Shown here: positions 1 through 64,000 of the stretch, piece after piece | Numbering within the stretch: position 1 is the stretch's first letter | Layout: the number at the start of each line of letters is the position of its first letter | Source: an uncultured Ignavibacteria bacterium | GTDB lineage: Bacteria; Zixibacteria; MSB-5A5; JAABVY01; JAHJOQ01 | Direction of reading: 5' to 3' | Assembly (NCBI GenBank): GCA_964415885.1 | Contig: CAYQCE010000005.1 | Span: forward strand, 40,141 to 104,140 | DNA: 64,000 nucleotides | Notes under the pieces: model-generated | Database searches by the model: none | Told to the model about the DNA's origin: nothing | What the model saw: only the letters and a program-made list of their open reading frames with translations | Translations under genes and position numbers: made by a program

Positions 1-1029
1 ATTCGGGATCATTTCGCAACCAACGGCATCGCAGATCTGCCATGAATCCATCTCGATCGTCTCAGCAGAAAAATTGTGCAGCTCGATCCACTCGGATTCG
101 AGTGGAGTTTCGGGATCAGGAAGAACTTCATTGATCACGATATGATAGGGCGGCAGCCCGAATGTCAGCGTAACCGTCATGTCATTGTCCGCGGGCTTCT
201 CATCCTCCTCAATCTGTGTGATAATGGTATGCGTTCCCCGATCGAAGATATGGTAAACCACAAGCGTCACAGAATCCTCCGGCTGGATTAGTGGGACTGT
301 ATACTCGAAGAATACCTCGTCATCAGCCAAAACCGAATCGCCATCTGTGTCCTCGCCCATCTCCAGAAGGACCTGTGGGTTGTATTTGACTCCGATGTTT
401 TTGACTGCCAGCTTCGCGACCAGCTCCCTCCGGTTCGAACCGTCGATCTCAAAGCTACCGCTCAACGCAAGGTCAAAATCGGCCGGTGTGACGGAGTTCT
501 TCCTCCCGGGTGTTGCGCCTGTCTCGGCGACAGACTCGATCCATTCGGCATCGTCGTCACTGTCACGGGGATTTCGCCTTTCCAATGAGGTGCCGTCGCT
601 CGGTGACGAGTCCCATCGCACAAAACTAACAGCAGAGCTATCCTCGTCGACAAGCTCGACCGTGTCGCCGCTGTTACGAAGAGCAATGTCGACTTCGAGC
701 AGCAGGTAGTCTTCCGCATCTGAGTCTCCCCAGACTCCGCTGCTGTCTCCGAAACGCTCTTCGAAACGCACTGCGTCTCTTGCGAGAACCGCGTACGCCT
801 CCGCGTCGAGGCTCGTATCGGGCAGCGGGCTGACGCGGTCACCATCGATGACATCGAAAAGCCCGAGTCTCGCTCTGCGGCCCGTTAAGTTGAACAGCTC
901 GATCCATTCAAGTGAGACATCCGAGCCGGGTTCGTTGACCATGACCTCGTTGATCAATACTCGGGCGGTCGCCCAGTGGGATGATACTCCCAATGTCAGT
1001 ATCGAAGCTGTGAGAATAGCTTTCCACAT
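1..1029 (-). CDS. Secreted lamin-tail-domain (LTD) protein, partial (C-terminus beyond window start)
   Basis: My own translation of the minus strand from ATG at 1029..1027 (not in ORF track because it is truncated). Signal-peptide-like N-terminus MWKAILTASILTLGVSS. Two copies of the LTD signature: LINEVMVNEPGSDVSLEWIELFN and IVINEVLPDPETPLESEWIELHN. Start abuts the stop of the upstream gene at 1031. Confidence 0.7.
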   Translation of the reverse strand, partial: MWKAILTASILTLGVSSHWATARVLINEVMVNEPGSDVSLEWIELFNLTGRRARLGLFDVIDGDRVSPLPDTSLDAEAYAVLARDAVRFEERFGDSSGVWGDSDAEDYLLLEVDIALRNSGDTVELVDEDSSAVSFVRWDSSPSDGTSLERRNPRDSDDDAEWIESVAETGATPGRKNSVTPADFDLALSGSFEIDGSNRRELVAKLAVKNIGVKYNPQVLLEMGEDTDGDSVLADDEVFFEYTVPLIQPEDSVTLVVYHIFDRGTHTIITQIEEDEKPADNDMTVTLTFGLPPYHIVINEVLPDPETPLESEWIELHNFSAETIEMDSWQICDAVGCEMIPN

Positions 1030-1030
1030 G

Positions 1031-2590
1031 TCAAATCCGAATCTTCGCCTCCAGTTTGAGCCGCATCCGATCGATCGAATCCTGCTCAGGCCCGAATCTC
1101 GTGCTCAGAAGCACAGAGAGGATAACGCCGGTTGATGGACGAATGGCCTGGGCAGTTGATACATATATGTAGTTATCACGAGACTCCTCCATATCCGGAT
1201 CATAATACCGCACTATGAGGTCGGAACGCAATCTTTCCGAGCCGAATCTCAATCTGCATTCACCGGTCAGATTGCGCTTGTCCGTTCCTCGCCGGTCGTC
1301 CCTCAGCGTATAACATGACACCGCGATAGTGCCATTGCGGGAGATCGGATTTGTGTACGATGCACGCACTTTCGATATGCCACCGGCTCCGCCTGACAGG
1401 CTGTCATCACCAGTGAGATACGCTATTCGGATCTCTCGCCGTGCGCCGAAAGAGTATTTCAACGTTTTCTTCATACGATACTTCTCATACTCTGCGGATC
1501 TCCAGAGATTCGATACGATTCTCAATTCGAGCCTCTTGAGTATCTTCAATTCGGTGCGCAGCCGCAAACCCGTTTCGCCGCTATATCTCGAACGGAAGTT
1601 CAGGCCAACTTCATCCAGATCGATTTCACGTGTATCGGAGTTTGCGCGAGCAGCCATGAACGGGTTATCGTAGTGCGATGAGTATCTCCAGATGGACAAC
1701 TCCTGCCTGCTGGGCGTATTTGTGAAGGTCAGCAGATAGGCCGGATCGCCATCCGGATCGAGAGCGGCGCTCAGATTAAATCTGCTTCGACCAAAACGCA
1801 ATTCCGATTCGAAGCCATATACGGTCGACTCCCAGTCCGCACCGGTAGATCGGTTGCTGATCTCTGTTGCTGCAGCCGAGACACGGAAGATGTGCTCGCC
1901 GGTTGTGTGTTCGACTTGCGCACCCAGCACACTGGATCGATGAGTCTCGTTGCGATCCGCCGATGCCGCGATTGAAGCAGACCACTTGTCACGCACCATA
2001 GAGGCGAACAGCCCGTTATAGCGACTTCGAGTTGGATATAGCGCGCTGCTTCTCGGTCTTTTGTCATCGAGAAATATCGGATGCCTTCCCAGAACCAGGC
2101 CGCTGCAGAACACGGGATCGATGCTTCCCAGTTGCAGAAAGTAGTTGTCAAAGGACCATCCGATCGCGCGATGTCGCGCCAATATCTCGCCGTCGGAGTC
2201 GCGCTCGAGGTCGGCTTCAAAACTCATACCCGACCGAAGGTCCATATCGGTGTCGTAGAGCTGGCGGTACGGCTTGTCCTCTCTCGCCCTGTGGTACATC
2301 CGGTAGTCGAAATCTATCGACTCGAAGATCGCTGGTGAGCGCAGATCGGCCATTCTCATATCCGGTGATTGGTTCAAAGTATCCGAGGCAATGTCGAGCG
2401 AATCAACGAAGAATTCGAGGAGACGATCATATTCATCGCCGTCGATCTGACGTGTTTCGAAGAGCCATTCGAGTTTCTCGAGGTTCTCGATGTCGAATGT
2501 CAAAAGGGACTGCGCCCTGCTTACGGCAGCAATCAAGACAAGCAGTAATGTTGCGAGTGCAAGCCCTTTTGCGATCGCAGACGATCCCAT
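1031..2590 (-). CDS. Secreted/outer-membrane protein, hypothetical (signal peptide)
   Basis: 519 aa ORF; N-terminal signal peptide MGSSAIAKGLALATLLLVLIAAVSRAQS; alternating-polarity composition consistent with a beta-rich OM protein. Translationally coupled to the downstream LTD gene; no recognisable family. Confidence 0.45.
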   Translation of the reverse strand: MGSSAIAKGLALATLLLVLIAAVSRAQSLLTFDIENLEKLEWLFETRQIDGDEYDRLLEFFVDSLDIASDTLNQSPDMRMADLRSPAIFESIDFDYRMYHRAREDKPYRQLYDTDMDLRSGMSFEADLERDSDGEILARHRAIGWSFDNYFLQLGSIDPVFCSGLVLGRHPIFLDDKRPRSSALYPTRSRYNGLFASMVRDKWSASIAASADRNETHRSSVLGAQVEHTTGEHIFRVSAAATEISNRSTGADWESTVYGFESELRFGRSRFNLSAALDPDGDPAYLLTFTNTPSRQELSIWRYSSHYDNPFMAARANSDTREIDLDEVGLNFRSRYSGETGLRLRTELKILKRLELRIVSNLWRSAEYEKYRMKKTLKYSFGARREIRIAYLTGDDSLSGGAGGISKVRASYTNPISRNGTIAVSCYTLRDDRRGTDKRNLTGECRLRFGSERLRSDLIVRYYDPDMEESRDNYIYVSTAQAIRPSTGVILSVLLSTRFGPEQDSIDRMRLKLEAKIRI

Positions 2591-2605
2591 TTGTGCGTTC
2601 CGAAA

Positions 2606-4102
2606 CTACTTTATGCTATATTGCTTTAACTTCCTGTATAGTGTCCTCTGTCCGATTCCGAGCATTTCGGCAGCCTTCCGCCGGTTGCCGTGAACCTTGG
2701 CGAGTGCCTGCTTTATCAGCAGACGTTCCATATCCGAGATAGTCGTGGTTTCGGCATCCGCCGGCGACATGCCTTCCTTGCCGATCTCCATCGACGGGTC
2801 AAGATCTGATTGTGCATTCCCGCCTATTATGTCCTCCTGGCTTGCCGCCTCAACCTGTTCGAGGATGATCTCCTTTAGGCCTGCAACCTCCTGAGCGAGC
2901 TTTAACAGTGCCTGATAGATGAGCTGTGAGTCTATTGAGTCGCGCAATCTTCCCGAGGCTACCGGAAGCTGACGACTGGTTCGGGACTGACGGTTGATAA
3001 AGTCGCTCACGTCGTCAGGGGTGATCTTGCCTCCGGTCGCTGTTGCGAGTGTGGCGTCGACAAAATTACGCAACTCACGGATATTACCGGGCCAGCTGTA
3101 CCTTAGAAGCATATCCGTCGCTCCCGGCTCGATCTCGATATCTTTCCCGGATCGCTGCTCGATGAAGTGCATGAAAATTGGCATGATATCTACGGGACGG
3201 TCCCGGAGGGGTGTGGCGTTTAAGCTGACCACCGATATTCGATAGAAGAGATCCTCACGGAACTCGCCTTCATCGGTCATCGATTTCAGATCCCGATTGG
3301 AGGCGGCGATCACTCGGACATCCACCGATATCTGTTCGCGGCCGCCTACGCGCATGAATGATCGTTGTTCGATAACTCGGAGCAGCCTTACCTGAACTTC
3401 GGGCTTGATCTCGCCGATCTCATCGAGGAAAATCGTGCCGCCGTTTGCCTGCTCGAAGAAGCCTTCTCGACGCGCTGCAGCTCCCGTGTAGGCCCCTTTC
3501 TCATGGCCGAACAGCTCACTTTCGAGCACACCCTCGGCTATGGCGCCGCAGTTGACCGGCACAAAGGGATTGGCCGCTCGGGAACTCAGGTTATGGACTG
3601 CCCGCGCGTACAGCTCTTTTCCCGTCCCGCTCTCACCGCCGATCAACACCGTGACATCCGATCTGGAAACCTGAGAGATCGTCCTCGCCGCCTGAAGAAG
3701 GGCCGGGGAGTGACCGTAGATATGCTCGCCCCTGAGCATGTCGATAAGCCGCTCGTTCTCTTTGATCTCTTCGTAGATAAGCTCTGCGCCGGAACCCTTG
3801 TCGAATATCCCGGTGAGGAATTTCCGTATGCTGTCGTTAAACCTGCCGTTCGCGGGAGAGTTAAAGACATAGACTTTGGAATCGAAATGCTGGCGAGTGA
3901 CCGTTCGCAGAAGTGGCACTATGTCTCCCGCGCAGCACTCGAGATCGAGTAGTATAAGACAGGGAGGCAGTTGACCCAGCGCCCCGATCAGTTCGGATGA
4001 GGCTATCGCCCTCAAGACAGTGACATCATCTTCGACCGCGAGAATCTCGAACTCGTCGGCAAAGGAGTCATCCTCTGTCAGGATGATGATTGACTCGGTC
4101 AT
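2606..4102 (-). CDS. Sigma-54-dependent Fis-family response regulator (NtrC-like)
   Basis: Sigma-54 interaction AAA+ motifs GESGTGKELYARAVH and ESELFGHEKGAYTGA; C-terminal Fis-type HTH AAEMLGIGQRTLYRKLKQY; N-terminal receiver-like domain (LILLDLE). Start overlaps the rnr stop (ATGA). Confidence 0.9.
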   Translation of the reverse strand: MTESIIILTEDDSFADEFEILAVEDDVTVLRAIASSELIGALGQLPPCLILLDLECCAGDIVPLLRTVTRQHFDSKVYVFNSPANGRFNDSIRKFLTGIFDKGSGAELIYEEIKENERLIDMLRGEHIYGHSPALLQAARTISQVSRSDVTVLIGGESGTGKELYARAVHNLSSRAANPFVPVNCGAIAEGVLESELFGHEKGAYTGAAARREGFFEQANGGTIFLDEIGEIKPEVQVRLLRVIEQRSFMRVGGREQISVDVRVIAASNRDLKSMTDEGEFREDLFYRISVVSLNATPLRDRPVDIMPIFMHFIEQRSGKDIEIEPGATDMLLRYSWPGNIRELRNFVDATLATATGGKITPDDVSDFINRQSRTSRQLPVASGRLRDSIDSQLIYQALLKLAQEVAGLKEIILEQVEAASQEDIIGGNAQSDLDPSMEIGKEGMSPADAETTTISDMERLLIKQALAKVHGNRRKAAEMLGIGQRTLYRKLKQYSIK

Positions 4103-6261
4103 CTCCTACGGCGTCTCTTACCCGATTTTTTCTGCTTCTTCCGTTTGGGTTTCTCTTCAACCAGTCTGAGATTGGTCTGATATCGATCCAGGTCCACGTT
4201 GATCACCTGCACGTGGATCTTGTCGCCGAGGGAATACGTGTTGGAGCTGTGCACCCCGAATACCTTTGTGCGGTTGTCGTCGATCTTGTAGTAGTCATCG
4301 CTCAATGTCGAAAGACGGACCACACCTTCAGCGGAGAGCTTCGACAGGCGGACGAAGAACCCGAACGACGCGATACCCGAGATCACGCCCTCGAAGACAT
4401 CGCCGACATGACGCGACAGGTATACCGCCTGCTTGATCTTGACTGTCTCACGTTCCGCCTCTTCTGCCAGCTTTTCTTTCTGGGAAGAATGTTCACCGAC
4501 ACTCTTGAGAAGCCGCTTGATATTAAGCGTGCGTTTGCCGGGATATCGTCCGTTTTTGATCTCTTTGAGAAGACGATGAACGAACAGGTCGGGGTATCTC
4601 CGGATCGGAGATGTGAAGTGCAGGTAGTTTTTGAATGCCAGGCCGAAGTGGCCGATGTTCTCCGGCTGATAAACGGCCTTTTTTAACGACCGCAGTAGAA
4701 ATTCACTCAGGACGTCCTCCTCCGGGGTCCCCTCGATCCGTTTAAGAAATCGTGAGAGTTGCAACGGTTTTGGCGGATCGGTGAACTTCAGATCATGTCC
4801 GAATCCTTTGGCAAACTCGCGGTAGTTCTTTAGCTTTTCAGTATCAGGGACATCGTGCACTCGGTACAGCGTTGGCAGCCCGAGACGGATGAAATGCTCT
4901 GCCACGGTCTGGTTGGCGAGGAGCATGAAATCCTCTACGAGCTTGTGCGCCTTCCTGCGGGCTCGAGGCTGCAAATCGACCACATCGCCCGACTTATCGA
5001 GTATAACTCGCGGCTCCGGGAGATCGAAATCGAGGCTGCCTTTGGCGAGTCTCTTCTCGCGCAAAATCGCGGCGAGTTGCCGCATTTTGTCGAGGGAATC
5101 AGTCAGCCCTTTCAGTTGCTTCGTTGGCTTACCCGTGTCGAAATATGCCTGGACTTCGTCATAGGAGAGCCTGCCTTTGGAGTGAATCACCGATGGCTCG
5201 ATCCGATATTTGGTCACTCGTCCGCTCTTGCTGATGTCCATGATGCATGAGAACGCGAGCCGGTCCTCATGCCCTTTCAGGCTGCATATCTCGTTCGAGA
5301 GAGCTTCGGGCAGCATCGGTAATACACGATCGACGAGATAGACCGATGTGGCTCGCTCTCGAGCTTCGATATCGATGATCGAACCCTCTTTGACATAGTG
5401 GGAGACATCTGCGATGTGCACCCCCAGTGTCCATCTGCCACCGTCGTGCTCCTGAATCGAGACCGCATCGTCGTAATCCTTGGCATCCGCGGGGTCGATA
5501 GTGAAGAGGATTTCGTCCCGGAGGTCAAGCCTTCCGGCAATAGTCTTCTCCGTGATATCGAGACTGAGATCACGCGCAGCGGCCTCCACTTTCTCCGGAA
5601 ACTCTGTCGGCAGACCGAAATCGTAGATGGCGGACATAATATCCACACCCGGCTCTTCCGGATGTCCGAGAACTTCGACAATCTCCCCCTCGGGGTTCAT
5701 CATCGGGTTCTTCCAGCCAGAGAGTGCCACGACTACTTTTTCACCTACTTCCGGCCTGATCTCTTTTGGTCGCTGAACATATATATCGCGCCCGATTGCA
5801 GTGTCATCGGGACGGACCGTTTCGAAATGTCTGCTCCGCTGGAATGTGCCGACTATGACATTGCGGTTCCGTTTTAGCACTTTAACTACCGCACCTTCGG
5901 GGCTCTTTCCACGACTGGATGGCTTGACACGGACTACTACGATGTCGCGGTCGAGAGCAGTGGAGGTGTCCTCCGGAGGGACATAGATCTCCTCGGAGCC
6001 ATCGTCCGGCTTAACAAATGCCGCCCCGCTCTTGATCGATTTGAATGATCCTGTCTTCAGACTCAACTTGTCCGGCTGGCCGAAACGGCCGCCCTTGATA
6101 CGGGCGATGGTGCCATCGTTGACGAGTTGTTTAACGAGCCTGCGGAAAGAGCGGTATTCTATTTCCGGGACATTCAGCCCCCGCGCGAGTTCGCGAACGC
6201 GGACGGGGCGATAGCTCTTTGCGGAGATATACTCGACAATTTCGTCTCGTGTTACTGGCAT
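4099..6261 (-). CDS. rnr: Ribonuclease R (RNB-family 3'-5' exoribonuclease)
   Basis: 720 aa; N-terminal HTH/cold-shock-like region, central RNB domain, C-terminal S1 domain (GDVFEGVISGIASFGFFVRL) and lysine/arginine-rich tail KPKRKKQKKSGKRRRRR typical of RNase R. Confidence 0.9.
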   Translation of the reverse strand: MPVTRDEIVEYISAKSYRPVRVRELARGLNVPEIEYRSFRRLVKQLVNDGTIARIKGGRFGQPDKLSLKTGSFKSIKSGAAFVKPDDGSEEIYVPPEDTSTALDRDIVVVRVKPSSRGKSPEGAVVKVLKRNRNVIVGTFQRSRHFETVRPDDTAIGRDIYVQRPKEIRPEVGEKVVVALSGWKNPMMNPEGEIVEVLGHPEEPGVDIMSAIYDFGLPTEFPEKVEAAARDLSLDITEKTIAGRLDLRDEILFTIDPADAKDYDDAVSIQEHDGGRWTLGVHIADVSHYVKEGSIIDIEARERATSVYLVDRVLPMLPEALSNEICSLKGHEDRLAFSCIMDISKSGRVTKYRIEPSVIHSKGRLSYDEVQAYFDTGKPTKQLKGLTDSLDKMRQLAAILREKRLAKGSLDFDLPEPRVILDKSGDVVDLQPRARRKAHKLVEDFMLLANQTVAEHFIRLGLPTLYRVHDVPDTEKLKNYREFAKGFGHDLKFTDPPKPLQLSRFLKRIEGTPEEDVLSEFLLRSLKKAVYQPENIGHFGLAFKNYLHFTSPIRRYPDLFVHRLLKEIKNGRYPGKRTLNIKRLLKSVGEHSSQKEKLAEEAERETVKIKQAVYLSRHVGDVFEGVISGIASFGFFVRLSKLSAEGVVRLSTLSDDYYKIDDNRTKVFGVHSSNTYSLGDKIHVQVINVDLDRYQTNLRLVEEKPKRKKQKKSGKRRRRR

Positions 6262-6344
6262 GCACGTAAGTAACTAATATGTATCGGGATATGTCAAGTG
6301 AAAATCAAAAATCGGGAATGCTGATGCCAAATTGGCAGGGTTGG

Positions 6345-7379
6345 CTACTCTCCGCGGCTCTTAATGAGGACTTTCGAATACTGGCTCAGATTCTGAAGCA
6401 CTGTACCGCAACCGCGCACCACGCATGTCAGCGGATCTTCAGCAGCGTTCACCGGCAGGTTTGTCTCGTGGCGGAGGCGTTTGTCGAGATTACGAAGTAG
6501 CGCGCCACCACCTGTGAGCACAATTCCTCGATCGAGGATATCGGATGCGAGCTCGGGCGGCGTTCGCTCAAGAGAAAGCTTAACCGCCTCGACGATATTG
6601 TCGATCGGCTCCGCGAGCGCCTCACGCACCTGCGCGGACGAGATCTTCATGTTCTTCGGTACTCCGGCGACGAGATCACGCCCCTTGATCTCCATCGAAT
6701 CCTCACGTTCCTGCGGGAAGGCGTTGCCGATCTTTATCTTTATCTGTTCGGCCGTGAGTTCGCCGATCAGGAGATTGTAGTTCTTCTTCAGATAGTTGAC
6801 GATCGCCTCGTTCATCTCGTCGCCCGCGATACGGATCGACGTGTTATTGACGATGCCGTTAAGGGCTATCACGGCGATCTCCGATGTTCCGCCGCCGATG
6901 TCGATCACCATGATACCAGAGGGCTGATCTACGGGCAGGCCGACGCCGATCGCAGCGGCCATCGGCTCCTGAATCAGGAATACCTCTCGCGCGCCTGCGT
7001 TCTCGGCAGAGTCGCGGACCGCGCGTTTCTCCACCTCAGTGATTCCGGACGGCACAGAGATCACGATTCGAGGCTTGAGAAGAAACCTGTGTCGAACCAC
7101 CTTCTTGATGAAGGATGAAAGCATCTTCTCGGTTATCTCGAAATCGGCGATGACACCGTCTTTGAGGGGCCGGATAGCCTTGATTTCACCCGGCGTTCGG
7201 CCGAGCATATACTTCGCCTCTTTGCCGATTGCCACTACCTTGCCGGACGAAATCTCGACCGCCACTACCGATGGCTCGTTAAGGACTATCCCCTTTGGGT
7301 GACCGCGGACAAAAACGAGTGTATTTGCGGTTCCGAGATCAATTCCAATGTCGTTCGAGAAGAGGTTTAAGATCGACAT
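6345..7379 (-). CDS. mreB: Rod shape-determining actin homolog MreB
   Basis: 344 aa; N-terminus [18 protein letters not shown] and actin-fold phosphate/adenosine motifs ([22 protein letters not shown]) typical of MreB. Confidence 0.95.
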
Positions 7380-7453
7380 ACACGTTCGCTTTCCCTTGCT
7401 TGCAGTCGATGATATCCGTGTACAACGTCCAATTCAACAAAAATTTGCCTGGA

Positions 7454-8374
7454 TCAGCCAAAATAAAGGTACCGCTTCCACAGATTAACGAAATCGCTCC
7501 AGTCCTCGCTCCGTTTCTTGTCGTAATTATCGAACACATTCAGGCCGCTGTCGATCTTGTCGATCTGATGCAGGACCCATGCCTCCCTGATCTGAGGAAG
7601 TACCGGTGAACCGAACTCGAGTTCTCCGTGGTGCGAGGCGATGAGGTGTCTGAGTTTCAGCTCATAGCTTTCCGGGAAGTCGGGGATCCTGGCGACAAGC
7701 TCTCTGACAATCTGATCGCCCAGCGTTATGTGCCCCACGAGCCGACCCTCGTCGGTATAATCGAGTCTTACTCCCCTCTCAAGTTCACGAACTTTGCCTA
7801 TGTCGTGGAAGAGCGCCCCGCAGATCAGCATATCCCTATTCAGTTTGGGGTAATGCTTGCAGACCAGATCGCCGAGGGTCGCCATCGAGATCGAATGTTC
7901 GGCCAGTCCGCCGATGTAGTCGTGGTGAAACCGTTTACCGGCCGGAGAATTGATATAGCTCTCGAACAGATCGACGTCGGCTCTGAAGAGTCGCAGGAGT
8001 TCGAGAAGGAACTCGTCTTCGACAGTCGCGGCGATCGAATCGAAATCATCCCGGAGTCGATCGGTTCCGCCCTCGACAACCGGGAGCAGGTCGGCAAGCT
8101 GGTACTCGTCGTCCTTTGCCGGCCTGATTCTCATCACTCGCAGTTGCGGCCTGTTGCGGTAAGTCCCGATCTGTCCCCGTACCTTGACCACGTCCGCGCC
8201 GCTGATCTCTGCGAGAGCATTTCCGGCCTCTTCCCACAGGACGGCATCGATTTGCCCGGATGCATCCTGCAGGGTCACCTTCAGCATTTCACCGCCGTCG
8301 TATTGCTTCAATTCGTGACCGGCGAGCACGAAGAAGTCGGTTACTGTATCCCCCAGAACGAAATCTTTGATCAT
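7454..8374 (-). CDS. YhaM-like 3'-5' exoribonuclease (OB-fold + HD domain)
   Basis: N-terminal OB-fold region (MIKDFVLGDTVTDFFVLAG...LKVTLQDASGQIDAVLWEE) followed by an HD phosphohydrolase domain (HHDYIGGLAEHSISM...GALFHDIGK). Start set at the internal ATG 8374 (MIKDF), preceded by GGAGG at 6-nt spacing. Confidence 0.7.
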   Translation of the reverse strand: MIKDFVLGDTVTDFFVLAGHELKQYDGGEMLKVTLQDASGQIDAVLWEEAGNALAEISGADVVKVRGQIGTYRNRPQLRVMRIRPAKDDEYQLADLLPVVEGGTDRLRDDFDSIAATVEDEFLLELLRLFRADVDLFESYINSPAGKRFHHDYIGGLAEHSISMATLGDLVCKHYPKLNRDMLICGALFHDIGKVRELERGVRLDYTDEGRLVGHITLGDQIVRELVARIPDFPESYELKLRHLIASHHGELEFGSPVLPQIREAWVLHQIDKIDSGLNVFDNYDKKRSEDWSDFVNLWKRYLYFG

Positions 8375-8467
8375 GTTTGGCCTCCGGGGGTACAAGGTAA
8401 TGCCGGTACAATTCGGTGGCAAGGAAAATGCTTGTCTAAGCTTTTGAACTTATTTAGCTTGGCCGAA

Positions 8468-9802
8468 ATGCGGATACTGAGCCGTTACATCCTAAAAGAA
8501 CACCTCGGACCATTTCTCTTCGCGTTCTTCGTCGTAACATTCGTCCTGATTCTAGACTTCGTACCGAGTGTTATCGATATGGCGATTGGCAAGAACCTCG
8601 ACTTCCTGACGATCCTCTGGGTCTTCATTCTCAATCTCGCCTGGATGCTCGCGCTCTCGATACCGATGTCGACTCTCGTTGCGACGCTGATGGCTTTCGG
8701 GCGGATGACCTCTGATATGGAGGTTCTCGCGATCAAGAGCTCGGGAATACACCTGATGCAGATTCTGAGGCCGGTGCTGATATCCAGCGTGCTCCTCGCC
8801 TCTTTTCTGGTCTGGTTCAACAATGAGGTATTGCCCGATGCCAACCATAAGGCGCGTATCCTGATGAGCGACATAAGGGTCATGCGGCCTACGCTGTCGA
8901 TCCGGAGCAACGTGTTTCTGAGCGATATTCCGGGCTATGTGATCCTCATCAGCGATATCGATCATACTACTTCGCGTATCAAGGATGTGACCATATTCGA
9001 CCAGAAGGATCCGCAGAACCCGAGGCTGATCCTCGCTGAAGGCGGCAAACTCGAATATCTCGAAAACGGCAATGTGCTGAGCTTCCAGCTCGAAGAAGGC
9101 GAGACTCACGAGCCGGTCAAGGGCGAGGGCAACAAGTGGCAGTGGGTTCAGTTCGAGAAACAGACGGTGAATATACGGGATGTGGACCGATCACTGCAGA
9201 GAACCTCATCGGAATACCGCGGCGACCGCGAGCTGTCGTCCGAAGCCATGCTGGAGGAGACTCGCAAATGGCAGGAGAACATCGACCGAACACAGCGGGC
9301 GGTGTCGAGGCGAATAGAGACCGAGGTGAGGCGCCTGCTCTACGGTGAAACTCGAGACAAGCCGGCCGAAGAAGAAATGTTCTATCGGAAAGCCATCAAT
9401 CTCGCATATCAACAGGCCAGCCAGATGTCACGATTCCTCGATCAGTCGATCAAGTCTCGAGATAGAACGGAAAAGATGAAGAACACATATCTTCTCGAGG
9501 TTCACAAGAAGTACTCTTTGCCCGCCGCGTGTATCGTGTTCATCCTCATAGGAGCACCGCTCGGCATTCTCGCTCGGAAGGGCGGGATGTCGGTCTCCAT
9601 CGGAATATCTATCGGGTTGTTCATAATCTACTGGGCGTTCTTGATAGGTGGAGAGGAACTCTCTGACAGGGGGTTCATTTCCCCTGTAGTTGCAATGTGG
9701 TCGGCTAATGTTCTGATTGCGGCCGTCGGCCTGGTCCTGCTATATAAGGTGATGGCAGAGAAACGGCTCCTCGAGGTCGTGGGGTTGACAGGGAGAAAGT
9801 GA
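8468..9802 (+). CDS. LptF/LptG-family LPS export permease (YjgP/YjgQ)
   Basis: Starts MRILSRYILKEHLGPFLFAFFVVTFVLIL, the classic LptF/G N-terminus; six-TM permease with a large periplasmic loop. The ORF-track ORF 7628..9802 is a 5' over-extension overlapping the yhaM-like gene on the other strand. Confidence 0.85.
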   Translation: MRILSRYILKEHLGPFLFAFFVVTFVLILDFVPSVIDMAIGKNLDFLTILWVFILNLAWMLALSIPMSTLVATLMAFGRMTSDMEVLAIKSSGIHLMQILRPVLISSVLLASFLVWFNNEVLPDANHKARILMSDIRVMRPTLSIRSNVFLSDIPGYVILISDIDHTTSRIKDVTIFDQKDPQNPRLILAEGGKLEYLENGNVLSFQLEEGETHEPVKGEGNKWQWVQFEKQTVNIRDVDRSLQRTSSEYRGDRELSSEAMLEETRKWQENIDRTQRAVSRRIETEVRRLLYGETRDKPAEEEMFYRKAINLAYQQASQMSRFLDQSIKSRDRTEKMKNTYLLEVHKKYSLPAACIVFILIGAPLGILARKGGMSVSIGISIGLFIIYWAFLIGGEELSDRGFISPVVAMWSANVLIAAVGLVLLYKVMAEKRLLEVVGLTGRK

Positions 9803-9806
9803 ATCG

Positions 9807-10925
9807 ATGTACAAAGTCCTCGACAGATATCTCTATCGTACTTTTTTCAAGTCGCTATTTGTGTCGCTTCTCGTATTCCTCTTCATCTATCTTATCATCG
9901 ACAATACCGAGCATCTCGATGACTACATAGACAACCAGGCAGAGTTCGGCACGATAGTCCGGTACTATATCCACTTTTTCCCCTTTATTATTGTGCAGGT
10001 AACTCCCGTTGCGGTTTTGCTTGCATCGATGTTCACCATCGGATTGATGGCGCGCAGGAACGAACTTCTCGCTTTGAACTCATCGGGAGTCAGCCTCTAT
10101 CGAACCGCTCAGCCGCTGCTTTTGTGCGGTCTTGTCATTGCTGTCGGGATGTTCTTCTTCGCGGATCAAGTCGTCCCGGGTGCGAACCGCAAGAAGATGC
10201 AGATTCTGCATGGCGAGATCGAGAAGCAGGCGACCTACGGCAAGGAACAACTGCGCAATCTGTACTACCTCGGCGAGCAGGGTCGAATTTTTCAGTTCGA
10301 GAGCTATGACCTCGGTAAACTGACGGCACGCGGTGTCAGCATTCGTAAGGTTAGAGAGAATCGACTCCAGAGCCAGATCGAGGCTCAAATGATGAGATGG
10401 GAGGATTCCGGGTGGGTTGCATACGATGTTGAGTTCCGTGAATTCGGACATGATTCAGTGGGCATTGGACTCGAAACGCTCGAGCATCGGGATACACTGC
10501 TTCTGAGTCAGCTCACGGAAGAGCCGGGTCTTTTCGAGAAGTCGGAGTCTATCCGAAGGAGTTCGGACAAGAATCTCGGCTTCGATATGTCTGTAGCGGA
10601 TATCGAGCGGGCGATTGAATACCGGGAGAAGGCAGCAATGGAGACAACGCGTGAGCAAGTATACCTGCAGATGAAATACGCGCTTCCGCTTGCGAATTTT
10701 ATAATCGTCCTTCTCGCAGTTCCACTCGCGTCCGACCCTCGCCGTGGGTCGCTCGCTATCGGTTTCGCATTCTCCGCCGGTATTACATTCGTATATATTC
10801 TGCTTTTCGAAACCGGACAGAAACTCGGGACCGAGGGCACCATACCTCCCTGGGCTGCGGCATGGGGAGCGAACGCGCTATTCTTCCTCTTGGGGATGGT
10901 TTTCATGCTGAAGGCGAGGAAGTGA
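9807..10925 (+). CDS. LptF/LptG-family LPS export permease (second copy)
   Basis: MYKVLDRYLYRTFFKSLFVSLLVFLFIYLIID... paralogous YjgP/YjgQ architecture; 4-nt gap to the upstream paralog; typical lptF-lptG pair. Confidence 0.85.
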   Translation: MYKVLDRYLYRTFFKSLFVSLLVFLFIYLIIDNTEHLDDYIDNQAEFGTIVRYYIHFFPFIIVQVTPVAVLLASMFTIGLMARRNELLALNSSGVSLYRTAQPLLLCGLVIAVGMFFFADQVVPGANRKKMQILHGEIEKQATYGKEQLRNLYYLGEQGRIFQFESYDLGKLTARGVSIRKVRENRLQSQIEAQMMRWEDSGWVAYDVEFREFGHDSVGIGLETLEHRDTLLLSQLTEEPGLFEKSESIRRSSDKNLGFDMSVADIERAIEYREKAAMETTREQVYLQMKYALPLANFIIVLLAVPLASDPRRGSLAIGFAFSAGITFVYILLFETGQKLGTEGTIPPWAAAWGANALFFLLGMVFMLKARK

Positions 10926-11458
10926 TGAATCGACCGGAAGCAAGAGATGGAAGGAAAGGATCAATGTTAATACCGACAATAGTGATGGCGGCTCTGGCGG
11001 TGATGCTTATCGTCATCGGCTTTCGCGGCGGCGAAAACCAGCATATCACCGGACTCAATGCGGCGTGGAAGATGCTTCTGGAAATCCTGCCGCTCCTGAT
11101 TTTTGCCTTCATAATTGCAGGTATGGCACAGGTCCTTCTACCTCAGGCAACGATAGACAAGTGGGTCGGTGAAGAGGCAGGATTGCGCGGAATATTCATC
11201 GGCTCGGTCGCCGGCGGGCTCACGCCGGGTGGGCCGTTTGTCTCGCTACCGATAGCGGCCGGACTCATAAGAGCCGGTGCAGGGGTCGGCACGATGGTGG
11301 CGTTTCTGACCGGCTGGTCGCTTTATGCAGTCAGCAGGCTGCCGCTCGAGGTCGGAGTGCTGGGCTGGAAACTCACGGCAATCCGGCTGGTGTCGAGTCT
11401 TATCTTTCCACCTCTGGCCGGGCTGATCGCACACTACATGTTCTCGGCGGCGAAATAG
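10925..11458 (+). CDS. Small polytopic membrane protein, half-size DUF318/permease-like
   Basis: Start at ATG 10925 overlapping the lptG stop (TGATG); about 177 aa and hydrophobic. Motif GGLTPGGPFVSLPIAAGLIRAGAGVGTMVAFLTGWSLY resembles the COG0701 predicted-permease repeat but is half length. Confidence 0.45.
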   Translation: MNRPEARDGRKGSMLIPTIVMAALAVMLIVIGFRGGENQHITGLNAAWKMLLEILPLLIFAFIIAGMAQVLLPQATIDKWVGEEAGLRGIFIGSVAGGLTPGGPFVSLPIAAGLIRAGAGVGTMVAFLTGWSLYAVSRLPLEVGVLGWKLTAIRLVSSLIFPPLAGLIAHYMFSAAK

Positions 11459-11486
11459 GATGGACGGTGCCGTAGGGAATCCCCGC

Positions 11487-11516
11487 TTGACATTGGTGGC
11501 TGTCGCGGATATAAAT
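11487..11516 (+). promoter_or_regulatory. Sigma-70-type promoter upstream of rubredoxin
   Basis: Exact TTGACA (11487..11492), 17-nt spacer, then TATAAAT (11510..11516), about 35 nt upstream of the rubredoxin ATG. Confidence 0.45.
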
Positions 11517-11551
11517 AGCCTCTATCTGGTAGCATTACAGGAGAGCTCATC

Positions 11552-11728
11552 ATGACTGCCGAACAACCGATGAGAAAGTACATCTGCACTCAGTGTGGCT
11601 GGGTGTATGATCCCGAGGAGGGCGATCCGATGCACGGCATCGAACCGGGAACGCCGTTCGAAGAACTTCCCAAAAACTACCTCTGTCCGGTCTGTGGAGC
11701 GGGCAAGAACGATTTTACACCTATGTGA
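11552..11728 (+). CDS. Rubredoxin
   Basis: 58 aa ORF missing from the ORF track (<60 aa). [55 protein letters not shown] carries both CxxCG and CPxCG iron-binding knuckles. GGAGAG RBS 6 nt upstream. Confidence 0.9.
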
Positions 11729-11732
11729 GCTG

Positions 11733-12398
11733 ATGAAGATGAATACTATACTCGTTGACAAGGCGGAGTTGACTCCGACCAAGATAGTCTGTGTTGGCAA
11801 AAACTACCTCGAGCACATCCGCGAGATGGGAGGCGACAAGCCGTTCCCCGAACCGACAATATTCATGAAACCGAATTCGGCTCTGATATCCTCACCGGAG
11901 ACCGTGACGATACCGCAGTCATTCGGCACACTTCACCACGAAGCCGAGCTCTGTTTCGTCATATCCGAAATATGCAAGAATGTGTCTAAAGAGGACGCCC
12001 ACGGGTTTATCCTCGGCTGGGGAGTCGGAATAGACTTTACTCTGCGAGATATTCAGGGCAAGGCGAAGGAACGAGGGGGGCCGTGGGAGATCGCCAAGGG
12101 ATTCGATAACGCCGCGGTTTTCGGACACTTCCAGTCGAGAGACAAGGATTTCGACCCGGCCACTCTCGCCATACGTCTCAAGGTAAACGACGAGATCAGG
12201 CAGGATGGCAACACCGGCCAGATGATCTTCACTCCGAGTGAAGTGATTGAGTATGTTTCGGGATTTATCACGCTTCACCGAGGCGACATCGTAATGACGG
12301 GGACACCAAAAGGTGTTGGGCCGGTCGAAAACGGCGACACGGTCGAGGCGGCAATCTCACAGTTGCCGTCGCTCATATTTAGAGTCCTTCGTTCGTGA
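11733..12398 (+). CDS. Fumarylacetoacetate hydrolase (FAH) family protein (YcgM/HpcE-like)
   Basis: MKMNTILVDKAELTPTKIVCVGKNYLEHIREMG...HHEAELCFVI...GDIVMTGTPKGVG. Conserved FAH-fold metal-binding and substrate motifs (KIVCVGKNY, EAEL, GTPxGVG). Confidence 0.85.
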   Translation: MKMNTILVDKAELTPTKIVCVGKNYLEHIREMGGDKPFPEPTIFMKPNSALISSPETVTIPQSFGTLHHEAELCFVISEICKNVSKEDAHGFILGWGVGIDFTLRDIQGKAKERGGPWEIAKGFDNAAVFGHFQSRDKDFDPATLAIRLKVNDEIRQDGNTGQMIFTPSEVIEYVSGFITLHRGDIVMTGTPKGVGPVENGDTVEAAISQLPSLIFRVLRS

Positions 12399-12474
12399 AC
12401 ACTTCGACCCGTAGCACCGTTCTTCTGAGATAGAGAGTGATACATGGATATTTCTCGAGAGGATTGATACTCAG

Positions 12475-13395
12475 GTGAAAGTAGCTATCTCAGGTTCAAC
12501 AGGTCTCGTCGGAAACAGGCTGGTTAAGCGGTTGCTGGAAAACGATCATACGGTGATTCGACTCGTGCGGAAGAATGTGCCGGATGATGACACGATCAAG
12601 GTGTCGTGGAGTCCGTACGATGGCAAGATTGAGCGCGAGCGGCTGGAAGGGATAGATGCCGTCGTTAATCTCTCCGGTGCGAACCTGGCATCCTCGCGAT
12701 GGACTGAAGACAGGAAGAAGGTCCTGCGGGACAGCCGAGTCGTGACTACGACTTTCGTGAGTGATGTCATCGGTTCCCTCGAAAACAAACCGAAGACGAT
12801 GATGTCGGCTTCTGCTACCGGATATTACGGAGACACCAAGAAAGCCAATTCCGCTTCCGAATACAGCCCGCACGGAAAGGGATTCCTCTCCGATCTCTGC
12901 AGGGAATGGGAGGCGGCTACCAGGCCCGCAGCAAATTCCGGCGTCCGTGTGGTGAACGGGCGATTCGGCGTAGTTCTATCTACCGAAGACGGTGCGCTTG
13001 CGAAGATGCTTCCGGTGTTCAAGGCGGGGATCGGCGGACATATCGGATCCGGCCGCCAGATGATGAGCTGGATAGTGCTCGAGGATCTTGTCGACGCTAT
13101 CATTTTCACGCTCGAAACCGAGAGCCTCAACGGTCCGGTCAATATGGTCAGCCCGGATCCTGTGACGAACAAGGACTTCTCGAAAACTCTCGCTGATGTC
13201 CTTGGAAAACCATGTTTCACTCGTGTGCCCGCATTTGCTCTGAAGGTTGCGCTCGGTTCGGAGATGGCGGAGGAAACACTCCTCGCGAGTCAGAATGTTG
13301 TCCCGGAGAAACTGAACGAAGCCGGCTTCGAGTTTCGCTATCCTGATCTCGAGGGTGCGCTGAAACATGCTCTCGCCGAGGAGCAGGCTGGTTGA
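12475..13395 (+). CDS. NAD-dependent epimerase/dehydratase, YfcH/SDR39U1 family (DUF1731)
   Basis: Rossmann N-terminus MKVAISGSTGLVGNRLVKRLL and the C-terminal DUF1731-type tail (NVVPEKLNEAGFEFRYPDLEGAL) characteristic of TIGR01777. Confidence 0.85.
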   Translation: MKVAISGSTGLVGNRLVKRLLENDHTVIRLVRKNVPDDDTIKVSWSPYDGKIERERLEGIDAVVNLSGANLASSRWTEDRKKVLRDSRVVTTTFVSDVIGSLENKPKTMMSASATGYYGDTKKANSASEYSPHGKGFLSDLCREWEAATRPAANSGVRVVNGRFGVVLSTEDGALAKMLPVFKAGIGGHIGSGRQMMSWIVLEDLVDAIIFTLETESLNGPVNMVSPDPVTNKDFSKTLADVLGKPCFTRVPAFALKVALGSEMAEETLLASQNVVPEKLNEAGFEFRYPDLEGALKHALAEEQAG

Positions 13396-13463
13396 GATTG
13401 ACAATGTGGACAAGTGATTTTAGATTCGACGTGTGATGATGAACAATACAGAGAGGAGACAGG

Positions 13464-13964
13464 ATGACACCGGTAGACAATGAGGTACTCGAGGGACTCT
13501 CGCGCGGGATTCAGGCCGAACTCGCCGCATATGTCTTCTACAAAAAAGCCCTCGCGCTGAACAAAGATGAGAATCTCGATGAGGTTCTCAAGTGGCTCGC
13601 CGGAGAGGAGAAGGATCATTATGCCATCCTTGAGGGTCAGTATCGCAGCCTGCTCAAATCAGAGCGCTGGGTCGCCTATAACGACATCATGAAGAAAGAG
13701 GGCCTTCCCGATATCGACGAGCACACCGAGAAGGTGCACGATACCCTTATCGAGGAAGTGGACGAGAATACATCCCCGAAGCGGATTCTCGAAATCGCCC
13801 TGCTGCTGGAAGTCCGCGCTCGAGATATTTACCAGGAACTCGAACAGAAGACCGAAAACCCGGAGGGTAAGAAGACCTACGAATACCTCGTCAGATTCGA
13901 GTCGGGACATATCGCGAAGATCAAGAGCATAGCGGGCAAGATGGGAATCCGGCTCGCGGATTAG
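13464..13964 (+). CDS. Ferritin-like diiron (rubrerythrin-like) domain protein
   Basis: 166 aa; two E...ExxH-type helix motifs (EEKDHY and FESGH) in a four-helix-bundle-like layout. Near rubredoxin. Confidence 0.55.
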   Translation: MTPVDNEVLEGLSRGIQAELAAYVFYKKALALNKDENLDEVLKWLAGEEKDHYAILEGQYRSLLKSERWVAYNDIMKKEGLPDIDEHTEKVHDTLIEEVDENTSPKRILEIALLLEVRARDIYQELEQKTENPEGKKTYEYLVRFESGHIAKIKSIAGKMGIRLAD

Positions 13965-13993
13965 ACCGCAGCCCCACTTACGAACAGTTTTGA

Positions 13994-14031
13994 CCGGCAT
14001 ACCGAGAGGTGTGCCGGCCAGTTCTTTCTCC
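13994..14031 (+). terminator. Putative intrinsic terminator after the ferritin-like gene
   Basis: Hairpin CCGGCATACCGAGAGGTGTGCCGG followed by a T-rich tract GTTCTTTCTCC. Confidence 0.35.
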
Positions 14032-14312
14032 AGGCTCTGTGGGCTTGTTCGGTCAGTGCCTGTCCCGCGTTAGCGGGATGTGAACTGATTGCTCGTAAGT
14101 CGCAGGTACACATAATCGTAAACGAATAATCGGCAGATCACAATCCAGTTTCTCATCGGGATCAGGATCTGCCGTAACCTATTGTAATGTCTAATTAAAC
14201 AACCTCGAGTCGTGTGCCGGTTCATCTTGCCGGTCACATGGTCAGAAATCTGACCGCAAGGCACTGCAAGAACACTCGCGCTCGCATTCAGGCAACACGA
14301 TGCGGCGAGGTC

Positions 14313-14348
14313 GAGATTGCCGCGCTCGCTACGCTCACTCGCAAAGAC
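14313..14348. repeat. Interspersed repeat module M1 (copy 1)
   Basis: GAGATTGCCGCGCTCGCTACGCTCACTCGCAAAGAC recurs near-identically at 48104..48139. The surrounding intergenic 14050..14500 also contains a CTGTCCCGCGTTAGCGGGA hairpin related to the tandem repeat at the window end. Confidence 0.6.
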
Positions 14349-14515
14349 AGTCTTTCTGTGGTTATTCAGCAGACCCGTTGGGCCGGGCCGCTATACAGCG
14401 CGGATGACTGAAAATCGTGAAGCCTTAATCCTTTTCCGGTTGACCTTTCAACCCAAACTCATAATTTTCCGGCCAAACAAAAGAGAATCATCTACTCACC
14501 GGCAAAGTCGAGGAC

Positions 14516-15892
14516 TTGGAAATGGAAAAGACAATATCCCGCAGATTCGCTGAATTCGTCCACAATCTCAAATACGAAGATATCGACAAGGAATCGATTC
14601 GTCACGCCAAGAGATTCCTGTTCGACACCATCGGTTGTGCACTTGGCGGCCACAGGGCGGAAGACTGCAAAATCTCGCTCGGCGTGATACAGGGAATGGG
14701 CGGCACCGAAGAGTCTACGCTCATCGCAACCGGATTCAGAACCAACGCCTACATGGCTTCTCTGGCAAACGCACTGATGGTGCGCGTGATGGACTATAAC
14801 GACATCTACTGGAAAGAAGATCCGTCGCATCCGTCGGATATCATCCCGGCCGCCATGGCTGTCGGAGAGCGCGAGGGAAAGTCCGGCAAGGACCTGCTCG
14901 TCGGTATTATCATCGGCCACGAGATCGAGATGCGCCTGTGTGAGTATGTCACCCCCGGAATACGTGAGCGAGGGTGGCATCACGCTACCCTGACGCAGCT
15001 CGTGTCACCGTTGGTTGCCGGTAAGATGCTCGATCTGGATGTTGATCAGTTGACGAATGCGACCGGAATCTCCGGTTGCCACAATTTCACTCTTGGTGCT
15101 GTAGCAGCCGGTAAGCTGACTATGATGAAGAACACAGTCGATCCGATGGCGACACAGTCCGGTGTCCTGGCCGCTTTGCTCGCGAAAGACGGCTATATCG
15201 GCACCGAGGCGATCTACGAGGGGAAGGAAGGCTTCTGCCAGCAGATGGGCAAGGGATACAAGGAGGAGGTGCTCTTCGACGGACTCGGTGAGAAGTTCAA
15301 GATCGGTAACTGTTCGTTTAAGGCATTCCCGACCGAGTTTTTGACCCAGTCGCCGGTGACTGCGGCTCTCAAGCTGATCAAGGAGAAGGATATCGACTGG
15401 AAAGACGTCGAAGAGGTTACAGTACACACTATCGCTCGTGCGGTCGACATTCTCGCCGACCCGACAAAGTATCAGCCCACATCCAAGGAGACTGCCGATC
15501 ATTCGATGCCATACTGCGTCGGTGCGGCCATCATGGACAAGATGGTAACCCCGCTTCAGTTCAAGCATGACCGTATTGCCGATCAGAATCTTATCGATTT
15601 CATACAGAAGATCAAAGTCGTGGCGAATGAGGACCTCGAGAAGGAATTCCCGCAGATGCAGCCGTCGATTGTCGATCTGAAGATGAAATCCGGCGAGAAG
15701 TTCACGCAACGCGTCGATTACGCCAAGGGCGATCCCAGGGAGACTATGACCGATGACGACCTGATGGACAAATTCTACGGTCTAACTGCCGACTTTCTCT
15801 CGGACGATCGCAGGAAGAATATCCGCGAGATGGTTTACAATCTCGAAGATGTCGGCAAGGTTTCGGAACTGATGGCTGCGCTTATCGTATAA
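14516..15892 (+). CDS. MmgE/PrpD family protein (2-methylcitrate dehydratase-like)
   Basis: 458 aa; N-terminus and core typical of the PrpD fold (AKRFLFDTIGCALGG...VRVMDYNDIYW...HPSDIIPAAMAVGE). Possible TTGACC/ATAATT promoter at 14440..14466. Confidence 0.9.
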   Translation: MEMEKTISRRFAEFVHNLKYEDIDKESIRHAKRFLFDTIGCALGGHRAEDCKISLGVIQGMGGTEESTLIATGFRTNAYMASLANALMVRVMDYNDIYWKEDPSHPSDIIPAAMAVGEREGKSGKDLLVGIIIGHEIEMRLCEYVTPGIRERGWHHATLTQLVSPLVAGKMLDLDVDQLTNATGISGCHNFTLGAVAAGKLTMMKNTVDPMATQSGVLAALLAKDGYIGTEAIYEGKEGFCQQMGKGYKEEVLFDGLGEKFKIGNCSFKAFPTEFLTQSPVTAALKLIKEKDIDWKDVEEVTVHTIARAVDILADPTKYQPTSKETADHSMPYCVGAAIMDKMVTPLQFKHDRIADQNLIDFIQKIKVVANEDLEKEFPQMQPSIVDLKMKSGEKFTQRVDYAKGDPRETMTDDDLMDKFYGLTADFLSDDRRKNIREMVYNLEDVGKVSELMAALIV

Positions 15893-15958
15893 ATTGCAAG
15901 GAGGGGGGCAAAGAACTAGTCTCGAGCGGTTCGTTTGTTAAATCAGGCGAGCCGCTTT

Positions 15959-16822
15959 TTATTCTCTCAAATCAAATAGCTGCGTGATTGCACGAGACCA
16001 GCCTTCCGGTCCCGGCGCACCCGCGAGATACGGCTTCACTTTGTTCTTAACGGCTCGATTGTAACGTCTGTTTTTTCCCATCACGAGCACAGGATAGTCG
16101 ACCACCTCGAGCATCTCGAGATCATTTGTCGAGTCACCGAGACCGACAACCTCCGGAACTGTGCCGTGCAGTTTGCCGTACATTTCTCTCAGGTATTCAA
16201 CCGCACGTCCCTTGTCAATATCACCAACGAGATGAAAGAAGCGTTTGCCCTGGATGACATTGTAGCCTTCCTTCTCGAGTTCCTTAATCACGTACTCGAT
16301 AGTTCGCGACTCCGTGCCCTCAGGAAAAACAAACGGTTCGCTGTATTCCCGGTCGGCGGCTTTCTTCGCCTGTTTCGAGCTGACGAAATCGCAAAGCACC
16401 TGTACTTTTTTGAGATCCATATCCGAAAACCCCTCGACAGAGATACCGGATCGATTTCGCACCTCAGTGAACGCCTTCCGAATCTCGTGATTCGATGCAC
16501 CGAATTCTCTGACTAAGTAGTCACCGCGCTTCTTGAGATCGCCCTTCACACCGTCGAACATCTTTGCCGGCATAAACACGGCGGCGCCATTTTCACAGAT
16601 TAGCGGTGTGTTGAGCTGCAGCTTTCGACGCCAGTATTCAATCTCCGATCTGGTCTTGGATGAACAGCATATTATCGGAATTCGCCGCTTTTTGAGGGCC
16701 TTGACAGCGGGTAAGGCATCATCGAATGAGTAAGTGTCGAAATCGAGCAGAGTACCGTCGAGGTCGGTAACTACAATCGTGTTTCCGGGGTCTTTGACGC
16801 TTCTATAAATGCGAGATCTCAT
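15959..16822 (-). CDS. HAD-IIB hydrolase, mannosyl-3-phosphoglycerate phosphatase (MPGP/YedP) family
   Basis: HAD motif I VTDLDGTLLD, motif II CSSKTRSE, motif IV GDSTNDLEM; cap architecture of the MPGP family. Lies next to two glycosyltransferases. Confidence 0.8.
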   Translation of the reverse strand: MRSRIYRSVKDPGNTIVVTDLDGTLLDFDTYSFDDALPAVKALKKRRIPIICCSSKTRSEIEYWRRKLQLNTPLICENGAAVFMPAKMFDGVKGDLKKRGDYLVREFGASNHEIRKAFTEVRNRSGISVEGFSDMDLKKVQVLCDFVSSKQAKKAADREYSEPFVFPEGTESRTIEYVIKELEKEGYNVIQGKRFFHLVGDIDKGRAVEYLREMYGKLHGTVPEVVGLGDSTNDLEMLEVVDYPVLVMGKNRRYNRAVKNKVKPYLAGAPGPEGWSRAITQLFDLRE

Positions 16823-17507
16823 CAGATTCTCTCTTTCCCTTTTCCAGTGATCGGAGCTTTCGCTCGAGCGTTTCTCTCGCTATGTCCTTTCCGCCCAGCC
16901 CGAAAGCAATGGCGAGCGCGAGCACGAAACCGCCGAGCATGATGGCGAAGGTTGCCTCCACAATGCCTCGTCCCACACCGATATAGTCAGTGGCAATCGC
17001 AATGAAGAATATCAGTATGATCCCCCGGACGAGAAATGCGATCAGTCTTGCCGATCTGTACTGCGAATTGACCAGCGCTATGAGTGTCGCTCTGCCCAAA
17101 AAGCGGGATACAAAGTACCCGACCACGAAGATAACGAATGCCACCGCAAAAAGTGGTATGGCTGCGACGGTAGATGCCAGAAGTCGGTTCAGGGTTTCGA
17201 CATGCAGGAATGACACCGCCAGAATCAGGTGCAGGAAGAGGACGAGCCAGTAGAAGACTCTGCCGAGCAGCATCACCGGCGTCTGGTCATACCAGGCTTT
17301 CGAGACAATTGACGACAGCCCGATCCGGTAGGCGAGCACGTTAAAACTCAATAGACCGGCGATCAGGATCACGAGTTTCTTAACAAGATACGCCAGCAGC
17401 AAACCGACCAGCAAGGTTGCAACGAAGAGCAGCAGCCGGGGTGCCATCTCTAACAACGGCGATACCGCCTCCAACGCCGGATCTATTAGAATTTCCTGTA
17501 TATCCAC
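16803..17507 (-). CDS. Multi-pass membrane protein (conserved-TM-helix repeat type, possibly channel-associated)
   Basis: 234 aa; six predicted TM helices in a repeated pattern, charged C-terminal tail. No enzymatic motifs. Confidence 0.45.
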   Translation of the reverse strand: MDIQEILIDPALEAVSPLLEMAPRLLLFVATLLVGLLLAYLVKKLVILIAGLLSFNVLAYRIGLSSIVSKAWYDQTPVMLLGRVFYWLVLFLHLILAVSFLHVETLNRLLASTVAAIPLFAVAFVIFVVGYFVSRFLGRATLIALVNSQYRSARLIAFLVRGIILIFFIAIATDYIGVGRGIVEATFAIMLGGFVLALAIAFGLGGKDIARETLERKLRSLEKGKRESDEISHL

Positions 17508-17532
17508 AATGCACCTCCATTCATTCTACCAC

Positions 17533-18795
17533 TTACCATCGAGAGATGAGATACTCCTTCTGGTTGAGAAACTCCCGGCACAACTCTTCAAGCTTCTCTT
17601 CGACCTCCTCTGAATCAGCTTCCTGCGTCGCATTTATGAAACCCGCCGTCCGCCCGAGATAGAGTGGAGTAAGAGATCGAACCAGGTGCTCGGGGTGCAT
17701 TACTCTATGATGATAACCGAGAGCATACTGATATACTATCTTCACCCAGAGTTCATCCGGGAATTCAAAGTCGCTGACGGCAACGCGTGCCATCATCTTC
17801 AAACGGTCGATGCAATTGTAGTCGAGGATAGCCCGCCAGACCGGCATCATCTCCTCAACGCCATTCTGAAACGAGGTTACGAGCCTCTCCAGATTGACAT
17901 TCACCGGTTCCACTCCAACCTCGAAGCGGAAACCGTACTGCATGATGTCGCTGCTCTGCTTTGCGTTCTTCCAAACATCGTCGTGTTTCTCCATCAGGTA
18001 GAAAAGCGAACCGACTACCTGAACGAGCATCGATGCGAGGTCCGCACCCGGATCCTTCGGTGCGTGAATCTTGGCTCCGAGAAATGACTGGCACACACGA
18101 AAACCGTCTGCGATCGCTGTCGTCGACATCCAGATATCAATCCCGAATCTGGCGATATCGGTGTCGAACTCGCCCACCTTGATATAGTGTGACGCGAGCT
18201 CGCCGGAGAATCCGAAATCGCCGCCGATCGGTTGACGAACCGGGACTCCGTACAGTGTACGGGTCAGAGGATATACGATTGAATTCGTAATGGTGCCGTC
18301 GTACTTGTGCCGTTTGTACAGCGGCGCCACGAAATCATAGTTTTTCTTAAGAACAGGCGTTAACAGCAGCTCTACCCACTCCGGGGTTATGCTGCGCAGG
18401 TCCGAGTCGACAACGGCGACGGCTTTTGCTCCCAGGGTCTCCGCAATCTTGAAAATCGTACGAAACGCCGAACCTTTACCGGGAATACCGCGGTAATTCG
18501 TGCTGATTCGGTGAATCGTATAGATAGGGTGCTCCACCAGCACGGTTTCGAGATCGTCAATCGCGGCATCCATTACTACATTCGGTGTACCGTCTGATGA
18601 GCCGCCGTCGGAGTTGATGATCACGGCATTGTAATCGCGGAAATACTTCATTATCCCCGCGTTGACGGCGTTAATTACATGATGGATCGTATCAGAGTTG
18701 TTGAAACTTGGGACGCCGATCACAATATCAGTCTGGCCGATCGACTCGATCTGCTTCTTGAGCTTCCTGCCGATTAGGTTGAACTTCGAGCTCAT
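17533..18795 (-). CDS. GT-A fold glycosyltransferase (GT2/GT81-like), candidate glycosyl-3-phosphoglycerate synthase
   Basis: 420 aa; DGGSSDGT and DSD (DxD-like) motifs in an N-terminal Rossmann-like GT-A domain. Upstream of the MPGP-family phosphatase. Confidence 0.65.
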   Translation of the reverse strand: MSSKFNLIGRKLKKQIESIGQTDIVIGVPSFNNSDTIHHVINAVNAGIMKYFRDYNAVIINSDGGSSDGTPNVVMDAAIDDLETVLVEHPIYTIHRISTNYRGIPGKGSAFRTIFKIAETLGAKAVAVVDSDLRSITPEWVELLLTPVLKKNYDFVAPLYKRHKYDGTITNSIVYPLTRTLYGVPVRQPIGGDFGFSGELASHYIKVGEFDTDIARFGIDIWMSTTAIADGFRVCQSFLGAKIHAPKDPGADLASMLVQVVGSLFYLMEKHDDVWKNAKQSSDIMQYGFRFEVGVEPVNVNLERLVTSFQNGVEEMMPVWRAILDYNCIDRLKMMARVAVSDFEFPDELWVKIVYQYALGYHHRVMHPEHLVRSLTPLYLGRTAGFINATQEADSEEVEEKLEELCREFLNQKEYLISRW

Positions 18796-18804
18796 GCTTT
18801 ATCT

Positions 18805-20016
18805 TTATGATTTGTTGTCGAGATCAACCGCCTCTCTGAGTTGCTTCATGAAGTCAGGCTTGGCGGAGGTTACGCGGTTCCAGTTTGGTATCACGGGTGC
18901 GCTGCGGGGGTTGTCCCAGAAAGCCTTCGTGGCTATCTCTATGCTTCGCGCGAATGTCTCGACCGCACTCGCCTCGCCGTGCCTGTCGAACTCGAGGTTA
19001 TTCACAGCGGCATCGTGCTCGTACTGCCGGATCGTGTCCTGCGCCATCTGAAGGTAGGTCATTTCGAATGTGTGAAAGAGCCCGCGTGTAAATATCGCGC
19101 CTTCATGTGCAAGGAATCTAAGAACCGACTTTGCTATGTCAATTGACATCTTCATCAATCCCTGCGTCGGATCGCCGGGAGAAAGCTCCTGGTGCTTGTG
19201 CTCATACTTGTCAGTCAGGTCCACCTGGCAGATACGGTTCTGTACCGCATTCCTGAACACTTCGGACAGTGTACCGACCTCAAGCCCCCAGTCGCTCGGG
19301 ATTCTGTTTACTCTCGCCAGGTGAACATCCAATGAGAATTCGCCCGCGAGCGGATACCTGAAGCTGTTCAGGTAGTTGAGCAGCGGCAGATGCCCGAGTA
19401 TCTTAATGAGAGATCGAATCATCGGAGTGAAGAACAGCCGTGTAACACGTCCGTGCATTTTGTGCGTTACCCTGCTGTAATAACCCTTGCAGAACTCGTA
19501 GCCGAGATTCGGATTAGACAGCGGATAGCAGAGTCTCGCGAGCAATGCGCGGTCGTAGGTGAGTATGTCGCAATCGTGCAGCGATATAACTTCGCTTGTT
19601 GAGTTCGCTATGACATATCCGAGAGCAATCCAGACCGATCTGCCCTTGCCATCCTCGCCAATTTCGAGGCCTTCCTTCTGAAGCTGCTCGTAGAGATTGC
19701 GGATTCTTTCGCCACTCGACCAGACAATCGTGACTTTATATGGAAGCTCCGAGACTATTCGCTTTGCTTCCCGGAATTGCATTGCATTCGTTTTATTCAT
19801 AACGAGCACGTACTCGTTTACGTAGTCAACCCCTTTGAGCGTCTCCAGTATCTTCGGGAAAGCCGGGCGCTCAAATTCCGCGAATACCGCCGGGAGTACC
19901 AGTGCAAGCGGGCGCACCTTGTTGAACTCCCTGAGTTCCGCCTCGAGTCCCTTGTAGTTCTGTTCGCCAATCCGGTGCAGTGTCGTAATCGTACCGTTCT
20001 GATAAAAGTCGCTCAT
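18805..20016 (-). CDS. Glycosyltransferase, GT-A-like (second GT of the cluster)
   Basis: 403 aa; HDCD motif in a GT-A-like context; 9-nt gap to the downstream GT. Family assignment uncertain (MpgS/GT55-like is a guess). Confidence 0.55.
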   Translation of the reverse strand: MSDFYQNGTITTLHRIGEQNYKGLEAELREFNKVRPLALVLPAVFAEFERPAFPKILETLKGVDYVNEYVLVMNKTNAMQFREAKRIVSELPYKVTIVWSSGERIRNLYEQLQKEGLEIGEDGKGRSVWIALGYVIANSTSEVISLHDCDILTYDRALLARLCYPLSNPNLGYEFCKGYYSRVTHKMHGRVTRLFFTPMIRSLIKILGHLPLLNYLNSFRYPLAGEFSLDVHLARVNRIPSDWGLEVGTLSEVFRNAVQNRICQVDLTDKYEHKHQELSPGDPTQGLMKMSIDIAKSVLRFLAHEGAIFTRGLFHTFEMTYLQMAQDTIRQYEHDAAVNNLEFDRHGEASAVETFARSIEIATKAFWDNPRSAPVIPNWNRVTSAKPDFMKQLREAVDLDNKS

Positions 20017-20340
20017 CCTCAGTTCACCTCGAATTCTGGTAGAATGTCAGCCCGATATCAGTATCAATATAGTATCATCCCTCTAAAATGGCAAACAGGC
20101 GGCAGTCACGGATAGTTTCCTGTTTGATGCATTCTTTGTTCAGCCGTCATAATATCAGGAGGCAGCCTGATGTCGACCTCTTCGGAAGTACCCTCACCGC
20201 CAGAGGATTAGAGCTAACGTTTGGACCCTATGCACGGTTTCGTGAACCCCGCATCTGTACGGAGTGTTTAACGGTCGGGATCGTTCACGCGATGACGTGA
20301 TAGTGAGCGGCTCGATTTGCAGCAGGCGTGGTAACAACAT

Positions 20341-21366
20341 TTGAAACATCTTGTTTACACAAATTTGGCGATTGTCCTGACTATCATGTCTTGGACATCA
20401 GTTTCCGCCGGCGAGGCAGCTTTCATCGATCATTCGCCGACTGTCATAGATGCAGAAGAGTATGATATCTCCTTGAATACTGTTCTCTCGGGGCTCGAAC
20501 AATCGTTGATGAGTGTCGCGTCATCCGGCGATAGGATTGTTGCCATAGGCGAGGACGGACTCATGTTGAATTCGACTTCGGGGCTTGATTGGGACTCTCT
20601 TCGTCCCACCGCGCGGATGGCATTCTATGACATCTCCTGGACAGACGATCACTTCCTCGCTCTGGCGCACGACAATGTTTATCCCTGGCCGAGTTTTTTG
20701 ATTTCGCGCGAGGGGTACACGTGGATGTCGGCGTTCGATGTTCCCCCAGCCTCTGAAGGTCTCTACTCCTCTGCATTCTCAGGACAGCGATATCTTGCGG
20801 TGGGATATGGTGGACAGGTCTTCTCTTCATCGGACGCACTCTCATGGAGAATACAGGTCGAGCCATCGGCTACTCTCGATCGAAACCTGTTCAGCGTCAT
20901 ATGGGCAGATAGTGTCTTCGTCGCATCGGGAGAAATGTGGCTCAGTAGCGCAAACGAGTGGCAAGGCACTGTCGGTATGTCGCGAGACGGTACCGAGTGG
21001 ATATGGGAGGGCATCGACAGCACCTGTCTGCTGTTTGATCTGGCTTACCATCACGGTCGCCTCTACGCCGTGGGATATATCGGAAGCTGGGGTCAAAGCA
21101 GGGCGGTTATTGCATCGACTGACAGGGAAAAAATCTGGACTACTCGCGTCTTCGACAACGCCGAGTATTTCCGTGCGATCGAATCATTCGGCCGGGGCCT
21201 GATAGCCGCGGGATCGGGCGGAGCGGTTGTGGTCAGTTCAGACGGCAATTCGTGGAAGAGAATCGAGAGCGGTACTGATCAGCCGCTGAACGATATTGCG
21301 ATCGCAAACGGCTCCGTGATCATAGTCGGAAAGTCGGGCACTATTCTCCGCTCAGTGCTGCAATAA
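20341..21366 (+). CDS. Secreted BNR/Asp-box repeat beta-propeller protein (Ycf48-like)
   Basis: Signal peptide, then repeated S-x-D-x-G-x-(T/S)-W motifs (SSDALSWRI, SRDGTEWIW, SSDGNSWKRI, KSGTILRS). Confidence 0.6.
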   Translation: MKHLVYTNLAIVLTIMSWTSVSAGEAAFIDHSPTVIDAEEYDISLNTVLSGLEQSLMSVASSGDRIVAIGEDGLMLNSTSGLDWDSLRPTARMAFYDISWTDDHFLALAHDNVYPWPSFLISREGYTWMSAFDVPPASEGLYSSAFSGQRYLAVGYGGQVFSSSDALSWRIQVEPSATLDRNLFSVIWADSVFVASGEMWLSSANEWQGTVGMSRDGTEWIWEGIDSTCLLFDLAYHHGRLYAVGYIGSWGQSRAVIASTDREKIWTTRVFDNAEYFRAIESFGRGLIAAGSGGAVVVSSDGNSWKRIESGTDQPLNDIAIANGSVIIVGKSGTILRSVLQ

Positions 21367-21454
21367 CGCCTGCAATTCCACTCACAATTTTCTTTTCAAT
21401 TCACGGTTCAGTCTATACCTTGGTGAACACGTTTGACAAGCCGGAGATTTGTGC

Positions 21455-22723
21455 GTGGTTGAGTTTTTGCAAAACTGGCTCGTAGATCAGGGACTCTCGA
21501 CAGAAGTCGCGAGAATTGTGCGGTGGGTCACGCTCGGACTCGGGGTGCTCCTCCTGTCTCTGCTTGCGGACTTCATAGCGAAGCGGATTCTGTTAGCCAT
21601 CGTTGATGCGTTCATTCGCAAGACGCGGACGAGCTGGGATGACGCCCTCCGAGATCACATGGTATTCGATCGGCTCTCGCAGATCGCGCCTGCGATCGTG
21701 ATATATGTTTCAGCGGGGTTGTTTGATTCGGCACAACCGATTATCGAACGGCTGTCGATGGCATACATGGCTTTCATCGGGCTGTTCGTCTTCTTCTCAT
21801 TCCTCAATGCCGTACACGACATTTACCGAGAGTATGACATTTCGCGTCAGCGACCGATCCGCGGCTACCTGCAGATCGTAAAAGTCGTAACTGCTGTTCT
21901 CGTGTCTATAGTCGCCATAGCAGCCGTACTCGGCCGAAGCCCGCTCGTTCTGATCTCCGGGCTCGGTGCGATGACCGCGATATTGATTCTCGTGTTCAAG
22001 GACTCAATCCTCGGTTTGGTCGCATCGATTCAGTTGACATCGAACGATATGGTAAGGATCGGCGACTGGATTTCGATGCCGAAATACGGTGCGGACGGCG
22101 ATGTGATCGACATCACGCTTGCGACGGTGAAAGTCAGAAATTGGGATCGCACGATCTCGACAATCCCGGCGTATGCACTCATCTCCGATTCGTTCGTAAA
22201 CTGGCGGGGGATGCAGGAGTCGGGTGGCAGGCGGATCAAGCGCTCGATACATATCGATATGACAACCATTAAATTCTGCAACGAGGAGATGATTGGGCGA
22301 TTCAAGAAGTATCGGTATATCAAGGACTATCTGGAAGCGAAGATAGACGAAATCAACAGATACAATGTCGAAATCGACGCCGATCTCAATGAGCTTATAA
22401 ACGGCAGACGACTCACGAATATTGGCACGTTCCGTGCCTATGTCGAGGCGTATGTCAAGAACCACCCAATGGTCAACAAGGAAATGACCATGATGGTCCG
22501 ACAGCTTCAGCCCGGACCGGAGGGTCTGCCAATCGAGATTTACTGCTTCTCATTGGACAAGCGCTGGGTTTACTACGAGGGGATCCAGGCGGATATTTTC
22601 GATCATATCCTCGCCATAGTGCCGCTCTTTGACCTCCGCGTATTTCAGAAACCCACCGGGATGGATCTAAAGCCCCTGATAACTCAGTTCGGATCGGGTG
22701 AATCGCCGAATCAACCGCACTGA
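21455..22723 (+). CDS. Mechanosensitive ion channel, MscS family
   Basis: TM helices followed by the MscS beta-domain signature DWISMPKYGADGDVIDITLATVKVRNWDRTISTIPAYALISDSFVNW. Start ambiguous (TTG 21449 or GTG 21455; the GTG has better spacing to GGAG). Confidence 0.9.
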   Translation: MVEFLQNWLVDQGLSTEVARIVRWVTLGLGVLLLSLLADFIAKRILLAIVDAFIRKTRTSWDDALRDHMVFDRLSQIAPAIVIYVSAGLFDSAQPIIERLSMAYMAFIGLFVFFSFLNAVHDIYREYDISRQRPIRGYLQIVKVVTAVLVSIVAIAAVLGRSPLVLISGLGAMTAILILVFKDSILGLVASIQLTSNDMVRIGDWISMPKYGADGDVIDITLATVKVRNWDRTISTIPAYALISDSFVNWRGMQESGGRRIKRSIHIDMTTIKFCNEEMIGRFKKYRYIKDYLEAKIDEINRYNVEIDADLNELINGRRLTNIGTFRAYVEAYVKNHPMVNKEMTMMVRQLQPGPEGLPIEIYCFSLDKRWVYYEGIQADIFDHILAIVPLFDLRVFQKPTGMDLKPLITQFGSGESPNQPH

Positions 22724-22885
22724 TCGCAACTTCACAGGTTATCTCCCCGTTAAATCGATTAAATGAACCCATGCTGGGGGACTTGTTAAAAAAGAGAGGG
22801 TAGTGAAGCTCGGTCAGCTCCTTCCCGCCGCAGACGGGTGTGACCTGACAGTATAGCCGCATAAACAAAAACCGATGCGATTTTC

Positions 22886-23362
22886 ATGTCTGAGGCCACA
22901 GAAGTGGTTGCTTCCAATGACTTGCGAAGAGGGACGTTTCATGCAGATAGGACTGCCCTCTCCCGAGATTCTCTGCTATGTTGTAGGGCTTCTGAAATCG
23001 TGTGCGGAATCTGCATTTTCATCGGGTTTGCGACTCGACCTGCAGCGATCCCAATGATAACGATTATGATCGCAGCGCTTGCAGCTACGAGGCTCCCGCT
23101 CCTGTCAACCTCCAGCTTCTGGGAATTCGCCTATCCTGTGAGAATCGAATTCGCGCTTCTCATGTCGAGCATGTTTCTCCTGATTCGCGGCGGAGGTCTT
23201 TGGTCGCCGGACACTAAGATCGAGAAACGGCGTATCGAGAGAGAGATATATACGGCACAATCTCGGAGGAATCGGTGTCAGGATAGGAGTATAGCAGACA
23301 AAGAAGGCAGGCTCATGCCTGCCTTCCATTTAATTGTCGATTCGTTTTATTCTACAGGCTGA
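22886..23362 (+). CDS. Hypothetical small membrane protein, possible truncated/frameshifted DoxX-family remnant
   Basis: C-terminal segments EIVCGICIFIGFATRPAA and EFALLMSSMFLLIRGGGLWSPD resemble DoxX TM3/TM4, but the first TM helix is missing and two reading frames overlap over 22875..23057. Weak. Confidence 0.25.
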   Translation: MSEATEVVASNDLRRGTFHADRTALSRDSLLCCRASEIVCGICIFIGFATRPAAIPMITIMIAALAATRLPLLSTSSFWEFAYPVRIEFALLMSSMFLLIRGGGLWSPDTKIEKRRIEREIYTAQSRRNRCQDRSIADKEGRLMPAFHLIVDSFYSTG

Positions 23363-24104
23363 ATCCGACCACCATATACGCGACTTCCGGTGAGGGATTA
23401 ACTATGAACGATGCAAATACCGGCAGAGAGAACGTATTCGAGATCGCGATTTCTTTCGTTGCCGTTAGACCGACATTGATGATCGTGAGTTCATCCGCCG
23501 GGTACATCGCAGAGCCATAGTAGTAAGGGTTGTCTTCACTGCCGCCCGTTCCACCTGCGAAGAAGTTCAGGTCCACATCCCCGAGTTTAACCGGATAATC
23601 GAGCTGGAAATATGTGTTGTTGCCCTCTTCGTTGTGTACATTGACGAATGCCGAAAACGTAATCGGGAATTCTTCCGGGCCGGTAAATGACGCCCCGATT
23701 TCGATGAGATGCGCTCCGGGTCCGTCCTCATCGTCCGCATCATTGAAATTCGAGAGCTTGATGCCCGCATTAGGATAGTAGTAGTCGGTCACGATAGCGG
23801 ATAGCGAGTAGCCCCCTTCGAATTCGTAGGTGTAGCTCAGCCAGAAGTCAATCTCATCGATCTCCGTGGCATTGTTCGACAAGCTGTAAGCTCCCCATGC
23901 ACCGAGTTCGGCGCCGTACCAGTTGAATGCTATCGATGGCTGGACACTCGGTGCGTCTCCGACATTGAGTCCTCGCCAGATGTAACGATTGACGACGTCG
24001 GTTCCGACGCTCGCCTCGGGCATCTTGAGCTCTTCGGCCTGTGCCGCGCCAAAGGCGACCAACAGCACCATTATCCCGATAAGTGTAGATACTCGCCTTG
24101 CCAT
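23352..24104 (-). CDS. Small OM beta-barrel, TorF/Gcw_chp-like putative porin
   Basis: Signal peptide, then VVNRYIWRGLNVGDAPSVQPSIAFNWYGAELGAWGAYSL resembling the TIGR02001 family N-terminus; alternating beta-strand pattern; 250 aa. Confidence 0.5.
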   Translation of the reverse strand: MARRVSTLIGIMVLLVAFGAAQAEELKMPEASVGTDVVNRYIWRGLNVGDAPSVQPSIAFNWYGAELGAWGAYSLSNNATEIDEIDFWLSYTYEFEGGYSLSAIVTDYYYPNAGIKLSNFNDADDEDGPGAHLIEIGASFTGPEEFPITFSAFVNVHNEEGNNTYFQLDYPVKLGDVDLNFFAGGTGGSEDNPYYYGSAMYPADELTIINVGLTATKEIAISNTFSLPVFASFIVNPSPEVAYMVVGFSL

Positions 24105-24388
24105 TTGGGATCCTCCATATCCTTATGTTCACAAATTCTTGCCTTAGTACGTTGATGCAGCTTTCAAAAGAAAGCCGCGAAACTGAATCTCACTTAAATA
24201 AGTGCATGCACCGGAGTCAACCAAAACAGTTAAGCGTCCGATCATTGCAGCTTCACGGTTACCCGCGAGTTCAGTCCGGAAGGACTTGATACTTTCTTTT
24301 TACCCGACTCGGGGAACTACTTTCGTCACAAATCGCTTGTGGATAACGTATTTGGGAGGTAATATTGGGGCTGCTTTGAGAGAGGCCT

Positions 24389-24859
24389 ATGGACAAGCTG
24401 TTTCACGCTATCATATTATCGATGCTTCCGGTCGCTGAACTCCGCGGCGGGATACCGTACGCGGTCGCGCACGGATTCTCTATCCTTGTCGCATACGGCG
24501 TCTGTGTTCTCGCGAATATGCTCGTGATTCCGATCCTGTTCGTGTTTCTCGAAACCCTGCACCACCAATTCTATCGTATCAAGCTCTATCGCTGGCTCTT
24601 CGACAAATGGGTGCTGAGGACTCGGAAGAAGGCGGAAGAGAAGGTCGCGAAATGGGGATATGTCGGTGTGATGCTCTTCGTCGCAATACCGCTTCCGGTG
24701 ACCGGAGCATACACAGGCACTCTCGCGGCGTGGCTTCTTCGGCTTGAGAAACGGAAGGCGTTCCCTTATTTGGCGCTGGGTGTTGTTATAGCCGGAGTTA
24801 TCGTCAGCATCGCCACGGCAACCGGGCTCAAGGCATTCGAGATATTCATGAAGGGTTAG
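24389..24859 (+). CDS. Small membrane protein, Sm_multidrug_ex (COG2426) family
   Basis: MDKLFHAIILSMLPVAELRGGIPYAVA... carries the ELRG(G/A)IP signature of PF06695; 156 aa, 4 TM helices. Confidence 0.7.
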   Translation: MDKLFHAIILSMLPVAELRGGIPYAVAHGFSILVAYGVCVLANMLVIPILFVFLETLHHQFYRIKLYRWLFDKWVLRTRKKAEEKVAKWGYVGVMLFVAIPLPVTGAYTGTLAAWLLRLEKRKAFPYLALGVVIAGVIVSIATATGLKAFEIFMKG

Positions 24860-25290
24860 GCGGAATCTCCTACCTCCGAGACAGTCTCCACGATACGATC
24901 TCCTATCTTCCGCTCACGAAAGAACATCTTCGACAGATAGTAGACAAAATCCTCGAGAACGGCCTTGCGTCTGAAGTCATCGATCTCCGCCGCCCGTGGA
25001 TCGGCTTTGAATTCCGGGCTGCCAATTAACTCAGACAGGATGGAATCGATTGAGACATCGGTACCAATCCCTGGATTTGCAGGGAAGCTCTCAACTTGCC
25101 GGTTCATACGTGAAATGAGCGCGAAGAGGAAGTACTCCTCGGGAAGGTTGTTTTTATGAAGCTCCGACAAAGTCAATTGAACAAGCGTTAGCACATCGGT
25201 CCCAAGATACTCGCCGATGCCCTTCTTACCGTACCTCACTCCCAAAGCGAGCACATATCGAGCCGCAGTAAGTCGATCAATATCCGTCAT
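24856..25290 (-). CDS. Hypothetical protein
   Basis: 144 aa ORF with coding-like composition and no recognisable motifs. 4-nt overlap with the convergent upstream gene. Confidence 0.35.
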   Translation of the reverse strand: MTDIDRLTAARYVLALGVRYGKKGIGEYLGTDVLTLVQLTLSELHKNNLPEEYFLFALISRMNRQVESFPANPGIGTDVSIDSILSELIGSPEFKADPRAAEIDDFRRKAVLEDFVYYLSKMFFRERKIGDRIVETVSEVGDSA

Positions 25291-25349
25291 TGATGCTCCT
25301 GGATATTATGTATGAACAAACAGGCCGGGGGATAGTGGCTGTCCCACAA

Positions 25350-25500
25350 GTCCCATGCCTGGTTGCGGCAGATCGGTAAAGCCCATGTTTATCTGCGATT
25401 TACTAACGGTCAGCTCACTCTCGCCTGCGGCGAGCAGGAACTGACCAAACCGATCTACGCACTTGTGCGACTGCCTCGATACATCCACCCGGCCGTTAGA
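25350..25500. repeat. Interspersed repeat module M2 (copy 1)
   Basis: GGTTGCGGCAGATC...CGGTCAGCTCACTCTCGCCTGCGGCGAGCAGGAACTGACCAAACC...CACTTGTGCGACTGCCTC matches 51563..51720 with few substitutions. The core is an extended hairpin (GGTCAG/CTGACC and CTCGCC/GGCGAG arms). Confidence 0.65.
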
Positions 25501-25517
25501 GCAGTTGTGTGCTTGCT

Positions 25518-26747
25518 TTACGGCAGTGTGACGGTCGTCTGCACGTAAAACCAGAATGCAGGATCGGCATCCTCGCCGGCGTAGTCTTCACTCGGGAGGA
25601 ATGTCGAGGCTCCGATCTGCCACTTGAAGTGGTCGTAGAGCTGATGTGATGCGTAAGCATCCAGCTCGAACCCAATCGACTTCGTATCTTCCTGGTCGAC
25701 CATCGACGGATAGTCTACGTGCGACATGAAATAGTGCGCATCGAGATTGAACATCGGGCCGTTTCTGAGCTTAACCTGCCCCCTGGCATACAGGTCGTTC
25801 AAGCCGCTCGTCGGCTGGCTGACGAAGAAGTCCATGTGGCCGCGGAACTTGTGGCCCGTGTAGTAAAGATTGTCGAAAGTCTCGAATTTGTCATCCGTGG
25901 CATCGTCATCGCCGGATGTAATATCAGCGCCGACCGCGCATCTCATATTGTAGTCGGGGTTCAGCATGTAGCCTATTTCGAGAGTCGCAAGGTATGCCTG
26001 AATGTCGAGCGAATCGAAATAGGTTGTCCCGAACTGGTAGGCGAGGTTGGAGTGATAATCGAAAGCGTCAAACTTGCCCTCGCGATACAAACCCGCCGTG
26101 AACCGGCTGAGTCTCAGATCATCGTTACTGTTCCGGAGACCGTCACGATCCCAAACAAAGAAGAGATCGATAGCCGGATCCTCAATCTCCGCATATACGC
26201 CACCGAACATGAAATCATCATTGTCCATCGTATAACGTTCATCGATCGTAAACAGGAACCCGTGGATGTCGACTTTGTCTCGGTTGAAGCCTGCAAGAGC
26301 GCCGTCGAAGGTTCGCCCTACGTTCGACCAGCCGACTGCACCGAAGAGTCTCTGGTTGCCCCGAACAAACTCGAATCTGCCGAATTTGGCGTATACATCT
26401 TTTACATATGGATTCTTGATCCACCCGTACGCCTGATGCAACCCGAGATTCTCATCCTCGCCGAGCCCTCCGGATGACAGACCCATCTCTCCGAACTGCC
26501 GTGAATCCTGAATCTGAATGAATGCTCCGACATTTTCTTCGGCCTTGAACGCAAGGCTCAAGCGGGTTCTAAGCAGACTGAAGCTGAATGATCCAGTATC
26601 TGAGTTGAAATCCGTCTCATTGACTTCGGCGCGTCCGCGGACTTCGGCATTGACGCTGATCTTGTCGCTCCATCCCTCACCGGCCGTGAGACTTGCAGGT
26701 GCGACGAGAATAGAGACAAGTAGAATAACTGTAACAACTGTTTTCAT
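25518..26747 (-). CDS. OM beta-barrel protein, alginate-export (AlgE)-like family
   Basis: Signal peptide MKTVVTVILLVSILVAPASLTA; long beta-rich aromatic-punctuated sequence ending in a hydrophobic/aromatic tail; similar in layout to Alginate_exp-family porins. Confidence 0.5.
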   Translation of the reverse strand: MKTVVTVILLVSILVAPASLTAGEGWSDKISVNAEVRGRAEVNETDFNSDTGSFSFSLLRTRLSLAFKAEENVGAFIQIQDSRQFGEMGLSSGGLGEDENLGLHQAYGWIKNPYVKDVYAKFGRFEFVRGNQRLFGAVGWSNVGRTFDGALAGFNRDKVDIHGFLFTIDERYTMDNDDFMFGGVYAEIEDPAIDLFFVWDRDGLRNSNDDLRLSRFTAGLYREGKFDAFDYHSNLAYQFGTTYFDSLDIQAYLATLEIGYMLNPDYNMRCAVGADITSGDDDATDDKFETFDNLYYTGHKFRGHMDFFVSQPTSGLNDLYARGQVKLRNGPMFNLDAHYFMSHVDYPSMVDQEDTKSIGFELDAYASHQLYDHFKWQIGASTFLPSEDYAGEDADPAFWFYVQTTVTLP

Positions 26748-26918
26748 AGAACCTCCATGTGAGTCTGTTCCCAGTTTCTGGCGTTTGAACGAGATAACGT
26801 CGGGTGTTGTCTATATGTTTCGTTCAAAATCGATTGGCCTGTCGAATATTACGATTGTTCAGGCTGACTCGAAGAATCGATCTCCCATGATATCCGGCCG
26901 AGACGAATTTCTTCGAAT

Positions 26919-29345
26919 CTACCTGATCTCGAGTTCATATGGTGGAAGCAGAAACAGCCCTCTTAGTCTGCCCAGCCGGAAGCTCGACAGCGTGTTGAGG
27001 TCGGAATCGCCGACCAGAAGCGATATCGCACCCTGCGCAAGCGCTATCGGATCGAGGGTCGGAAATGTGAAGTAGCCCCGTGTTGGAAAGACTACAACCT
27101 CTGTCCTCTCATGATCAATTCCGCTTGATCGTATTGCCGCGTCTATCGCATCGCCGATTCCGCCGATTTCGTCTACGAGATGCGCCCTGTGGGCGCGCAG
27201 CCCACTGTATGTCCGTCCGCGAGCAAGGCTGTCAACGGCCTCGTACGACATGTTTCTGTTGTCGGCGACGAGATTGATGAAGTTCTCGTAGATCAGCTCG
27301 ACCTGGCGACGGACCTCCGCACGCTGTGATTCCGTGTAGTGACTGGATGCAGAGTATATGTCGGAATTCTCGCCCCGTTTGAAATGAAACGTCGACAGGC
27401 CTATCTTGTCGCGAAGTTCCTCGAAGACGGCTTTTCCGAATATCACGCCTATAGATCCCGTTACGGTAGTTCTGTCGGAGAATATCGAATCCGATGCTGC
27501 AGAAATGTAATAGCCTCCGGATGCTGCGACATTGCTCATGGATACAATAACGGGCATCTTGTCGCGCGTTCGCTGAAGTTCGCGATAAATAGCTTCTCCA
27601 CCGAGGACCTCACCGCCCGGAGTATTCACTCTCAGTACGAGCGCCCGTACGTGTGGCGTATTCCGCGCCCTGCGTATCGCGCCGACGATTACGTCTGAAC
27701 CGGTCGATTGCCCATCCCACAGGCTTGTATGGCTCTCACCGTATACCATCGGACCGGTGACCGGGACAACAGCGATCTTGTAAGGCTCTCCCCAGTCGGG
27801 ACTCTGGTCGTCCGTTTGAATGTAGCTCCAGAATCCGGACTGCCGATTCGAGTTCCCGCTTTCACGAGCCCACTCGGAGAACTCATCGGGGTACATGACC
27901 GCGTCGATCAGGCCCAGTTCTTTGGCCTCTATCGAGGGCACCGGGGCGTTGTCGATTATGCCTGTCAGGCTGTCTCGATCGATATTCCGTGCGGAGGCTA
28001 TGGCCGAGATAACTTCATCATATATGTCATCGAGAAGATCGTTTACCTGCTCCGCATGATATGGCGAGATCGAGTCTCTCGTTAGCGTGTAGGCCATGCT
28101 CTTGTACTTGCCGATATACTCCAGCTCAGCTTCGATTCCGAGCTTGTCCAGCGTACCGGTGTAATATGTGACTGTACCGAGAAGTCCGGTCAGAGAAATT
28201 GCATCCACCTTCTGCATCGCGATCCTGTCAGCAGCGGAGGCGAGGTAATATGAACCCGTACCGGATAGCGGTGCGAGAAACGCCGTGACAATCTTGCCCC
28301 TGCTCTTCAAACGCTTGATTTCGTCGCGCAACTCCTCCAGTTGTGCCCACCCGAGTCCCGGACTGTCGATATAGAGCGATAAGCTTGTTACGTGCGGATC
28401 ATTTGCGATCTTACGAACACCTACGATCATCTCCGTGAATGTTCTCGGCGGATTGACCCAGAGATAGCCTCCGTGCGTGTCCTCCGGAAAACCGCCGGAC
28501 AGATTCAATCGGACATCATGTTTCGGGGCAAGCGCGGCGTTCTCCTTTTTGTCGGCGAAAATGTTGTATTCGATTGTCCCGTGGCTCATCTCTGTGTTTT
28601 TGTCGAAGACGGTATAGCCTCGGGTGTGAGTCGACCCGAATGCGAATGAAAGCCCGGCACCGAATGCACCATCCTCGTCGACATGCCCGGAGATCCAGAG
28701 ACCTTCCTTGAGCCTGATTTCGGCGAAACCGGTCAGATGACCATCTTTGAATTTCTCACCGGAGTAGAACCCATAATCTGCCGCGAGAGTTAGTTCCTTG
28801 CCGAATGGACGATATCCGATGCCCAGCGTATACTCGACATCCGTTCTATCACCTTCGAATTTCATGCCGTTGATATTGTCCGCCACTAACCCTATCGAGA
28901 AGTTCTTCGGAGGCTGCATCAGAATCCCGACTTTCCAGAAGTGAGCGTTGTCGTATCCCTGCAAGTCAGTCTTGTAGAAGGTGTAAGACCCTCCGATGAG
29001 AAAGTCTCTTGTCTGTCCAGCAGCGAGGCCAAGTGACCATGAGCTCACTCCGGGATTGTTCAAGAGAGTCAGGTTGTGATATGCCGCACCGAATCCACTC
29101 CGCGAGAATATCACAGCGTTGTCGCCATTGAAGGTTGAGTCCTTGAACGAGTGATAGTAACCGAGCTGCGCGGACATATTGCTTCGAAGAGCGGCCGGGT
29201 TAAAATAGAACTTCTCGGCCCCCCACGCCGTCGCGACAGATCTCGGGGCATGTGGGTATATAAGGAACGGATATTTCTCACCGGCCAGACCGGAAGATGT
29301 CATAATTAATATCAGCAGGAGGGCATAATTTCGCAGCACCTTCAT
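26919..29345 (-). CDS. sppA: Signal peptide peptidase SppA (67K type, tandem S49 domains) with extra N-terminal beta-barrel-like domain
   Basis: Two S49 cores; catalytic-region motif AASGGYYISAASDSIFSDRTTVTGSIGV. Start set at the internal ATG (MKVLRNYALLLILIM), preceded by AAGGAG. An extra roughly 250-aa N-terminal region (FYFNPAALRS..., PorP/SprF- or OMP-like) precedes the protease. Confidence 0.85.
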   Translation of the reverse strand: MKVLRNYALLLILIMTSSGLAGEKYPFLIYPHAPRSVATAWGAEKFYFNPAALRSNMSAQLGYYHSFKDSTFNGDNAVIFSRSGFGAAYHNLTLLNNPGVSSWSLGLAAGQTRDFLIGGSYTFYKTDLQGYDNAHFWKVGILMQPPKNFSIGLVADNINGMKFEGDRTDVEYTLGIGYRPFGKELTLAADYGFYSGEKFKDGHLTGFAEIRLKEGLWISGHVDEDGAFGAGLSFAFGSTHTRGYTVFDKNTEMSHGTIEYNIFADKKENAALAPKHDVRLNLSGGFPEDTHGGYLWVNPPRTFTEMIVGVRKIANDPHVTSLSLYIDSPGLGWAQLEELRDEIKRLKSRGKIVTAFLAPLSGTGSYYLASAADRIAMQKVDAISLTGLLGTVTYYTGTLDKLGIEAELEYIGKYKSMAYTLTRDSISPYHAEQVNDLLDDIYDEVISAIASARNIDRDSLTGIIDNAPVPSIEAKELGLIDAVMYPDEFSEWARESGNSNRQSGFWSYIQTDDQSPDWGEPYKIAVVPVTGPMVYGESHTSLWDGQSTGSDVIVGAIRRARNTPHVRALVLRVNTPGGEVLGGEAIYRELQRTRDKMPVIVSMSNVAASGGYYISAASDSIFSDRTTVTGSIGVIFGKAVFEELRDKIGLSTFHFKRGENSDIYSASSHYTESQRAEVRRQVELIYENFINLVADNRNMSYEAVDSLARGRTYSGLRAHRAHLVDEIGGIGDAIDAAIRSSGIDHERTEVVVFPTRGYFTFPTLDPIALAQGAISLLVGDSDLNTLSSFRLGRLRGLFLLPPYELEIR

Positions 29346-29517
29346 AGCGAACGCTCCTTGTTCACGATTCATCGATACAGACTAATGAAACAAATCGGAT
29401 GAACACACAGCCCGCTCATCCTGATTGACAATCATAGATAATCGAAGAAGCTGCGCAACAAAAGATTTTGGGGATAATCCCGGCCAATGAGGTAAAATGG
29501 AGTTTGATGCGAGATAT

Positions 29518-30591
29518 CTACGGTGTAGTGAAGAACCTCTTGCCTCTGACGTTCACAGTGCCGATACCCTCAAGCTCAACGGAGATCTTCGAGTCGGGAT
29601 TATCGGTCCGGGCAATCAGCCGCTCGCGGTCGAGTTCTATCGGAATTACCGGAATGCCCGATAAGTATATCCTGCCGCCCCGATCGACATTGATGTCGAA
29701 TCGGACCTCCGTATCTTCGGGGAGAATCACCGAAACGTTCGAGAAATTGTCCTCGATGTGCAGCGTGGCACCCTTGAGCGAGATCAACTCGGCATCGATC
29801 GCGCTGTATGTCGTCGACAGGCGGGACCGTCCTTCCGTCAGCGAAACGCCACGCACGTCTAACGGCCCGTTCGAGGTTTCGCACTCCAGCACTCCGGTGA
29901 AACGGGACACCTCGATCAACCCAAACTCGTTCCTGAATCGAGCGCTCTTGTCTCTCGTGTCGATGTTCTCCGCATGAATCTTGTTGTTAGATGTAGAAAC
30001 ATCGATCTCGCCCTGTATATCGGAAACCCGGACATAGCTGTTGTCGGTCACAACGGAAAGGCCGTCGCTCACATTTGAGACCCTGACCCTGCCGAACTCA
30101 TTGATGATCCGGGCGGTCTTGAATGGTCCGGTGATATTTATGTCGAAGTAGACGGCATTCAGCTCCACGACCAGCGATTCCGGGAGGCTGACTTCAAGGT
30201 CAATCCTTGCGCTCTGATCAGTTCCTCTCCATGGCGCCTCGCGGCTGGCTCGAGCCGCAATATGAAGATCGTTGCCGGACTTATGCTGCTCGAGCACTAT
30301 ATAGTCCGCGAATCTCTGCGCCTCTTCAAGTGAACCCGCCTTGAAATGAAGTACGTATTTCATGGCGTGGCCGGTTTTTGCGGACTTGAGACTGATATTG
30401 CCGGAAAAGCCGCCATCCGCCTGGAATATGAATCTGTCCACGTCACCGACGTCGAGAGCCTCACCCACCTGCTCCGATTCATACACATTTCGAGAGATAC
30501 TCACTATCTTGAGATTCTGAGCGATCAGTGCAGCGGGAGCTATCAGCGTTATGCTGAGCAGGATGATTGCGATGACAAAGATCTGTCTCAT
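29518..30591 (-). CDS. DUF4097-family putative adhesin (beta-helix repeats), secreted
   Basis: Start at internal Met (MRQIFVIAIILLSITLIAPAALIA signal peptide) with a GGAGAT RBS. Repetitive V/I-rich beta-solenoid-type segments typical of DUF4097 (YvlB-like). Confidence 0.65.
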   Translation of the reverse strand: MRQIFVIAIILLSITLIAPAALIAQNLKIVSISRNVYESEQVGEALDVGDVDRFIFQADGGFSGNISLKSAKTGHAMKYVLHFKAGSLEEAQRFADYIVLEQHKSGNDLHIAARASREAPWRGTDQSARIDLEVSLPESLVVELNAVYFDINITGPFKTARIINEFGRVRVSNVSDGLSVVTDNSYVRVSDIQGEIDVSTSNNKIHAENIDTRDKSARFRNEFGLIEVSRFTGVLECETSNGPLDVRGVSLTEGRSRLSTTYSAIDAELISLKGATLHIEDNFSNVSVILPEDTEVRFDINVDRGGRIYLSGIPVIPIELDRERLIARTDNPDSKISVELEGIGTVNVRGKRFFTTP

Positions 30592-30663
30592 ATCAGAGTA
30601 TCTCCTCGGGTATTCTACGTCTGAATACGATAGTAAGCGTGTGTTGTTTCTCCGCGCAAGCAT

Positions 30664-31440
30664 TTACTTGTTCATCATCGAAAAGAGATACATCGCAATG
30701 CCGGCGGCGATCGGAGCGGACAAAGACTCACACGCTTCATTTATCGGTATTCTGAACAGCTTGTCGCACAATGGAATGATCTCATCCGAGATGCCGTGAG
30801 CCTCGTTCCCGATCACCAGCGCTAACTTGTTGTCGTGATGGGTGTTGCCATTAGAATCGCCGTCGGAATCTGTGCCGACTATATTGTATCCTGATTTCTT
30901 CAATTGGGTTAGCGATTCAACCACATCCACACCTCTGTATAACCGCAAGTGAAACAGGTTTCCGGCCGAGCTTCGTATCACCTTCGGTGCAAGCGGGTCG
31001 GCGGTGCCGTCCCGAAGTACAATATCCTCGAATCCGAACGCGAGCGCTGAACGCAGAATCGCTCCCAGATTGGATGGATCAGAAATCCGATCGAGGATCA
31101 GCACTCGATTCCCCGTCGGAGCCTCGCCGAGCAAAGGGAACGCACTCTCGGATGCGATAGCCAACATTCCCTGGGACGCTCGTGAGTCATCAATACGGTC
31201 AACCTCCGACGGCGAAGCATCGATTGTTTCGATTTCCTTAGCGTTGAGTTGAGTGAGATAGTCACGGCCGTACTCGGTCAGGGCTTCTCTGGCGACCACT
31301 ATGCTCTTCAGGTCGATTCCGGCTTTGACTGCCTCCTCGATTGCTCGGACTCCGCTGATCAAAAACAGGGAGTGCTTTTTTCGTCCCTTAGACGTTGACA
31401 GCGATTTGTACACAGACAATCTTGCTTTGGAGAGTCTCAT
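30664..31440 (-). CDS. TrmH/SpoU-family RNA 2'-O-methyltransferase (RlmB-like)
   Basis: SPOUT fold motifs LVIGNEAHGISDEI and SLSAPIAAGIAMY; N-terminal substrate-binding region LFLISGVRAIEEAVKAG. Internal Met start chosen because the long ORF start would overlap the divergent patatin gene. Confidence 0.8.
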   Translation of the reverse strand: MRLSKARLSVYKSLSTSKGRKKHSLFLISGVRAIEEAVKAGIDLKSIVVAREALTEYGRDYLTQLNAKEIETIDASPSEVDRIDDSRASQGMLAIASESAFPLLGEAPTGNRVLILDRISDPSNLGAILRSALAFGFEDIVLRDGTADPLAPKVIRSSAGNLFHLRLYRGVDVVESLTQLKKSGYNIVGTDSDGDSNGNTHHDNKLALVIGNEAHGISDEIIPLCDKLFRIPINEACESLSAPIAAGIAMYLFSMMNK

Positions 31441-31530
31441 ATCAATCAAGGACTTAAAATGTTGCGAAAGTGTCAAGGAGAATAGATGATTTCGGTTGCC
31501 TGCAGCCCGTATCGAATTTAGTTTTAAGTT

Positions 31531-34170
31531 ATGAATATTCGTCACCGTTTGCCGCTTCTCATCTCAATCGCTTTTCTGACGCTCATTTTGTCAGCGCCCT
31601 CGCTTTGTGCCGATACGACACTTGTCGAAATCTCGGTGGTCGATCTGTTCAAGGCGGGCTATCCCGAGTCAGCCGAAAGATCACCGTCCCCCCGAACAGC
31701 CCTTGTTCTATCAGGCGGTGGTGCACGCGGAATCGCTCAGATCGGCCTGCTGAAAGCAATCGAGGAGCACGAAATCGAAATCGATCTCATAGTAGGGACC
31801 AGCATGGGCGGGATTCTGGGCGGTCTCTGGGCAGCGGGCTTTACAGCAGACAGCCTTGCCGGTCTCGCTCGAAGTGTCGATTGGGGAGGTTTCTTCTCAG
31901 ATCGACCTCGACGATCCAATTTGTTCCTAACGCAGAAAGAGGAGGGCGAAAAGAACCTGCTGACTCTACGATTCGACGGGTTGAAACCAACGATACCGAC
32001 CGCACTGACTGCGGGACAGAAACTCACATCGCTACTGAATCGACTCTCGATGGAGACAAACTACCGGTCACAGCACGATTTCGACAAACTCGATATTCCG
32101 TTGAGAGTTTGTGCGGTTGATATTCTCACCGGCACTCCCGTCGTAATCAAATCCGGGAATCTCGCGGACGCGCTGCGTGCTACGATGGCTGTGCCGCTTG
32201 CGTTCACGCCGCTCGAGATGGACTCTATGATGTTGATGGATGGCGGTCTTTTGATGCCTATCCCTGTCGAGGTGGCGCGACAGGAGGGGGCGGACTTTGT
32301 AATCGCCGGGAACACAACATCCGGACTCCTCGGGCGCGATCAGATATCGGACCCGATCGACATCGCCAATCAAACGACAACCATAATGCAGCTGGCGGCG
32401 CGCGAGTCAGAACTCGCCGATGCCGATTTCGTGATCAAGCCGGAACTGGATGACCAGGTGGCGACCGACTTCACCGGTATCGATGATCTGATCGAGGCGG
32501 GTTATGTTGCGGCAATGCGTATGATGCCGGAGATCAAAGCCGCACTCAGTGAGGTGAGCGTCGTTGCTGTCGACACGACTGCAATTTGTGTCGATACGGT
32601 AGTTGTACCGGCTGCACTCGAGATGCAGTCTCAAATCGACAATCTTCGCAGTTTCAGCATCTTCGAGCGAAACATTCCGATTTCACTCCTTCGAGAAACC
32701 GCCCGGGAACTGATCATGTCCGGAGCTGCCTCCAGGGTTCTTATCAGTAACAGCTATGAATCTGGTGCAAGTGTGCTTCGTTTTCATGCGGATGTCTTTC
32801 GTCCCGATGCCGGGTTGAAAGTCGTCGGAAATGAGACACTTGCGGATTCCAGAATTCGCTCCGCGCTCGATACCGTCAAGATCGGTACAAGACCTTTGCA
32901 CGGTCTCAAGACTGCAGTGAATGCTCTCGAGCAGGTCTATATCGAGAACGGCTACGATTTGATGGCGGTTGATTCGATCAAGTACGATCTGTTGACCAAC
33001 AACAACAATATCTATGTCTCCGAGGGATTGATTCACAGGATCATGGTGATCGGCAACGAACGAACCAAGGGATGGGTAATCAAGCGCAATTTCACACTCA
33101 AGGTCGGCGAACCGTTTAACCTCGGCAAGGCCGAGGAGGGAATGAGCAACATCTTTTCCACGGGCCTCTTCGAACGAGTGAACTTCGATATTGAGAATGA
33201 CTCGGGGCGCGTGATTGTCTGGATAGACGTGAGGGAGAAGGACTATTTCCTCATCCGCTATGGTGCACACTATCACGATCACTATCATGCGGAGAATTAT
33301 CTCGATTTCGCGGATGCCAACATTCTCGGGTTCTCCAATGAGCTGTTCTTTCGGGTCATGTACGGCGAGGTCCGGAAGTATTACAGCGTGCATCTCAAAG
33401 CAGACCGGATTTTCGAGACATACCTGACGTATCATCTGAAGCTCTACCACAATCGACTTAAGCGTGACCGATATGTCGATAATAAATCGATCGGAGTCGA
33501 TCGGGAGAGGCGTACGGGAGCGCACCTGACTTTCGGGCAGCAGATAGCACGATTCGGCACTCTGACTGCGGAAGCGCGGGCAGAACAGGTCCGAGTCGAC
33601 TTGCCGGGTCAGGCCGGTGTGATGCACCGGAATATCCGCAGCCTGATCTTCCGGTCGCGAGTCGACAACATGGACGAGTACCCGTTTCCGGATCATGGCA
33701 TTGCGGCACACATGTATGTGGAGCTTGCCTCAGACATTCTCGGTGGCGAGGACAGATTTAACAAGGCCTACTTCGAATTGCGGGCGCAGGTGCCTCTGAG
33801 CAGCCGGCTCGGATTGCAGCCCGAGTTCGCGCTCGGCCTCTCAGACGCCAACCTCCCGCGCTTCGAGAAATTCTTCATAGGCGGCAATCGCACTCTCTAT
33901 GGTTATCGTTTCGAGGCACTCGAGGGAGACAATGTGTTCCGGGGGAACCTCGGCCTTCGCGTAGAACTGCCGTTCCGATTCTATCTGACGGGTCGGTATG
34001 ATGTCGGGGACGTCTGGACATCCATCGAGGAACTGAACTTCGAGAATCTGAGACATGCCTTCGGGTTCGGCCTTGATTATGACTCTCCGTTCGGCCCGAT
34101 TTCGGTTTCATACGGCCGCGCCGAGAACAAGTACGACCGGGTCTATATCGATGTCGGCTACAACTTCTGA
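31531..34170 (+). CDS. Patatin-like phospholipase with C-terminal Omp85/BamA-type beta-barrel (PlpD-like, type Vd autotransporter)
   Basis: Signal peptide; patatin motifs GGGARG (oxyanion) and GTSMG (GxSxG nucleophile); central POTRA-like region; C-terminal surface-antigen barrel ending GYNF (aromatic terminal residue). Confidence 0.9.
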   Translation: MNIRHRLPLLISIAFLTLILSAPSLCADTTLVEISVVDLFKAGYPESAERSPSPRTALVLSGGGARGIAQIGLLKAIEEHEIEIDLIVGTSMGGILGGLWAAGFTADSLAGLARSVDWGGFFSDRPRRSNLFLTQKEEGEKNLLTLRFDGLKPTIPTALTAGQKLTSLLNRLSMETNYRSQHDFDKLDIPLRVCAVDILTGTPVVIKSGNLADALRATMAVPLAFTPLEMDSMMLMDGGLLMPIPVEVARQEGADFVIAGNTTSGLLGRDQISDPIDIANQTTTIMQLAARESELADADFVIKPELDDQVATDFTGIDDLIEAGYVAAMRMMPEIKAALSEVSVVAVDTTAICVDTVVVPAALEMQSQIDNLRSFSIFERNIPISLLRETARELIMSGAASRVLISNSYESGASVLRFHADVFRPDAGLKVVGNETLADSRIRSALDTVKIGTRPLHGLKTAVNALEQVYIENGYDLMAVDSIKYDLLTNNNNIYVSEGLIHRIMVIGNERTKGWVIKRNFTLKVGEPFNLGKAEEGMSNIFSTGLFERVNFDIENDSGRVIVWIDVREKDYFLIRYGAHYHDHYHAENYLDFADANILGFSNELFFRVMYGEVRKYYSVHLKADRIFETYLTYHLKLYHNRLKRDRYVDNKSIGVDRERRTGAHLTFGQQIARFGTLTAEARAEQVRVDLPGQAGVMHRNIRSLIFRSRVDNMDEYPFPDHGIAAHMYVELASDILGGEDRFNKAYFELRAQVPLSSRLGLQPEFALGLSDANLPRFEKFFIGGNRTLYGYRFEALEGDNVFRGNLGLRVELPFRFYLTGRYDVGDVWTSIEELNFENLRHAFGFGLDYDSPFGPISVSYGRAENKYDRVYIDVGYNF

Positions 34171-35054
34171 GCCACCGGCTTGGGACGCATCGCGAGATAA
34201 ATGCCGAGCAGAACCAGCGCCGCTCCTATCACGAACCGCAGAGTGATTGTCTCCTCCAGAAATATCCAGCCGAGAAACAGAGCAACAACCGGCGTTACGA
34301 AGCCCACGAGAGAGGCTCTTACCGCTTCGAGACGCGAGAGCAGGAAGAAGAACCCCCAGAATGCAAACGCCGTCCCGAAAACCGAGTTGTATATCGTGGG
34401 GAGGATCATTCCGGAATCGAACTCGATCGAACCGTAATCCTCGAAAGCGAGAGCAAGCACGAGCAGCACAAAAAAACCGGAAATCATCTGCGTGTGAGTC
34501 AGGACGAGGGGGTCAATGTCCCGTAAATAACGCCTGACATAGACAGTGGCGAAACCTGCCGATGAGGCTCCGAGGATTATGAGAAATGATCCGAACGCCG
34601 CTCCCTCTCCCTGCAGCGATATGTCCGTGTAGTATATGACTACGAGTCCTGCGAAGCCCGATAATATCCCACTGAGTTTCTGCAGGGTCATCCGCTCATT
34701 TGGGAGCATCCACACGGCGAATATCGCGACGAAGAAGGTGACTGTGGCGAAGAGTATCGCCGCAAGCCCCGAAGAGACATGCCCCTGACCCCAGTAGACA
34801 AAGCTGTAACTCAATGCGTATGAAAAGACTCCGGAAAAGAGAATCTTGCCGATATTCGACCATGCAGGAGAGAAATCTGGTTTCTTGAAGAGGATTATCA
34901 GGCCGAGCGCCAGATACGACACAACGAACCTGGCGGTCGCGAGCCAGAATGGAGGTGCCGAACCGAGTCCTATCTTGACCACGAACCAGTTCGCCCCCCA
35001 GAACAGGGCGACGAGCATAAAGACGGTTGCGTTCTTGTACTCGGGACGCTCCAT
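34158..35054 (-). CDS. EamA-family (DMT superfamily) transporter
   Basis: 298 aa, 10 TM helices in two EamA repeats (VALFWGANWFVVKIGL...). Confidence 0.9.
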   Translation of the reverse strand: MERPEYKNATVFMLVALFWGANWFVVKIGLGSAPPFWLATARFVVSYLALGLIILFKKPDFSPAWSNIGKILFSGVFSYALSYSFVYWGQGHVSSGLAAILFATVTFFVAIFAVWMLPNERMTLQKLSGILSGFAGLVVIYYTDISLQGEGAAFGSFLIILGASSAGFATVYVRRYLRDIDPLVLTHTQMISGFFVLLVLALAFEDYGSIEFDSGMILPTIYNSVFGTAFAFWGFFFLLSRLEAVRASLVGFVTPVVALFLGWIFLEETITLRFVIGAALVLLGIYLAMRPKPVAQKL

Positions 35055-35400
35055 AATACCTCATCGAATCCGGATCCCAATCTCAGAACTGTATAAAATA
35101 GCACATTTCATGAATGTTCCCAAAGACGTTTCGAATTGTCTGTAGCTTTCTGCGATGGAACATGTTACACCTGGTGCTGTTTTAACTTAAGGACCTTTTT
35201 TGAAAAAAACCTTGGAATATGAGACAAGATTGATAAGTATCTAAGCAACAATATCTTGTTATGATGGGCTTTAACCCTTACCGGAGGAATAAGAGAAAGC
35301 CTCGTCAACATAACCGTTTCATTAGGCTGAGACTGGTCCCCCGGCGGGAGTTCCTTCGGATTCGACCAACAAACCAGCAGAAAGTGAGAGGCTGACAGTT

Positions 35401-35880
35401 TTGACTGAAAAAGAGACTAAGACCGAACCGCAGACAGAACTCAAAATCCACGTACTCAGAAGCAGAGACGACTTCCCCTCCTGGACATCCTTTGATGATC
35501 TCGCTGAGTGGCTCCATGAGAGCCTTAAACCGTACGAAGATACGATCAAGGATATTAAATCCGGAATGGACTTCGCGCTGTCGGACGAGCCGAACAAGGG
35601 CGGGTTCATTCTCCTCGGTGAGAAGAACGAGAAGACCGTGGGCGCTCTCGTTATGCTTCATACACCGATGGAGGGATACATCCCGCCGAATATTCTCCTG
35701 TTCGTGGCTGTCGATCCGTCACAGCGTGGCCAGGGTGTCGGTGGCAAGATCGTCAAGAAGGGCTTCGAAACTGCAGATGGCGATGTCAAGCTGCATGTCG
35801 AATATGACAACCCCGCCAAGCGCCTCTACGAAAGACTCGGCATGACCAACAAGTATGCCGAGATGAGGTATGAAAAATGA
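35401..35880 (+). CDS. GNAT-family N-acetyltransferase
   Basis: Acetyl-CoA binding motif VAVDPSQRGQGVGGKIVKKG (Q/RxxGxG/A); 159 aa; TTG start with upstream GAGAGG. Confidence 0.8.
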   Translation: MTEKETKTEPQTELKIHVLRSRDDFPSWTSFDDLAEWLHESLKPYEDTIKDIKSGMDFALSDEPNKGGFILLGEKNEKTVGALVMLHTPMEGYIPPNILLFVAVDPSQRGQGVGGKIVKKGFETADGDVKLHVEYDNPAKRLYERLGMTNKYAEMRYEK

Positions 35881-37034
35881 ACCGAGTGATAATCGATCTC
35901 CCGAGACTTAGGCATAATCTCTCGGAGATCGCGGGCTGGATGGAAAAGCAGGACGCGTCGTGGACTGTTGTGACAAAGGTCTTGTGTGGGCACACCGATT
36001 CGATTCGTGCGCTCCAAATGCTCGGAGTGCGCTCGATCGGTGACTCCCGACTTGAGAATATATCTCACATCGAACGTGTCATACCGAATCTGGAAAGCTG
36101 GTATCTGCGCGTTCCCGATCTCTCCTCAATTGAGGATGTTATCCGGTTTGCGGATGTCAGTCTGAACAGCGAGCTGGATGTAATCAGCGAACTCGATGAT
36201 GAGGCCGGCCGACAGAAAAAGACCCATCGGGTCATAATAATGATCGAGCTGGGGGATCTTCGCGAGGGGATTCTCCCCGGAGCACTCATGGATTTCTACG
36301 AAAAGGTGTTCATGCTCGACAATATTGAGGTGATTGGAATCGGAGCGAACCTCGGATGTCTCGCCGGTGCAGTACCTACGGTGGATCAGTTCATGCAGTT
36401 GATCCTGTACCGGGAATTACTCGAGCTGAAATTCAAACAGAAGCTCTATATGATATCCGGCGGATCGTCTGCGGTGCTCCCACTCGTTCTCGACGGCTCG
36501 CTTCCCGATCCTATTAACCACTTTCGTATCGGCGAGGCCATCTTCCTCGGTACGGATTTGATTAACGGCGGCACGCTTCCGGGACTGCGCGATGATGCAA
36601 TAGTCCTCGAGGCAGAAATCGCCGAGATCAAGGAGAAAGGGCTGGCGCCTCCGGGGGAGACAGGAACCAAGACACCGTTCGAGTCGAACAACGACGGCTC
36701 GGACCCTCCGAGCGCTCGGAGAGGGCACAGGGCGCTCGTTAGCGTGGGGCAGCTCGACACCGACATTAACGGTTTGACTCCGCTTAACCCGGAGCATGAG
36801 ATAGCCGGAGCCAGCAGCGACATACTCGTTGTCAATGTTGGTGACAATTCTCAAAATCTGAAGGTTGGCGATTCGATCAAGTTCAAGCTGAACTACTCCG
36901 CGCTTCTCCGACTCATGAGCAGCAGATACATCGACAAGGAAGTGCAGCCGAGTCTGAGCGAATTCGAGAGTACGCTGTCGCACAAGACGCTCGCCAATCT
37001 TAGTCCGGTTCTGGAGGATTTCGACGAAGAGTAG
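35877..37034 (+). CDS. Alanine-racemase-fold PLP enzyme (predicted amino-acid racemase, COG3457/YhfX-like)
   Basis: TIM-barrel N-domain with VVTKVLCG (PLP-lysine region) and a C-terminal beta domain; ATGA overlap with the GNAT gene. Confidence 0.6.
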   Translation: MNRVIIDLPRLRHNLSEIAGWMEKQDASWTVVTKVLCGHTDSIRALQMLGVRSIGDSRLENISHIERVIPNLESWYLRVPDLSSIEDVIRFADVSLNSELDVISELDDEAGRQKKTHRVIIMIELGDLREGILPGALMDFYEKVFMLDNIEVIGIGANLGCLAGAVPTVDQFMQLILYRELLELKFKQKLYMISGGSSAVLPLVLDGSLPDPINHFRIGEAIFLGTDLINGGTLPGLRDDAIVLEAEIAEIKEKGLAPPGETGTKTPFESNNDGSDPPSARRGHRALVSVGQLDTDINGLTPLNPEHEIAGASSDILVVNVGDNSQNLKVGDSIKFKLNYSALLRLMSSRYIDKEVQPSLSEFESTLSHKTLANLSPVLEDFDEE

Positions 37035-37066
37035 CAGCACGCTCGTAAGTTTGACAGGAGGCATGC

Positions 37067-38911
37067 TTGCCGGATAGACTGGTTCTCTGGGCTATTGTAA
37101 TTGCATATGTGCTGTTCGTATTCATCAAGGGGGTAATGAAGTCCCGGCGTATCGGTAACGCCGACGACTACCTTGTTGCCGGTCGGAACGTCCGCTGGTT
37201 CTTCCTCTTCGCGACTATGGGCGCAACCGTCATCGGTGGCGGGTACTCCATCGGTGCGATCGGAAAGACGTACGAGTGGGGAGTGTTGATGCTCCTCGTA
37301 TCGACCGGCGGATATCTGCATTTCATATTCTCCGGACTCGTCGTCGCGCCGCAGTTTAGAGAAGCCGAACTCTACACGGTCGCCGGTTATTTCGGTCACC
37401 GATTCGGGGAAAGCTCACGTTTCGTGATGCTGATCCTCTCGCTCCTCTTCTCGGTGTTCATCGTGGCGGCACAGATGGCCGCATTCGGAACCGTGCTCGC
37501 TGCGATCATGCCCGAAGTTGCCGACGCGGAGCATATCCTCAGATGGGCCATACTTATATCCGGGTTGCTTGTTGTCATATACAGCACCGCCGGAGGGCTT
37601 CTGGCGGTGATCCACACGGATATGTACCAGTTCATAGTCCTGATAGCCGGTTTCATTATCGTGCTTGCGTTTTGCATCCCTGACATCACCGACAGCTACA
37701 ATTCGGATACCGGGAATTTCGTCCCGTCACGGTTCGGATCGATAGATATGGAGTCGCCGGAATCGCTCGGATACAAGATTGCCACGGGTGCTGATTCGCT
37801 CGCGATGGCATTACGGGAGCATTTTACGGATGAAGAGATCGAAAAGCTCAAGACACCGGACAGCGCTCAGACATTTTCATACGAGCGCCAGAGAATGCTC
37901 ATTGATAATCTGAATGAGGCCCTCGACGAGCCGGAGTTCTTCCGTAAGGGTAGAATAATGCATCTCGATCTCTCAGAGCAGACAGCTACAATGATCGCAC
38001 AGGATCCGGAGGATGGCCGGAAACTTCGCAGACGGAATCTCTCCATCCTGCAGGATGCCTACCCCGGAGAATTCACCCGCAACCGTGTGATACCGTCCAA
38101 TTTCTTTGCCTTCGAGGGCGGCAAGGGCTGGCTCTTTCTGATTACGACGTTCCTCGCATTTCTACTCGGCGAGACTTTCGCGCCCGGGTACGCCACCCGC
38201 TATTGCGTCGGCAAGGATATCAAGGAAACCAAAATCGGAATTGCGGGAGTGGGGTTCTTTCTCGCGGCGACATTTCCGGTAGTGCTGTTCTTTATAGCAT
38301 TGTACGCCCGAATCCATTTCCCGGATATCGATCCCCAGCAGGCATTGCCTATGGTCGTGCAGCAGCTCGGAAGCCCGATCATCGCCGGACTTATGATCGG
38401 TGCGCTTCTCATGGCGGTCATGTCCTCCGCGGACTCCGCTCTCAACTCGGCAACCGCGATATTTGTAAAAGACCTGTTCGAGCACCAGCTCGGTTGGGAG
38501 GACAAGGGGGATGGGCGGATGCTCCGTCTCGCGCGAGTCTGCACCGCAGCACTGGGTCTCGCGGCGATCTTAATAGCTGTAGTCTGGTCGGATATCATCG
38601 CGCTTCTTTTGTTTACATACCATGTTTGGGCGCCGGCTGTCATACTGCCGGTGACAATTGGGGCTATATGGAAGAAAAAATCCAGGAAGCTGAACCACAA
38701 TATCTTCATTACCATGCTCGGCGCCACATTGATTACCATGACCTATCGGTTCTTCAATTACATCTATGACAGGCTCGAATGGGCATTCTTCTCGGATACG
38801 GTGGAGGACCTGATCCAACAGGTGGACCCGGCGGTGTTCGGAGTGATGGTGTCGATAATCATTTTTGGCGTGCTGAGCATATTCACGAAGTACGACGACT
38901 CTCCGCAATAA
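37067..38911 (+). CDS. Sodium:solute symporter family (SSF) transporter with a roughly 170-aa hydrophilic insertion
   Basis: SSF N-terminal signature (GRNVRWFFLFATMGATVIGGGYSIGAIG); 13+ TM helices. An unusual central soluble insert (residues about 210-380) sits between TM blocks. TTG start after GGAGG. Confidence 0.85.
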   Translation: MPDRLVLWAIVIAYVLFVFIKGVMKSRRIGNADDYLVAGRNVRWFFLFATMGATVIGGGYSIGAIGKTYEWGVLMLLVSTGGYLHFIFSGLVVAPQFREAELYTVAGYFGHRFGESSRFVMLILSLLFSVFIVAAQMAAFGTVLAAIMPEVADAEHILRWAILISGLLVVIYSTAGGLLAVIHTDMYQFIVLIAGFIIVLAFCIPDITDSYNSDTGNFVPSRFGSIDMESPESLGYKIATGADSLAMALREHFTDEEIEKLKTPDSAQTFSYERQRMLIDNLNEALDEPEFFRKGRIMHLDLSEQTATMIAQDPEDGRKLRRRNLSILQDAYPGEFTRNRVIPSNFFAFEGGKGWLFLITTFLAFLLGETFAPGYATRYCVGKDIKETKIGIAGVGFFLAATFPVVLFFIALYARIHFPDIDPQQALPMVVQQLGSPIIAGLMIGALLMAVMSSADSALNSATAIFVKDLFEHQLGWEDKGDGRMLRLARVCTAALGLAAILIAVVWSDIIALLLFTYHVWAPAVILPVTIGAIWKKKSRKLNHNIFITMLGATLITMTYRFFNYIYDRLEWAFFSDTVEDLIQQVDPAVFGVMVSIIIFGVLSIFTKYDDSPQ

Positions 38912-39089
38912 TCCCTGATACTGAGATCCAATCCCGATACTCCACACTGCCCGACTTAAAGGGACTCGATTGTCCCCTTTTCTGGAACATTCGACAAGAA
39001 TTATCGTTGACCACGTAATCAATGAGGGCTAAATTAGTCCGCATTAGTACGACATGTGATGTTAAAACCTGCAGGGAGGCAAGGAACTG

Positions 39090-39845
39090 ATGTATCCCGA
39101 ATTGAGAGGCAAGTATGCTCTGGTTACCGGAGCCTCACGCGGATTCGGAAGGGCTATTTCCGAACGGCTCGCGCGTGAAGGTGTGGCGGTGGCTGTGAAC
39201 TACCGTCGTTCGAAGTCCGATGCCGAGGAGCTGGTCAACAAGATCGAGAAAGAGGGCGGGCAGGCGTTTGCCGTGCGTGCCGATGTTGGCAAGGAAGAAA
39301 GCGTCGAGAAGATGATCAACGAGGTGCGTGAGAAATTCGGAAGGCTCGACATAGTTATCGCAAATGCCGCATGGGGTGTGCCCGGAAATCTCCTCGAATC
39401 GAAGACTCGTCACTGGGACGTCACACTGTCGGCGTCGGCACGATATCTCCTGACGATGGCTCAGCTTGCCGAACCCCTGATGAACGGCTGGGGCAGAATC
39501 GTGTCAATCACTTCTGACGGCGGCGCCCGTGTGATACCGGGCTACGGTGTAGTCGGACCGGCCAAGGCCGCGCTCGAGTCGACAACCCGCGGTCTCGCCT
39601 ACGAATTAGCGCGCAAGGGGATCATTGTCAACGGTGTGCTGGCAGGATTGGCCGACACAAAATCTTCCCGGTCCATTCCCGGCTCCGATGAGGTGCTCGG
39701 ACATGCGCGGTATCACACACCTGCCGGCCGAATCATCGAGCCGGAAGATGTCGCCAATGTCGTGGCGTTTCTCTGCTCGGATCAGGCGAATATGATAGTC
39801 GGACATTTCGTGACAGTCGATGGCGGACGTAACATCGTCGGTTAA
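39090..39845 (+). CDS. Short-chain dehydrogenase/reductase (SDR) family oxidoreductase
   Basis: TGASRGFG cofactor-binding motif, NAAW, and the Y-x3-K catalytic pair (YGVVGPAK). Confidence 0.8.
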   Translation: MYPELRGKYALVTGASRGFGRAISERLAREGVAVAVNYRRSKSDAEELVNKIEKEGGQAFAVRADVGKEESVEKMINEVREKFGRLDIVIANAAWGVPGNLLESKTRHWDVTLSASARYLLTMAQLAEPLMNGWGRIVSITSDGGARVIPGYGVVGPAKAALESTTRGLAYELARKGIIVNGVLAGLADTKSSRSIPGSDEVLGHARYHTPAGRIIEPEDVANVVAFLCSDQANMIVGHFVTVDGGRNIVG

Positions 39846-41042
39846 TCAGTATTTGCGGATCTCTTTCGCCTTACCAAGGGCAATCTTGGTGAGGAACGGT
39901 CCGATAGCTTCGTAGATAATGATCGAGGATAGAATTACGGTTTCTACGACATGACCCATCTCAGGATGCGATTCAGTCACGGTGAGCGCCATCCCGATTG
40001 CCACCCCCGCCTGAGGAAACAGGGCAAGCCCCAGGTAGTTGCGGACCGGTTTGGATGCGCCGAATTTGAGACCCGTCACGTATGACCCTACGACCTTGCC
40101 GATCGGTCTCGCAAACAGATACGCCACACCGAGCAACCCGAGCATCGGCAGAGATTCGAGATGGAGACTCCCACCCGACAGCACAAAGAAAGCGATGAAG
40201 AACGGCATCTCCATCTGGCGCATCTCAGGGTAAACGAGACGGTGCATCATCGAAAGGTTGTTGGTTACCGCCCCGATGATCATCGAGACGAGTAGTTGCG
40301 AAATGCCGAGCGTTTTAGACAGCCCGATTGCGAGGAGAAGTCCGCCGATGATAACCAGCAGCAGCTCCGACATGTCATCAATCTTCTTCTCCCAGTAGGT
40401 AATCAATCCCCCGATCCCGACTCCGATCATCGCGGAGACGATCAGTTCCTTGAACAGGTCGAACATGACATCCAGGACCGCGACTCCCTCCATCAGGGAG
40501 TAAGATGCGAAGAAAATCCGGAAGACAATCAGACAGAGCACGTTGTTGATTGCAACTACCGATAGCAGCGTGTCTGTGAGTTCACCTTTGGTGTCATATT
40601 CTCGTGTCACGAGGAGTGTGACGCCCGGTGCTGTGGCAATTGCTATCGAGCCAAGGAGTATCCCGAGGCCAAAATCACCTGTAACGAGTAACGTGACGCC
40701 GAACACGAGCGCGAACGCACCAAAGCTCTCTCCGAGCGCGATATATACAACTTTGCTCCCCATCGACTTCAGCTTCTGAAAGTCGATCTCGCCGCCGATT
40801 GCGAAGAGAAGCAAACCGAGCGTTATATCAGTGATCAATTGTATATCTGCGAGAGTCTCCTCGGACATCAAGCCGAGTACCGACGGACCGAATATCAACC
40901 CGGTCAGCATATATCCGGTCACTTTCGGAATCTTGATTCGGTGGGAGGCCTTGCCCCCGAGGATTCCGAGAGTGATGACCACTCCGAAACTCAGTAGTTC
41001 GTGAAATTCCATAAACAACTGCCCTGATTTGTGATCCGCCAA
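39846..41042 (-). CDS. Cation:proton antiporter (Na+/H+ exchanger family)
   Basis: 398 aa, about 12 TM helices; N-terminus ...LGILGGKASHRIKIPKVTGYMLTGLIFGPSVLGL typical of CPA-type exchangers. Confidence 0.85.
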   Translation of the reverse strand: MADHKSGQLFMEFHELLSFGVVITLGILGGKASHRIKIPKVTGYMLTGLIFGPSVLGLMSEETLADIQLITDITLGLLLFAIGGEIDFQKLKSMGSKVVYIALGESFGAFALVFGVTLLVTGDFGLGILLGSIAIATAPGVTLLVTREYDTKGELTDTLLSVVAINNVLCLIVFRIFFASYSLMEGVAVLDVMFDLFKELIVSAMIGVGIGGLITYWEKKIDDMSELLLVIIGGLLLAIGLSKTLGISQLLVSMIIGAVTNNLSMMHRLVYPEMRQMEMPFFIAFFVLSGGSLHLESLPMLGLLGVAYLFARPIGKVVGSYVTGLKFGASKPVRNYLGLALFPQAGVAIGMALTVTESHPEMGHVVETVILSSIIIYEAIGPFLTKIALGKAKEIRKY

Positions 41043-41159
41043 TGATAGGGATTTGTTGGGTTTCAGTCAATGCAAATTGGGGCGCACGAAAATCTACGCC
41101 TTTGCCGCACAAAACGCTATAATTATCACAGCGCTTAAGTCTCGCAATGGAGAAGATGG

Positions 41160-41909
41160 TTGACTACTTCGGGTGACATAAAGAGGATACTCGATTTCGC
41201 GCTCGGCTATCCGTTCACGCGGCCGGATCGCTCCTTTGTCTATTGTGACGGCAAGGTACTGCTTCTGGATGATGCCGCTGCTATCGTCGAGAGAGCGCAA
41301 TCAGAGGGTCGCGTTCCCGTGCTTGCATATGGCTCGAATGCCTCCCCGCTGCAATTGAACCGCAAGTATTTCACGCACTGCCCGGGAGTTGAGATACCGG
41401 TTGTGCGGGCCAGGATGTATGGATGGGATGTCGCGTATGCTGCGCTCATTGCGCCATACGGATCAATTCCGGCGACTCTTGTTCGCTCCGACAGCGCAAG
41501 AGTCGAGACCTTCGTGACTCATCTGACAGTCGACCAACTGAGAATCATGCACAGAACGGAGGGAGCGGGGAAATCGTACGCATACGGTATATTGCGAGAC
41601 ATTGATGTTGAGCTCGATTGCGGAGTAATCCTAAAAGAGATATACACGTACGTCGCGCTACCCGGCGCTCTGTCAGGCGATGGGGAGGCCATAGCCTTGC
41701 AAGAGGTTACTGCGGTCGAGAGGATGCTTGAAGCTGTCTTCCAGAAAGAAGCTCTCGAGCTTTGCCGGAGAATTGTCTGCCCATACGGAGATTTCTCCGA
41801 GTTTGTGCTCGCGCTTGTCTCTGATCCGGCATACAGAAAACTATCAACCAAGCTGTTGGCAGAAACGGCGATAGAATTCGACGACGCAGCTTTTGAGAGG
41901 ATAATCTGA
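41160..41909 (+). CDS. Hypothetical protein, possible gamma-glutamyl cyclotransferase-like (AIG2-like) fold
   Basis: VLAYGSNASP resembles the YGSN motif of GGCT-like proteins; otherwise unassigned. Confidence 0.3.
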   Translation: MTTSGDIKRILDFALGYPFTRPDRSFVYCDGKVLLLDDAAAIVERAQSEGRVPVLAYGSNASPLQLNRKYFTHCPGVEIPVVRARMYGWDVAYAALIAPYGSIPATLVRSDSARVETFVTHLTVDQLRIMHRTEGAGKSYAYGILRDIDVELDCGVILKEIYTYVALPGALSGDGEAIALQEVTAVERMLEAVFQKEALELCRRIVCPYGDFSEFVLALVSDPAYRKLSTKLLAETAIEFDDAAFERII

Positions 41910-41911
41910 GT

Positions 41912-42835
41912 CTACCAGAACTTCTCGAGGTGTAGCTCTCCCGCCTCCTTGAAGGTCTGCTCCCTGTAGTTGTCGGCGAGCAGCATTCTGGCAAGCTCAT
42001 CGCACATGGCGGGATTGCCGGATACGAAGACGTGAGTGTCTTTCGCAGATGGGTGGAATCCCCATATCTTTCCGATTACGCCCTTTCTCCAGATTTCCTG
42101 GATATAACCGACGTGACCACTCCACTGAGTCGGCTCTTCACGGGGACGGCTTATTGTCTCGATGTAATCGAAGTTGTCGATGATTCGATCGAGCGCTTTC
42201 AGCTCCGAGCGGTAGCCGAGTTCCTTCGAATGGCGGCATCCATGCACGAGAGCTATTCTCCTGCTCGATCCTGTACTGAGGTGGGATCGGATTATGCTCA
42301 TGCAGGGGGATACGCCCGATCCGGTTGCGAGAAAAATGACGTTTGAATCATCAGGAACCTTCTGGAAGGTGAAAAGTCCGGTCATATTCTTCGACAGCCA
42401 GACTCGGTCGCCCGGCTGTAACGCGAAGACTCTGGGGGACATCGCGCCAGTCGGAACCAGCGTGATGAAGAACTCCACGAATGACCTGTCTGTCGCCGAT
42501 GAGGCGACCGAGTAGGAGCGTGTCAGGAAGCGATCGGACTTGTCAGATTCCGGTTCGGAACCGTCACAGCGCGGAACCGACGACGGCAACCCCACCATAG
42601 CATATTGTCCCGCATGAAATTCCGGCAGTTCCCAGCCATCGGGCGAGAGCCGGAGTATCATCATTCCGGGGGCGACGTCGATGTGTGAGATTACAACGGA
42701 ATTAGGCTCTGGATGTGGCATTCTCGGACTCCATTTCTCGGTCGAAACTAAATCGAATCCAACGGCAGCGCAACATTGAACACGGCGACTCTGCGCCGAA
42801 TTGTAATGGAACCATCCAAACTCCCGGCAGTTCAA
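41912..42835 (-). CDS. Ferredoxin-NADP+ reductase-type oxidoreductase (FAD/NAD(P)-binding)
   Basis: FAD-binding RSYS motif and the NAD(P)-binding GTGxxP-like ATGSGVSP motif; 307 aa. Confidence 0.85.
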
Positions 42836-42912
42836 TAATTATGGATACAAAATGCTTGATTTTTGCCGAGAATCGAATAGATTGTTGCGGTAATTTCAAA
42901 GGAGAGATTCGA

Positions 42913-43152
42913 TTGAAAGCGAAGATTCACCCGAAATATCAGAAGACTACGGTTACCTGCGCGTGCGGCAACTCATGGGAAACCCGGTCGACCACCGACG
43001 AGCTCAAGCTCGATATCTGTTCGGCTTGCCACCCGTTCTTCACCGGCAAGCAGAAGCTGGTCGACACCGCGGGTCGTGTTGAGCGTTACAGACGCAAATA
43101 TGGTCTCGATGCCAACAACAAGCCGAAAAAAGAAGCAGAAAAGTCTAATTAG
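42913..43152 (+). CDS. rpmE: 50S ribosomal protein L31
   Basis: (M)[63 protein letters not shown]; TTG start after GGAGAG. The ORF-track 5' extension to 42715 is not coding. Confidence 0.9.
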
Positions 43153-43163
43153 ATGAACTTCAG

Positions 43164-43193
43164 CGGCACCCGGGTTGGGGTGTCGCTTTTTTT
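43164..43193 (+). terminator. Rho-independent terminator after rpmE
   Basis: GCGGCACCC-GGGTTG-GGGTGTCGC stem-loop immediately followed by TTTTTTT. Confidence 0.8.
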
Positions 43194-43235
43194 GTCTAAT
43201 ATAGACCAACGTGGTCGAAGTTGGGGTTGTGTAAT

Positions 43236-44189
43236 ATGCCCGATCTGAGTGTAGGCGGACAGGCGGTTATAGAAGGCGTGATGATGCGTTCGACTGACCG
43301 TGTATCTACCGCTGTCAGGCGCGCAGACGGAACTATTGAGGTGCGGAATGAGGATTTCATACCGATCTCGAAGCGCAAGAAATTGCTCGGATTGCCGATA
43401 GTTCGTGGCGCGATTTCATTCATAGAGATGCTCGTGATTGGAATCCGCTCGCTCAACTTCTCCGCTGAAGTTGCCTCCATAGACATCGATATGCAGGAAG
43501 GCAAGGTTACGGATGGCAAGACGCCGTCCAAGTCGACCTCCCTGATGCTCGGCTTGACGGTTGTGATTGCGCTCGCTCTCGCGATAGGGATATTCTTCTT
43601 TCTACCGCTCTGGTTCTCCTCGCTTCTGGAGGTGGACCGTGATGCGCTCGCGTTTAACCTGGTCGCCGGCGGAATCCGTGTGGTGATGTTCCTCGCGTAT
43701 GTCTGGGGGATCTCGTTCTTCGGCGAATTCAAGCGGGTATTCCAGTATCACGGCGCCGAGCACAAGACCATAAATGCTTACGAGGATGGAGTTGACTTAA
43801 CGCCGGAGAATACCAGGAAGTACTCCACGCGGCATCCGCGATGCGGAACGAGCTTCATTCTGATCGTGGCTATCTTTGCGATGATTGTTTATAGTATCTC
43901 CGATACCCTATATGCGGTTTTGACGGGAAGCCCGCCAACGTTGCCGGTACGGTTTCTGATTCATTTCTCGCTTCTGCCGTTCGTTGCGGGCGGATCGTAT
44001 GAGCTTCTCAAGATATCCGGCAGGACACGCGAGAATCGCATAACGAAGTTCTTTATTGCTCCCGGAATATGGCTGCAGGCGATAACCACTCGAGAGCCGT
44101 CGCTGGGGCAGATCGAGGTCGCGATAGCATCTCTTAACAACGCACTCCGAGCTGAACCGGAACAGGATGAAGTCTCGGTGAGTAATTGA
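43236..44189 (+). CDS. DUF1385 (YqhQ-like) membrane-associated protein
   Basis: N-terminal [13 protein letters not shown] motif and HxxEH-like [13 protein letters not shown] segment typical of DUF1385; sits upstream of prfA as in many genomes. Start at the ATG giving MPDLSVGG. Confidence 0.8.
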
Positions 44190-44193
44190 TCCC

Positions 44194-45291
44194 ATGCTCG
44201 ATCTAATAGAACAACTTGAAAAGAAATTCCAGGATATTTCCGAACAGCTCGCCTCTCCCGAGGTCGTGAGCGATCCGAGGAAGATCAGGGAAGTTTCGAA
44301 GAAGCACCGCGATCTGTCAGACATTATGGAGGTCGCGCGCAAGTACCGCTCGGTCGTCAATCAGATCGCCGGCAACGAGGAGTTGATCGAGGAGGGTGGC
44401 GACAATGAGATCGTGGAAATGGCGGAGGAGGAACTCGAGGAGCTTCGCGACGAGAGGGAGAGCCTCGAGCGCGAGCTGAAGCTGCTTCTCGTACCGAAGG
44501 ATCCGAACGATTCCAGAAATACCGTGGTGGAGATACGCGCCGGGACCGGTGGAGAGGAAGCCGCGCTCTTTGCCGCCGATCTCTATCGGATGTACTCAAG
44601 GTATTCGGATGAGCGCGGTTGGAAGCTCGAAATTCTGTCGTCACATCCAACCGGCGTCGGCGGATTCAAGGAGATCATATTCCTCGTCTCAGGCGATGGC
44701 GTCTATGGCAAGCTGAAATATGAATCCGGCGTGCACCGCGTTCAGCGTGTGCCAGTCACCGAGTCATCGGGCAGAATCCACACGTCGGCGGCATCGGTAG
44801 CAGTGCTTCCCGAAGCGGAAGAGGTTGATATCAAGATCGATCCGAACGATTTGAAGATCGATGTATTTCGATCGACCGGCCCGGGCGGCCAGTCGGTCAA
44901 TACGACAGATTCCGCTGTCAGGATAACACACGAACCGACCGGATTGGTTGTGACATGCCAGGACGAAAAATCGCAGCATAAGAACAAGGCGAAGGCGCTG
45001 AAGGTACTGCGTGCGAGACTTCTGGAACGCGAGCAGGAAAGGCAGCACGACGAGATAGCATCCCAGCGTCGCTCGATGGTCTCGACAGGCGACCGTTCCG
45101 CCAAGATTCGCACCTACAACTTCCCGCAGGGGCGTGTGACCGATCATCGAATTGGCCTCACGGTTCATCAACTTGATTCCATTCTCCAGGGCGATCTTGA
45201 TGAGGTAGTCTCGGCGCTCTCCGTCGCAGATCAGCAGGAGAAACTGAAGCAGACGGAAAAGGCTGCAAAAGCCACTAACGAAGCATCGTGA
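44194..45291 (+). CDS. prfA: Peptide chain release factor 1
   Basis: GGQ motif ([21 protein letters not shown]); RF1-type PVT tripeptide ([10 protein letters not shown]); 365 aa. Confidence 0.95.
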
Positions 45292-46175
45292 AGACCTGGC
45301 AGGTAATAGCATCACTCTTAATCACCACTCTACTTCTGTTCATCGCAGACTTAGCGTCGGCACGACGATCGACACCAAAACGCATGGTAGCCGAGAATGA
45401 GCCGTACAGGCTGATTCACACGGCGAAGTTTGTCCACGAGGGCAGTGGCACATCGCCGCTCTTCGAGGTTCGCTTCGACGGCCCCAAGGCTCCGGGCAAT
45501 GTCACTCTTACTCTGATGTACGTCCCGTTGACCGAGGAGCAGATCAGGATGGGCCGGAACGTTAGCTTCATTCCACTCCGGATGATGCTCGCGGAGCATT
45601 CACTCGATATCTACGAAACTTTCGTGCCACCTTACCCAAAGGGTAGCGATATCCGCTATTACATCAAGGCAGCGGATGTGGACGGTGTGACGCTCGTTAC
45701 TCTTCCCGAAAATGCGAGTGATACAACGAACACCCTGCCATTCAGATTCGAGGGGATAGCTCCGGCCTGGCTGGTCGTGCTGCGGGTAGCCTTCACGACA
45801 GGCGCCGTTCTGACTGCCGCGCTCGCGTTCTTCACTTCGCTGAACATCCTGAGAGGCCGAGATGCGATAAATCTGCTCGGCAAGCAGGTAATGTGGGCGG
45901 CTATCTTCCTGTTCTTCGGACAGGTGATTTTTGCCACCATGTATGACAGGAGGGTCACCGGTCCGCCGGGATGGGGTGGCTGGCCGTTCGGCAAGTTCAG
46001 CTTGCACGACACAATGATCGAGATCGCGCTACTGGCCTGGATTTTTCTCACCGTGATTATGGCCGGCTCAGCGATTGCGAGAAGAGAGACGGCGAATCTG
46101 GTCATGCCGGAAGCTGCCGGGAAACTCACTATGGCCGCCTTCTTAATTCTGGCCGCAGCGATCGTAATCTACTGA
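45288..46175 (+). CDS. Hypothetical integral membrane protein
   Basis: GTG start overlapping the prfA stop; N-terminal TM/signal segment, soluble beta-rich region, four C-terminal TM helices. Confidence 0.5.
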
Positions 46176-46184
46176 TATTGTATG

Positions 46185-47201
46185 CTATTTCCGGAAGCAG
46201 CGCGGGTCTTTGCCGTACATTCCAAGATCGGCTGCGTAAGCTCGCGATCTGCAGCCCCAGCACTCGGTTAAAAGACTGCATCTCCGGCAACGCTCCGGTA
46301 GATTCGACTCGTCCTTGAAGCGCTTGAAGATCAGGTAATCCCTGTCTCTTGCGAATATCTCTCGAAGCGAGCCGTCACGGTGGATATTCCGGCGGTCGTC
46401 ACGAATCGTCGCGCACGGAGTTACCGAGCCATCGCACGTCACCGCCGCGGTTGCAGAGCAGTACTGCTTGTTCACACAGTTCATCGGGAATTCCTTCACG
46501 CCCCACTGACGGCTAAACCGCCGATAGACTCTGGCGACTTCACTCTCATCCGGAATGAACCGCGCGAGCTCTCCCGCATCCGATCCCGGACGAAGATATG
46601 TGTGATAGACATTAAGCGAAGTGCGAATCATGAACTCATCTTCGAAGAAATCGATAGTCCGGATCATATCCTCGGCAGTCTGAAGCCCGGTGTATGTAAC
46701 CGAATTCAGTATCTGCTCCGCGGGGTATCCCTCCGCAAGAAGTTTGCGGACGCCGTTGAGGATGATATCGAAATCGCTATCCGGCCTGTCAGGATGCAGA
46801 GTTTTGTACGCTCCTCTGTCTACGGTCGAAATGTGCACGGATATCAATCCGTTTCTGCAAAGTCTCGCCGTATCTGCCACGATTCCTTCATCAGAGAACG
46901 GAAGCCCACCGGTCCACATGTTGTTTCTGAGTCCGATAGATTCGGCATGCTCGAGATGCTCGAAGATCGATTCGCGTAACAGCGGTTCTCCGCCGAGCCA
47001 TTCGATTGCGGTGATACCCAATCTCGCTGAATCCTCGAGAATCTCAGCGATTAGCCCGTCGGAGAGAGTGTTGCGCTCCTCTGGAAGAGCGTTCATGTAG
47101 CAGTAGATACACCCCTGACGGCAAACATCTCCGACCTCGAGTTGAAGAGCGTAGATGCCGTCGCGATCGTATGCCTCGTTCAGCGCTTCGTAATCGATCA
47201 T
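46185..47201 (-). CDS. Radical SAM enzyme with C-terminal SPASM/twitch Cys-rich domain
   Basis: CxxxCxxC motif CRQGCIYC near the N-terminus; C-terminal cysteine cluster CSATAAVTCDGSVTPC...CRRCSLLTECWGCRSRAY...DPRC typical of SPASM-domain maturases; 338 aa. Confidence 0.85.
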   Translation of the reverse strand: MIDYEALNEAYDRDGIYALQLEVGDVCRQGCIYCYMNALPEERNTLSDGLIAEILEDSARLGITAIEWLGGEPLLRESIFEHLEHAESIGLRNNMWTGGLPFSDEGIVADTARLCRNGLISVHISTVDRGAYKTLHPDRPDSDFDIILNGVRKLLAEGYPAEQILNSVTYTGLQTAEDMIRTIDFFEDEFMIRTSLNVYHTYLRPGSDAGELARFIPDESEVARVYRRFSRQWGVKEFPMNCVNKQYCSATAAVTCDGSVTPCATIRDDRRNIHRDGSLREIFARDRDYLIFKRFKDESNLPERCRRCSLLTECWGCRSRAYAADLGMYGKDPRCFRK

Positions 47202-47314
47202 AGCATGTGACTCCGGTTAATCGTATAGAGCCACTAAACTATACGAATGTAACCCCCGGGATGCAACGTGGCTTCGACAAAATACGCGATATTGATCGGC
47301 TCTATTCCTTGTCT

Positions 47315-47725
47315 CTAATAGTTGCCGACCGACTCGCTTGATTCCTCGACCCATTCTGTGATGCTGGCCTGAACCTCGCTGATCATCTCTTCCGTTTCAG
47401 ACTTGAATTGCGCCCAATCCTCTCTGGTGGTACTTTCAATCTGATCCAGCCTGCTCTGAAGCTCGCTCTTTCTAGACTGAAGTTCGTCTATATGCCGCTG
47501 TACGGTCGTCGAGTCGACATCTTCGCTCTTGGCGAGACGATTCTGAAACTCGTCGATCTGTGATTGAACGTCATCTATGGCAGAGTTAATCTCGAGTGTT
47601 AGCCTGGTCTTGTCCTGACTCAGATTCATCTCTCCGGTCTCCTCGCCGCCTCCGCAAGAGATAATGAATAGACCTGCAGCAATTGTCAGCAGGATTGCCG
47701 GTAGTAGTCGCATGTAACGCGTCAT
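47315..47725 (-). CDS. Lipoprotein with coiled-coil region
   Basis: Signal peptide plus lipobox (LFIISC followed by GGG); Q/E/L-rich heptad-like repeats (QSQIDEFQNRL...ELQSRKSELQSRLDQIE). Confidence 0.6.
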   Translation of the reverse strand: MTRYMRLLPAILLTIAAGLFIISCGGGEETGEMNLSQDKTRLTLEINSAIDDVQSQIDEFQNRLAKSEDVDSTTVQRHIDELQSRKSELQSRLDQIESTTREDWAQFKSETEEMISEVQASITEWVEESSESVGNY

Positions 47726-48060
47726 GTCGATTCCTTTCGATTCCGGTTGAGTGATAACTCCAGTTTCAGTTATCGTTCAGCACGTTGTTTGCGCACTGCA
47801 GAGCTTCGATACTCATCTTTCATAGCTATCATCGCTATGTCTCCAACTCAAGAGTTGCAGGCAGACCCATGCTCGAAACCGAGCGGCGCAACACTACTGC
47901 GCATCATATAGTCTGTCATGTCGGGATGATAGAGAAGTTAAATATCATTAACAGTCTCGAAAGGTAATTGTTCCAAAGTGTCCCGGACTCAGGGGGCTTG
48001 TCGAGAAAGCTCGTACCACTGGAAAAGCTGTCATCGCGAGGAATCCCGCGGAGGCGGAAT

Positions 48061-48295
48061 GACGCGGCGATCTCATAGTCAGGCAATACTATACGGCTAC
48101 TTTGAGATTGCCACGCTCGCTACGCTCACTCGCAAAGACTAAGGTTTTGGGGTTTGTCAACAAGCCCTTGGGGACCGGGTCTGCAGTAACCGTTTTTGTA
48201 CCTTATGAGACAGTCTCCCCTCATCTGCCACAAGTTTTCAAGAAGGATCGCTTAATTTGGAGTCGGCAGACGAAAGCGTCTGCCGTTCGTCAAAA
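48061..48295. repeat. Mosaic interspersed repeat (modules M1 + M3), left flank of the BMC module
   Basis: M1 at 48104..48139 matches 14313..14348. M3 (CTCATCTGCCAC...GGCAGACGAAAGCGTCTGCCGTTC, 48222..48290) matches 51716..51790 in the same orientation. Contains the hairpin GGCAGACG-AAAG-CGTCTGCC. Confidence 0.65.
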
Positions 48296-48346
48296 GGTCT
48301 GATTGATCGTTGAAGCGTGTGTCGCAGCTCAATCGAAAGAAGTGGA

Positions 48347-48910
48347 TTAGAGAATCTCTCTGACTATCTCCGGCGTCGGACGCGGAATCACAACCTTGTT
48401 GACCAGAAGCCCCTGCCTGCCGATCACATCCGCGCCGGCATCCACGGCAGCACGTACGGCTGAGACCTCGCCGGTCATCGTGACGAATGCCTTGCCGCCA
48501 AGTGCCATCGCGAGCCTGATTTCGAGAAGCTCGACATCGGCGGCTTTCACCGCTGCGTCAGCGCCCTCGATCAGCGATGCGACCGAGAAGGATTCGAGGA
48601 TCCCCATAGCGTCAAGATTAGAGACAACGTTTGTGGCGGTCAGCGCTGGAAATATCGAGTGGTGAATGTTAGGAATGATGAAAGTATCGATCACGGCTTC
48701 TCTTGCTATCTCCTCACCGTCCTGGACGGACGAGGTGACCGCCGAGACATCCCCGGTGACCATCACGATGTATTTCCCGGAACAGATTGTCCGGTTCATT
48801 ACGAGTTCGACCGCGGAGGCCTTCAACATGGCATCCGCCGCCTCTATGCCCTTTGCGATTGATGAAAACTCAATCAGCCCAATTGATTCGCGGATAATAT
48901 CAGCCATCAA
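48347..48910 (-). CDS. BMC-T shell protein (tandem BMC domains), PduT-like with conserved Fe-S cysteine
   Basis: Two BMC domains (IGLIEFSSIAKGIEAADAMLKAS... and MGILESFSVASLIEGADAAVKAADV...VIPRPTPEI). TICSGKY aligns with the PduT TICPGKF cysteine that ligates the 4Fe-4S cluster. 187 aa. Confidence 0.85.
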   Translation of the reverse strand: MMADIIRESIGLIEFSSIAKGIEAADAMLKASAVELVMNRTICSGKYIVMVTGDVSAVTSSVQDGEEIAREAVIDTFIIPNIHHSIFPALTATNVVSNLDAMGILESFSVASLIEGADAAVKAADVELLEIRLAMALGGKAFVTMTGEVSAVRAAVDAGADVIGRQGLLVNKVVIPRPTPEIVREIL

Positions 48911-50226
48911 TTCACCTCTATGGTCACGGAATGATCGATATTTGAAACGCGCCCACTCATTGAAGCGTGTACCGGCGCGCCCAGCTCGCCGTCCGGGACA
49001 TCGCCGATCATGTCGCCCTCGGAGACATGCGCCCCGACGTCAACGAGCGGTTTGCATTCTGCACCGATATGCTGCTGCAGCGGAATGACTACCTTCTCGA
49101 TATCGAGTTCAGGCTCCGTGAACGGTGCCGGATTAGCATATGGGTTAAGCCCGAGTTTGGTCTGGAGTTTCTTGGTAGGCACCCGACGGTATTCCTTCAT
49201 CGGATGCTCCTTAACCGGCTCTGTCTGCTCCCACTTGAATCCCTTTGCCTTGAGCGCGCGTTTGGAGTAGACGCAGGCATCTCTCGGCTCGAGATCTTCC
49301 GGACACGCATACAGGCTGCAGATGTTGCACTCGCAGCAAAGAGTGGCGTGCGTCGACCAGTAATCGCGCTTCTCGCCCTCGAACTGAAGCGATCGCATAA
49401 CTTTGTGTGGCTCTATCTTGTAGCCGAGCAGGTACCTCGGACAATACTCAGTGCAGTAGGTGCACTGATCGCATGCGGACTTCCCGATTCGATCAGACTG
49501 ACGTTTCGGCATCGATTTGCGGTACACCAGCTTGTTAGATTTCGGCAAAATGATATACCCGCCCGATAGTTTCGTCACCGGACTCGCCAAGTCGGTCACT
49601 ACCTTCCCCATCATCGCGCCGCCATCGAGTGCCGCCGGCTCATCGTCATAGAAGCTCAAACCTCCGGCAGCGTCGATGAGGGTCTGAAGCGTGACACCAA
49701 TCGGGATCTCGACTGTCATCGGATTCTTGACTGCGCCCGCTATTGTGAGATATTTCCGCGTGACCGGCTTACCCTCGGATGCGTTGTTGATGTTGCGCAG
49801 CGTCTCGACATTGCTGACCACGCACCCGACCTGCAGCGGCAGTCCCTCCGGCGGAATGAGTCGTCCCGTGATCGAATGAACGACCTCGTATTCATCGCCG
49901 GCCGGATAGAAATCACCGAAGAGAAACATCTTGATGTCATGCTTTGGGCAGAGTCTCCGGAACTCGCCTACCGCACGTTTGTGCTTCTCCTTCAATGCTA
50001 TATATCTCTTGTCCGCACCCACATACTCACCGGCAAGATTAGTACCGCGAAGGATATCCTCGGCTTCGCGTTTCATTATCTCGTTGTCTTTGGCGAGAAG
50101 CGGTTCGCACTCCGCGCCATTGGCAAGATAGTATTCGACGCGCGAGTTCAGCTTAACATGTGTGGGAAAACCGGCGCCGCCAGCACCGACAACACCTGCG
50201 GACCTGACCTGCTCCTTAAGATCCAT
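48907..50226 (-). CDS. PduS-like RnfC-family flavo-iron-sulfur oxidoreductase
   Basis: N-terminal glycine-rich NADH/FMN-site motif AGVVGAGGAGFPTHVKL; two ferredoxin-type CxxCxxCxxxCP clusters (CDQCTYCTEYCP; CCECNICSLYACP); 439 aa. ATGA-coupled to the BMC-T gene. Confidence 0.85.
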   Translation of the reverse strand: MDLKEQVRSAGVVGAGGAGFPTHVKLNSRVEYYLANGAECEPLLAKDNEIMKREAEDILRGTNLAGEYVGADKRYIALKEKHKRAVGEFRRLCPKHDIKMFLFGDFYPAGDEYEVVHSITGRLIPPEGLPLQVGCVVSNVETLRNINNASEGKPVTRKYLTIAGAVKNPMTVEIPIGVTLQTLIDAAGGLSFYDDEPAALDGGAMMGKVVTDLASPVTKLSGGYIILPKSNKLVYRKSMPKRQSDRIGKSACDQCTYCTEYCPRYLLGYKIEPHKVMRSLQFEGEKRDYWSTHATLCCECNICSLYACPEDLEPRDACVYSKRALKAKGFKWEQTEPVKEHPMKEYRRVPTKKLQTKLGLNPYANPAPFTEPELDIEKVVIPLQQHIGAECKPLVDVGAHVSEGDMIGDVPDGELGAPVHASMSGRVSNIDHSVTIEVN

Positions 50227-50269
50227 TTAGGATGTCACTCCTTCTCAATCACCGGATTCTCTGAATCGG

Positions 50270-50650
50270 TCATTTGTCCGATTCGGAGCCCCCGCCGTAC
50301 TTCCAGCTACCACCCTCAATACCCTTGGGCGGATCGCCTCTCCACCTTATGTACGCAAGATGAGAGTCGGAATGCACCTCATTGCTGTCGAGCTCAATCT
50401 CGTCAATGATGCCGACTACCGCCGCCTCGATGGAGGTATCCTCGTTGCCGACCGCGAGCCGTGCAGCGCGGCCGTAAGCCACCAGCACCATCTCGCCGAT
50501 TCCGGCGCCGAGAATGTCTGCGGCAACGACGATGTTCTTCGTGGGCTCCTCGTCGAGGTCGTATGGATGTATGATGAGAAACCTGAGCGATTCTATACTG
50601 GCAGTTTTCTTGGTGGACCAGAGAGTACCAACGACTTTTCCAACAAACAT
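50270..50650 (-). CDS. BMC-P vertex (pentamer) protein, EutN/PduN/CcmL family
   Basis: MFVGKVVGTLWSTKKTASIESLRFLIIHPYD... matches the BMC-P N-terminal consensus (M.vG.V.Gt.wsT.K). Roughly 35-aa C-terminal extension. Confidence 0.85.
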   Translation of the reverse strand: MFVGKVVGTLWSTKKTASIESLRFLIIHPYDLDEEPTKNIVVAADILGAGIGEMVLVAYGRAARLAVGNEDTSIEAAVVGIIDEIELDSNEVHSDSHLAYIRWRGDPPKGIEGGSWKYGGGSESDK

Positions 50651-50654
50651 AAAA

Positions 50655-51209
50655 CTACTTCCCCAACGCTTCCTTGATATTCTCGATAAGCTGAGTCTTG
50701 GAGGCGTGTGATATTTCCCGCCCCTTCATATCGAGTTTGGGCAGTTTGCGCGCGAATTGACGGAGATCTGCGACAGTCATTGCATCGAGTTTCTCATCCG
50801 TTATATCGAAATACCGTTCGGGATCGATCTCCGGCTCTTCCGTCCCGCCGCCATCTGAGGTTCTCTCACCTCGCCACTTCGCAGGGTTGGAACCGATCCC
50901 GCCGGGCGGTGTGGGGCGATATTTGGAAATGAAAGTGCCGGGTGGCAGAATGCTGCCGAGTAGTTCATCCGGTCGCGGGATAACATGCACCGCAATTAGT
51001 TCGCCAACCCTCTGCGCTGCTGCAGCACCCGCCTCCGCCGCTGCCTGAACGGCTGCAAGTTCACCTTCGAATTTGATTGTCACGAGGGTCCCGTCGGTTA
51101 CTTCTGCGGATGAGATATCGACTGCCGCAGCTTTCGCGGCGGCATCGCATGCCTCGATTGCGGCCACAAGGCCCGCTGTCTCGATCAATCCTAACGCATC
51201 CCTGTCCAT
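50655..51209 (-). CDS. BMC-H hexamer shell protein (PduA/CcmK-like) with roughly 100-aa C-terminal extension
   Basis: Canonical BMC domain ALGLIETAGLVAAIEACDAAAKAAAVDI...VGELIAVHVIPRPDELLGSILP. Start placed at the internal ATG (MDRDALGLIETAG) with upstream GAGGTG; a TTG at 51254 is an alternative. The C-terminal tail carries a Rho_N/SAP-like motif. Confidence 0.85.
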   Translation of the reverse strand: MDRDALGLIETAGLVAAIEACDAAAKAAAVDISSAEVTDGTLVTIKFEGELAAVQAAAEAGAAAAQRVGELIAVHVIPRPDELLGSILPPGTFISKYRPTPPGGIGSNPAKWRGERTSDGGGTEEPEIDPERYFDITDEKLDAMTVADLRQFARKLPKLDMKGREISHASKTQLIENIKEALGK

Positions 51210-51519
51210 CAACACCTCAATACTTGAGGGTAGCAATATAACATCATTCGCCAAACGAGCGCAACTTGTTTGATTGATATGGATAGCTCGTTCGATTTAT
51301 AGCTGACTTGAGTAGTTAAAACCTGACGGTTTTCTTCCTGATGTCTGACACAAATGGGTCTCGCTTTTGACGACCGGAATTGGATTTGGCAACTAAGTGC
51401 ATTAGAATGTCGGTGCACGAGACGTACACCAACCACGGGAAACTCTACGTCGCGTTCGCTCTTCTGTGGCATCGCGCGTTCGATACTAATGGATCGATCA
51501 CTATCTAAGTTGTGTGCAT

Positions 51520-51790
51520 GGCAGATGCCCTCATCTGCCACGTAAGACACGATAATAGGTTGCGGCAGATCTTGATCCCGCCATGCGCGGGATTGTGATC
51601 TGCCGATCGTTCGGTTACGATTTACATGAACCTGCGACTTACGAGCGGTCAGTTCACACTCGCCTGTGGCGAGCAGGAACTGACCGAACCAAGTCAAGCA
51701 CTTGTGAGACAGCCTCTCCTCATCTGCCACGGAGTTGAGAAGGGATCGTGTGATTCGACATCGGCAGACGAAGGCGTCTGCCGTTCATCC
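51520..51790. repeat. Mosaic interspersed repeat (partial M3 + M2 + M3), right flank of the BMC module
   Basis: 51563..51720 matches 25350..25500 (M2 hairpin core CGGTCAGTTCACACTCGCCTGTGGCGAGCAGGAACTGACCGAACC). 51716..51790 matches 48222..48290 (M3). An extra CCTCATCTGCCAC copy lies at 51524. Confidence 0.65.
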
Positions 51791-51917
51791 GATACCGTGT
51801 TTCTGCGCTCGCTTTTCTCGCTCCGCAACCCGGCCTACGCGTTCCACAGTCCTCATCGCGCCTCCGGCGCGAGTCAGGAGCGCAGGGATCCTGACCTGCG
51901 GGAAACACCCCGCGTGA

Positions 51918-52790
51918 TTACAATCCAACCTTCTTCCGGCAGATAACAACACGCTCGATACCGCTGTAGTCTTTTACCGTACGGATGAATTCGAGGTCAT
52001 TGTCTGTGTCGATCAGGGCGCGTATGCTGTCCGTCTGTCCGAGGCCGATCTCGAAGATCAGATGACCACCCGGAACCAGATAGGGCGGCGCCTCTTTTAA
52101 CATCCTCCGGACGAAATCGAGACCATCCGGACCTGAGGTAAGTGCGTCCGTCGGTTCGAATTTGCGAATCTGCGGTGCGAGCTCGTCGAAATCCGATTCT
52201 GCTATGTATGGCGGGTTGCAGACTATCGCATCGTACGGATGCTTGTCGTTCTCAATTGCGGTGAACATATCGCCGTTGAACAGCCCGAATCGAGACTGCA
52301 ACCCGTGAAGCGCGACATTCTCACCCGCAAGCGCGAGTGCTTCCGCCGAGCTATCGGCTGCACTGATCGAGGCTTGCGGAAGGTTGATTGCGAGCGCGAT
52401 TCCGATGCATCCGGTGCCGCACGCCAGATCGAGAATGTAGAGCCGGTCGAAGTCCTGAAGCATCTCAATCGCCTCCGACACCACGAATTCGGTCTCCGGC
52501 CGGGGGATCAGCGCTCGGGGATCGCACTTGATGCGGATACCGTAGAATTCTGTCTCGCCAAGTATGTACTGAAGGGGTTCATCATTGAGTCGTCGAGTCA
52601 GAAATACGTCAAATTCAGCGACTATATCAGATGTTACCAGACGATTCGGTTCGGTGTACAGCTCCACGCGCGATAGGTTGGTCAGACTGCACGCGATCCT
52701 TTCGGCGTTGATCCGGGGGGCATCGACGCCCTTCTCGGCCAGCTTGCGAGTAGCTTCGTTGATCAGGTCGAGGAGTTTCTCTTCCGGCAT
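51918..52790 (-). CDS. prmC: Release factor glutamine N5-methyltransferase PrmC (HemK)
   Basis: Class I SAM MTase motif LDLACGTGCIGIA and the NPPY catalytic tetrapeptide (IVCNPPYI); 290 aa. Confidence 0.9.
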   Translation of the reverse strand: MPEEKLLDLINEATRKLAEKGVDAPRINAERIACSLTNLSRVELYTEPNRLVTSDIVAEFDVFLTRRLNDEPLQYILGETEFYGIRIKCDPRALIPRPETEFVVSEAIEMLQDFDRLYILDLACGTGCIGIALAINLPQASISAADSSAEALALAGENVALHGLQSRFGLFNGDMFTAIENDKHPYDAIVCNPPYIAESDFDELAPQIRKFEPTDALTSGPDGLDFVRRMLKEAPPYLVPGGHLIFEIGLGQTDSIRALIDTDNDLEFIRTVKDYSGIERVVICRKKVGL

Positions 52791-52796
52791 ACGAAT

Positions 52797-53024
52797 CTAC
52801 ACCCGGGGCATGAAATGACCAGTTTCGAGAAGTGACGGATCATCGGGAAAGTCGAATCCCGCGCAGCCGAGACGCTTGTTGCCGTGTATGGCGAATCGAT
52901 CCCGACAATGACGAGTGAGCATGACTCCCTCACTCTTGCCGGCAAGCAGAGCCGTTGTGGGTGACAGGAACATGGCACTTCCGGTAGCTGCTACCGCTGT
53001 TCGCAAGAAGTCTCGTCTTTGCAT
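52797..53024 (-). CDS. Small Tat-signal peptide/protein (75 aa), hypothetical
   Basis: Internal-Met start MQRRDFLRTAVAATGSAMFLSPTTALLAGK is a near-consensus twin-arginine signal (RRxFLR + h-region + AxA-like site). About 45-aa mature part with 2 Cys and 3 His. Starts 1 nt after the pmbA stop. Confidence 0.4.
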   Translation of the reverse strand: MQRRDFLRTAVAATGSAMFLSPTTALLAGKSEGVMLTRHCRDRFAIHGNKRLGCAGFDFPDDPSLLETGHFMPRV

Positions 53025-53025
53025 C

Positions 53026-54363
53026 CTATGCCCTCTCTCTGTCGAGCTGAAAGTTATCGATTTTCGCATACGGTACGAGCATAACGACCGAGTACTGCGG
53101 GTACAGCTTTCGTTCACGCGAAAGCATCCGGCAGTTCGTGAGCGCCTCGAGTATCGACTGGTTCATCCGCATATTGACGATCGGCTTTGTGACTTCGCCG
53201 TTTTCGATCAGAAACGTACCATCGCGTGTCAGACCAGTGACCATCGTGCGCATCGGATTGAGGTAGTTCACATACCAGAAGTGGGTGATATAGATACCTC
53301 GAGGTGTTGACCCTACCAAGTCATCGAGCGGAGTTGCGCCGGGTTCCATTACCATGTGTTTCGGATAAGGCGTGAAACTGTTCGTTGCGATATGTGCGTG
53401 CCCGGTGGATTCCTTACCCAATTTCCGGGCATCGCGGGAGTCAGACACGACGCCCCTGGCTATGCCGTTCACAATAAGATCGACCTTCCGGCGCGTAACG
53501 CCCTCATAATCGAATGGCACCCCCTGCATGCGCGGATGATAGACATTGTCGCGGACGGTGATAAGTTCGCTGGTCAACTGCTCACCGAGGCTGCCTGCCA
53601 TGAATGATCTGCGCTGCACGAACGTGCGGCTACCGAAACCCATGAAAGCGAGGAAGAGAAGTAGCTGGCCGACGGCGGCAGGTTCGAGGACAACCGTATA
53701 TTGACCGGAGTCGAGTTCTGTCGGATTCTCGCTGCGGAGAGCCTTGTCTATAGCGGTTTCGGCGAGTTCGCCGGGATTGATATTCGCGAAATCACGATCG
53801 AATGCGATGGCGTACCCGGAACGGCCATCGTCTGCGCTGACTGTCAGAGAGAACTCCGCTTTGGTGCCCTCGAAATACTTCTCGGTGCCGAGCGAATTCA
53901 TCACCGCAACCTGGTTAAGAATCGTGCGAAACGCTCCGGCGGTTGTCATATCTCTCATCGCCGCAGCCTTGTTTATCATCCAGACGGCGTTCGCGCGATC
54001 GGAAGGCGAAGCCTCCGCTGTAGTCTGCCTGAAGCCTTCAACTGCCGGGGATTCGGTGGATTCAGGCAGGCCGGTGAAATCCTCATTGGTTTCTGCGATC
54101 TCCGAGATTGCGAGAGCATCGGCGATACATTGCTTCACGGATTCGACATTGAGCTTATTCGTCGATGCCACCCCGATCTTCTTGTCCGCCACCACGCGAG
54201 CGACGATACTCGCGTCGGCTCGGGTCAGATTCTGTTGTATCTCACTCTCGGCAATATGGGTTATGTTCAGCACTTCGCCGTCATAGACCAGCTCGGTCTG
54301 GTCTGCGGGCGAATCTGCCATTGCAGCATGGAATGTCTCGAGTATCATTGACTTGTCAACCAC
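53026..54363 (-). CDS. pmbA: PmbA/TldE-family metallopeptidase partner (peptidase U62)
   Basis: 445 aa; TldD/PmbA fold without the HExxxH motif, as expected for the TldE partner; C-terminal GxxTGxxxxLxxG-type region (LVPYAKIDNFQL tail). Confidence 0.8.
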   Translation of the reverse strand: MVDKSMILETFHAAMADSPADQTELVYDGEVLNITHIAESEIQQNLTRADASIVARVVADKKIGVASTNKLNVESVKQCIADALAISEIAETNEDFTGLPESTESPAVEGFRQTTAEASPSDRANAVWMINKAAAMRDMTTAGAFRTILNQVAVMNSLGTEKYFEGTKAEFSLTVSADDGRSGYAIAFDRDFANINPGELAETAIDKALRSENPTELDSGQYTVVLEPAAVGQLLLFLAFMGFGSRTFVQRRSFMAGSLGEQLTSELITVRDNVYHPRMQGVPFDYEGVTRRKVDLIVNGIARGVVSDSRDARKLGKESTGHAHIATNSFTPYPKHMVMEPGATPLDDLVGSTPRGIYITHFWYVNYLNPMRTMVTGLTRDGTFLIENGEVTKPIVNMRMNQSILEALTNCRMLSRERKLYPQYSVVMLVPYAKIDNFQLDRERA

Positions 54364-55807
54364 GGTCCACCCCCACTTTCACACCGCGGAATCTCGACGG
54401 AGAGCACCCTTGCGCAGTCTGTGCCGTCTGCGCGGGCTGGCCCTTGCCGCAGTTTGGCGTACCCCAGATTTCCCACTGAGTTTGATCGCCGACGGCATCG
54501 CACGAATTCCAGAATTCAACCGTATTGCCCGAATAGACCGGCCGTTTGATCATCCCAACGAGTTTGCCGCCTTTGATTTCCCAGCCAACCTCGGAGCCGA
54601 GTTGAAAGGATGATCGGTCATCGGCGATGGACCAACTCTCGACCGTATCGAGATAGATGCCGTCATCGATTCCGGATATCAGATCATCGAAGGAGGAATC
54701 GCCGGCGTCCAAGAGCACATTGGTTATACGGACTATCGGCGGATTCGACCAACTGTCGGCATTTGCCGCGCCGGTCGACGATTTCCCAACACGGTACGCG
54801 CTCTCGCGGTTTGAGAGGTAGTTGACGAGGATACCGTTCTCGATCAGTTTGTGAGGCTTTGCTGCAACACCCTCGTCATCATATCCCCATGTCGCGAGTC
54901 CGCCCGGATAGGATGTGTCGGTCGAGATATTAACGAGATCGGAACCGTACTTCAGTTCACGGAGCCTGGACGGCATTGCGAATGATGTACCGCTGAAATT
55001 CCGTTCGGAGCCGAATACGCGATCGAGCTCGAGCGGATGACCGATTGTCTCGTGAATCTGAAGCGAAAGAAGATCTCCCGAGAGTACAATATCGAATAAA
55101 CCCGTCGGGCACTCTTTCGCCGTCGCAAGCATCACGGCCTCTTCGGCGATCCGCGGCACGTTCTCCTCGAACCCTAGTGCCGCAACAAGTTCGTATCCGG
55201 CGCTCTTGTATTGCCCCGATGATGACGGGTAGGAGCGTTCGGTACGATCGCGATGACCTCTGACCACGCCGCACGACACTCCCGCGCCGGAGTGGAGCAG
55301 AGTTTGCTCGATCTCAGAACCGAGGGATGACACGAACAGCTTGTCCGTACGCGTGAAATTCATGAATGCGCCCGAGCTGTTTATCTCGCTGTTTTCGCGC
55401 AATGTTGCGTCGAGCGTCATGAGATAGTCGATCTTCTCCGAAAGCGGTATCTCGAACGGGTCTCTTTCGAAAGGAGTTATGTACTTGTCTTTGACCGACG
55501 GAACATCAGCAAGATGGACCGTCTTCTGATTTATCTTTGCGGAAGTCCTGGCGATTGCCACTGCTGTTTTGGATGCCTGACGGACCTCCGGTTCGGCAAT
55601 GACCGAGTTTGCGGCGAACCCCCACGCTCCGTTGGCTAGCACTCGCACGCTGAACCCGGCGGAGGAATTCCTGTCAATCTGTCCGGGGTTGCCGTCAGAG
55701 ACGCCGACGTTTTCGTTCCGGATTTCCTCGAAACGAAAGTCAGCGTATGAGGCGCCGTTCTTCAGAGCCTCATCCACTGCAATTTGGCCCAATTTGGATA
55801 GATTCAT
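54356..55807 (-). CDS. tldD: Metalloprotease TldD (peptidase U62)
   Basis: 483 aa; HExxxH zinc motif HETIGHPLELD; conserved GxC and C-terminal barrel regions; overlaps pmbA by 8 nt. Confidence 0.9.
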   Translation of the reverse strand: MNLSKLGQIAVDEALKNGASYADFRFEEIRNENVGVSDGNPGQIDRNSSAGFSVRVLANGAWGFAANSVIAEPEVRQASKTAVAIARTSAKINQKTVHLADVPSVKDKYITPFERDPFEIPLSEKIDYLMTLDATLRENSEINSSGAFMNFTRTDKLFVSSLGSEIEQTLLHSGAGVSCGVVRGHRDRTERSYPSSSGQYKSAGYELVAALGFEENVPRIAEEAVMLATAKECPTGLFDIVLSGDLLSLQIHETIGHPLELDRVFGSERNFSGTSFAMPSRLRELKYGSDLVNISTDTSYPGGLATWGYDDEGVAAKPHKLIENGILVNYLSNRESAYRVGKSSTGAANADSWSNPPIVRITNVLLDAGDSSFDDLISGIDDGIYLDTVESWSIADDRSSFQLGSEVGWEIKGGKLVGMIKRPVYSGNTVEFWNSCDAVGDQTQWEIWGTPNCGKGQPAQTAQTAQGCSPSRFRGVKVGVDRG

Positions 55808-55863
55808 GGAGCTATTGTAGCGATGTTGGGGGGATTACGCAAGTGGAAGATTAACAGAAAATG

Positions 55864-56637
55864 TCAGCGGATCACGCCCCGTTTGGCGGTTTCGAAGAAA
55901 CGCTTGATTGTCCGTATCTCCGGAATGTCCGGCAGTTCGCTTTCGATCCGCTCGAATGCCTTTGCCGTGGTCAACTTTGAGCGAAATATGATCCTGAATG
56001 CCTTTCGAAGAGTCTTAACCGTATTTTCCGAAAACCCGCGACGCGATAGCCCGATGTGGTTGACATCGATCACTTTCAACGGATATCCGCCCACAAGCGC
56101 GTACGGACAAACATCCATCGTGACCCGAAACCCGCCACCGATCATGGTATGCTGGCCGATACGGACGAACTGGTGCACCGGCACGATACCTCCGACAATA
56201 GCCCAGTCCTCGATGACGACGTGTCCGCCGAGATTTACAGAATTGGCGAGTATGACATGATCGCCGATTATGCAGTCGTGTGCGACATGGCTGTATGCCA
56301 TCATGAAGCAGTCCGATCCGATGACAGTCTTCCAGCGGTCTTCAGTGCCTCGATTCACGGTAGCGTACTCACGGATTACCGTGCGTTCGCCGATCTCGAC
56401 CGTTGTTTCCTCGCCGCCGAATTTGAGATCCTGTGGGACAGTGCAGATCACTGCACCATGATGGATCGCGATATCTTTTGACAGCCTTGCGCCCGGTCCA
56501 ATCAGCACGTTAGATCCGATCTTGCAGCCGGGGCCGATCTCAACATTCTCATCGATGATTGCGTAAGGCCCGACGCTGACAGTCTCGTCGATCTCTGCCC
56601 TCGGGTTCACTATTGCTGTCGGATGAATATCTGCCAT
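55864..56637 (-). CDS. lpxA: UDP-N-acetylglucosamine O-acyltransferase
   Basis: Left-handed beta-helix hexapeptide repeats throughout (IHPTAIV..., IGPGCKIGSNVLIG...) and the LpxA C-terminal helical domain; 257 aa. Confidence 0.9.
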   Translation of the reverse strand: MADIHPTAIVNPRAEIDETVSVGPYAIIDENVEIGPGCKIGSNVLIGPGARLSKDIAIHHGAVICTVPQDLKFGGEETTVEIGERTVIREYATVNRGTEDRWKTVIGSDCFMMAYSHVAHDCIIGDHVILANSVNLGGHVVIEDWAIVGGIVPVHQFVRIGQHTMIGGGFRVTMDVCPYALVGGYPLKVIDVNHIGLSRRGFSENTVKTLRKAFRIIFRSKLTTAKAFERIESELPDIPEIRTIKRFFETAKRGVIR

Positions 56638-58038
56638 CTATTTATCGACCACCGCCGCTGTCATGGATGCCTCTGTGACGAGGTTGCCATCGACGAATGC
56701 TCTCCCTTCCATCTTGCACGTATTGCGTCGGAACGCCACGAACTCCAGCTCGAAGCGAATCTGATCCCCCGGTATGACAGGCTTGCGAAACTTGACCTTG
56801 TCGATTCCCATGAAATAGACAAGCTTGTCAGCCGGTTCGTCGATTGCATTGAGCAGAAGGAACCCGCCCGCCTGAGCCATCGCCTCGACAATCAGCACAC
56901 CCGGCATAATCGGGTGGCCCGGGAAATGTCCCTGAAAAAACGGCTCGTTTATCGTGACATTCTTCAGAGCCACGACTTTCTTTTTGGGTTCGATATCAAT
57001 AATTCGATCTATGAGAAGGAATGGATACCGATGCGGCATAACGTCAAGTATCGAGCTGATATCGAGGAGCGCTCCTTCTTCAGTTGACATCCCTCCGCCG
57101 TACTTCTCCGAAATGAGCTGCTTTTCATATATCTTGCGCATTTTGCGAGCGACCGCAACATTTGCGGCATGCCCGGAGCGAGCCGCAAGAAAATGCGCCT
57201 TCACCGGAGCGCCGATCAGGGTCATGTCTCCCAGCAAATCGACAGCTTTGTGTCGCACAGGCTCGTTGTAGAAACGGAGTTCCTTGTCCTCGAGAATGCC
57301 GGTCGTGCCGAGATTGACATCCCGGTCAACACCGAGCATTTCCCGCAGCCGTCCCATTTCGTCTTCTCCGAACTCCTTGTCGACTATGACTATCGCCGTG
57401 TCGAGTCCTCCGCCCTTGATGATACCCTGCGAGCGCATCATCTCGACCTCCGAGAGAAAGCAGAATGTCCGGGCGGGCGCGAATTCATCCACGAACTCAT
57501 CTCGCAGCGAAACGAGAGATGTATACTGCGTGCCGAGAGCCTTGTTGGCATAGTCGACCAGAAATGTTATCCGGAATTCATCGGACGGAGTCACCACGAT
57601 ATCGACCTTGCGCTCAGGCTCTGAATAAGCGAACGGTTTGTCGAGAATCAGAAAACGCCGTTCTGCGTCCTGATCTACGAGCCCCGCCTCTAGGAGTTTC
57701 TCCACGAATGGAGTAATGGAGCCATCGAACACCGGTGGTTCGAGGTTGTCGAGCTCGCAGATTATATTGTCGATTTCGAGGCCGGCGATTGCCGCAAGGA
57801 CGTGCTCGACCGTATAGACCTTATTCCCATTTACTGCAAGGGTTGTGCCACGATTAAGGTCCGTAACGTGATCCACGATGGCGGGAATCTCCGGGCATCC
57901 GTCGATATCACAGCGAAGAAACGTGATCCCGTGATCGACTTCCGCCGGCCGGAAAGTGAGCTTCGATTTGCATCCCGTATGAAGACCGATGCCTTCGAGA
58001 GAGACGGGATGCGCGATTGTCCTTTGCTTATCGTTCAT
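56638..58038 (-). CDS. lpxC/fabZ: Bifunctional UDP-3-O-acyl-GlcNAc deacetylase / 3-hydroxyacyl-ACP dehydratase (LpxC-FabZ fusion)
   Basis: N-terminal LpxC (TIAHPVSLEGIGLHTGCKSKLTFRPA...HVLAA). C-terminal FabZ hot-dog fold (LLIDRIIDIEPKKKVVALKNVTINEPFFQGHFPGHPIMPGVLIVEAMAQ). Confidence 0.9.
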   Translation of the reverse strand: MNDKQRTIAHPVSLEGIGLHTGCKSKLTFRPAEVDHGITFLRCDIDGCPEIPAIVDHVTDLNRGTTLAVNGNKVYTVEHVLAAIAGLEIDNIICELDNLEPPVFDGSITPFVEKLLEAGLVDQDAERRFLILDKPFAYSEPERKVDIVVTPSDEFRITFLVDYANKALGTQYTSLVSLRDEFVDEFAPARTFCFLSEVEMMRSQGIIKGGGLDTAIVIVDKEFGEDEMGRLREMLGVDRDVNLGTTGILEDKELRFYNEPVRHKAVDLLGDMTLIGAPVKAHFLAARSGHAANVAVARKMRKIYEKQLISEKYGGGMSTEEGALLDISSILDVMPHRYPFLLIDRIIDIEPKKKVVALKNVTINEPFFQGHFPGHPIMPGVLIVEAMAQAGGFLLLNAIDEPADKLVYFMGIDKVKFRKPVIPGDQIRFELEFVAFRRNTCKMEGRAFVDGNLVTEASMTAAVVDK

Positions 58039-58167
58039 TACAGGACTCGATTATAATACTGCCCCGAAGGATTGTAAACTACTTTTTCTGCTCTCATAAG
58101 CCGTGCGGATCTCCATTTGCGCAAGATTGTTGACATTTGCTGCAGAATCGATATTATCACTGCATCG

Positions 58168-58222
58168 ATCGGCGATGGAGTTCGCCGCCAACCGCCGTCA
58201 AGGCTGATGACTCCTGTGAAAA
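58168..58222 (+). promoter_or_regulatory. Fluoride riboswitch (crcB RNA motif)
   Basis: GGCGATGGAGTTCGCC-GCCAACCGCC-GTCAAG-GCTGATGACTCCTGTG matches the fluoride-riboswitch consensus (GGCGAUGgnGuuCGCC...AACCGCC...GCUGAUGAunCCU). Located about 35 nt upstream of the crcB start. Confidence 0.85.
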
Positions 58223-58255
58223 TGCAACCGTGAACTTTCTGCCCGGAGTTGTTGT

Positions 58256-58636
58256 ATGTCAAAGATACTCGTAATCGGTCTTGGTGGCCTCATCGGGGCT
58301 ATCTCTCGTTACTACCTGAGTGAATATGTCCACAAAGTCCTCGGAGCTTCATTTCCCTATGGCACCTTGTCCGTGAATGTGCTCGGCTGCATGCTGGCCG
58401 GTTGCGTAATGTTTGCGGTAGAGGAGAAGCAAATATTCTCGCCCGAGATGGGATTGTTTATCTCGGTTGGGATACTTGGAGCGTTTACCACTTTTTCAAC
58501 CTTCGGATACGAAACTGTAGCTCTTCTGAGACAGAACCACTTTATTCCGGCTATGAGCACCGCTGCCGCAAATGTCATATTCGGTTTGGCGGCAGTATGG
58601 CTCGGTAGATCGGCCCTGCGGTTGCTCGTAGGGTGA
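58256..58636 (+). CDS. crcB: Fluoride ion channel CrcB/FluC
   Basis: 126 aa, 4 TM helices; GGxIGAxxRY motif (GGLIGAISRY) and the TTFSTF motif. Confidence 0.95.
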   Translation: MSKILVIGLGGLIGAISRYYLSEYVHKVLGASFPYGTLSVNVLGCMLAGCVMFAVEEKQIFSPEMGLFISVGILGAFTTFSTFGYETVALLRQNHFIPAMSTAAANVIFGLAAVWLGRSALRLLVG

Positions 58637-58680
58637 ATAACTGTAGACGAAGACCGGGGAATCCCTCCCAAATGTCCAAA

Positions 58681-58710
58681 ATCGGCTTGGGAAAGCCGAT
58701 GTATTTTCTT
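58681..58710 (+). terminator. Intrinsic terminator after crcB
   Basis: ATCGGCTT-GGGAA-AAGCCGAT perfect hairpin followed by a GTATTTTCTT U-tract. Confidence 0.65.
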
Positions 58711-58742
58711 ATCTTCCGCATCAAATTTCTGTGGAGGTAGAC

Positions 58743-60272
58743 ATGGCGCTAAGAATAGGCGATGAGAGATTGAAGATAGAGGGCGTCGTTCAGGTCGCCC
58801 GAGATCGTGACCAGATTGAGTTAACCGATAGCGCTTTCGAGCGCATCAAACACTGCCGGGCGTTCGTAGATCGGAAGATCGAGGAGCACGCCATCATGTA
58901 TGGCATAACGACCGGCATCGGCGAGCTTTCCGAAGTTTTTCTTCCGGCGGAACAGATCAAGGAATTTCAGAAGTACATAGTTTATAGTCATGCCGCCGGC
59001 ATCGGTGAGCCAATGGACGAGGAGGTTGTCCGTTCGGCAATCGTCTCGCGAATCAAGGTTTTGACCCAGGGCCATTCGGGTTGCCGCCCGATAATCGTCG
59101 AGACGATGCGTGAAATGCTGAACAAAGGCGTGACACCGGCTGTCTGCAAGCGCGGATCGGTCGCGGCTTGCGGCGATCTTGCTCCGATGTCGCAGATCGC
59201 ACTCGTCGTTATCGGTGAGGGTGAGGCTTTCTACGAGGGCAAGCGCATGCCCGCGAAAGAGGCTCTGAGCAAGGCGGGTATCAAACCTGCCGAGTTCGAG
59301 GCACGTGACGGTCTCGCGTGCATCAATGGATCGAATGTCATAACCGGTATGGGCGCGTTGCAGTTATTCGATACATGGACATTCACTAAGACAGCCGAGA
59401 TTGCCGCCGCGATGACTGTGGAGGTGCTGAAAGCTAACATGCTGGCCTATGATGAACGCCTTCACAAGATACGCGGATACAGGGGCGCCATAGAGTCGGC
59501 ATCCAACATCCGCAGAATGACCGAGGATTCCGAGATTCTCGCCCAGAAAGACAAGAAGGTGCAGGATTCATACTCGATGCGCAGCACTCCGCAGGTAATC
59601 GGCTCGGCGCGTGATACTTATCGCTGGTGCCGTGAGATGATCGAGACCGAACTGAACGGTGTCGGAGACAATCCCATCTTCTTCCCGGATGAGGATGGTG
59701 GTACGGTCCTGACCGGTGCGAATTTCCAGGGCACACCGATAGCATTCCCGCTCGAGGCAGTCGGAATTGCGGTTACAACCATCGGGGTTATGTCGGAGCG
59801 TCGCTCGAACCGTCTGTTGAACAAGAATCTCTCCGTTGGCCTTCCGGCGTTTCTGACCGAGGGTGCGGGGATGTGGTCGGGTATGATGCTTGTGCAGTAC
59901 ACCCAGGGTCAGCTCGTGTCCGAGTGCAGAGTGCTGACACATCCTGCGGCAACCGGGTCTATTCCGGCGGCGGCCGATCAGGAGGATTTTGTATCGATGG
60001 GGATGACTACAGCGATCAAGACCCGTCAGATTATCGACATGTGCGCATCCGTCGTGGGTATCGAGCTACTCTGCGCGGCACAGGCGGCGGACTTCCGTAA
60101 GCCAATGAATCTCGGTAAGGGCACTAAAGCCGTGTATGAGTGTATCCGTGATCACGTGTCATATATGAAAGAGGATCGTCCGCTATACGTGGACAACAAC
60201 AAGATGGCCGAGCTTGTCAAGTCCGGTGAAATCCTGAAAGCAGCGGAGGGAGCCGTAGGCAAGCTCGATTGA
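58743..60272 (+). CDS. Aromatic amino-acid ammonia-lyase (HAL/PAL family) with Ala-Cys-Gly in place of the MIO-forming Ala-Ser-Gly
   Basis: HAL-family motifs (YGITTGIG, DSYSMRSTPQVIG, DQEDFVSMG). MIO region reads GSVAACGDLAPMS, where the canonical sequence is GSxGASGDLAPL. Start at the ATG after GGAGG (MALRIGD). Confidence 0.8.
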   Translation: MALRIGDERLKIEGVVQVARDRDQIELTDSAFERIKHCRAFVDRKIEEHAIMYGITTGIGELSEVFLPAEQIKEFQKYIVYSHAAGIGEPMDEEVVRSAIVSRIKVLTQGHSGCRPIIVETMREMLNKGVTPAVCKRGSVAACGDLAPMSQIALVVIGEGEAFYEGKRMPAKEALSKAGIKPAEFEARDGLACINGSNVITGMGALQLFDTWTFTKTAEIAAAMTVEVLKANMLAYDERLHKIRGYRGAIESASNIRRMTEDSEILAQKDKKVQDSYSMRSTPQVIGSARDTYRWCREMIETELNGVGDNPIFFPDEDGGTVLTGANFQGTPIAFPLEAVGIAVTTIGVMSERRSNRLLNKNLSVGLPAFLTEGAGMWSGMMLVQYTQGQLVSECRVLTHPAATGSIPAAADQEDFVSMGMTTAIKTRQIIDMCASVVGIELLCAAQAADFRKPMNLGKGTKAVYECIRDHVSYMKEDRPLYVDNNKMAELVKSGEILKAAEGAVGKLD

Positions 60273-60304
60273 TGTAACAACCTTGCATTGTTAAAGGGGC
60301 GCAT

Positions 60305-61429
60305 GTGAACAATGTAAGATCCAGTGAGCGTCGTCGCTCGGCGCTTATCCTGAATTCGAGTCAGACAAAGAGACCGGCGGGAACCGATGAGTGGATCGTC
60401 AACACCGCAGCAGCGGTGTCATGGGCGATCGGCCAGAACCTCCGGGTGATAGCGTCGTACGGCCTCAATACGTACGAACTCGTGACTGCCATTGCGGGCG
60501 AGTACGGAGCGGAAGTTCTGCTTATAGCTCATCGTCCCGACATCGTCGATGAATCACGTTTCGCTCAACTGCTGAGCGATTTCGGTCTGCACACGCGACG
60601 CACCGAATTCGCTACCGTACCGAGTGAATCCGGATCGCCTAAATCGTGGTGGAAGAAACGCGATCGTATGGCAGTCAAGATTGCGGACGTCATACTGCCC
60701 GTCTCCATCAACCCCGACGGCAGATTAAGTCGGATTCTCGCTATGGAAGCCGTGCGCGGGAAGATCGACAACAAGTTCCGCGTGGACTATTCTCCCGAAC
60801 CGAGCGACAAATTCAAGCCGGTACCGATGGACTCACTCGTCCTCGATCCGTCTGAGAGCTTCGACTACCTCACGCACTGGACACGTTCTTTCGACCAGCC
60901 TTGGCCGAACGAAACCAGTGCGGAGTTCTACATGTCTATTGTCAACAGCGGGTTGGAATACTCTCATTCGGCGCTGAACACGCTGCGACACGTCCTGAAG
61001 ACTCGCGCTCTTTTCGGCTCATCCCGTCACATGAGAGATGATATCCACGCCGTGGGATTCAGCTATCTGCATCCGGCGGAGGCGGTGAAGCTTATGAAGT
61101 GGCGTCGTCGGTATGTCCGGCCCACGTTCGAGCCGTACGGCATAGCGATCGAGAAATCGTGCGCCGAGTTGGTTGGCGTTAGACCCGTCATCTATGGTAC
61201 TAAGGTCGACTATCAGAAACTCTCCGATATCGAACGGCCGTATTTCCAGAGTGAGGGAGAGAGACGCGGCGACTGGAAGCCGGAGCAGGAGTGGCGGTAC
61301 ATCGGCGATCTCGATCTGACATCCGTACCTCCCGATAGAATGAAATTGATCGTGCGGAAGAGATCCGAGATTGAGAGGATCGCGGAGGTAACCTCCGCCG
61401 AAGTGCTGGCATTGACCAACGAGGATTAG
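60305..61429 (+). CDS. Hypothetical protein with N-terminal DprA/SLOG-like Rossmann domain
   Basis: 374 aa. N-terminal region (AVSWAIGQNLRVIASYGLNTYELVTAIAGEYGAEVLLIAH...RDRMAVKIADVILPVSINPDGRLSRILAMEAVRGK) parallels DprA/SLOG motifs. C-terminal roughly 200 aa unassigned. 33 nt downstream of the HAL-family gene. Confidence 0.4.
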   Translation: MNNVRSSERRRSALILNSSQTKRPAGTDEWIVNTAAAVSWAIGQNLRVIASYGLNTYELVTAIAGEYGAEVLLIAHRPDIVDESRFAQLLSDFGLHTRRTEFATVPSESGSPKSWWKKRDRMAVKIADVILPVSINPDGRLSRILAMEAVRGKIDNKFRVDYSPEPSDKFKPVPMDSLVLDPSESFDYLTHWTRSFDQPWPNETSAEFYMSIVNSGLEYSHSALNTLRHVLKTRALFGSSRHMRDDIHAVGFSYLHPAEAVKLMKWRRRYVRPTFEPYGIAIEKSCAELVGVRPVIYGTKVDYQKLSDIERPYFQSEGERRGDWKPEQEWRYIGDLDLTSVPPDRMKLIVRKRSEIERIAEVTSAEVLALTNED

Positions 61430-63670
61430 TTACGACTTCAGCGGCTTGTCCATGTAACCCGGAAGCGTTTCGAAGTAGGTTTTGGACAGCTCTTCGAGTT
61501 CCAAATCGATCAAATCAATGATCTCGAGCCTGTCCCCGCCGACCGTGCCTGTCTGCTGAAATGCTATCCCGCTGTATTCAAGTACGGCTTTGACCTTGTG
61601 GAGCTGATTTTCCTCGCATGACACGATATACCGTGACTGCGATTCGGCGAAGAGGAGAATGTCAGGCCGAAGCTCCGACTCCACTGATACTCTGCAGCCG
61701 ATCTGCGAATCGATATCCGTGATGCAGCATTCCGCGAGCGCAACCGCGAACCCGCCGTCGGACAGGTCGTGGCACGATTTCAACAGACCCGAGGTGATCA
61801 GATTTCGCACCGCGTCCTGTGTCTTCTTCTCGTTATCGAGATCGAGCGCGGGAGCATCCCCGCAAACTCTGCCGTGTACCAGCTTCAGATATTCGCTTCC
61901 GCCGAGTTCCTCACGTGTCTGGCCGATCAAAAGAATGACGTCGCCGTCATCCTTGAAATACTGCGTCATAATGTGATCGACATCATCGATGATACCGAGC
62001 ATACCGATTGTCGGAGTCGGATATACGGCACGTCTTGTAATCTGGTCCTCATTGTAGAATGAGACATTTCCACCTGTGACCGGCGTATCAAAAATCCGGC
62101 AGGCATCGCCCATTCCGGCGACCGACTCCGCAAAATTCCAGTACATCTCGGGTTTGTACGGATTCCCGAAATTGAGGCAGTTCGTAATCGCAGCGGGACG
62201 GGCACCGGATGCCGTCACATTTCGTGCCGACTCCGCGACTGCTATCTGCGCTCCTCTGCGTGGATTGAGATAACAGTATCGGCCGTTACAGTCGGTCTTG
62301 AGTGCGATTGCCTTCTTCGTTTTGCGAATCCGAATCACGGCCGCATCCGATCCCGGCGCGACAGCCGTGTTGGTGCGCACCATGTGGTCATACTGGTGAT
62401 ATATCCACCGGCGGTCCGCTATGTTGGGCGAGCCGAGGATAGTAAGAAGCGTATCGTTCAGATCTTCCGGGACAGGCAGGCTGTCGATATCGAGCTTGTT
62501 GATCTCATCGAGATATGCCGGGCGCTTCTTCTCGCGATGATAAACCGGCGCTCCGCCGCCGAGCACCAGCGGGCTTGCGGGGACATCCGCCACTATCTCG
62601 CCGTTAAGCTTGACTATCACGCGGTCGTCATCGATGACCTGCCCAACCTTGACCGCATGCAGGCCCCATTTCTTGAATATCTTTCGCACACGGTCTTCCT
62701 TGCCGCGCTGCACGACCACCATCATACGCTCCTGCGATTCGGACAGCATGATCTCGTACGGTATCATATTCTCCTCACGCACCGGAACGAGCGAAAGCTC
62801 GATTTCCATACCCGATCCACCGCGCTCGGACATCTCGGTCGAACAGCAGGTAATCCCCGCCGCGCCCATATCCTGCACGCCGACGATCAGGTCCTCCTTG
62901 ATGATCTCGAGTGTGGCCTCGAGCAGAAGCTTCTCTGTAAACGGGTCGCCGATCTGAACCGACGGCCGCTTGGATTCCGTAGCTTCAGATATCTCTTCGG
63001 ATGCAAACGTCGCGCCGTGGATGCCGTCTCGCCCGGTGGATGAACCGACGATATAGACCGGGTTGCCTTTGCCTTTCGCGGTGCCGGAGACTATGCCGTC
63101 CGATTTGACTATTCCGACCGCCATCGCATTGACCAGCGGATTGCCGAAATAGCATTCCTCGAAATATACCTCGCCGCCGACTGTCGGCACGCCGAACGAG
63201 TTGCCGTAGTCGCCGATCCCCTTGACCGCGCCGTTGAACAGGTAGCGGCTGCGGGGTTCCTCGAGATTTCCGAACCGGAGCGAGTCGAGGCAGGCGATAG
63301 GACGCGCACCCATGGTAAACACATCGCGGAGTATCCCGCCAACACCGGTTGCCGCCGCCTGGTATGGTTCGACTGCGGTTGGATGGTTGTGCGATTCTAT
63401 CTTGAACACGATCGCGAGGCCGTCTCCGATATCGACCGCACCGGCGTTCTCCTCGCCGGCCTTGGTAAGAAGCGCGGAGCCGTCACGCGGGAGCGTTTTC
63501 AGGAGCGCGATGGAATTCTTATACGAGCAGTGTTCGGACCACATGACGGAGAATATACCGAGTTCGGTGTATGTGGGAGTGCGCCCGAGAATGTCGAGCA
63601 TGCGGTTGTATTCTTCCTCGGTGAGCCCGTGCTCGAACCCGAGTTTAAGATCGACTTTCGGTTCATCCAT
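61430..63670 (-). CDS. purL: Phosphoribosylformylglycinamidine synthase subunit PurL
   Basis: MDEPK...[19 protein letters not shown]...[28 protein letters not shown]; start at the internal ATG, with AGGAGG at 6-nt spacing. Confidence 0.95.
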
Positions 63671-63804
63671 CCCGTACCTCCTGAAAGAAGTCGAATCCCT
63701 CACGGATTCGACATGTCGAAACCACAGAAATTCCGACCTACGTGCTGCAATTAATGTGTTTGTGACGGCGGGTCAACGGGAAAGTGTGGGGGCCGCCGGA
63801 GGAG

Positions 63805-63976
63805 GGTCTGCCGTGAGACAAACCTCACGACCCTGTCATTCCCGCGAGGGTCTGCCGTGAGGCAAACCTCACCACCCTGTCATTCTCCGAGGGTCTGCTG
63901 TTAAGCAGACTTCACCACCCTGCCATTCCCGCGAGGGCTTGCTGTTAAGCAGGCCCGAAAGCGGGAATCCAGTGCC
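63805..63976. repeat. Tandem array of four roughly 43-44-bp hairpin repeat units (window edge)
   Basis: Units GGTCTGCCGTGAGACAAACCTCACGACCCTGTCATTCCCGCGAG, GGTCTGCCGTGAGGCAAACCTCACCACCCTGTCATTCTCCGAG, GGTCTGCTGTTAAGCAGACTTCACCACCCTGCCATTCCCGCGAG, GGCTTGCTGTTAAGCAGGCCCGAAAGCGGGAATCC. Each has an internal inverted repeat; motifs are related to the interspersed repeats elsewhere. No spacers. Confidence 0.7.
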
Positions 63977-64000
63977 CGTTCAATTGTAGGGAAACGCTAA

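Follow-up and report, generated by a model that had tools for sequence, protein, structure and literature searches.

The window analysed here is a stretch of DNA of 64 kb. On its minus strand, from position 48347 to 51209, lie four closely packed open reading frames, which encode a BMC-H, a BMC-P, a PduS-like protein and a BMC-T (Table 1). The initial annotation had described this set of genes, and the Pfam calls support it far beyond chance: when the BMC-domain profiles were run, PF00936 and PF03319 matched these ORFs, covering all three shell classes. The intervals between genes are short, with 4 nt between H and P and 43 nt between P and S, and the BMC-T gene overlaps the stop codon of the PduS-like gene by 1 nt, an adjacency also found in relatives. 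Compared to the relative L084, dN/dS was 0.14 for H, 0.06 for P and 0.05 for S; for T, dN was 0.044 and dS was saturated. All four genes are intact and under strong purifying selection.

Table 1. Positions of the module genes, of their parts and of the flanking repeats in the window.
Feature	Position	Strand	Basis or remark
BMC-T^SE (PduT family), tandem-BMC shell trimer protein	48347..48907	-	two PF00936 domains, E=8e-50; 186 aa
Predicted pore-cysteine codon of BMC-T	48782..48784	-	aligned with PduT pore Cys
MNdh (PduS family), flavo-Fe-S protein, predicted NADH-oxidising	48907..50226	-	Pfam, NCBIfam; 439 aa
BMC-P vertex (pentamer) protein	50270..50650	-	PF03319 E=3e-26; 126 aa
BMC-H shell (hexamer) protein	50655..51209	-	PF00936 E=3e-22; 184 aa
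BMC domain of BMC-H	50970..51197	-	Pfam match, aa 20-95 of 199-aa ORF
Pro/Gly-rich low-complexity linker of BMC-H	50823..50909	-	AF2 pLDDT <50, residues 100-129
C-terminal helix-extension-helix (HeH) domain of BMC-H, Rho_N/SAP-like, ...LDAMTVADLRQFARKLPKLDMKGREISHASKTQLIENIKEALGK	50658..50822	-	
Direct repeat copy A, roughly 90 nt	48202..48291	-	55 nt downstream of BMC-T stop
Direct repeat copy B	51701..51789	-	between prmC stop and BMC-H start

The PduS-family protein, MNdh, is made of four domains, in the order Complex1_51K (PF01512, residues 7-147, E=3e-40), SLBB (PF10531, residues 160-207), a 2x[4Fe-4S] dicluster (Fer4_17, residues 251-312) and, at the C-terminus, RnfC_N (PF13375, residues 377-435). 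The FMN/NADH-binding Complex1_51K, the SLBB and the 2x[4Fe-4S] domains are shared with RnfC and NuoF, and the score against TIGR01945 rnfC (NCBIfam) was 242 bits, just under the cut-off of 246. Relative to RnfC, however, the domain order is circularly permuted, the barrel-sandwich RnfC_N domain being C-terminal, and none of RnfD, RnfG, RnfE, RnfA and RnfB is encoded near MNdh, whose partner is a shell protein. GAGGAGFP, NGAECEP and two cysteine quartets (C252/255/258/262 and C297/300/303/308) were invariant in 19 homologues; from general knowledge of NuoF and RnfC, we take these motifs to serve FMN/NADH and two [4Fe-4S] clusters. A search for encapsulation-peptide-like helices on this protein had been suggested. 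Such a peptide was rejected, as Pfam domains span residues 7 to 435 of 439 and there is no terminal extension.

The BMC-T protein matched PF00936 in two stretches (167 bits), and its best matches among solved structures were 3NWG (7e-53) and the PduT entries 3PAC and 3N79, the alignment to PduT structures being full-length. Its TIGR02526 score of 138.6 lies below the equivalog cut-off of 250, which makes it a relative within the family rather than a Pdu/Eut orthologue. The cysteine of its RTICSGK motif aligns with the pore cysteine of PduT (TICPGKF), so the Fe-S-ligating residue claimed by the initial annotation is indeed kept, in a C-S-G-K motif. Among distinct T proteins adjoining PduS, the pore cysteine was present in 91 of 91 (CSGK in 85, CAGK in 4, CPGK in 2), and it was absent from both of the two T proteins not adjoining PduS. 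We predict that this cysteine is a ligand of an inter-subunit [4Fe-4S] cluster.

In BMC-H, a disordered linker joins the BMC domain to a helical domain at the C-terminus. Its start at ATG 51209 agrees with the equivalent MDREALGL start of relatives; an alternative TTG start is present at 51254. PF00936 gave a single domain at 78.6 bits, for a cut-off of 24.5, PDB matches included PduA, EutM and HO-5815 (1e-20 to 1e-23), and AF2 modelled the BMC domain with pLDDT >90. Alignment to the HO BMC-H showed that the edge lysine in DAAAKAA and the IPRPD motif are retained. K25 is invariant across an alignment of 60 sequences, and the interface Arg is replaced in many homologues, which have IPNP and not IPRP. 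The pore loop, EVTDGT, is non-canonical, with TDGT in place of a small-residue type such as GSG. Linker lengths in homologues span about 30 to 110 aa. In BMC-P, the EutN/CcmL domain (aa 1-83; PF03319, 92.3 bits, profile positions 1-83 of 83) is followed by a lineage-specific Gly-rich tail, common only to the window and its closest relative L084.

The HeH domain of BMC-H matched PF07498 Rho_N in 42 of the 60 homologues (best E=2e-5) and SAP in 24, and its invariant residues in the 60-sequence alignment are V, L, R, R, G, R, I, S, A and L. Modelled alone with AF2, it reached a pLDDT of 87. Foldseek with this domain returned no significant match, all having E>1, the best geometric matches being Rho N-terminal domains (TMq 0.61-0.64, rmsd about 2 A). 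As the fold search gave nothing significant, the Rho_N/SAP assignment is based on the Pfam counts. Judging from general knowledge of shell structure, the domain would face the cytosol. This layout resembles EutK, in which a single BMC domain and a linker also precede a small helical domain whose type binds nucleic acid in other proteins. In EutK, however, that domain is a helix-turn-helix, whereas here it is Rho_N/SAP-like with putative nucleic-acid binding, and the NCBIfam EutK model matched only the BMC domain. A precedent for an outward nucleic-acid-binding appendage is found in the Hodarchaeales microcompartments, whose shell proteins have DNA-capturing extensions and whose locus also encodes an MNdh and a CPGK BMC-T (bioRxiv 2025, PMC12747264); there it is a pentamer that carries the appendage, a Lys/Arg-rich disordered region, and here it is a hexamer protein that carries a folded domain.

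The MNdh/BMC-T^SE pair, that is PduS/PduT, was shown in 2024 by the Kerfeld laboratory to be a module in which NADH is oxidised in the shell and electrons are passed out (PNAS, PMC11626177). In that work the two genes are adjacent in 97% of loci and often satellite-encoded, RnfC_N is permuted, and MNdh is found only in BMC types with an aldehyde dehydrogenase. The pair in the window has the same four MNdh domains, two ferredoxin-type Cys motifs, a pore cysteine in BMC-T, and the same arrangement, with the tandem-BMC gene directly following that of MNdh; like the published pairs, which are often away from cargo genes, it stands apart from them. It is thus very likely to be an electron conduit, as had been claimed. 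Three features set it apart: its pore motif is C-S-G-K, the norm of its clade (85/91), and not the published CP(G/S)K; it shares one operon with BMC-H and BMC-P; and no aldehyde dehydrogenase is encoded within the 64 kb. The window clade is about 40-50% identical or less to the characterised proteins, and MNdh activity and Fe-S binding are predicted here from such homologues.

Pfam analysis, which covered nearly every long ORF in the 64 kb, detected no aldehyde dehydrogenase, PTAC, aldolase or glycyl-radical enzyme, and no BMC domain beyond the four genes, so the claimed absence of a nearby signature or cargo enzyme holds. Related contexts were collected by scanning genomes and metagenomes for PduS and BMC-P relatives. 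PduS and PduT were adjacent in about 80 of the 83 loci recovered with the PduS profile, and the order H-P-S-T, with an extended H, recurred in 14 distinct loci from Zixibacteria, Calditrichaeota, Ignavibacteriales and metagenomes. In 10 of the 11 related loci with at least 1.5 kb of downstream sequence, the module continued with the gene of an ACT protein whose N-terminus bears two encapsulation-peptide-like helices (EP-ACT); DUF711 (UPF0210) was also downstream in 9 of the 10 with at least 5 kb. A TPR-sigma54 activator was found upstream in 9 of the 12 loci with at least 3 kb on that side. DUF711 is 67-70% identical between phyla. The L086 locus, whose PduS is 78% identical to that of the window, reads prmC-H-P-S-T-ACT-x-DUF711. 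"Self-contained" and "cargo-less", the terms used by the initial annotation, thus describe local gene order only, since EP-ACT and DUF711 follow the same four genes in nearly all related loci and this relative keeps both next to the module.

No ACT/DUF711 gene was found over the 64 kb of the window, and the module stands without an adjoining cargo gene both here and in its two closest lineages (L084; L172-L174). The L084 lineage (85%) has DUF711 at another locus with the same flanking genes. For L084 and L089, DUF711 is present elsewhere and no EP-ACT gene adjoins either locus, and the recruiting adaptor may have been lost in that lineage. The window and its nearest relatives have evidently lost the ACT/DUF711 adjacency by rearrangement. 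A radical SAM/SPASM gene at 46185-47201, co-oriented with the module and found in L172 too, was examined as a candidate partner. It is confined to the two closest lineages, missing from L084 and all other module loci, and carries no terminal extension, and was rejected on these grounds.

The gaps on both sides of the module are unusually long, 620 nt after BMC-T and about 700 nt on the other side. In the 620-nt gap, tblastn (E up to 50) found no degraded ACT gene, and there is no ORF of 70 aa or more. The two direct-repeat copies, detected by repeat search and alignment, flank the four genes 3499 nt apart. Copy A contains a hairpin, CGGCAGACG-n4-CGTCTGCCG, a pattern that occurs only 2 times in the window where 0 are expected. 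A search upstream of BMC-H, here and in 16 related loci, found no sigma54 site (TGGCAC-N5-TTGC), sigma70 and terminator scans stayed at chance level, and the stretch 47600-52000 gave no match to a riboswitch or other Rfam family with E values allowed up to 1. Long gaps, a lack of recognisable sigma54- or sigma70-like promoters upstream, and the loss of the neighbouring sigma54 activator, ACT and DUF711 genes that most relatives have would all fit a decaying remnant, four genes out of use since rearrangement removed their regulator and cargo. Yet the reading frames are intact, their tight, coupled spacing is preserved, dN/dS is 0.05-0.14 against a relative with the same derived arrangement, and at least three diverged lineages (window, L084 and L172) still share this arrangement. 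We consider decay highly improbable.

The same purifying selection, in lineages where no cargo gene stands beside the module (window, L084 and L172-L174), could instead be taken to indicate a "redox-only" compartment, self-contained and with no metabolic pathway inside, whose shell encloses MNdh alone or has MNdh acting outside it. Half of the published AlphaFold docking solutions do put MNdh on the outer shell face (PMC11626177). Against this stand the encapsulation-peptide-like helices on the adjacent protein in 10 of 11 related loci, and the published survey, which never finds MNdh in types lacking aldehyde dehydrogenase. Moreover, NADH cannot readily cross shell pores, so that a lumenal NADH oxidiser without a lumenal producer has no substrate (PMC11626177). 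Such a compartment therefore seems very unlikely.

Shell genes without recognisable enzymes nearby are not new: the 2021 catalogue (Sutter et al., PMC8217296) already lists "fragmented" (FRAG) shell-only loci that have a PduS/T pair and a BMC-H extended at its C-terminus. The window resembles these types, especially FRAG1 and FRAG4, in its gene content and in its hosts, which are FCB-group and candidate-phylum organisms. As in FRAG1, the PduS/T pair and an extended BMC-H have no identifiable enzymes alongside, and the ACT protein of FRAG4, with its BMC-specific N-terminal part, resembles the EP-ACT of the window's relatives. Unlike FRAG loci, the window has a single BMC-P and no green/grey/orange triplet, and its H, P, S and T genes form one operon instead of being scattered.

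An accessory, satellite-type module serving a conventional main BMC elsewhere in the genome (for example SPU-, PVM- or ACI-like) also has to be considered. That main locus would have its own BMC-H and BMC-P set, an aldehyde dehydrogenase and a signature enzyme, and in certain redox states the module would supply further shell proteins and a second way to recycle NAD+. In some types most copies of the pair lie on satellite loci (PVM 18/20, ACI 5/7; PMC11626177), and all types that have the pair contain an aldehyde dehydrogenase. In our survey S-T was usually alone. Opitutaceae (L038, L080) and the metagenome loci L142, L146 and L153 have it next to PVM-like loci; Melioribacter has both a MIC4 main locus and a FRAG1 PduT. 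A cluster holding BMC-H and BMC-P is, however, a "main" and not a "satellite" locus by the catalogue's definition (PMC8217296), so the satellite label offered earlier does not apply. Loci with the H(ext)-P-S-T order have no conventional main-locus genes within 10 kb and recurrently have EP-ACT and DUF711 instead. Aldehyde dehydrogenase occurs in some related architectures (L094, L097 and L124); the window's BMC-P clade co-occurs with it only as H-ALD-P-ACT-DUF711-H (L094, L097). On balance we regard an accessory role as rather unlikely.

The best reading is that the four genes are not a complete system. With a probability of about 0.65, they are the shell and cofactor-recycling core of a dispersed metabolosome of Zixibacteria/FCB type, with its cargo encoded elsewhere. 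Since rearrangements separated this core from the activator, ACT and DUF711 genes in this lineage, the cargo is expected elsewhere in the genome. The shell would be built from BMC-H hexamers, BMC-P pentamers and BMC-T^SE trimers, and MNdh, having no targeting peptide, would dock on the lumenal face of BMC-T^SE and oxidise NADH trapped in the lumen. By analogy with the homologues characterised experimentally, those of C. botulinum (PMC11626177), electrons would pass from FMN through the two [4Fe-4S] clusters of MNdh to a [4Fe-4S] cluster held by three cysteines in the trimer pore, and from there to a cytosolic acceptor. This export would regenerate NAD+ for an NAD+-dependent lumenal enzyme.

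A wider proposal, built on comparative evidence only, is put forward tentatively, and we think it possible rather than probable: that a metabolosome type not yet described is marked by the H(HeH)-P-MNdh-T^SE core, with DUF711 as cargo, EP-ACT as recruiter, TPR-sigma54 control and the HeH domain as a nucleic-acid tether. Its hosts would be Zixibacteria, Calditrichaeota, Ignavibacteriales and allied lineages, and the window would be a rearranged copy, itself without ACT and DUF711. The ACT partner would have gained N-terminal encapsulation peptides and would recruit the widespread, highly conserved "PFL-family" DUF711/UPF0210 protein, and the outward HeH domain would tether the organelle to nucleic acid. 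DUF711 is absent from the BMC-associated families of the 2021 catalogue (PMC8217296).

The window locus is largely ordinary, and its interpretation is only partly new. Its value lies mainly in correct filing: it is another case of shell genes combined with an MNdh/BMC-T^SE module, in the genome of a candidate phylum, probably Zixibacteria, whose shell proteins the 2021 catalogue left untyped, zixibacterial ones being labelled "fragmented (sat) (omitted)" (PMC8217296). The comparative by-product matters more than the window. The lack of any known cargo makes fragmented shell-only loci a puzzle, and EP-ACT and DUF711 beside related loci make a testable cargo proposal, in which DUF711, a family without known function, may be given a functional context. 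If the proposal is true, FRAG-like shells would gain a candidate enzyme, and DUF711 its first cellular context.

Pfam calls with E-values between 3e-22 and 8e-50 bore out the initial annotation of four co-oriented minus-strand genes (48347-51209) that encode all three shell-protein classes, BMC-H (H), BMC-P (P) and a PduT-like tandem BMC-T (T), together with a PduS-like protein (S). Coordinates are collected in the table, where L numbers denote related loci in other genomes and metagenomes. With start codons taken from the usage of relatives (ATG at 51209 for BMC-H and at 48907 for BMC-T), the H-P gap is 4 nt, the P-S gap 43 nt, and S and T overlap by 1 nt. The nearest NCBIfam model for the PduS-like protein was RnfC (TIGR01945), at 242 bits, slightly below cut-off, and its best matches were found in Zixibacteria, Latescibacteria, KSB1 and Ignavibacteriales. 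For BMC-T it was PduT (TIGR02526), at 139 bits, below the equivalog cut-off of 250. BMC-T aligned end to end with the solved PduT-type structures 3NWG, 3PAC and 3N79, and the cysteine of its RTICSGK motif fell on the PduT pore cysteine, as had been proposed.

Coordinates of the features discussed
Feature	Position	Strand	Remarks
BMC-H ORF	50655-51254	minus	PF00936 (BMC), E=3e-22
BMC-H C-terminal helical domain	50658-50822
BMC-P ORF	50270-50650	minus	PF03319 (EutN/CcmL), E=3e-26
PduS-like ORF	48907-50226	minus	Complex1_51K E=3e-40, SLBB, Fer4_17, C-terminal RnfC_N
BMC-T ORF	48347-48910	minus	two PF00936 domains, E=8e-50
BMC-T pore cysteine codon	48782-48784
Radical SAM/SPASM gene	46185-47201	minus	in 2.2 kb insertion
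sll1863-family lipoprotein gene	47315-47725	minus	in 2.2 kb insertion, with a 620-nt gap
Direct repeat	48202-48291; 51701-51789		partial third copy 51528-51541
Sequence of ~34 nt	51407-51440		also L084:15108-15141; L089:7372-7442 (inverted pair)
LpxC-FabZ fusion	56638-58038		PF03331 + PF07977
Fluoride riboswitch	58162-58223		RF01734, 58.6 bits
crcB	58256-58636
ACT + DUF711 pair	L001:12094-12660 and 14467-15822
ACT + DUF711 pair	L018:12057-14244
ACT + DUF711 pair	L086:11932-12420(-) and 13661-15022
ACT + DUF711 pair			also L100, L102, L104, L115, L167, L094, L118, L124
Aldehyde dehydrogenase, BMC-linked	L094:7948-9897		649 aa
ACT protein	L124:5313-5822
PduL-type gene, ACT, DUF711	L171:2908-5368		Heliorestis convoluta chromosome
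BMC-P + PduS homologue	L110:3178-4834; L111:10001-11657

In a 19-sequence alignment of the PduS-like family, two four-cysteine ferredoxin motifs (C252/255/258/262 and C297/300/303/308) were invariant, as were GAGGAGFP and NGAECEP, which we take to be the FMN/NADH-site motifs of the NuoF/RnfC family. Pfam domains span residues 7-435 of 439, which leaves no space for a terminal encapsulation peptide; a helix of this kind, suggested earlier as worth seeking on PduS, is not there.

Outside Pdu, the PduS/PduT pair was renamed MNdh/BMC-T^SE in a 2024 PNAS paper (PMC11626177). In that work, the Fe-S clusters of the purified complex were reduced by NADH, a model placed three clusters 7-9 Å apart, in line with FMN, the RnfC_N domain was found circularly permuted in MNdh, and the two genes were adjacent in 97% of 2,172 loci, often on satellite loci (PMC11626177). 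The electron-conduit module put forward in the initial annotation had therefore already been published, with experimental support. Fragmented (FRAG) types of the 2021 catalogue have their shell genes scattered over as many as six places, and neither enzymes nor encapsulation peptides were identified for them; the ACT protein of one type, FRAG4, has an N-terminal part specific to BMCs, and the catalogue trees label shell proteins of Zixibacteria and Caldithrix as ‘fragmented (sat) (omitted)’ (PMC8217296). The feature belongs to known kinds, the MNdh/BMC-T^SE modules and the FRAG-like shell loci, rather than to a class of its own. That it is an accessory module serving a conventional main locus elsewhere in the genome seems to us rather unlikely.

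Pfam scans of long ORFs over the whole 64 kb agreed with the earlier claim of a neighbourhood devoid of signature or cargo enzymes: no aldehyde dehydrogenase, PduL/Pta, aldolase, glycyl-radical enzyme or extra BMC domain was found. Beside the module, the long ORFs are housekeeping or unrelated only (Pfam scans, Rfam for RNA), and include RNase R, MreB, LptF/G, PrpD, PrfA, PrmC, TldD/PmbA, LpxA, an LpxC-FabZ fusion, CrcB, an aromatic amino-acid lyase and PurL. The MreB belongs to a 90%-identity cluster made up of Zixibacteria MAGs, which together with the PduS matches points to a Zixibacteria-like member of the FCB group as the probable source. LpxC-FabZ fusion is a trait associated with FCB-group bacteria, and its presence is consistent with a Zixibacteria-like assignment. 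The fluoride riboswitch lies directly upstream of crcB.

Related loci were surveyed by a PduS-profile scan restricted to one genome per species (80 loci), in which BMC, EutN and PduS domains were mapped. A tandem-BMC gene directly followed PduS in about 80 of 83 loci, and in most cases no further shell gene came within 10 kb; this pattern was seen in Ignavibacteria, Melioribacter, Verrucomicrobia, Acidobacteria, Bacteroidota, KSB1 and Latescibacteria. The order H(extended)-P-S-T also occurs in Zixibacteria (L001, L007, L008), Ignavibacteriales (L004, L006) and Calditrichaeota (L018); Acidobacteria have P-P-P-S-T, and in Opitutaceae the S-T pair adjoins a large PVM-like locus. The pore motif of distinct PduS-adjacent T proteins was CSGK (85), CAGK (4) or CPGK (2), and two T proteins away from PduS were without the cysteine. 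L110 and L111 are an exception to the near-universal adjacency: the gene right after a BMC-P (63% identity to that of the window) is a PduS homologue, and the DNA fetched (at most 10 kb upstream and 8.6 kb downstream) showed neither a BMC-T nor a BMC-H.

According to AF2 models, BMC-H consists of a normal BMC domain (pLDDT >90) joined by a Pro/Gly-rich, disordered linker (residues 100-129, pLDDT <50) to a conserved helical domain that is some 50 residues long (pLDDT 83-90). The tail pattern L..MTV.ELRQ.AR.L....LKGREIS.A.K.QLI was invariant among 60 BMC-H homologues, of which 42 matched Pfam Rho_N (best E=2e-5) and 24 matched SAP. For the domain modelled alone (pLDDT 87), the closest superpositions were with N-terminal domains of Rho (TMq 0.61-0.64, rmsd about 2 Å), and Foldseek searches with this model gave no statistically significant match, so that we call the tail a Rho_N/SAP-like helix-extension-helix (HeH) domain on sequence grounds. 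In established shell structures the outward concave face carries the BMC-H termini, and the HeH domain at the hexamer C-terminus should therefore be turned to the cytosol, where it may bind nucleic acid outside the shell. DNA-binding shell appendages have a precedent in a 2025 preprint (PMC12747264). BMC-P has a Gly-rich C-terminal tail common only to its closest relatives.

Clustering of neighbouring ORFs, Pfam searches and a metagenome scan with a BMC-P alignment revealed a recurrent seven-gene locus: a TPR-sigma54 activator (~750 aa), H(ext), P, S, T, an ACT protein (160-230 aa) and DUF711/UPF0210 (~451 aa). Among 14 distinct H-P-S-T loci, the window left out, the ACT protein was present in 10 of the 11 with at least 1.5 kb downstream, DUF711 in 9 of the 10 with at least 5 kb downstream, and the activator in 9 of the 12 with at least 3 kb upstream. 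These ACT proteins open with two amphipathic helices (e.g. LSDFEIGKITEIVAGRVGAKL, DAKTLRQVVDRVVDAMK), continue with a Pro-rich linker and end in an ACT_6 domain, and the maximal helical hydrophobic moment of the helices was 0.7-0.8, versus about 0.5 in shuffles. The second helix resembles the PduD targeting peptide. The DUF711-associated ACT protein of the Firmicute Heliorestis, at just 96 aa, lacks such an N-terminal extension. An extension confined to BMC-linked homologues and a poorly conserved linker are the accepted signature of encapsulation peptides, and the helices of these proteins (EP-ACT) look encapsulation-peptide-like as judged from their sequence.

EP-ACT and DUF711 were also found within H-AldDH-P-ACT-DUF711-H (L094 and L097, with BMC-P 67-72% identical to the window's) and H-AldDH-H-P-P-T-ACT-DUF711 (L124), and the arrangement P-ACT-DUF711 in L118 and L168. 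DUF711 is 67-70% identical between these BMC-bearing phyla and Firmicutes, and has the NCBI name ‘PFL family protein’. Structurally it falls in the group of ten-stranded barrels that includes RNR and PFL (PMC4390871), and the family (PF05167) is absent from the BMC-associated families of the catalogue (PMC8217296). The C-terminal motif of the L094 aldehyde dehydrogenase is similar to the start of the L124 ACT protein (ITAEDVRR...IVTPQA), and the two may share a small BMC-associated domain. In Heliorestis convoluta, whose locus contained no shell genes over the 9.4 kb fetched, a short PduL-type phosphotransacylase gene (PF06130, 164 aa) lies just upstream of ACT and DUF711, which hints at a link of DUF711 to acyl-CoA or acyl-phosphate metabolism.

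No ACT, DUF711 or TPR-sigma54 homologue was found in the window, which indicates that rearrangement in this sub-lineage has separated the module from the genes that usually adjoin it. L086 (PduS 78% identical) reads prfA-x-tldD-pmbA-prmC-H-P-S-T-ACT(inverted)-flagellin-like-DUF711. In L084 (85%), a PAS-sigma54 activator lies upstream and T abuts a 295-aa gene and prfA; that lineage has its DUF711 gene at another locus, flanked, as in L086, by flagellin-like, GNAT and HDOD genes. Compared with L084, the window has a 2.2 kb insertion between T and the 295-aa gene, whose radical SAM/SPASM and lipoprotein pair is not conserved beside modules of other lineages. L172 (BMC-H 93% identical) has H-P-S-T, then a lipoprotein gene remnant (28 codons) and a radical SAM gene. 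A decaying relic is very improbable, given intact frames and low dN/dS relative to L084 (0.14 for H, 0.06 for P, 0.05 for S; for T, dN was 0.044 with dS saturated): the four-gene module is still under constraint.

A direct repeat of about 90 nt (~85% identity) exactly brackets the module and holds the hairpin CGGCAGACG-n4-CGTCTGCCG; no further site was found in the 64 kb beyond those at the module. Possible origins are duplication of a terminator or a scar left by recombination when the cassette moved. The ~34-nt sequence in the gap upstream of BMC-H also occurs at unrelated intergenic sites of relatives, and probably represents a small repeat dispersed in this lineage.

We favour, with a probability of about 0.65, a shell with MNdh electron export whose cargo is encoded elsewhere. 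The shell would be built from H, P and T^SE, with MNdh on the lumenal face of T^SE oxidising lumenal NADH. Electrons would pass from FMN to the two clusters of MNdh, on to that of the pore and finally to an acceptor in the cytosol, regenerating NAD+ for a lumenal dehydrogenase, and the HeH domain would face the cytosol, perhaps binding nucleic acid. By analogy with relatives, EP-ACT/DUF711 would make up the off-locus cargo, possibly together with an aldehyde dehydrogenase. Gene content, motifs, synteny and selection come directly from the data; the electron path, the topology and the distant cargo are inferred. The electron-conduit part of the earlier interpretation is thus retained. One of the alternatives it offered, a fully self-contained, redox-only compartment, is improbable, as a lumenal NADH oxidiser requires a lumenal NADH source and the modules of relatives adjoin the gene of an EP-tagged protein. 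Of most interest as a lead are these related loci rather than the window, with EP-ACT and DUF711 as candidates for the cargo of this family of shells.

Follow-up and report, generated by a model that had tools for sequence, protein, structure and literature searches.

A single-domain BMC-H shell protein with a folded C-terminal tail is encoded in the window, by which we mean the whole 64-kb stretch of DNA that was analysed. The tail is a divergent helix-extension-helix (HeH) domain of the Rho_N/SAP/LEM class, nearest to Rho_N and not SAP proper. In this protein of 184 aa, a canonical BMC-H domain is followed by a linker (about 50 aa) and then, at the C-terminus, by a compact helical domain (about 57 aa). 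Proteins of this design form a widespread, sharply defined and apparently undescribed family.

A tailed BMC-H protein had been proposed in the preliminary description of this DNA, and the minus-strand ORF 50655..51254 does contain the two strings quoted there, VHVIPRPDELLGSILP and LDAMTVADLRQFARKLPKLDMKGREISHASKTQLIENIKEAL, as written. The gene and the parts of its product are located as follows:

50655..51209, minus strand: tailed BMC-H gene, with the ATG at 51209 and the stop codon at 50655-50657 (ORF listing, homolog starts and ribosome-binding site)
51213..51218, minus strand: Shine-Dalgarno-like GAGGTG, 5 nt before the ATG (direct sequence reading)
50970..51197, minus strand: BMC domain, residues 5-80, non-permuted, with edge Lys26 and IPRPD (Arg79) (Pfam PF00936, AF2 and alignment)
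50913..50951, minus strand: semi-conserved segment immediately after the BMC domain, ILPPGTFISKYRP (alignment consensus ILPxxRY[IV]SKYHP)
50829..50912, minus strand: Pro/Gly-rich linker, residues 100-127, predicted to be disordered and variable within the family (AF2 and family comparison)
50658..50828, minus strand: C-terminal helical HeH (Rho_N-like) domain, residues 128-184, core V146-I179 (signature V-x2-LR-x2-AR-x8-GR-x-IS-x-A-x-K-x2-L)

The true start of the gene is likely the ATG at 51209, which would give a product of 184 aa, because the GAGGTG ribosome-binding site lies 5 nt upstream and the N-termini and lengths of the homologs agree: the closest of these (93-70% identity) all open with MDR[DE]ALGLIE and are 182-184 aa long. 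The span 50655-50960 takes in residues 84-184 and the stop codon, which make up the entire C-terminal extension.

The BMC domain matched PF00936 over the full profile (positions 1-75, E 3.4e-22, 78.6 bits against a cut-off of 24.5), and it is the only BMC domain of the protein above the Pfam gathering cut-off. Its elements are in the canonical, non-permuted order, with the edge lysine and the PRP[HD] motif of hexamer-hexamer contacts. In a 47-sequence alignment, residues K26, I77, P78 and P80 were invariant, and the window reads IPRPD. The available part of the Sutter 2021 catalog names KAAN and (P/A)RPH motifs (PMC8217296); the Asn of the KAAN motif is absent from the window's BMC domain. A BMC-P gene lies 4 nt downstream and a BMC-T gene belongs to the same cluster, and shell genes are associated with the tailed gene in its relatives too. 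By these features of its sequence, the gene product is a BMC-H shell protein predicted to form hexamers, the model described here being that of a monomer. This AF2 monomer of the full protein agrees with the three-part architecture, with an ordered BMC domain (pLDDT 90-97), a low-pLDDT linker and a confident tail (pLDDT 85-91).

The linker had been described as a Pro/Gly-rich stretch of roughly 100 aa. The composition was correct (15 of 51 residues are Pro or Gly), but the linker, from ...ILP (residue 89) to LDAM (residue 141), is 51 aa long, and the whole extension is 95 aa. The segment ILPPGTFISKYRP was modelled by AF2 at low pLDDT (53-64), and values fell below 50 at residues 101-127. Family linkers are 22-331 aa long, with a net charge of -0.36 to +0.17 per residue, and their composition varies freely. 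In low-GC lineages with long linkers, the linkers reach about 320 aa and are often extremely acidic. A second, mid-linker motif, [ST]I[SE]RLR[RK]EALG, is found in long-linker, low-GC relatives (P0244, P0232, P0242, P0216, P0217, P0222 and others); it is amphipathic and recalls encapsulation peptides, and the window's protein lacks it.

Profile searches with the tail matched both of the domains named in the preliminary description, Rho_N and SAP, with all Pfam scores under the gathering cut-offs. Rho_N (PF07498) scored 15.5 bits with the window's full protein, 17.7 with the extension and 21.0 with the tail alone (cut-off 24.9), the E values for the window's tail being 3.3e-4 to 3.5e-3 (Pfam). 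The same model matched 36 of 51 family tails at E<=0.01 (best E 5.2e-7), and no unrelated family was recurrent. Ten diverse full-length relatives scored at most 24.8 bits, all under the gathering cut-off, and it is because the Rho_N scores stay below this threshold that databases label such proteins only as 'BMC domain-containing'. SAP (PF02037) matched the window's tail at E 2.4e-4 to 2.4e-3 (15.4-21.1 bits, cut-off 23.9), together with 18 of the 51 family tails. A true SAP domain was rejected, since the match is below the cut-off and covers the first helix only (profile positions 2-17 of 37). SAP and LEM are eukaryotic HeH modules, whereas the tail occurs in a prokaryotic context. The PHROG family 'endonuclease VII' was matched by 14 of the 51 tails, and none of the NCBIfam models matched the tail.

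The template-free AF2 model of the tail was confident (pLDDT 89.9), with helices at positions 2-6, 9-18, 26-31 and 34-45 (model numbering) forming a helix-extension-helix fold superposable on known Rho_N/HeH members. By geometry, Foldseek matched the tail best to E. coli Rho, at TM 0.70-0.76, and to Slx4 in the Slx1-Slx4-DNA complex 7cq4, at TM 0.67, in a search of PDB and BFVD in which no match reached E<=0.001, as the query was only 47 aa long, and ranking was by TM-score and rmsd alone. The viral (BFVD) matches included named Rho_N-like proteins. At the sequence level, the tail profile gave only chance-level matches to PDB chains (N-WASP and lysozyme, E>=0.036), and hhalign of the profile against E. 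coli Rho 1-130 alone was not significant (E 0.062), the expected helices being aligned with a 5-residue insertion. Compared with the Rho_N bundle (PF07498; PDB 1a62), the inter-helix segment of the tail is about 5 residues longer and has its own GR-x-IS-x-AN motif. The tailed protein also differs from Rho in that it has neither an OB fold nor an ATPase, and its HeH domain is C-terminal.

Two other identities of the tail were considered and rejected. A EutK-type tail was not recovered, as the NCBIfam EutK model aligns only over its positions 3-81 of 166, which correspond to the BMC domain. An encapsulation peptide is an amphipathic helix of about 18 aa at the terminus of a cargo enzyme, joined by a poorly conserved linker, whereas the tail is a folded multi-helix element of about 57 aa on a shell protein, and the linker is the only feature in common.

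The signature of the tail is fixed across the family, V-x2-LR-x2-AR-x8-GR-x-IS-x-AN-[KR]-x2-L, and its spacing was constant in 226 of 227 motif-positive sequences. Eight residues (V146, L149, R150, R154, G163, R164, S167 and A169) were invariant in the 47-sequence alignment. At positions left free by the search pattern, conservation among the 227 sequences was 97-100% (A153, A169, K/R171 and L174) or 84% (N170), and Arg was chosen at positions 150, 154 and 164 even though the pattern also permitted Lys. The 34-aa core has a mean net charge of +4.05 (positive in 149 of 151 members) and a median pI of 10.9.

The same tail was found in 82 of the 120 best database matches to the full protein, the source names indicating Zixibacteria. 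A tail profile of 48 columns, searched against 1.84 billion cluster representatives, recovered 821 clusters (50% identity) at E<=1e-3 and 334 at E<=1e-10. An N-terminal BMC domain was present in 102 of 142 new representatives, the remainder being mostly partial metagenomic calls. The domain is always C-terminal, ending a median of 6 residues from the C-terminus, and it is nearly always on a BMC-H protein; one tandem-BMC protein bears it. The extension was present in all the close orthologs and also in distant ones, so the annotation artefact that the preliminary description had allowed for does not explain it.

Stand-alone tail genes were rejected as a separate family: P0136 is the remnant of a degraded pair of tailed BMC-H and BMC-P genes, and most of the others are contig fragments, apart from P0178, which is on a 697-nt contig and is assigned to neither group. 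A degraded locus (L036, 3071-3549) contains a BMC domain with internal deletions, an intact-looking tail ORF of 50 aa and a BMC-P remnant, downstream of a sigma-54 activator also found in intact Zixibacteria loci. Evidently, some lineages are in the process of losing the pair.

Scanning genomes with a narrow pattern derived from a 7-tail alignment yielded 25 loci, all from MAGs, and in all 25 the tail and a BMC domain were in one ORF. Nine loci were from Ignavibacteria/Ignavibacteriota, five from Zixibacteria, three each from Latescibacteria and Bacteroidota, two from Planctomycetota, and one each from Calditrichaeota, GN15 and Gemmatimonadetes. The Zixibacteria and Calditrichaeota loci contain the tailed BMC-H and BMC-P genes, usually with PduS-like and BMC-T genes and sometimes with a sigma-54 activator upstream; in loci of the Zixibacteria type, the tailed protein is the only BMC-H nearby. 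The Ignavibacteria and Bacteroidota loci have a plain BMC-H gene followed by the tailed one, with unrelated neighbours, and no BMC-P was found within 10 kb of the tailed gene. In Latescibacteria, the tailed gene lies 2-4 kb downstream of the shell and enzyme genes (PTAC / H / H / P / AldDh / P / P / class II aldolase) of a complete locus, which we read as PVM-like. The tailed gene is solitary in one Zixibacteria genome, which is complete, and also in a second lineage, where it lies between ruvX and thrS-infC. The solitary gene of this second lineage (L007/L008 10001-10930) encodes a divergent tailed BMC-H (P0253, BMC score only 38.7 bits) and sits among the housekeeping genes relA, ruvX and thrS, infC, rpmI, rplT, with no other shell genes within 10 kb. 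A search of viral contigs for relatives found none.

In the window, the tailed BMC-H gene is the first of a tight four-gene cluster on the minus strand, which holds all the BMC-domain ORFs of the 64 kb. The other three genes are the following:

50270..50650, minus strand: BMC-P (EutN/CcmL) vertex protein, 4 nt downstream of the tailed BMC-H gene (Pfam PF03319, E 2.8e-26)
48907..50226, minus strand: PduS/RnfC-like flavin and Fe-S oxidoreductase (Pfam: Complex1_51K, SLBB, 2x4Fe-4S and a C-terminal RnfC_N barrel)
48347..48910, minus strand: tandem-domain, PduT-like BMC-T with the Cys motif RTICSGKY, overlapping the PduS-like stop by 4 nt (Pfam: two BMC domains, E 8.3e-50)

The BMC-P protein has a C-terminal extension past the EutN fold, the first 20 or so residues of which (D..Y.GDLD..K..FKK) are conserved in Zixibacteria-type relatives, and the window's protein adds about 20 further Trp/Gly-rich residues; in Zixibacteria-type lineages, the extended BMC-P always adjoins the tailed BMC-H. 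The PduS/RnfC-like protein scored 241.8 bits against the NCBIfam rnfC subfamily (cut-off 245.95), and its RnfC_N barrel, at residues 377-435, leaves no space for a terminal targeting peptide. The BMC-T protein matched NCBIfam PduT (TIGR02526) at E 1.8e-40, under the model cut-off, and we take the Cys of its RTICSGKY motif to correspond to the PduT Fe-S ligand. As a pair, the two proteins resemble a module for conducting electrons, with no client pathway that is obvious. The Zixibacteria BMC-T ortholog is classed as Ts_steelBlue/T_pdut in the available part of the Sutter 2021 supplement. No cargo enzymes were found near the cluster, whose neighbours are prmC, tldD/pmbA, a gene for a small secreted-looking protein and one for a radical-SAM/SPASM protein.

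The termini of PduA are on the concave face of the hexamer, which is cytoplasmic in recombinant shells, although the orientation in native BMCs is partly disputed and some concave-in evidence has been cited (PMC6109187). Since the termini of non-permuted BMC-H proteins lie on this concave face, cytosolic in solved recombinant shells, a hexamer of the tailed protein would carry its six tails on the outer side of the compartment. Across the lineages examined, no conserved partner gene was found beside the tailed gene, and because this holds over differing locus contexts, the ligand of the tail should be either the shell itself or a universal component of the cell (nucleic acid, another polyanion or core machinery). 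Our own reading, put forward tentatively and from sequence and predicted fold, is that the basic HeH tails may bind DNA or RNA multivalently and so anchor or position the shells. We favour nucleic acid because most of the proteins related to the tail in sequence or structure handle nucleic acids, and because the tail has three invariant Arg. On this reading, the tails would have a high avidity for a ubiquitous polyanion, most likely nucleic acid (nucleoid DNA or RNA), and their binding would anchor, space or partition the shells, as a built-in alternative to adaptors such as McdAB. Against this reading, the strongly acidic linkers of many relatives could mask the basic tail domain, and Rho itself binds RNA mainly via its OB fold and not via the helical bundle.

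A broader proposal, which we regard as doubtful at this stage, is that these loci represent a large undescribed shell class of the FCB/PVC groups that would bind nucleic acids directly via a shell-fused HeH domain. Such shells would be tethered to the nucleoid, to be positioned and inherited without an adaptor, or would serve some function related to nucleic acids instead of acting as classical metabolosomes. Many of the tailed-shell loci are minimal, consisting of H+P, H+H or H alone, and lack cargo enzymes in their vicinity.

Alternatively, the tail might be an external protein-docking module, recruiting a cytosolic partner (such as an electron donor, a chaperone, RNA polymerase or the ribosome) or clustering shells through other shells or their acidic linkers. 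We consider this unlikely, as no candidate for a partner gene is conserved beside the tailed gene across lineages. Furthermore, the tail core is positive family-wide, whereas the charge of the linkers runs from acidic to basic, so that a pairing of linkers with tails cannot be general.

The tail could also face the lumen, as a scaffold or recruiter of cargo (the PduS-like protein or unlinked enzymes) and a shell-borne counterpart of the encapsulation peptide. Some evidence that native BMCs have the concave face inward (PMC6109187) would be consistent with such a location, as would the amphipathic mid-linker motif of the long-linker relatives, with its likeness to encapsulation peptides, and the many loci without recognisable cargo bearing a targeting peptide of its own. 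However, BMC-H termini are outside in the solved recombinant shells, the tail is a folded 57-aa domain rather than an 18-aa amphipathic helix, and it is found both with and without a PduS-like protein and, in Latescibacteria, by a different BMC type. A role as lumenal scaffold is thus improbable.

We attach a similarly low probability to a ligand-free modulator of assembly, in which linker and tail would form a 'bristle' whose steric or electrostatic effect limits sheets or nanotubes, tunes facet size or keeps the hexamers in solution. The linkers are indeed long, disordered and variable, and in loci of the Zixibacteria type the tailed protein, as the sole BMC-H nearby, must itself build the facets. 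However, a folded domain with eight invariant residues, three strict Arg and fixed spacing across phyla would be superfluous for mere bulk. Finally, an artefactual extension (in-frame read-through, a mis-called gene or chance resemblance) has practically no chance of being correct: the window's Rho_N and SAP scores are below the curated Pfam cut-offs, but 821 clusters keep the extension, it is in frame with the BMC domain at 25 of 25 loci, its model is of high confidence, and the tail-only calls examined were gene remnants (L036) or contig fragments.

Turning to known systems, the preliminary description was not aware of any BMC shell protein with such an appendage. EutK is the closest precedent for a helical C-terminal domain on a shell protein, as it carries a C-terminal helix-turn-helix that is suggestive of nucleotide binding, with no role identified (PMC5821096), although its fold is a different one. 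The two proteins are alike in being single-domain BMC-H proteins with a small helical C-terminal domain, and their BMC domains are homologous (NCBIfam EutK, E 8.3e-19); the tailed BMC-H differs in its HeH fold, its long disordered linker and its occurrence in MAGs of the FCB/PVC groups rather than in enteric eut operons. According to the available part of the source, McdAB couples carboxysomes to the nucleoid for spacing and inheritance (PMC7182216). That system consists of a separate ParA-type ATPase and a shell-binding adaptor, whereas the putative module described here is fused to the shell protein with no linked ATPase; the likeness lies in the proposed outcome alone and is a functional analogy. 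BMC-H extensions of up to 200 residues, mostly C-terminal and clustered on the tree, are reported in the available part of the Sutter 2021 catalog, the text of which, as far as it was accessible, contains no mention of Rho, SAP, an HeH domain or Zixibacteria (PMC8217296). Full-text literature searches returned no paper joining microcompartments with Rho_N, 'Rho termination factor', the SAP domain or Zixibacteria. In the part of the Sutter 2021 supplement that was available, the BMC-P and BMC-T of one Zixibacteria genome are tagged 'fragmented (sat) (omitted)', no BMC-H entry of that genome being found there, and the tail flags such shell loci, which were set aside as fragmented in the main BMC catalog.

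The tail family, a widespread 57-aa domain with three invariant Arg, provides a handle on the positioning and inheritance of metabolosome-type microcompartments and on their links to the rest of the cell. Should the tail prove to bind DNA or RNA, the coupling of an organelle to the nucleoid would be achieved by a single protein, and shell engineering would gain a natural module on the outer face of the shell.

The surroundings of the cluster yielded several further observations. A direct repeat of about 90 nt (81-90% identical), at 48200-48295 and 51699-51793, brackets the four genes, one copy lying 50-145 nt after the BMC-T stop and the other following the prmC stop by about 125 nt and preceding the start of the tailed BMC-H gene by about 490 nt. 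Each copy carries the palindrome CGGCAGACG-AAR-CGTCTGCCG. The window contains exactly two copies, with zero expected by chance; the repeat has no U-tract, no Rfam match and no copy in 34 related loci. An element resembling a terminator or a REP is one possibility, and a remnant of the insertion or inversion of the cluster is another. Compared with the closest relative (L001, 2981-5943), the gene order at 43221-46175 of the window differs, the tldD-pmbA-prmC-BMC cluster block being inverted relative to DUF1385-prfA-unknown, and the window has an insertion of a lipoprotein-like gene and a radical-SAM/SPASM gene at 46185-47725.

Because relatives carry an upstream sigma-54 activator, a sigma-54 promoter was searched for upstream of the tailed BMC-H gene, and none was found, the numbers of matches being at chance. 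Sigma-70 and terminator scans likewise gave matches at chance level, and Rfam returned nothing in the two non-coding gaps flanking the cluster. Within the window, the sigma-54 consensus (TGGCAC-N5-TTGCA) is matched exactly only once, at 57835-57850 on the minus strand; as this site falls inside the 5' part of the minus-strand ORF 56638-58038, the true start of this ORF may be further downstream. Rfam identified a fluoride riboswitch (RF01734, 58.6 bits, gathering cut-off 34, E 1.1e-13) at 58162-58223 on the plus strand, directly 5' of a 126-aa ORF at 58256-58636.

Follow-up and report, generated by a model that had tools for sequence, protein, structure and literature searches.

The cofactor-forming tripeptide of the MIO family has a central residue that the PROSITE signature of the family fixes as Ser. 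Langer et al. reportedly found in 1994 that an engineered P. putida HAL carrying S143C was active and that the S143A and S143T proteins were not. In P. putida HAL, whose D145A mutant is PDB entry 1gk3, Asp145 is required for MIO to form, and work by Baedeker and Schulz in 2002 reportedly gave it a role in cyclisation. Published accounts give Ser as the central residue of the MIO precursor (PMC9002059; PMC11432326), and no mention of Ala-Cys-Gly or ACG along with MIO was found in the open-access literature searched. The catalytic residues of HAL, in P. putida numbering, are Y53, N195, Q277, Y280, R283, and F329, and a Ser/His dyad constitutes the HAL switch (PMC11432326). In GkHAL, the Y52F, N194D, and E411D substitutions each gave an inactive enzyme (PMC11432326); they affect the equivalents of Tyr53, Asn195, and Glu414 in the protein described here.

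We analyzed a 64-kb stretch of DNA, referred to below as the window, in which an intact open reading frame at 58743..60272 (+) encodes an aromatic amino-acid lyase of 509 aa. The mechanical start of the frame is an in-frame GTG at 58731. We placed the start at the ATG at 58743 because a Shine-Dalgarno-like GGAGG, read from the sequence, is found 5 nt 5' of it (58733..58737, +) and because the homologs are equally long (507 to 509 aa). The protein matched Pfam Lyase_aromatic (PF00221) with an E value of 3e-169 over profile positions 1 to 465 of 466. It passed the NCBIfam model PRK09367 (NF006871 subfamily) with 566.5 bits against a cut-off of 524, and it marginally passed the HutH equivalog model TIGR01225 (544.9 bits; cut-off, 539.15). 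These matches upheld the placement in the HAL/PAL family that had been proposed in an earlier note on this DNA. The top PDB match was the HAL 7tqr (4e-92), and the best identity to a PDB entry was 35% in a MAFFT alignment and 32 to 34% in Foldseek structural alignments. An AF2 model (pTM, 0.87) gave TM scores of 0.87 to 0.91 with HAL and TAM crystal structures. Against an 83%-identical ortholog, dN was 0.13; the gene is under purifying selection, a qualitative statement only because dS was saturated.

The MIO-precursor triad of this protein is Ala142-Cys143-Gly144 (GCT TGC GGC, 59166..59174, +). The codon TGC for Cys143 (59169..59171, +) stands in place of one for the canonical Ser, and the triad segment reads GSVAACGDLAPMS. 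A literal Ala-Ser-Gly or X-Ser-Gly triad is absent. In phmmer alignments with 7tqr (T. acidophilum HAL) and with 2rjr and 2ohy (S. globisporus TAM), the query letters 'aacgd' lay over 'g--Xd'. X in those PDB chains marks the MIO residue of the crystal structure, so the triad has been placed correctly. The earlier note had thus placed Cys properly at the Ser143 position, and the prospect that it had raised of a true triad lying elsewhere is excluded. The codon that follows, GAT (59175..59177, +), encodes Asp145, which is invariant in the clade.

The same triad segment was present in the 83%-identical ortholog, which came from three independent metagenome assemblies, and ACG was found in 100 of the 120 closest database proteins. 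Our clade sample consisted of 202 sequences with 57 to 100% identity, from more than 10 phyla and at least 563 GTDB species. The results showed that position 143 was Cys in 168 sequences (83%) and Ser in 34, with A142, G144, and D145 invariant throughout. Ser-type sequences were scattered over the clade tree; Fitch parsimony, on an NJ tree built without column 143, gave about 15 Cys/Ser changes. Among 70 related genomic loci, the Cys143 site was TGC in 51 and TGT in 19. The Ser-type members used AGC or AGT (6), TCC (1), or TCG (2), most of which are one substitution from TGY. A co-variation scan for residues tracking Cys or Ser returned nothing beyond phylogenetic blocks (E315 in a single Ser-type subclade, for example) and found no active-site partner of the Cys/Ser state. 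Repeated interchange without a linked active-site change would be expected of two residues that both serve as precursors of one product. In the wider family, Ala-Cys-Gly was the third commonest triad among the 150 nearest 50%-identity cluster representatives (7 of them, about 5%), where it was commoner than Cys-Ser-Gly and Thr-Ser-Gly. Many HAL lineages outside the clade, only 31 to 45% identical to the window protein, have the Cys triad too. A natural Cys, called uncommon in the earlier note, is therefore a minority state family-wide but the majority state in its own clade. A scan of viral contigs for ACG and ASG DNA patterns found only four true MIO-family genes, all with ASG, and was uninformative on the ratio.

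We consider that the window gene most probably encodes a functional HAL (HutH, EC 4.3.1.3) of a divergent subfamily, with MIO formed by loss of H2S and histidine as the likely substrate (a probability of roughly 0.78). This reading is based on where the Cys lies, how it is conserved and interchanged with Ser, the HAL residues, the HAL fold, and the hut-operon context of relatives. Members of the subfamily are found widely among uncultured bacteria and archaea, and many of the host lineages are presumably anaerobic. The window protein has the complete HAL catalytic set (Y53, N195, Q274, Y277, R280, and F328). An alignment at the selectivity residues, suggested in the earlier note, also gave a HAL-type result (S82-H83, M382, and E414). 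Apart from S82, each of these residues was invariant in 202 of 202 clade sequences. Tyr53, the catalytic base on a mobile loop, is encoded at 58899..58901 (+), and the active-site residue Asn195 is encoded at 59325..59327 (+). The codons of Ser82-His83, the HAL-type "substrate switch" dyad, are at 58986..58991 (+), with Ser82 found in 170 of the 202 sequences and Asn in the others. Glu414, a HAL-specific residue for imidazole binding and catalysis, is encoded at 59982..59984 (+).

In the proposed mechanism, once the protein has folded, the Gly144 backbone N would attack the Ala142 carbonyl to give an imidazolone ring. The side chain of residue 143 would then be beta-eliminated, as H2S from Cys instead of H2O from Ser, so that the same exocyclic methylidene (MIO) would arise from either precursor. 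MIO would activate the amino group of the substrate and Tyr53 would take the beta-proton, with the imidazole held by His83, Glu414, and Met382, and the carboxylate and ammonium held by Arg280, Asn195, and Gln274. The output would be trans-urocanate and ammonia. The sequence determinants of MIO are present, namely, an eliminable residue 143 and the invariant G144, D145, N195, Y277, and F328. From the sequence, we infer that Cys143 is eliminated to MIO in the window protein and that histidine is its substrate; for MIO formation, we argue from the Cys/Ser interchange and from the reported S143C precedent.

The gene context was examined in the window and in related loci. No hutU was found by tblastn across the whole 64-kb window, and Pfam scans of 20 large ORFs in it found neither hutU nor hutI. 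A 374-aa ORF downstream of the gene had no Pfam, NCBIfam, or PDB match. The window also has genes for LPS (LpxA, an LpxC-FabZ fusion, and LptF/G) and one resembling RnfC, which point to a Gram-negative bacterium; Rnf would be consistent with an anaerobic lifestyle. At an Elusimicrobia locus (L049), hutU (TIGR01228, 956 bits), a DUF520 gene, and hutI (TIGR01224, 401 bits) come after a Cys-type copy, which is the only HAL gene in the fetched stretch with this hutH-hutU-hutI cluster. The hutU product at L049 scores as a urocanate hydratase, not as a thiourocanate hydratase. A Cys-type HAL is followed by hutU at L075 and lies 5.6 kb from hutU at L062, and hutU adjoins Ser-type members too (L061 and L067). 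The remaining 75 of the 80 related loci had no hut neighbours within 10 kb. Neighbours across these loci were lineage-specific (epimerase, spermidine synthase, SDR, SpoIID, and others), and clustering them revealed, besides hutU in five loci, none that was common across the clade.

Cys could also be a selected alternative maturation chemistry and not a neutral synonym of Ser, which we regard as doubtful. Cys is still the majority over more than 10 phyla though Ser has three times the codons, and Ser revertants recur without founding large lineages. Since H2S is a better leaving group, Cys might give faster or fuller MIO formation, or allow it where it would otherwise be slow, and maturation might be linked to a reducing, anoxic cytoplasm. 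A radical variant, which falls under the same doubt, is that part of the enzyme pool retains the thiol and differs in reactivity.

It is unlikely, though this is the best of the competing explanations for the gene, that the clade consists of HAL-like lyases for another substrate (an N-methyl-, thio-, or other imidazole amino acid), with Cys143 as part of the specialisation. The clade shares only about 35 to 41% identity with the HAL sequences aligned, both solved and canonical, and its TIGR01225 scores are at the edge (506 to 545 bits against a cut-off of 539). This cut-off is itself permissive and does not discriminate by function, because a protein that resembles ergothionase and has no triad clears it too. 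At position 416, 197 of the 202 clade-search sequences have Phe, and 7tqr and five tandem canonical-type copies have His. These copies are from Cloacimonadota, in which, at five loci (four of them fully resolved), a clade member and a canonical HAL (704 bits) are retained as a tandem pair. This arrangement is a hint that the two types may not be entirely interchangeable; the cluster around them (GroEL, PorV, a T9SS protease, DUF5683, TPR, and TruA) contained no metabolic partner. The scarcity of hut neighbours at most loci points the same way. Against this explanation, the known histidine-contact residues are invariant in the clade, apart from Asn for S82 in 32 of 202 sequences, and in the fetched stretch at L049 the Cys-type copy is the sole HAL gene, beside a hutU of the urocanate hydratase type. 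Moreover, because the clade alternates between Ser and Cys forms, Cys itself cannot determine specificity.

Retention of Cys143 appears still less probable than a change of substrate. In that case, no canonical MIO would form, and the thiol, or a thiol-bearing imidazolone, would serve other chemistry, or the enzyme would be dead. Family relatives without MIO do exist, namely, the ergothionase 6s7j and four cluster representatives with 'GSVGY---L' (P0207, P0212, P0223, and P0249), and the AF2 confidence for the window protein was low near residues 140 to 143. However, such relatives delete the triad and also alter Y277 and F328 (the four representatives have L277 and A, C, or G at 328), whereas both positions, together with G144, D145, and N195, are invariant in the clade. 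A role of the thiol itself is also hard to square with free interchange with Ser, and the engineered S143C enzyme reportedly converts its Cys.

An enzyme acting as a tyrosine or phenylalanine aminomutase, or as a TAL or PAL, is very improbable. Foldseek ranked S. globisporus TAM first (TM, 0.91), the phmmer E values for TAM were about the same as those for HAL, and this TAM shares the Ser-His dyad; the fold search, however, is unable to tell HAL from TAM. All the specific models were missed: those for aminomutases (TIGR03832, 394 bits against 501; TIGR04475, 355 against 800; TIGR04473, 181 against 1250), for TAL (FlxA, 341 against 700), and for PAL (TIGR01226, 251 against 519), along with BagA (224 against 1000). 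M382 and E414 are HAL-type, whereas S. globisporus TAM has Ala and Gln at these positions. PAL and TAL selectivity goes with a Phe-Leu or His-Leu dyad, and the window protein has Ser-His instead. No biosynthetic gene-cluster context was found around the window gene. The suggestion in the earlier note that Cys marks a different substrate (Tyr or Phe) or an aminomutase was consequently not borne out, given the failed models, the invariant H83, M382, and E414, the Ser/Cys switches without active-site change, and the hut cluster around a Cys-type copy. Finally, although one base change would turn AGC or TCC into TGC, a sequencing or assembly error, also raised earlier, is excluded for practical purposes by the Cys in the three assemblies of the ortholog, in the 168 clade sequences, and in the TGC or TGT codons of the 70 loci.

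With the gene read as a divergent HAL, our comparison shows that Ala-Cys-Gly is a natural, widespread, putative alternative precursor that dominates one large HAL subfamily. The Cys triad is the norm of this subfamily, neither an error nor a sign of a new activity, and no new enzyme activity is revealed by it. Annotation or mining motifs that require Ser would miss or mis-flag Cys-type enzymes. MIO biogenesis by elimination of H2S versus H2O could be studied naturally in this subfamily, which is also a reservoir of uncharacterised HALs for biocatalysis.

Compared with the known HutH enzymes (P. putida 1b8f, T. acidophilum 7tqr, and GkHAL), the window protein has the same fold (TM, 0.87 to 0.90), an equal length, the same catalytic and selectivity residues, and a triad at the same position, flanked by G-S-V-x and D-L-x-P, and some of its relatives share the hut-operon context. 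It differs from them in its central Cys, in F416 for His, in the marginal equivalog score, in an identity of 35% to 7tqr in our own alignment and of 32 to 33% to 7tqr and P. putida HAL in Foldseek, and in the lack of hut neighbours in the window. The ergothionase 6s7j and other MIO-less HAL-like lyases have the same fold (TM, 0.87) and also score above the HutH HMM cut-off; unlike the window protein, which keeps all these features, they lack the triad and carry Y277L and substitutions of F328. The Cys-Ser-Gly variant and the Thr-Ser-Gly variant of Pantoea AdmH (3unv) are likewise natural variation in the cofactor-forming tripeptide, but in them the first residue is altered and the central Ser retained (PMC9002059), whereas the window protein alters the residue that would be eliminated. 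The substitution and the residue number are identical to those of the engineered P. putida S143C enzyme. That reportedly active variant would imply that dehydroalanine and MIO can form by loss of H2S; it was made in the laboratory by a point mutation in a Ser-type enzyme, whereas here the Cys is natural and the conserved majority state of a subfamily.

The gene for the ammonia-lyase (HAL; 58743 to 60272, + strand) encodes 509 amino acids from an ATG preceded by a GGAGG read at 58733 to 58737 (+ strand); taken mechanically, the ORF starts at 58731, with an in-frame GTG. Pfam Lyase_aromatic spanned the whole protein (E = 3e-169). The segment GSVAACGDLAPMS was found in the translation, with the triad Ala142-Cys143-Gly144 encoded by GCT TGC GGC at 59166 to 59174 (+ strand). 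In phmmer alignments to solved structures, the MIO residue (X) lined up exactly with A-C-G, both in T. acidophilum HAL (7tqr) and in S. globisporus TAM (2rjr/2ohy). Therefore, the earlier note was right that the MIO tripeptide is Ala-Cys-Gly, and the true triad does not lie elsewhere. Against the nearest ortholog (83% identity), dN was 0.13 with dS saturated, and the gene is intact and under purifying selection.

A sequencing error at TGC, which the earlier note had named among the findings that would refute its observation, was ruled out by the conservation of Cys among relatives. The nearest ortholog, assembled independently in three metagenome records and sharing with the window the synteny LpxA/LpxC-FabZ, HAL and the unknown ORF, also reads GSVAACGDLAPMS. 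A search of a 5.8-billion-protein collection gave ACG in 100 of the 120 closest proteins (62 to 100% identity) and ASG in 19, with 1 unmatched by the pattern. With one genome per GTDB species, at least 563 stretches held relatives bearing the signatures PAAADQED or YG[VI][TN]TGIGE of this clade (the protein's own HAL relatives). The best 80 loci (57 to 65% identity) were MAGs without exception, from Aminicenantes, Acidobacteriota/Terriglobales, Cloacimonadota, WOR-3, Elusimicrobia, Ignavibacteria, KSB1, Coatesbacteria, Planctomycetota, Chloroflexi and Thermoplasmata. Their lyase ORFs had Cys in 70 cases and Ser in 13, 4 of the latter being canonical-type tandem copies. Across the genomic loci, the Cys143 codon was TGC in 51 and TGT in 19, and Ser-type clade members used AGC/AGT (6), TCC (1) or TCG (2).

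Y53, H83, A142, G144, N195, Q274, Y277, R280, F328, M382 and E414 were invariant in 202 pooled database and genomic sequences (197 from the clade and 5 canonical-type tandem copies), as was D145 in a 23-sequence alignment. Mutagenesis of P. putida and G. kaustophilus HAL has shown that the conserved residues, including the Ser/His substrate-switch dyad, matter (PMC11432326). At the selectivity-switch residues, whose comparison had been proposed, S82-H83, M382 and E414 were HAL-type. Residue 82 (58986 to 58988) was Ser in 170 of the pooled sequences and Asn in 32, giving an Asn-His dyad independent of residue 143 (25 Cys, 7 Ser). The window protein passed both NCBIfam HAL models, NF006871 (566.5 bits; cut-off, 524) and TIGR01225 (544.9; cut-off, 539.15). 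Other clade members scored 506 to 524 bits on the HutH equivalog model, at its edge, and a triad-less, ergothionase-like protein also passed its cut-off; HMM membership is therefore permissive evidence. An AlphaFold model (pLDDT, 82; pTM, 0.87) matched HAL and TAM crystal structures with TM scores of 0.87 to 0.91, and this predicted fold alone cannot tell HAL from TAM. Judged from its sequence, the window protein is a real histidine ammonia-lyase with a natural Ala-Cys-Gly MIO precursor, and we infer both MIO formation from Cys143 and specificity for histidine.

An exhaustive phmmer search over 1.84 billion 50%-identity representatives returned 2,322 proteins at E <= 1e-30. Among the 150 nearest (35 to 61% identity), the triads were ASG (125), SSG (10), ACG (7), CSG (2), TSG (1) and another (1), and 4 were triad-less (GSVGY---L); Ala-Cys-Gly, with about 5%, thus ranked third. 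Metagenome DNA was also scanned for G-A-C-G-D-L-A-P-L, a setting of the triad that is usual in canonical HALs and not in the clade; this gave at least 120 stretches, with lyase genes in about 105 of the 120 listed. The listed matches included 73 full-length lyase genes, mostly just 31 to 45% identical to the window protein and most retaining the HAL residues; one representative, the database protein P0193, scored 650 bits on the HutH model. Natural Cys therefore arose many times across HALs. The earlier view that a natural Cys precursor is uncommon holds for the family, where Cys is in the minority, but not for the window protein's subfamily, where it is the rule. The GkHAL triad is given as Ala-Ser-Gly (PMC11432326), and in the open-access literature searched, Ala-Cys-Gly or ACG was not found paired with MIO. 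The natural precursor is mildly surprising for MIO enzymologists and of use for annotation rules and cofactor-maturation studies; it gives no sign of a new activity.

On a neighbor-joining tree of 204 unique sequences (triad column left out, rooted on S. globisporus TAM), Fitch parsimony gave 16 Cys/Ser changes, about 15 within the clade, a count that depends on the unbootstrapped topology. The changes were mostly lone Ser tips or Ser blocks of up to 6 inside Cys backgrounds. No alignment column followed the Cys/Ser state beyond phylogenetic blocks, and the associated columns included no active-site position. Such repeated single-nucleotide interchange without compensating change is expected if Cys and Ser both give rise to the same product. 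The imidazolone ring would close between Ala142 and Gly144, and residue 143 would then be beta-eliminated with loss of H2S, not H2O, yielding a methylidene-imidazolone identical to that made from Ser. This route matches the engineered S143C variant of P. putida HAL, reportedly found active by Langer et al. in 1994, S143A and S143T being inactive. That Cys is selectively favored as a distinct maturation chemistry seems doubtful; the idea draws on the persistence of 83% Cys despite codon bias towards Ser and repeated reversions.

The window neighbors of the HAL gene give no metabolic context. Upstream lie lpxA (55864 to 56637, - strand) and, beside it, a 466-amino-acid LpxC-FabZ fusion (56638 to 58038, - strand), both assigned by synteny, not by domain scan; in the nearest relative, Pfam LpxC and FabA both matched the 465-amino-acid counterpart of the fusion, which occupies the same position. 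Between the fusion and HAL is the fluoride-channel gene crcB (58256 to 58636, + strand), an insertion that the nearest relative (L081) lacks at this place. An unannotatable 374-amino-acid ORF (60305 to 61429, + strand) begins 33 nt past the HAL stop and is followed by purL. It had no match in Pfam, NCBIfam or PDB; a 46%-identical counterpart lies at the same place downstream of the 83% ortholog (L081 to L083), and the 80 more distant HAL loci lack it. The ORF may be a conserved partner of HAL or reflect lineage synteny only. An RnfC-like subunit (48907 to 50226, - strand; Complex1_51K, RnfC_N and 4Fe-4S domains), with the LPS genes, fits a Gram-negative, possibly anaerobic organism. A tblastn search of the whole 64-kb window found no hutU, and none of the 20 large window ORFs scanned with Pfam was a hut gene. 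Across the 80 related loci, recurrent neighbors were lineage-specific, except hutU in five. In the Elusimicrobia locus L049, a Cys-type HAL is followed by hutU (TIGR01228, 956 bits; under the thiourocanate hydratase cut-offs), DUF520 and hutI (TIGR01224, 401 bits). hutU directly follows a Cys-type HAL in L075 (Elusimicrobia), lies 5.6 kb from one in L062 (WOR-3), and adjoins Ser-type HALs in L061 (Limnocylindrales) and L067 (Chloroflexi). These loci are the strongest evidence that Cys-type members would act as the hut-pathway histidase.

There is some room for the clade being a lyase for a different substrate, as its marginal HMM scores, F416 where canonical HALs have His, frequently missing hut neighbors and tandem pairs with a canonical HAL in five Cloacimonadota loci would allow (L033:120-3209, L042:4746-7862, L046:8948-12011, L054:3097-6176 and L064:8724-11793). 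The first copy of each pair is the clade member, with F416 and either Cys (L033, L042, L046) or Ser (L054, L064); the second has Ala-Ser-Gly and H416 and groups with T. acidophilum HAL. The canonical-type copy scored 704 bits on the HutH model versus 506 for the clade copy, and the pairing suggests that the two subfamilies may not be fully redundant. The surrounding genes (GroEL, PorV, T9SS protease, DUF5683, TPR, TruA) were uninformative. However, since Ser and Cys forms interleave, the determinant cannot be Cys itself; with the HAL residues also invariant, the earlier suggestion that Cys marks a divergent His/Tyr/Phe specificity was not borne out.

It is unlikely that the thiol of Cys143 is retained or that no MIO forms, since the window HAL keeps all MIO-supporting residues, whereas in relatives that truly lack MIO the triad is deleted and Y277 and F328 are changed. 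P0207, P0212, P0223 and P0249 have these changes and are presumably ergothionase-like MIO-less lyases. P0207, the one of the four scored, exceeded the NCBIfam HutH cut-off (568 bits versus 539); triad-less proteins of its kind would therefore be auto-annotated as histidine ammonia-lyase. A HAL-like sub-lineage (L103, L107, L126, L131, L133, L137, L158, L167, L175 and L184; P0202 and P0247) combines Ala-Cys-Gly with Q274->R and Y277->L (signature N-R-L-R-F, mostly NTEDH at 412 to 416), scores near the HutH cut-off (536 to 551 bits) and shares Y277->L with the MIO-less proteins.

An aminomutase, as the earlier note had considered, a TAL or a PAL was excluded, both by the window HAL scoring far under the cut-offs of all these models and by E414 and M382, present in the window HAL and its clade; the S. 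globisporus aminomutase has Q at 414 and A at 382.
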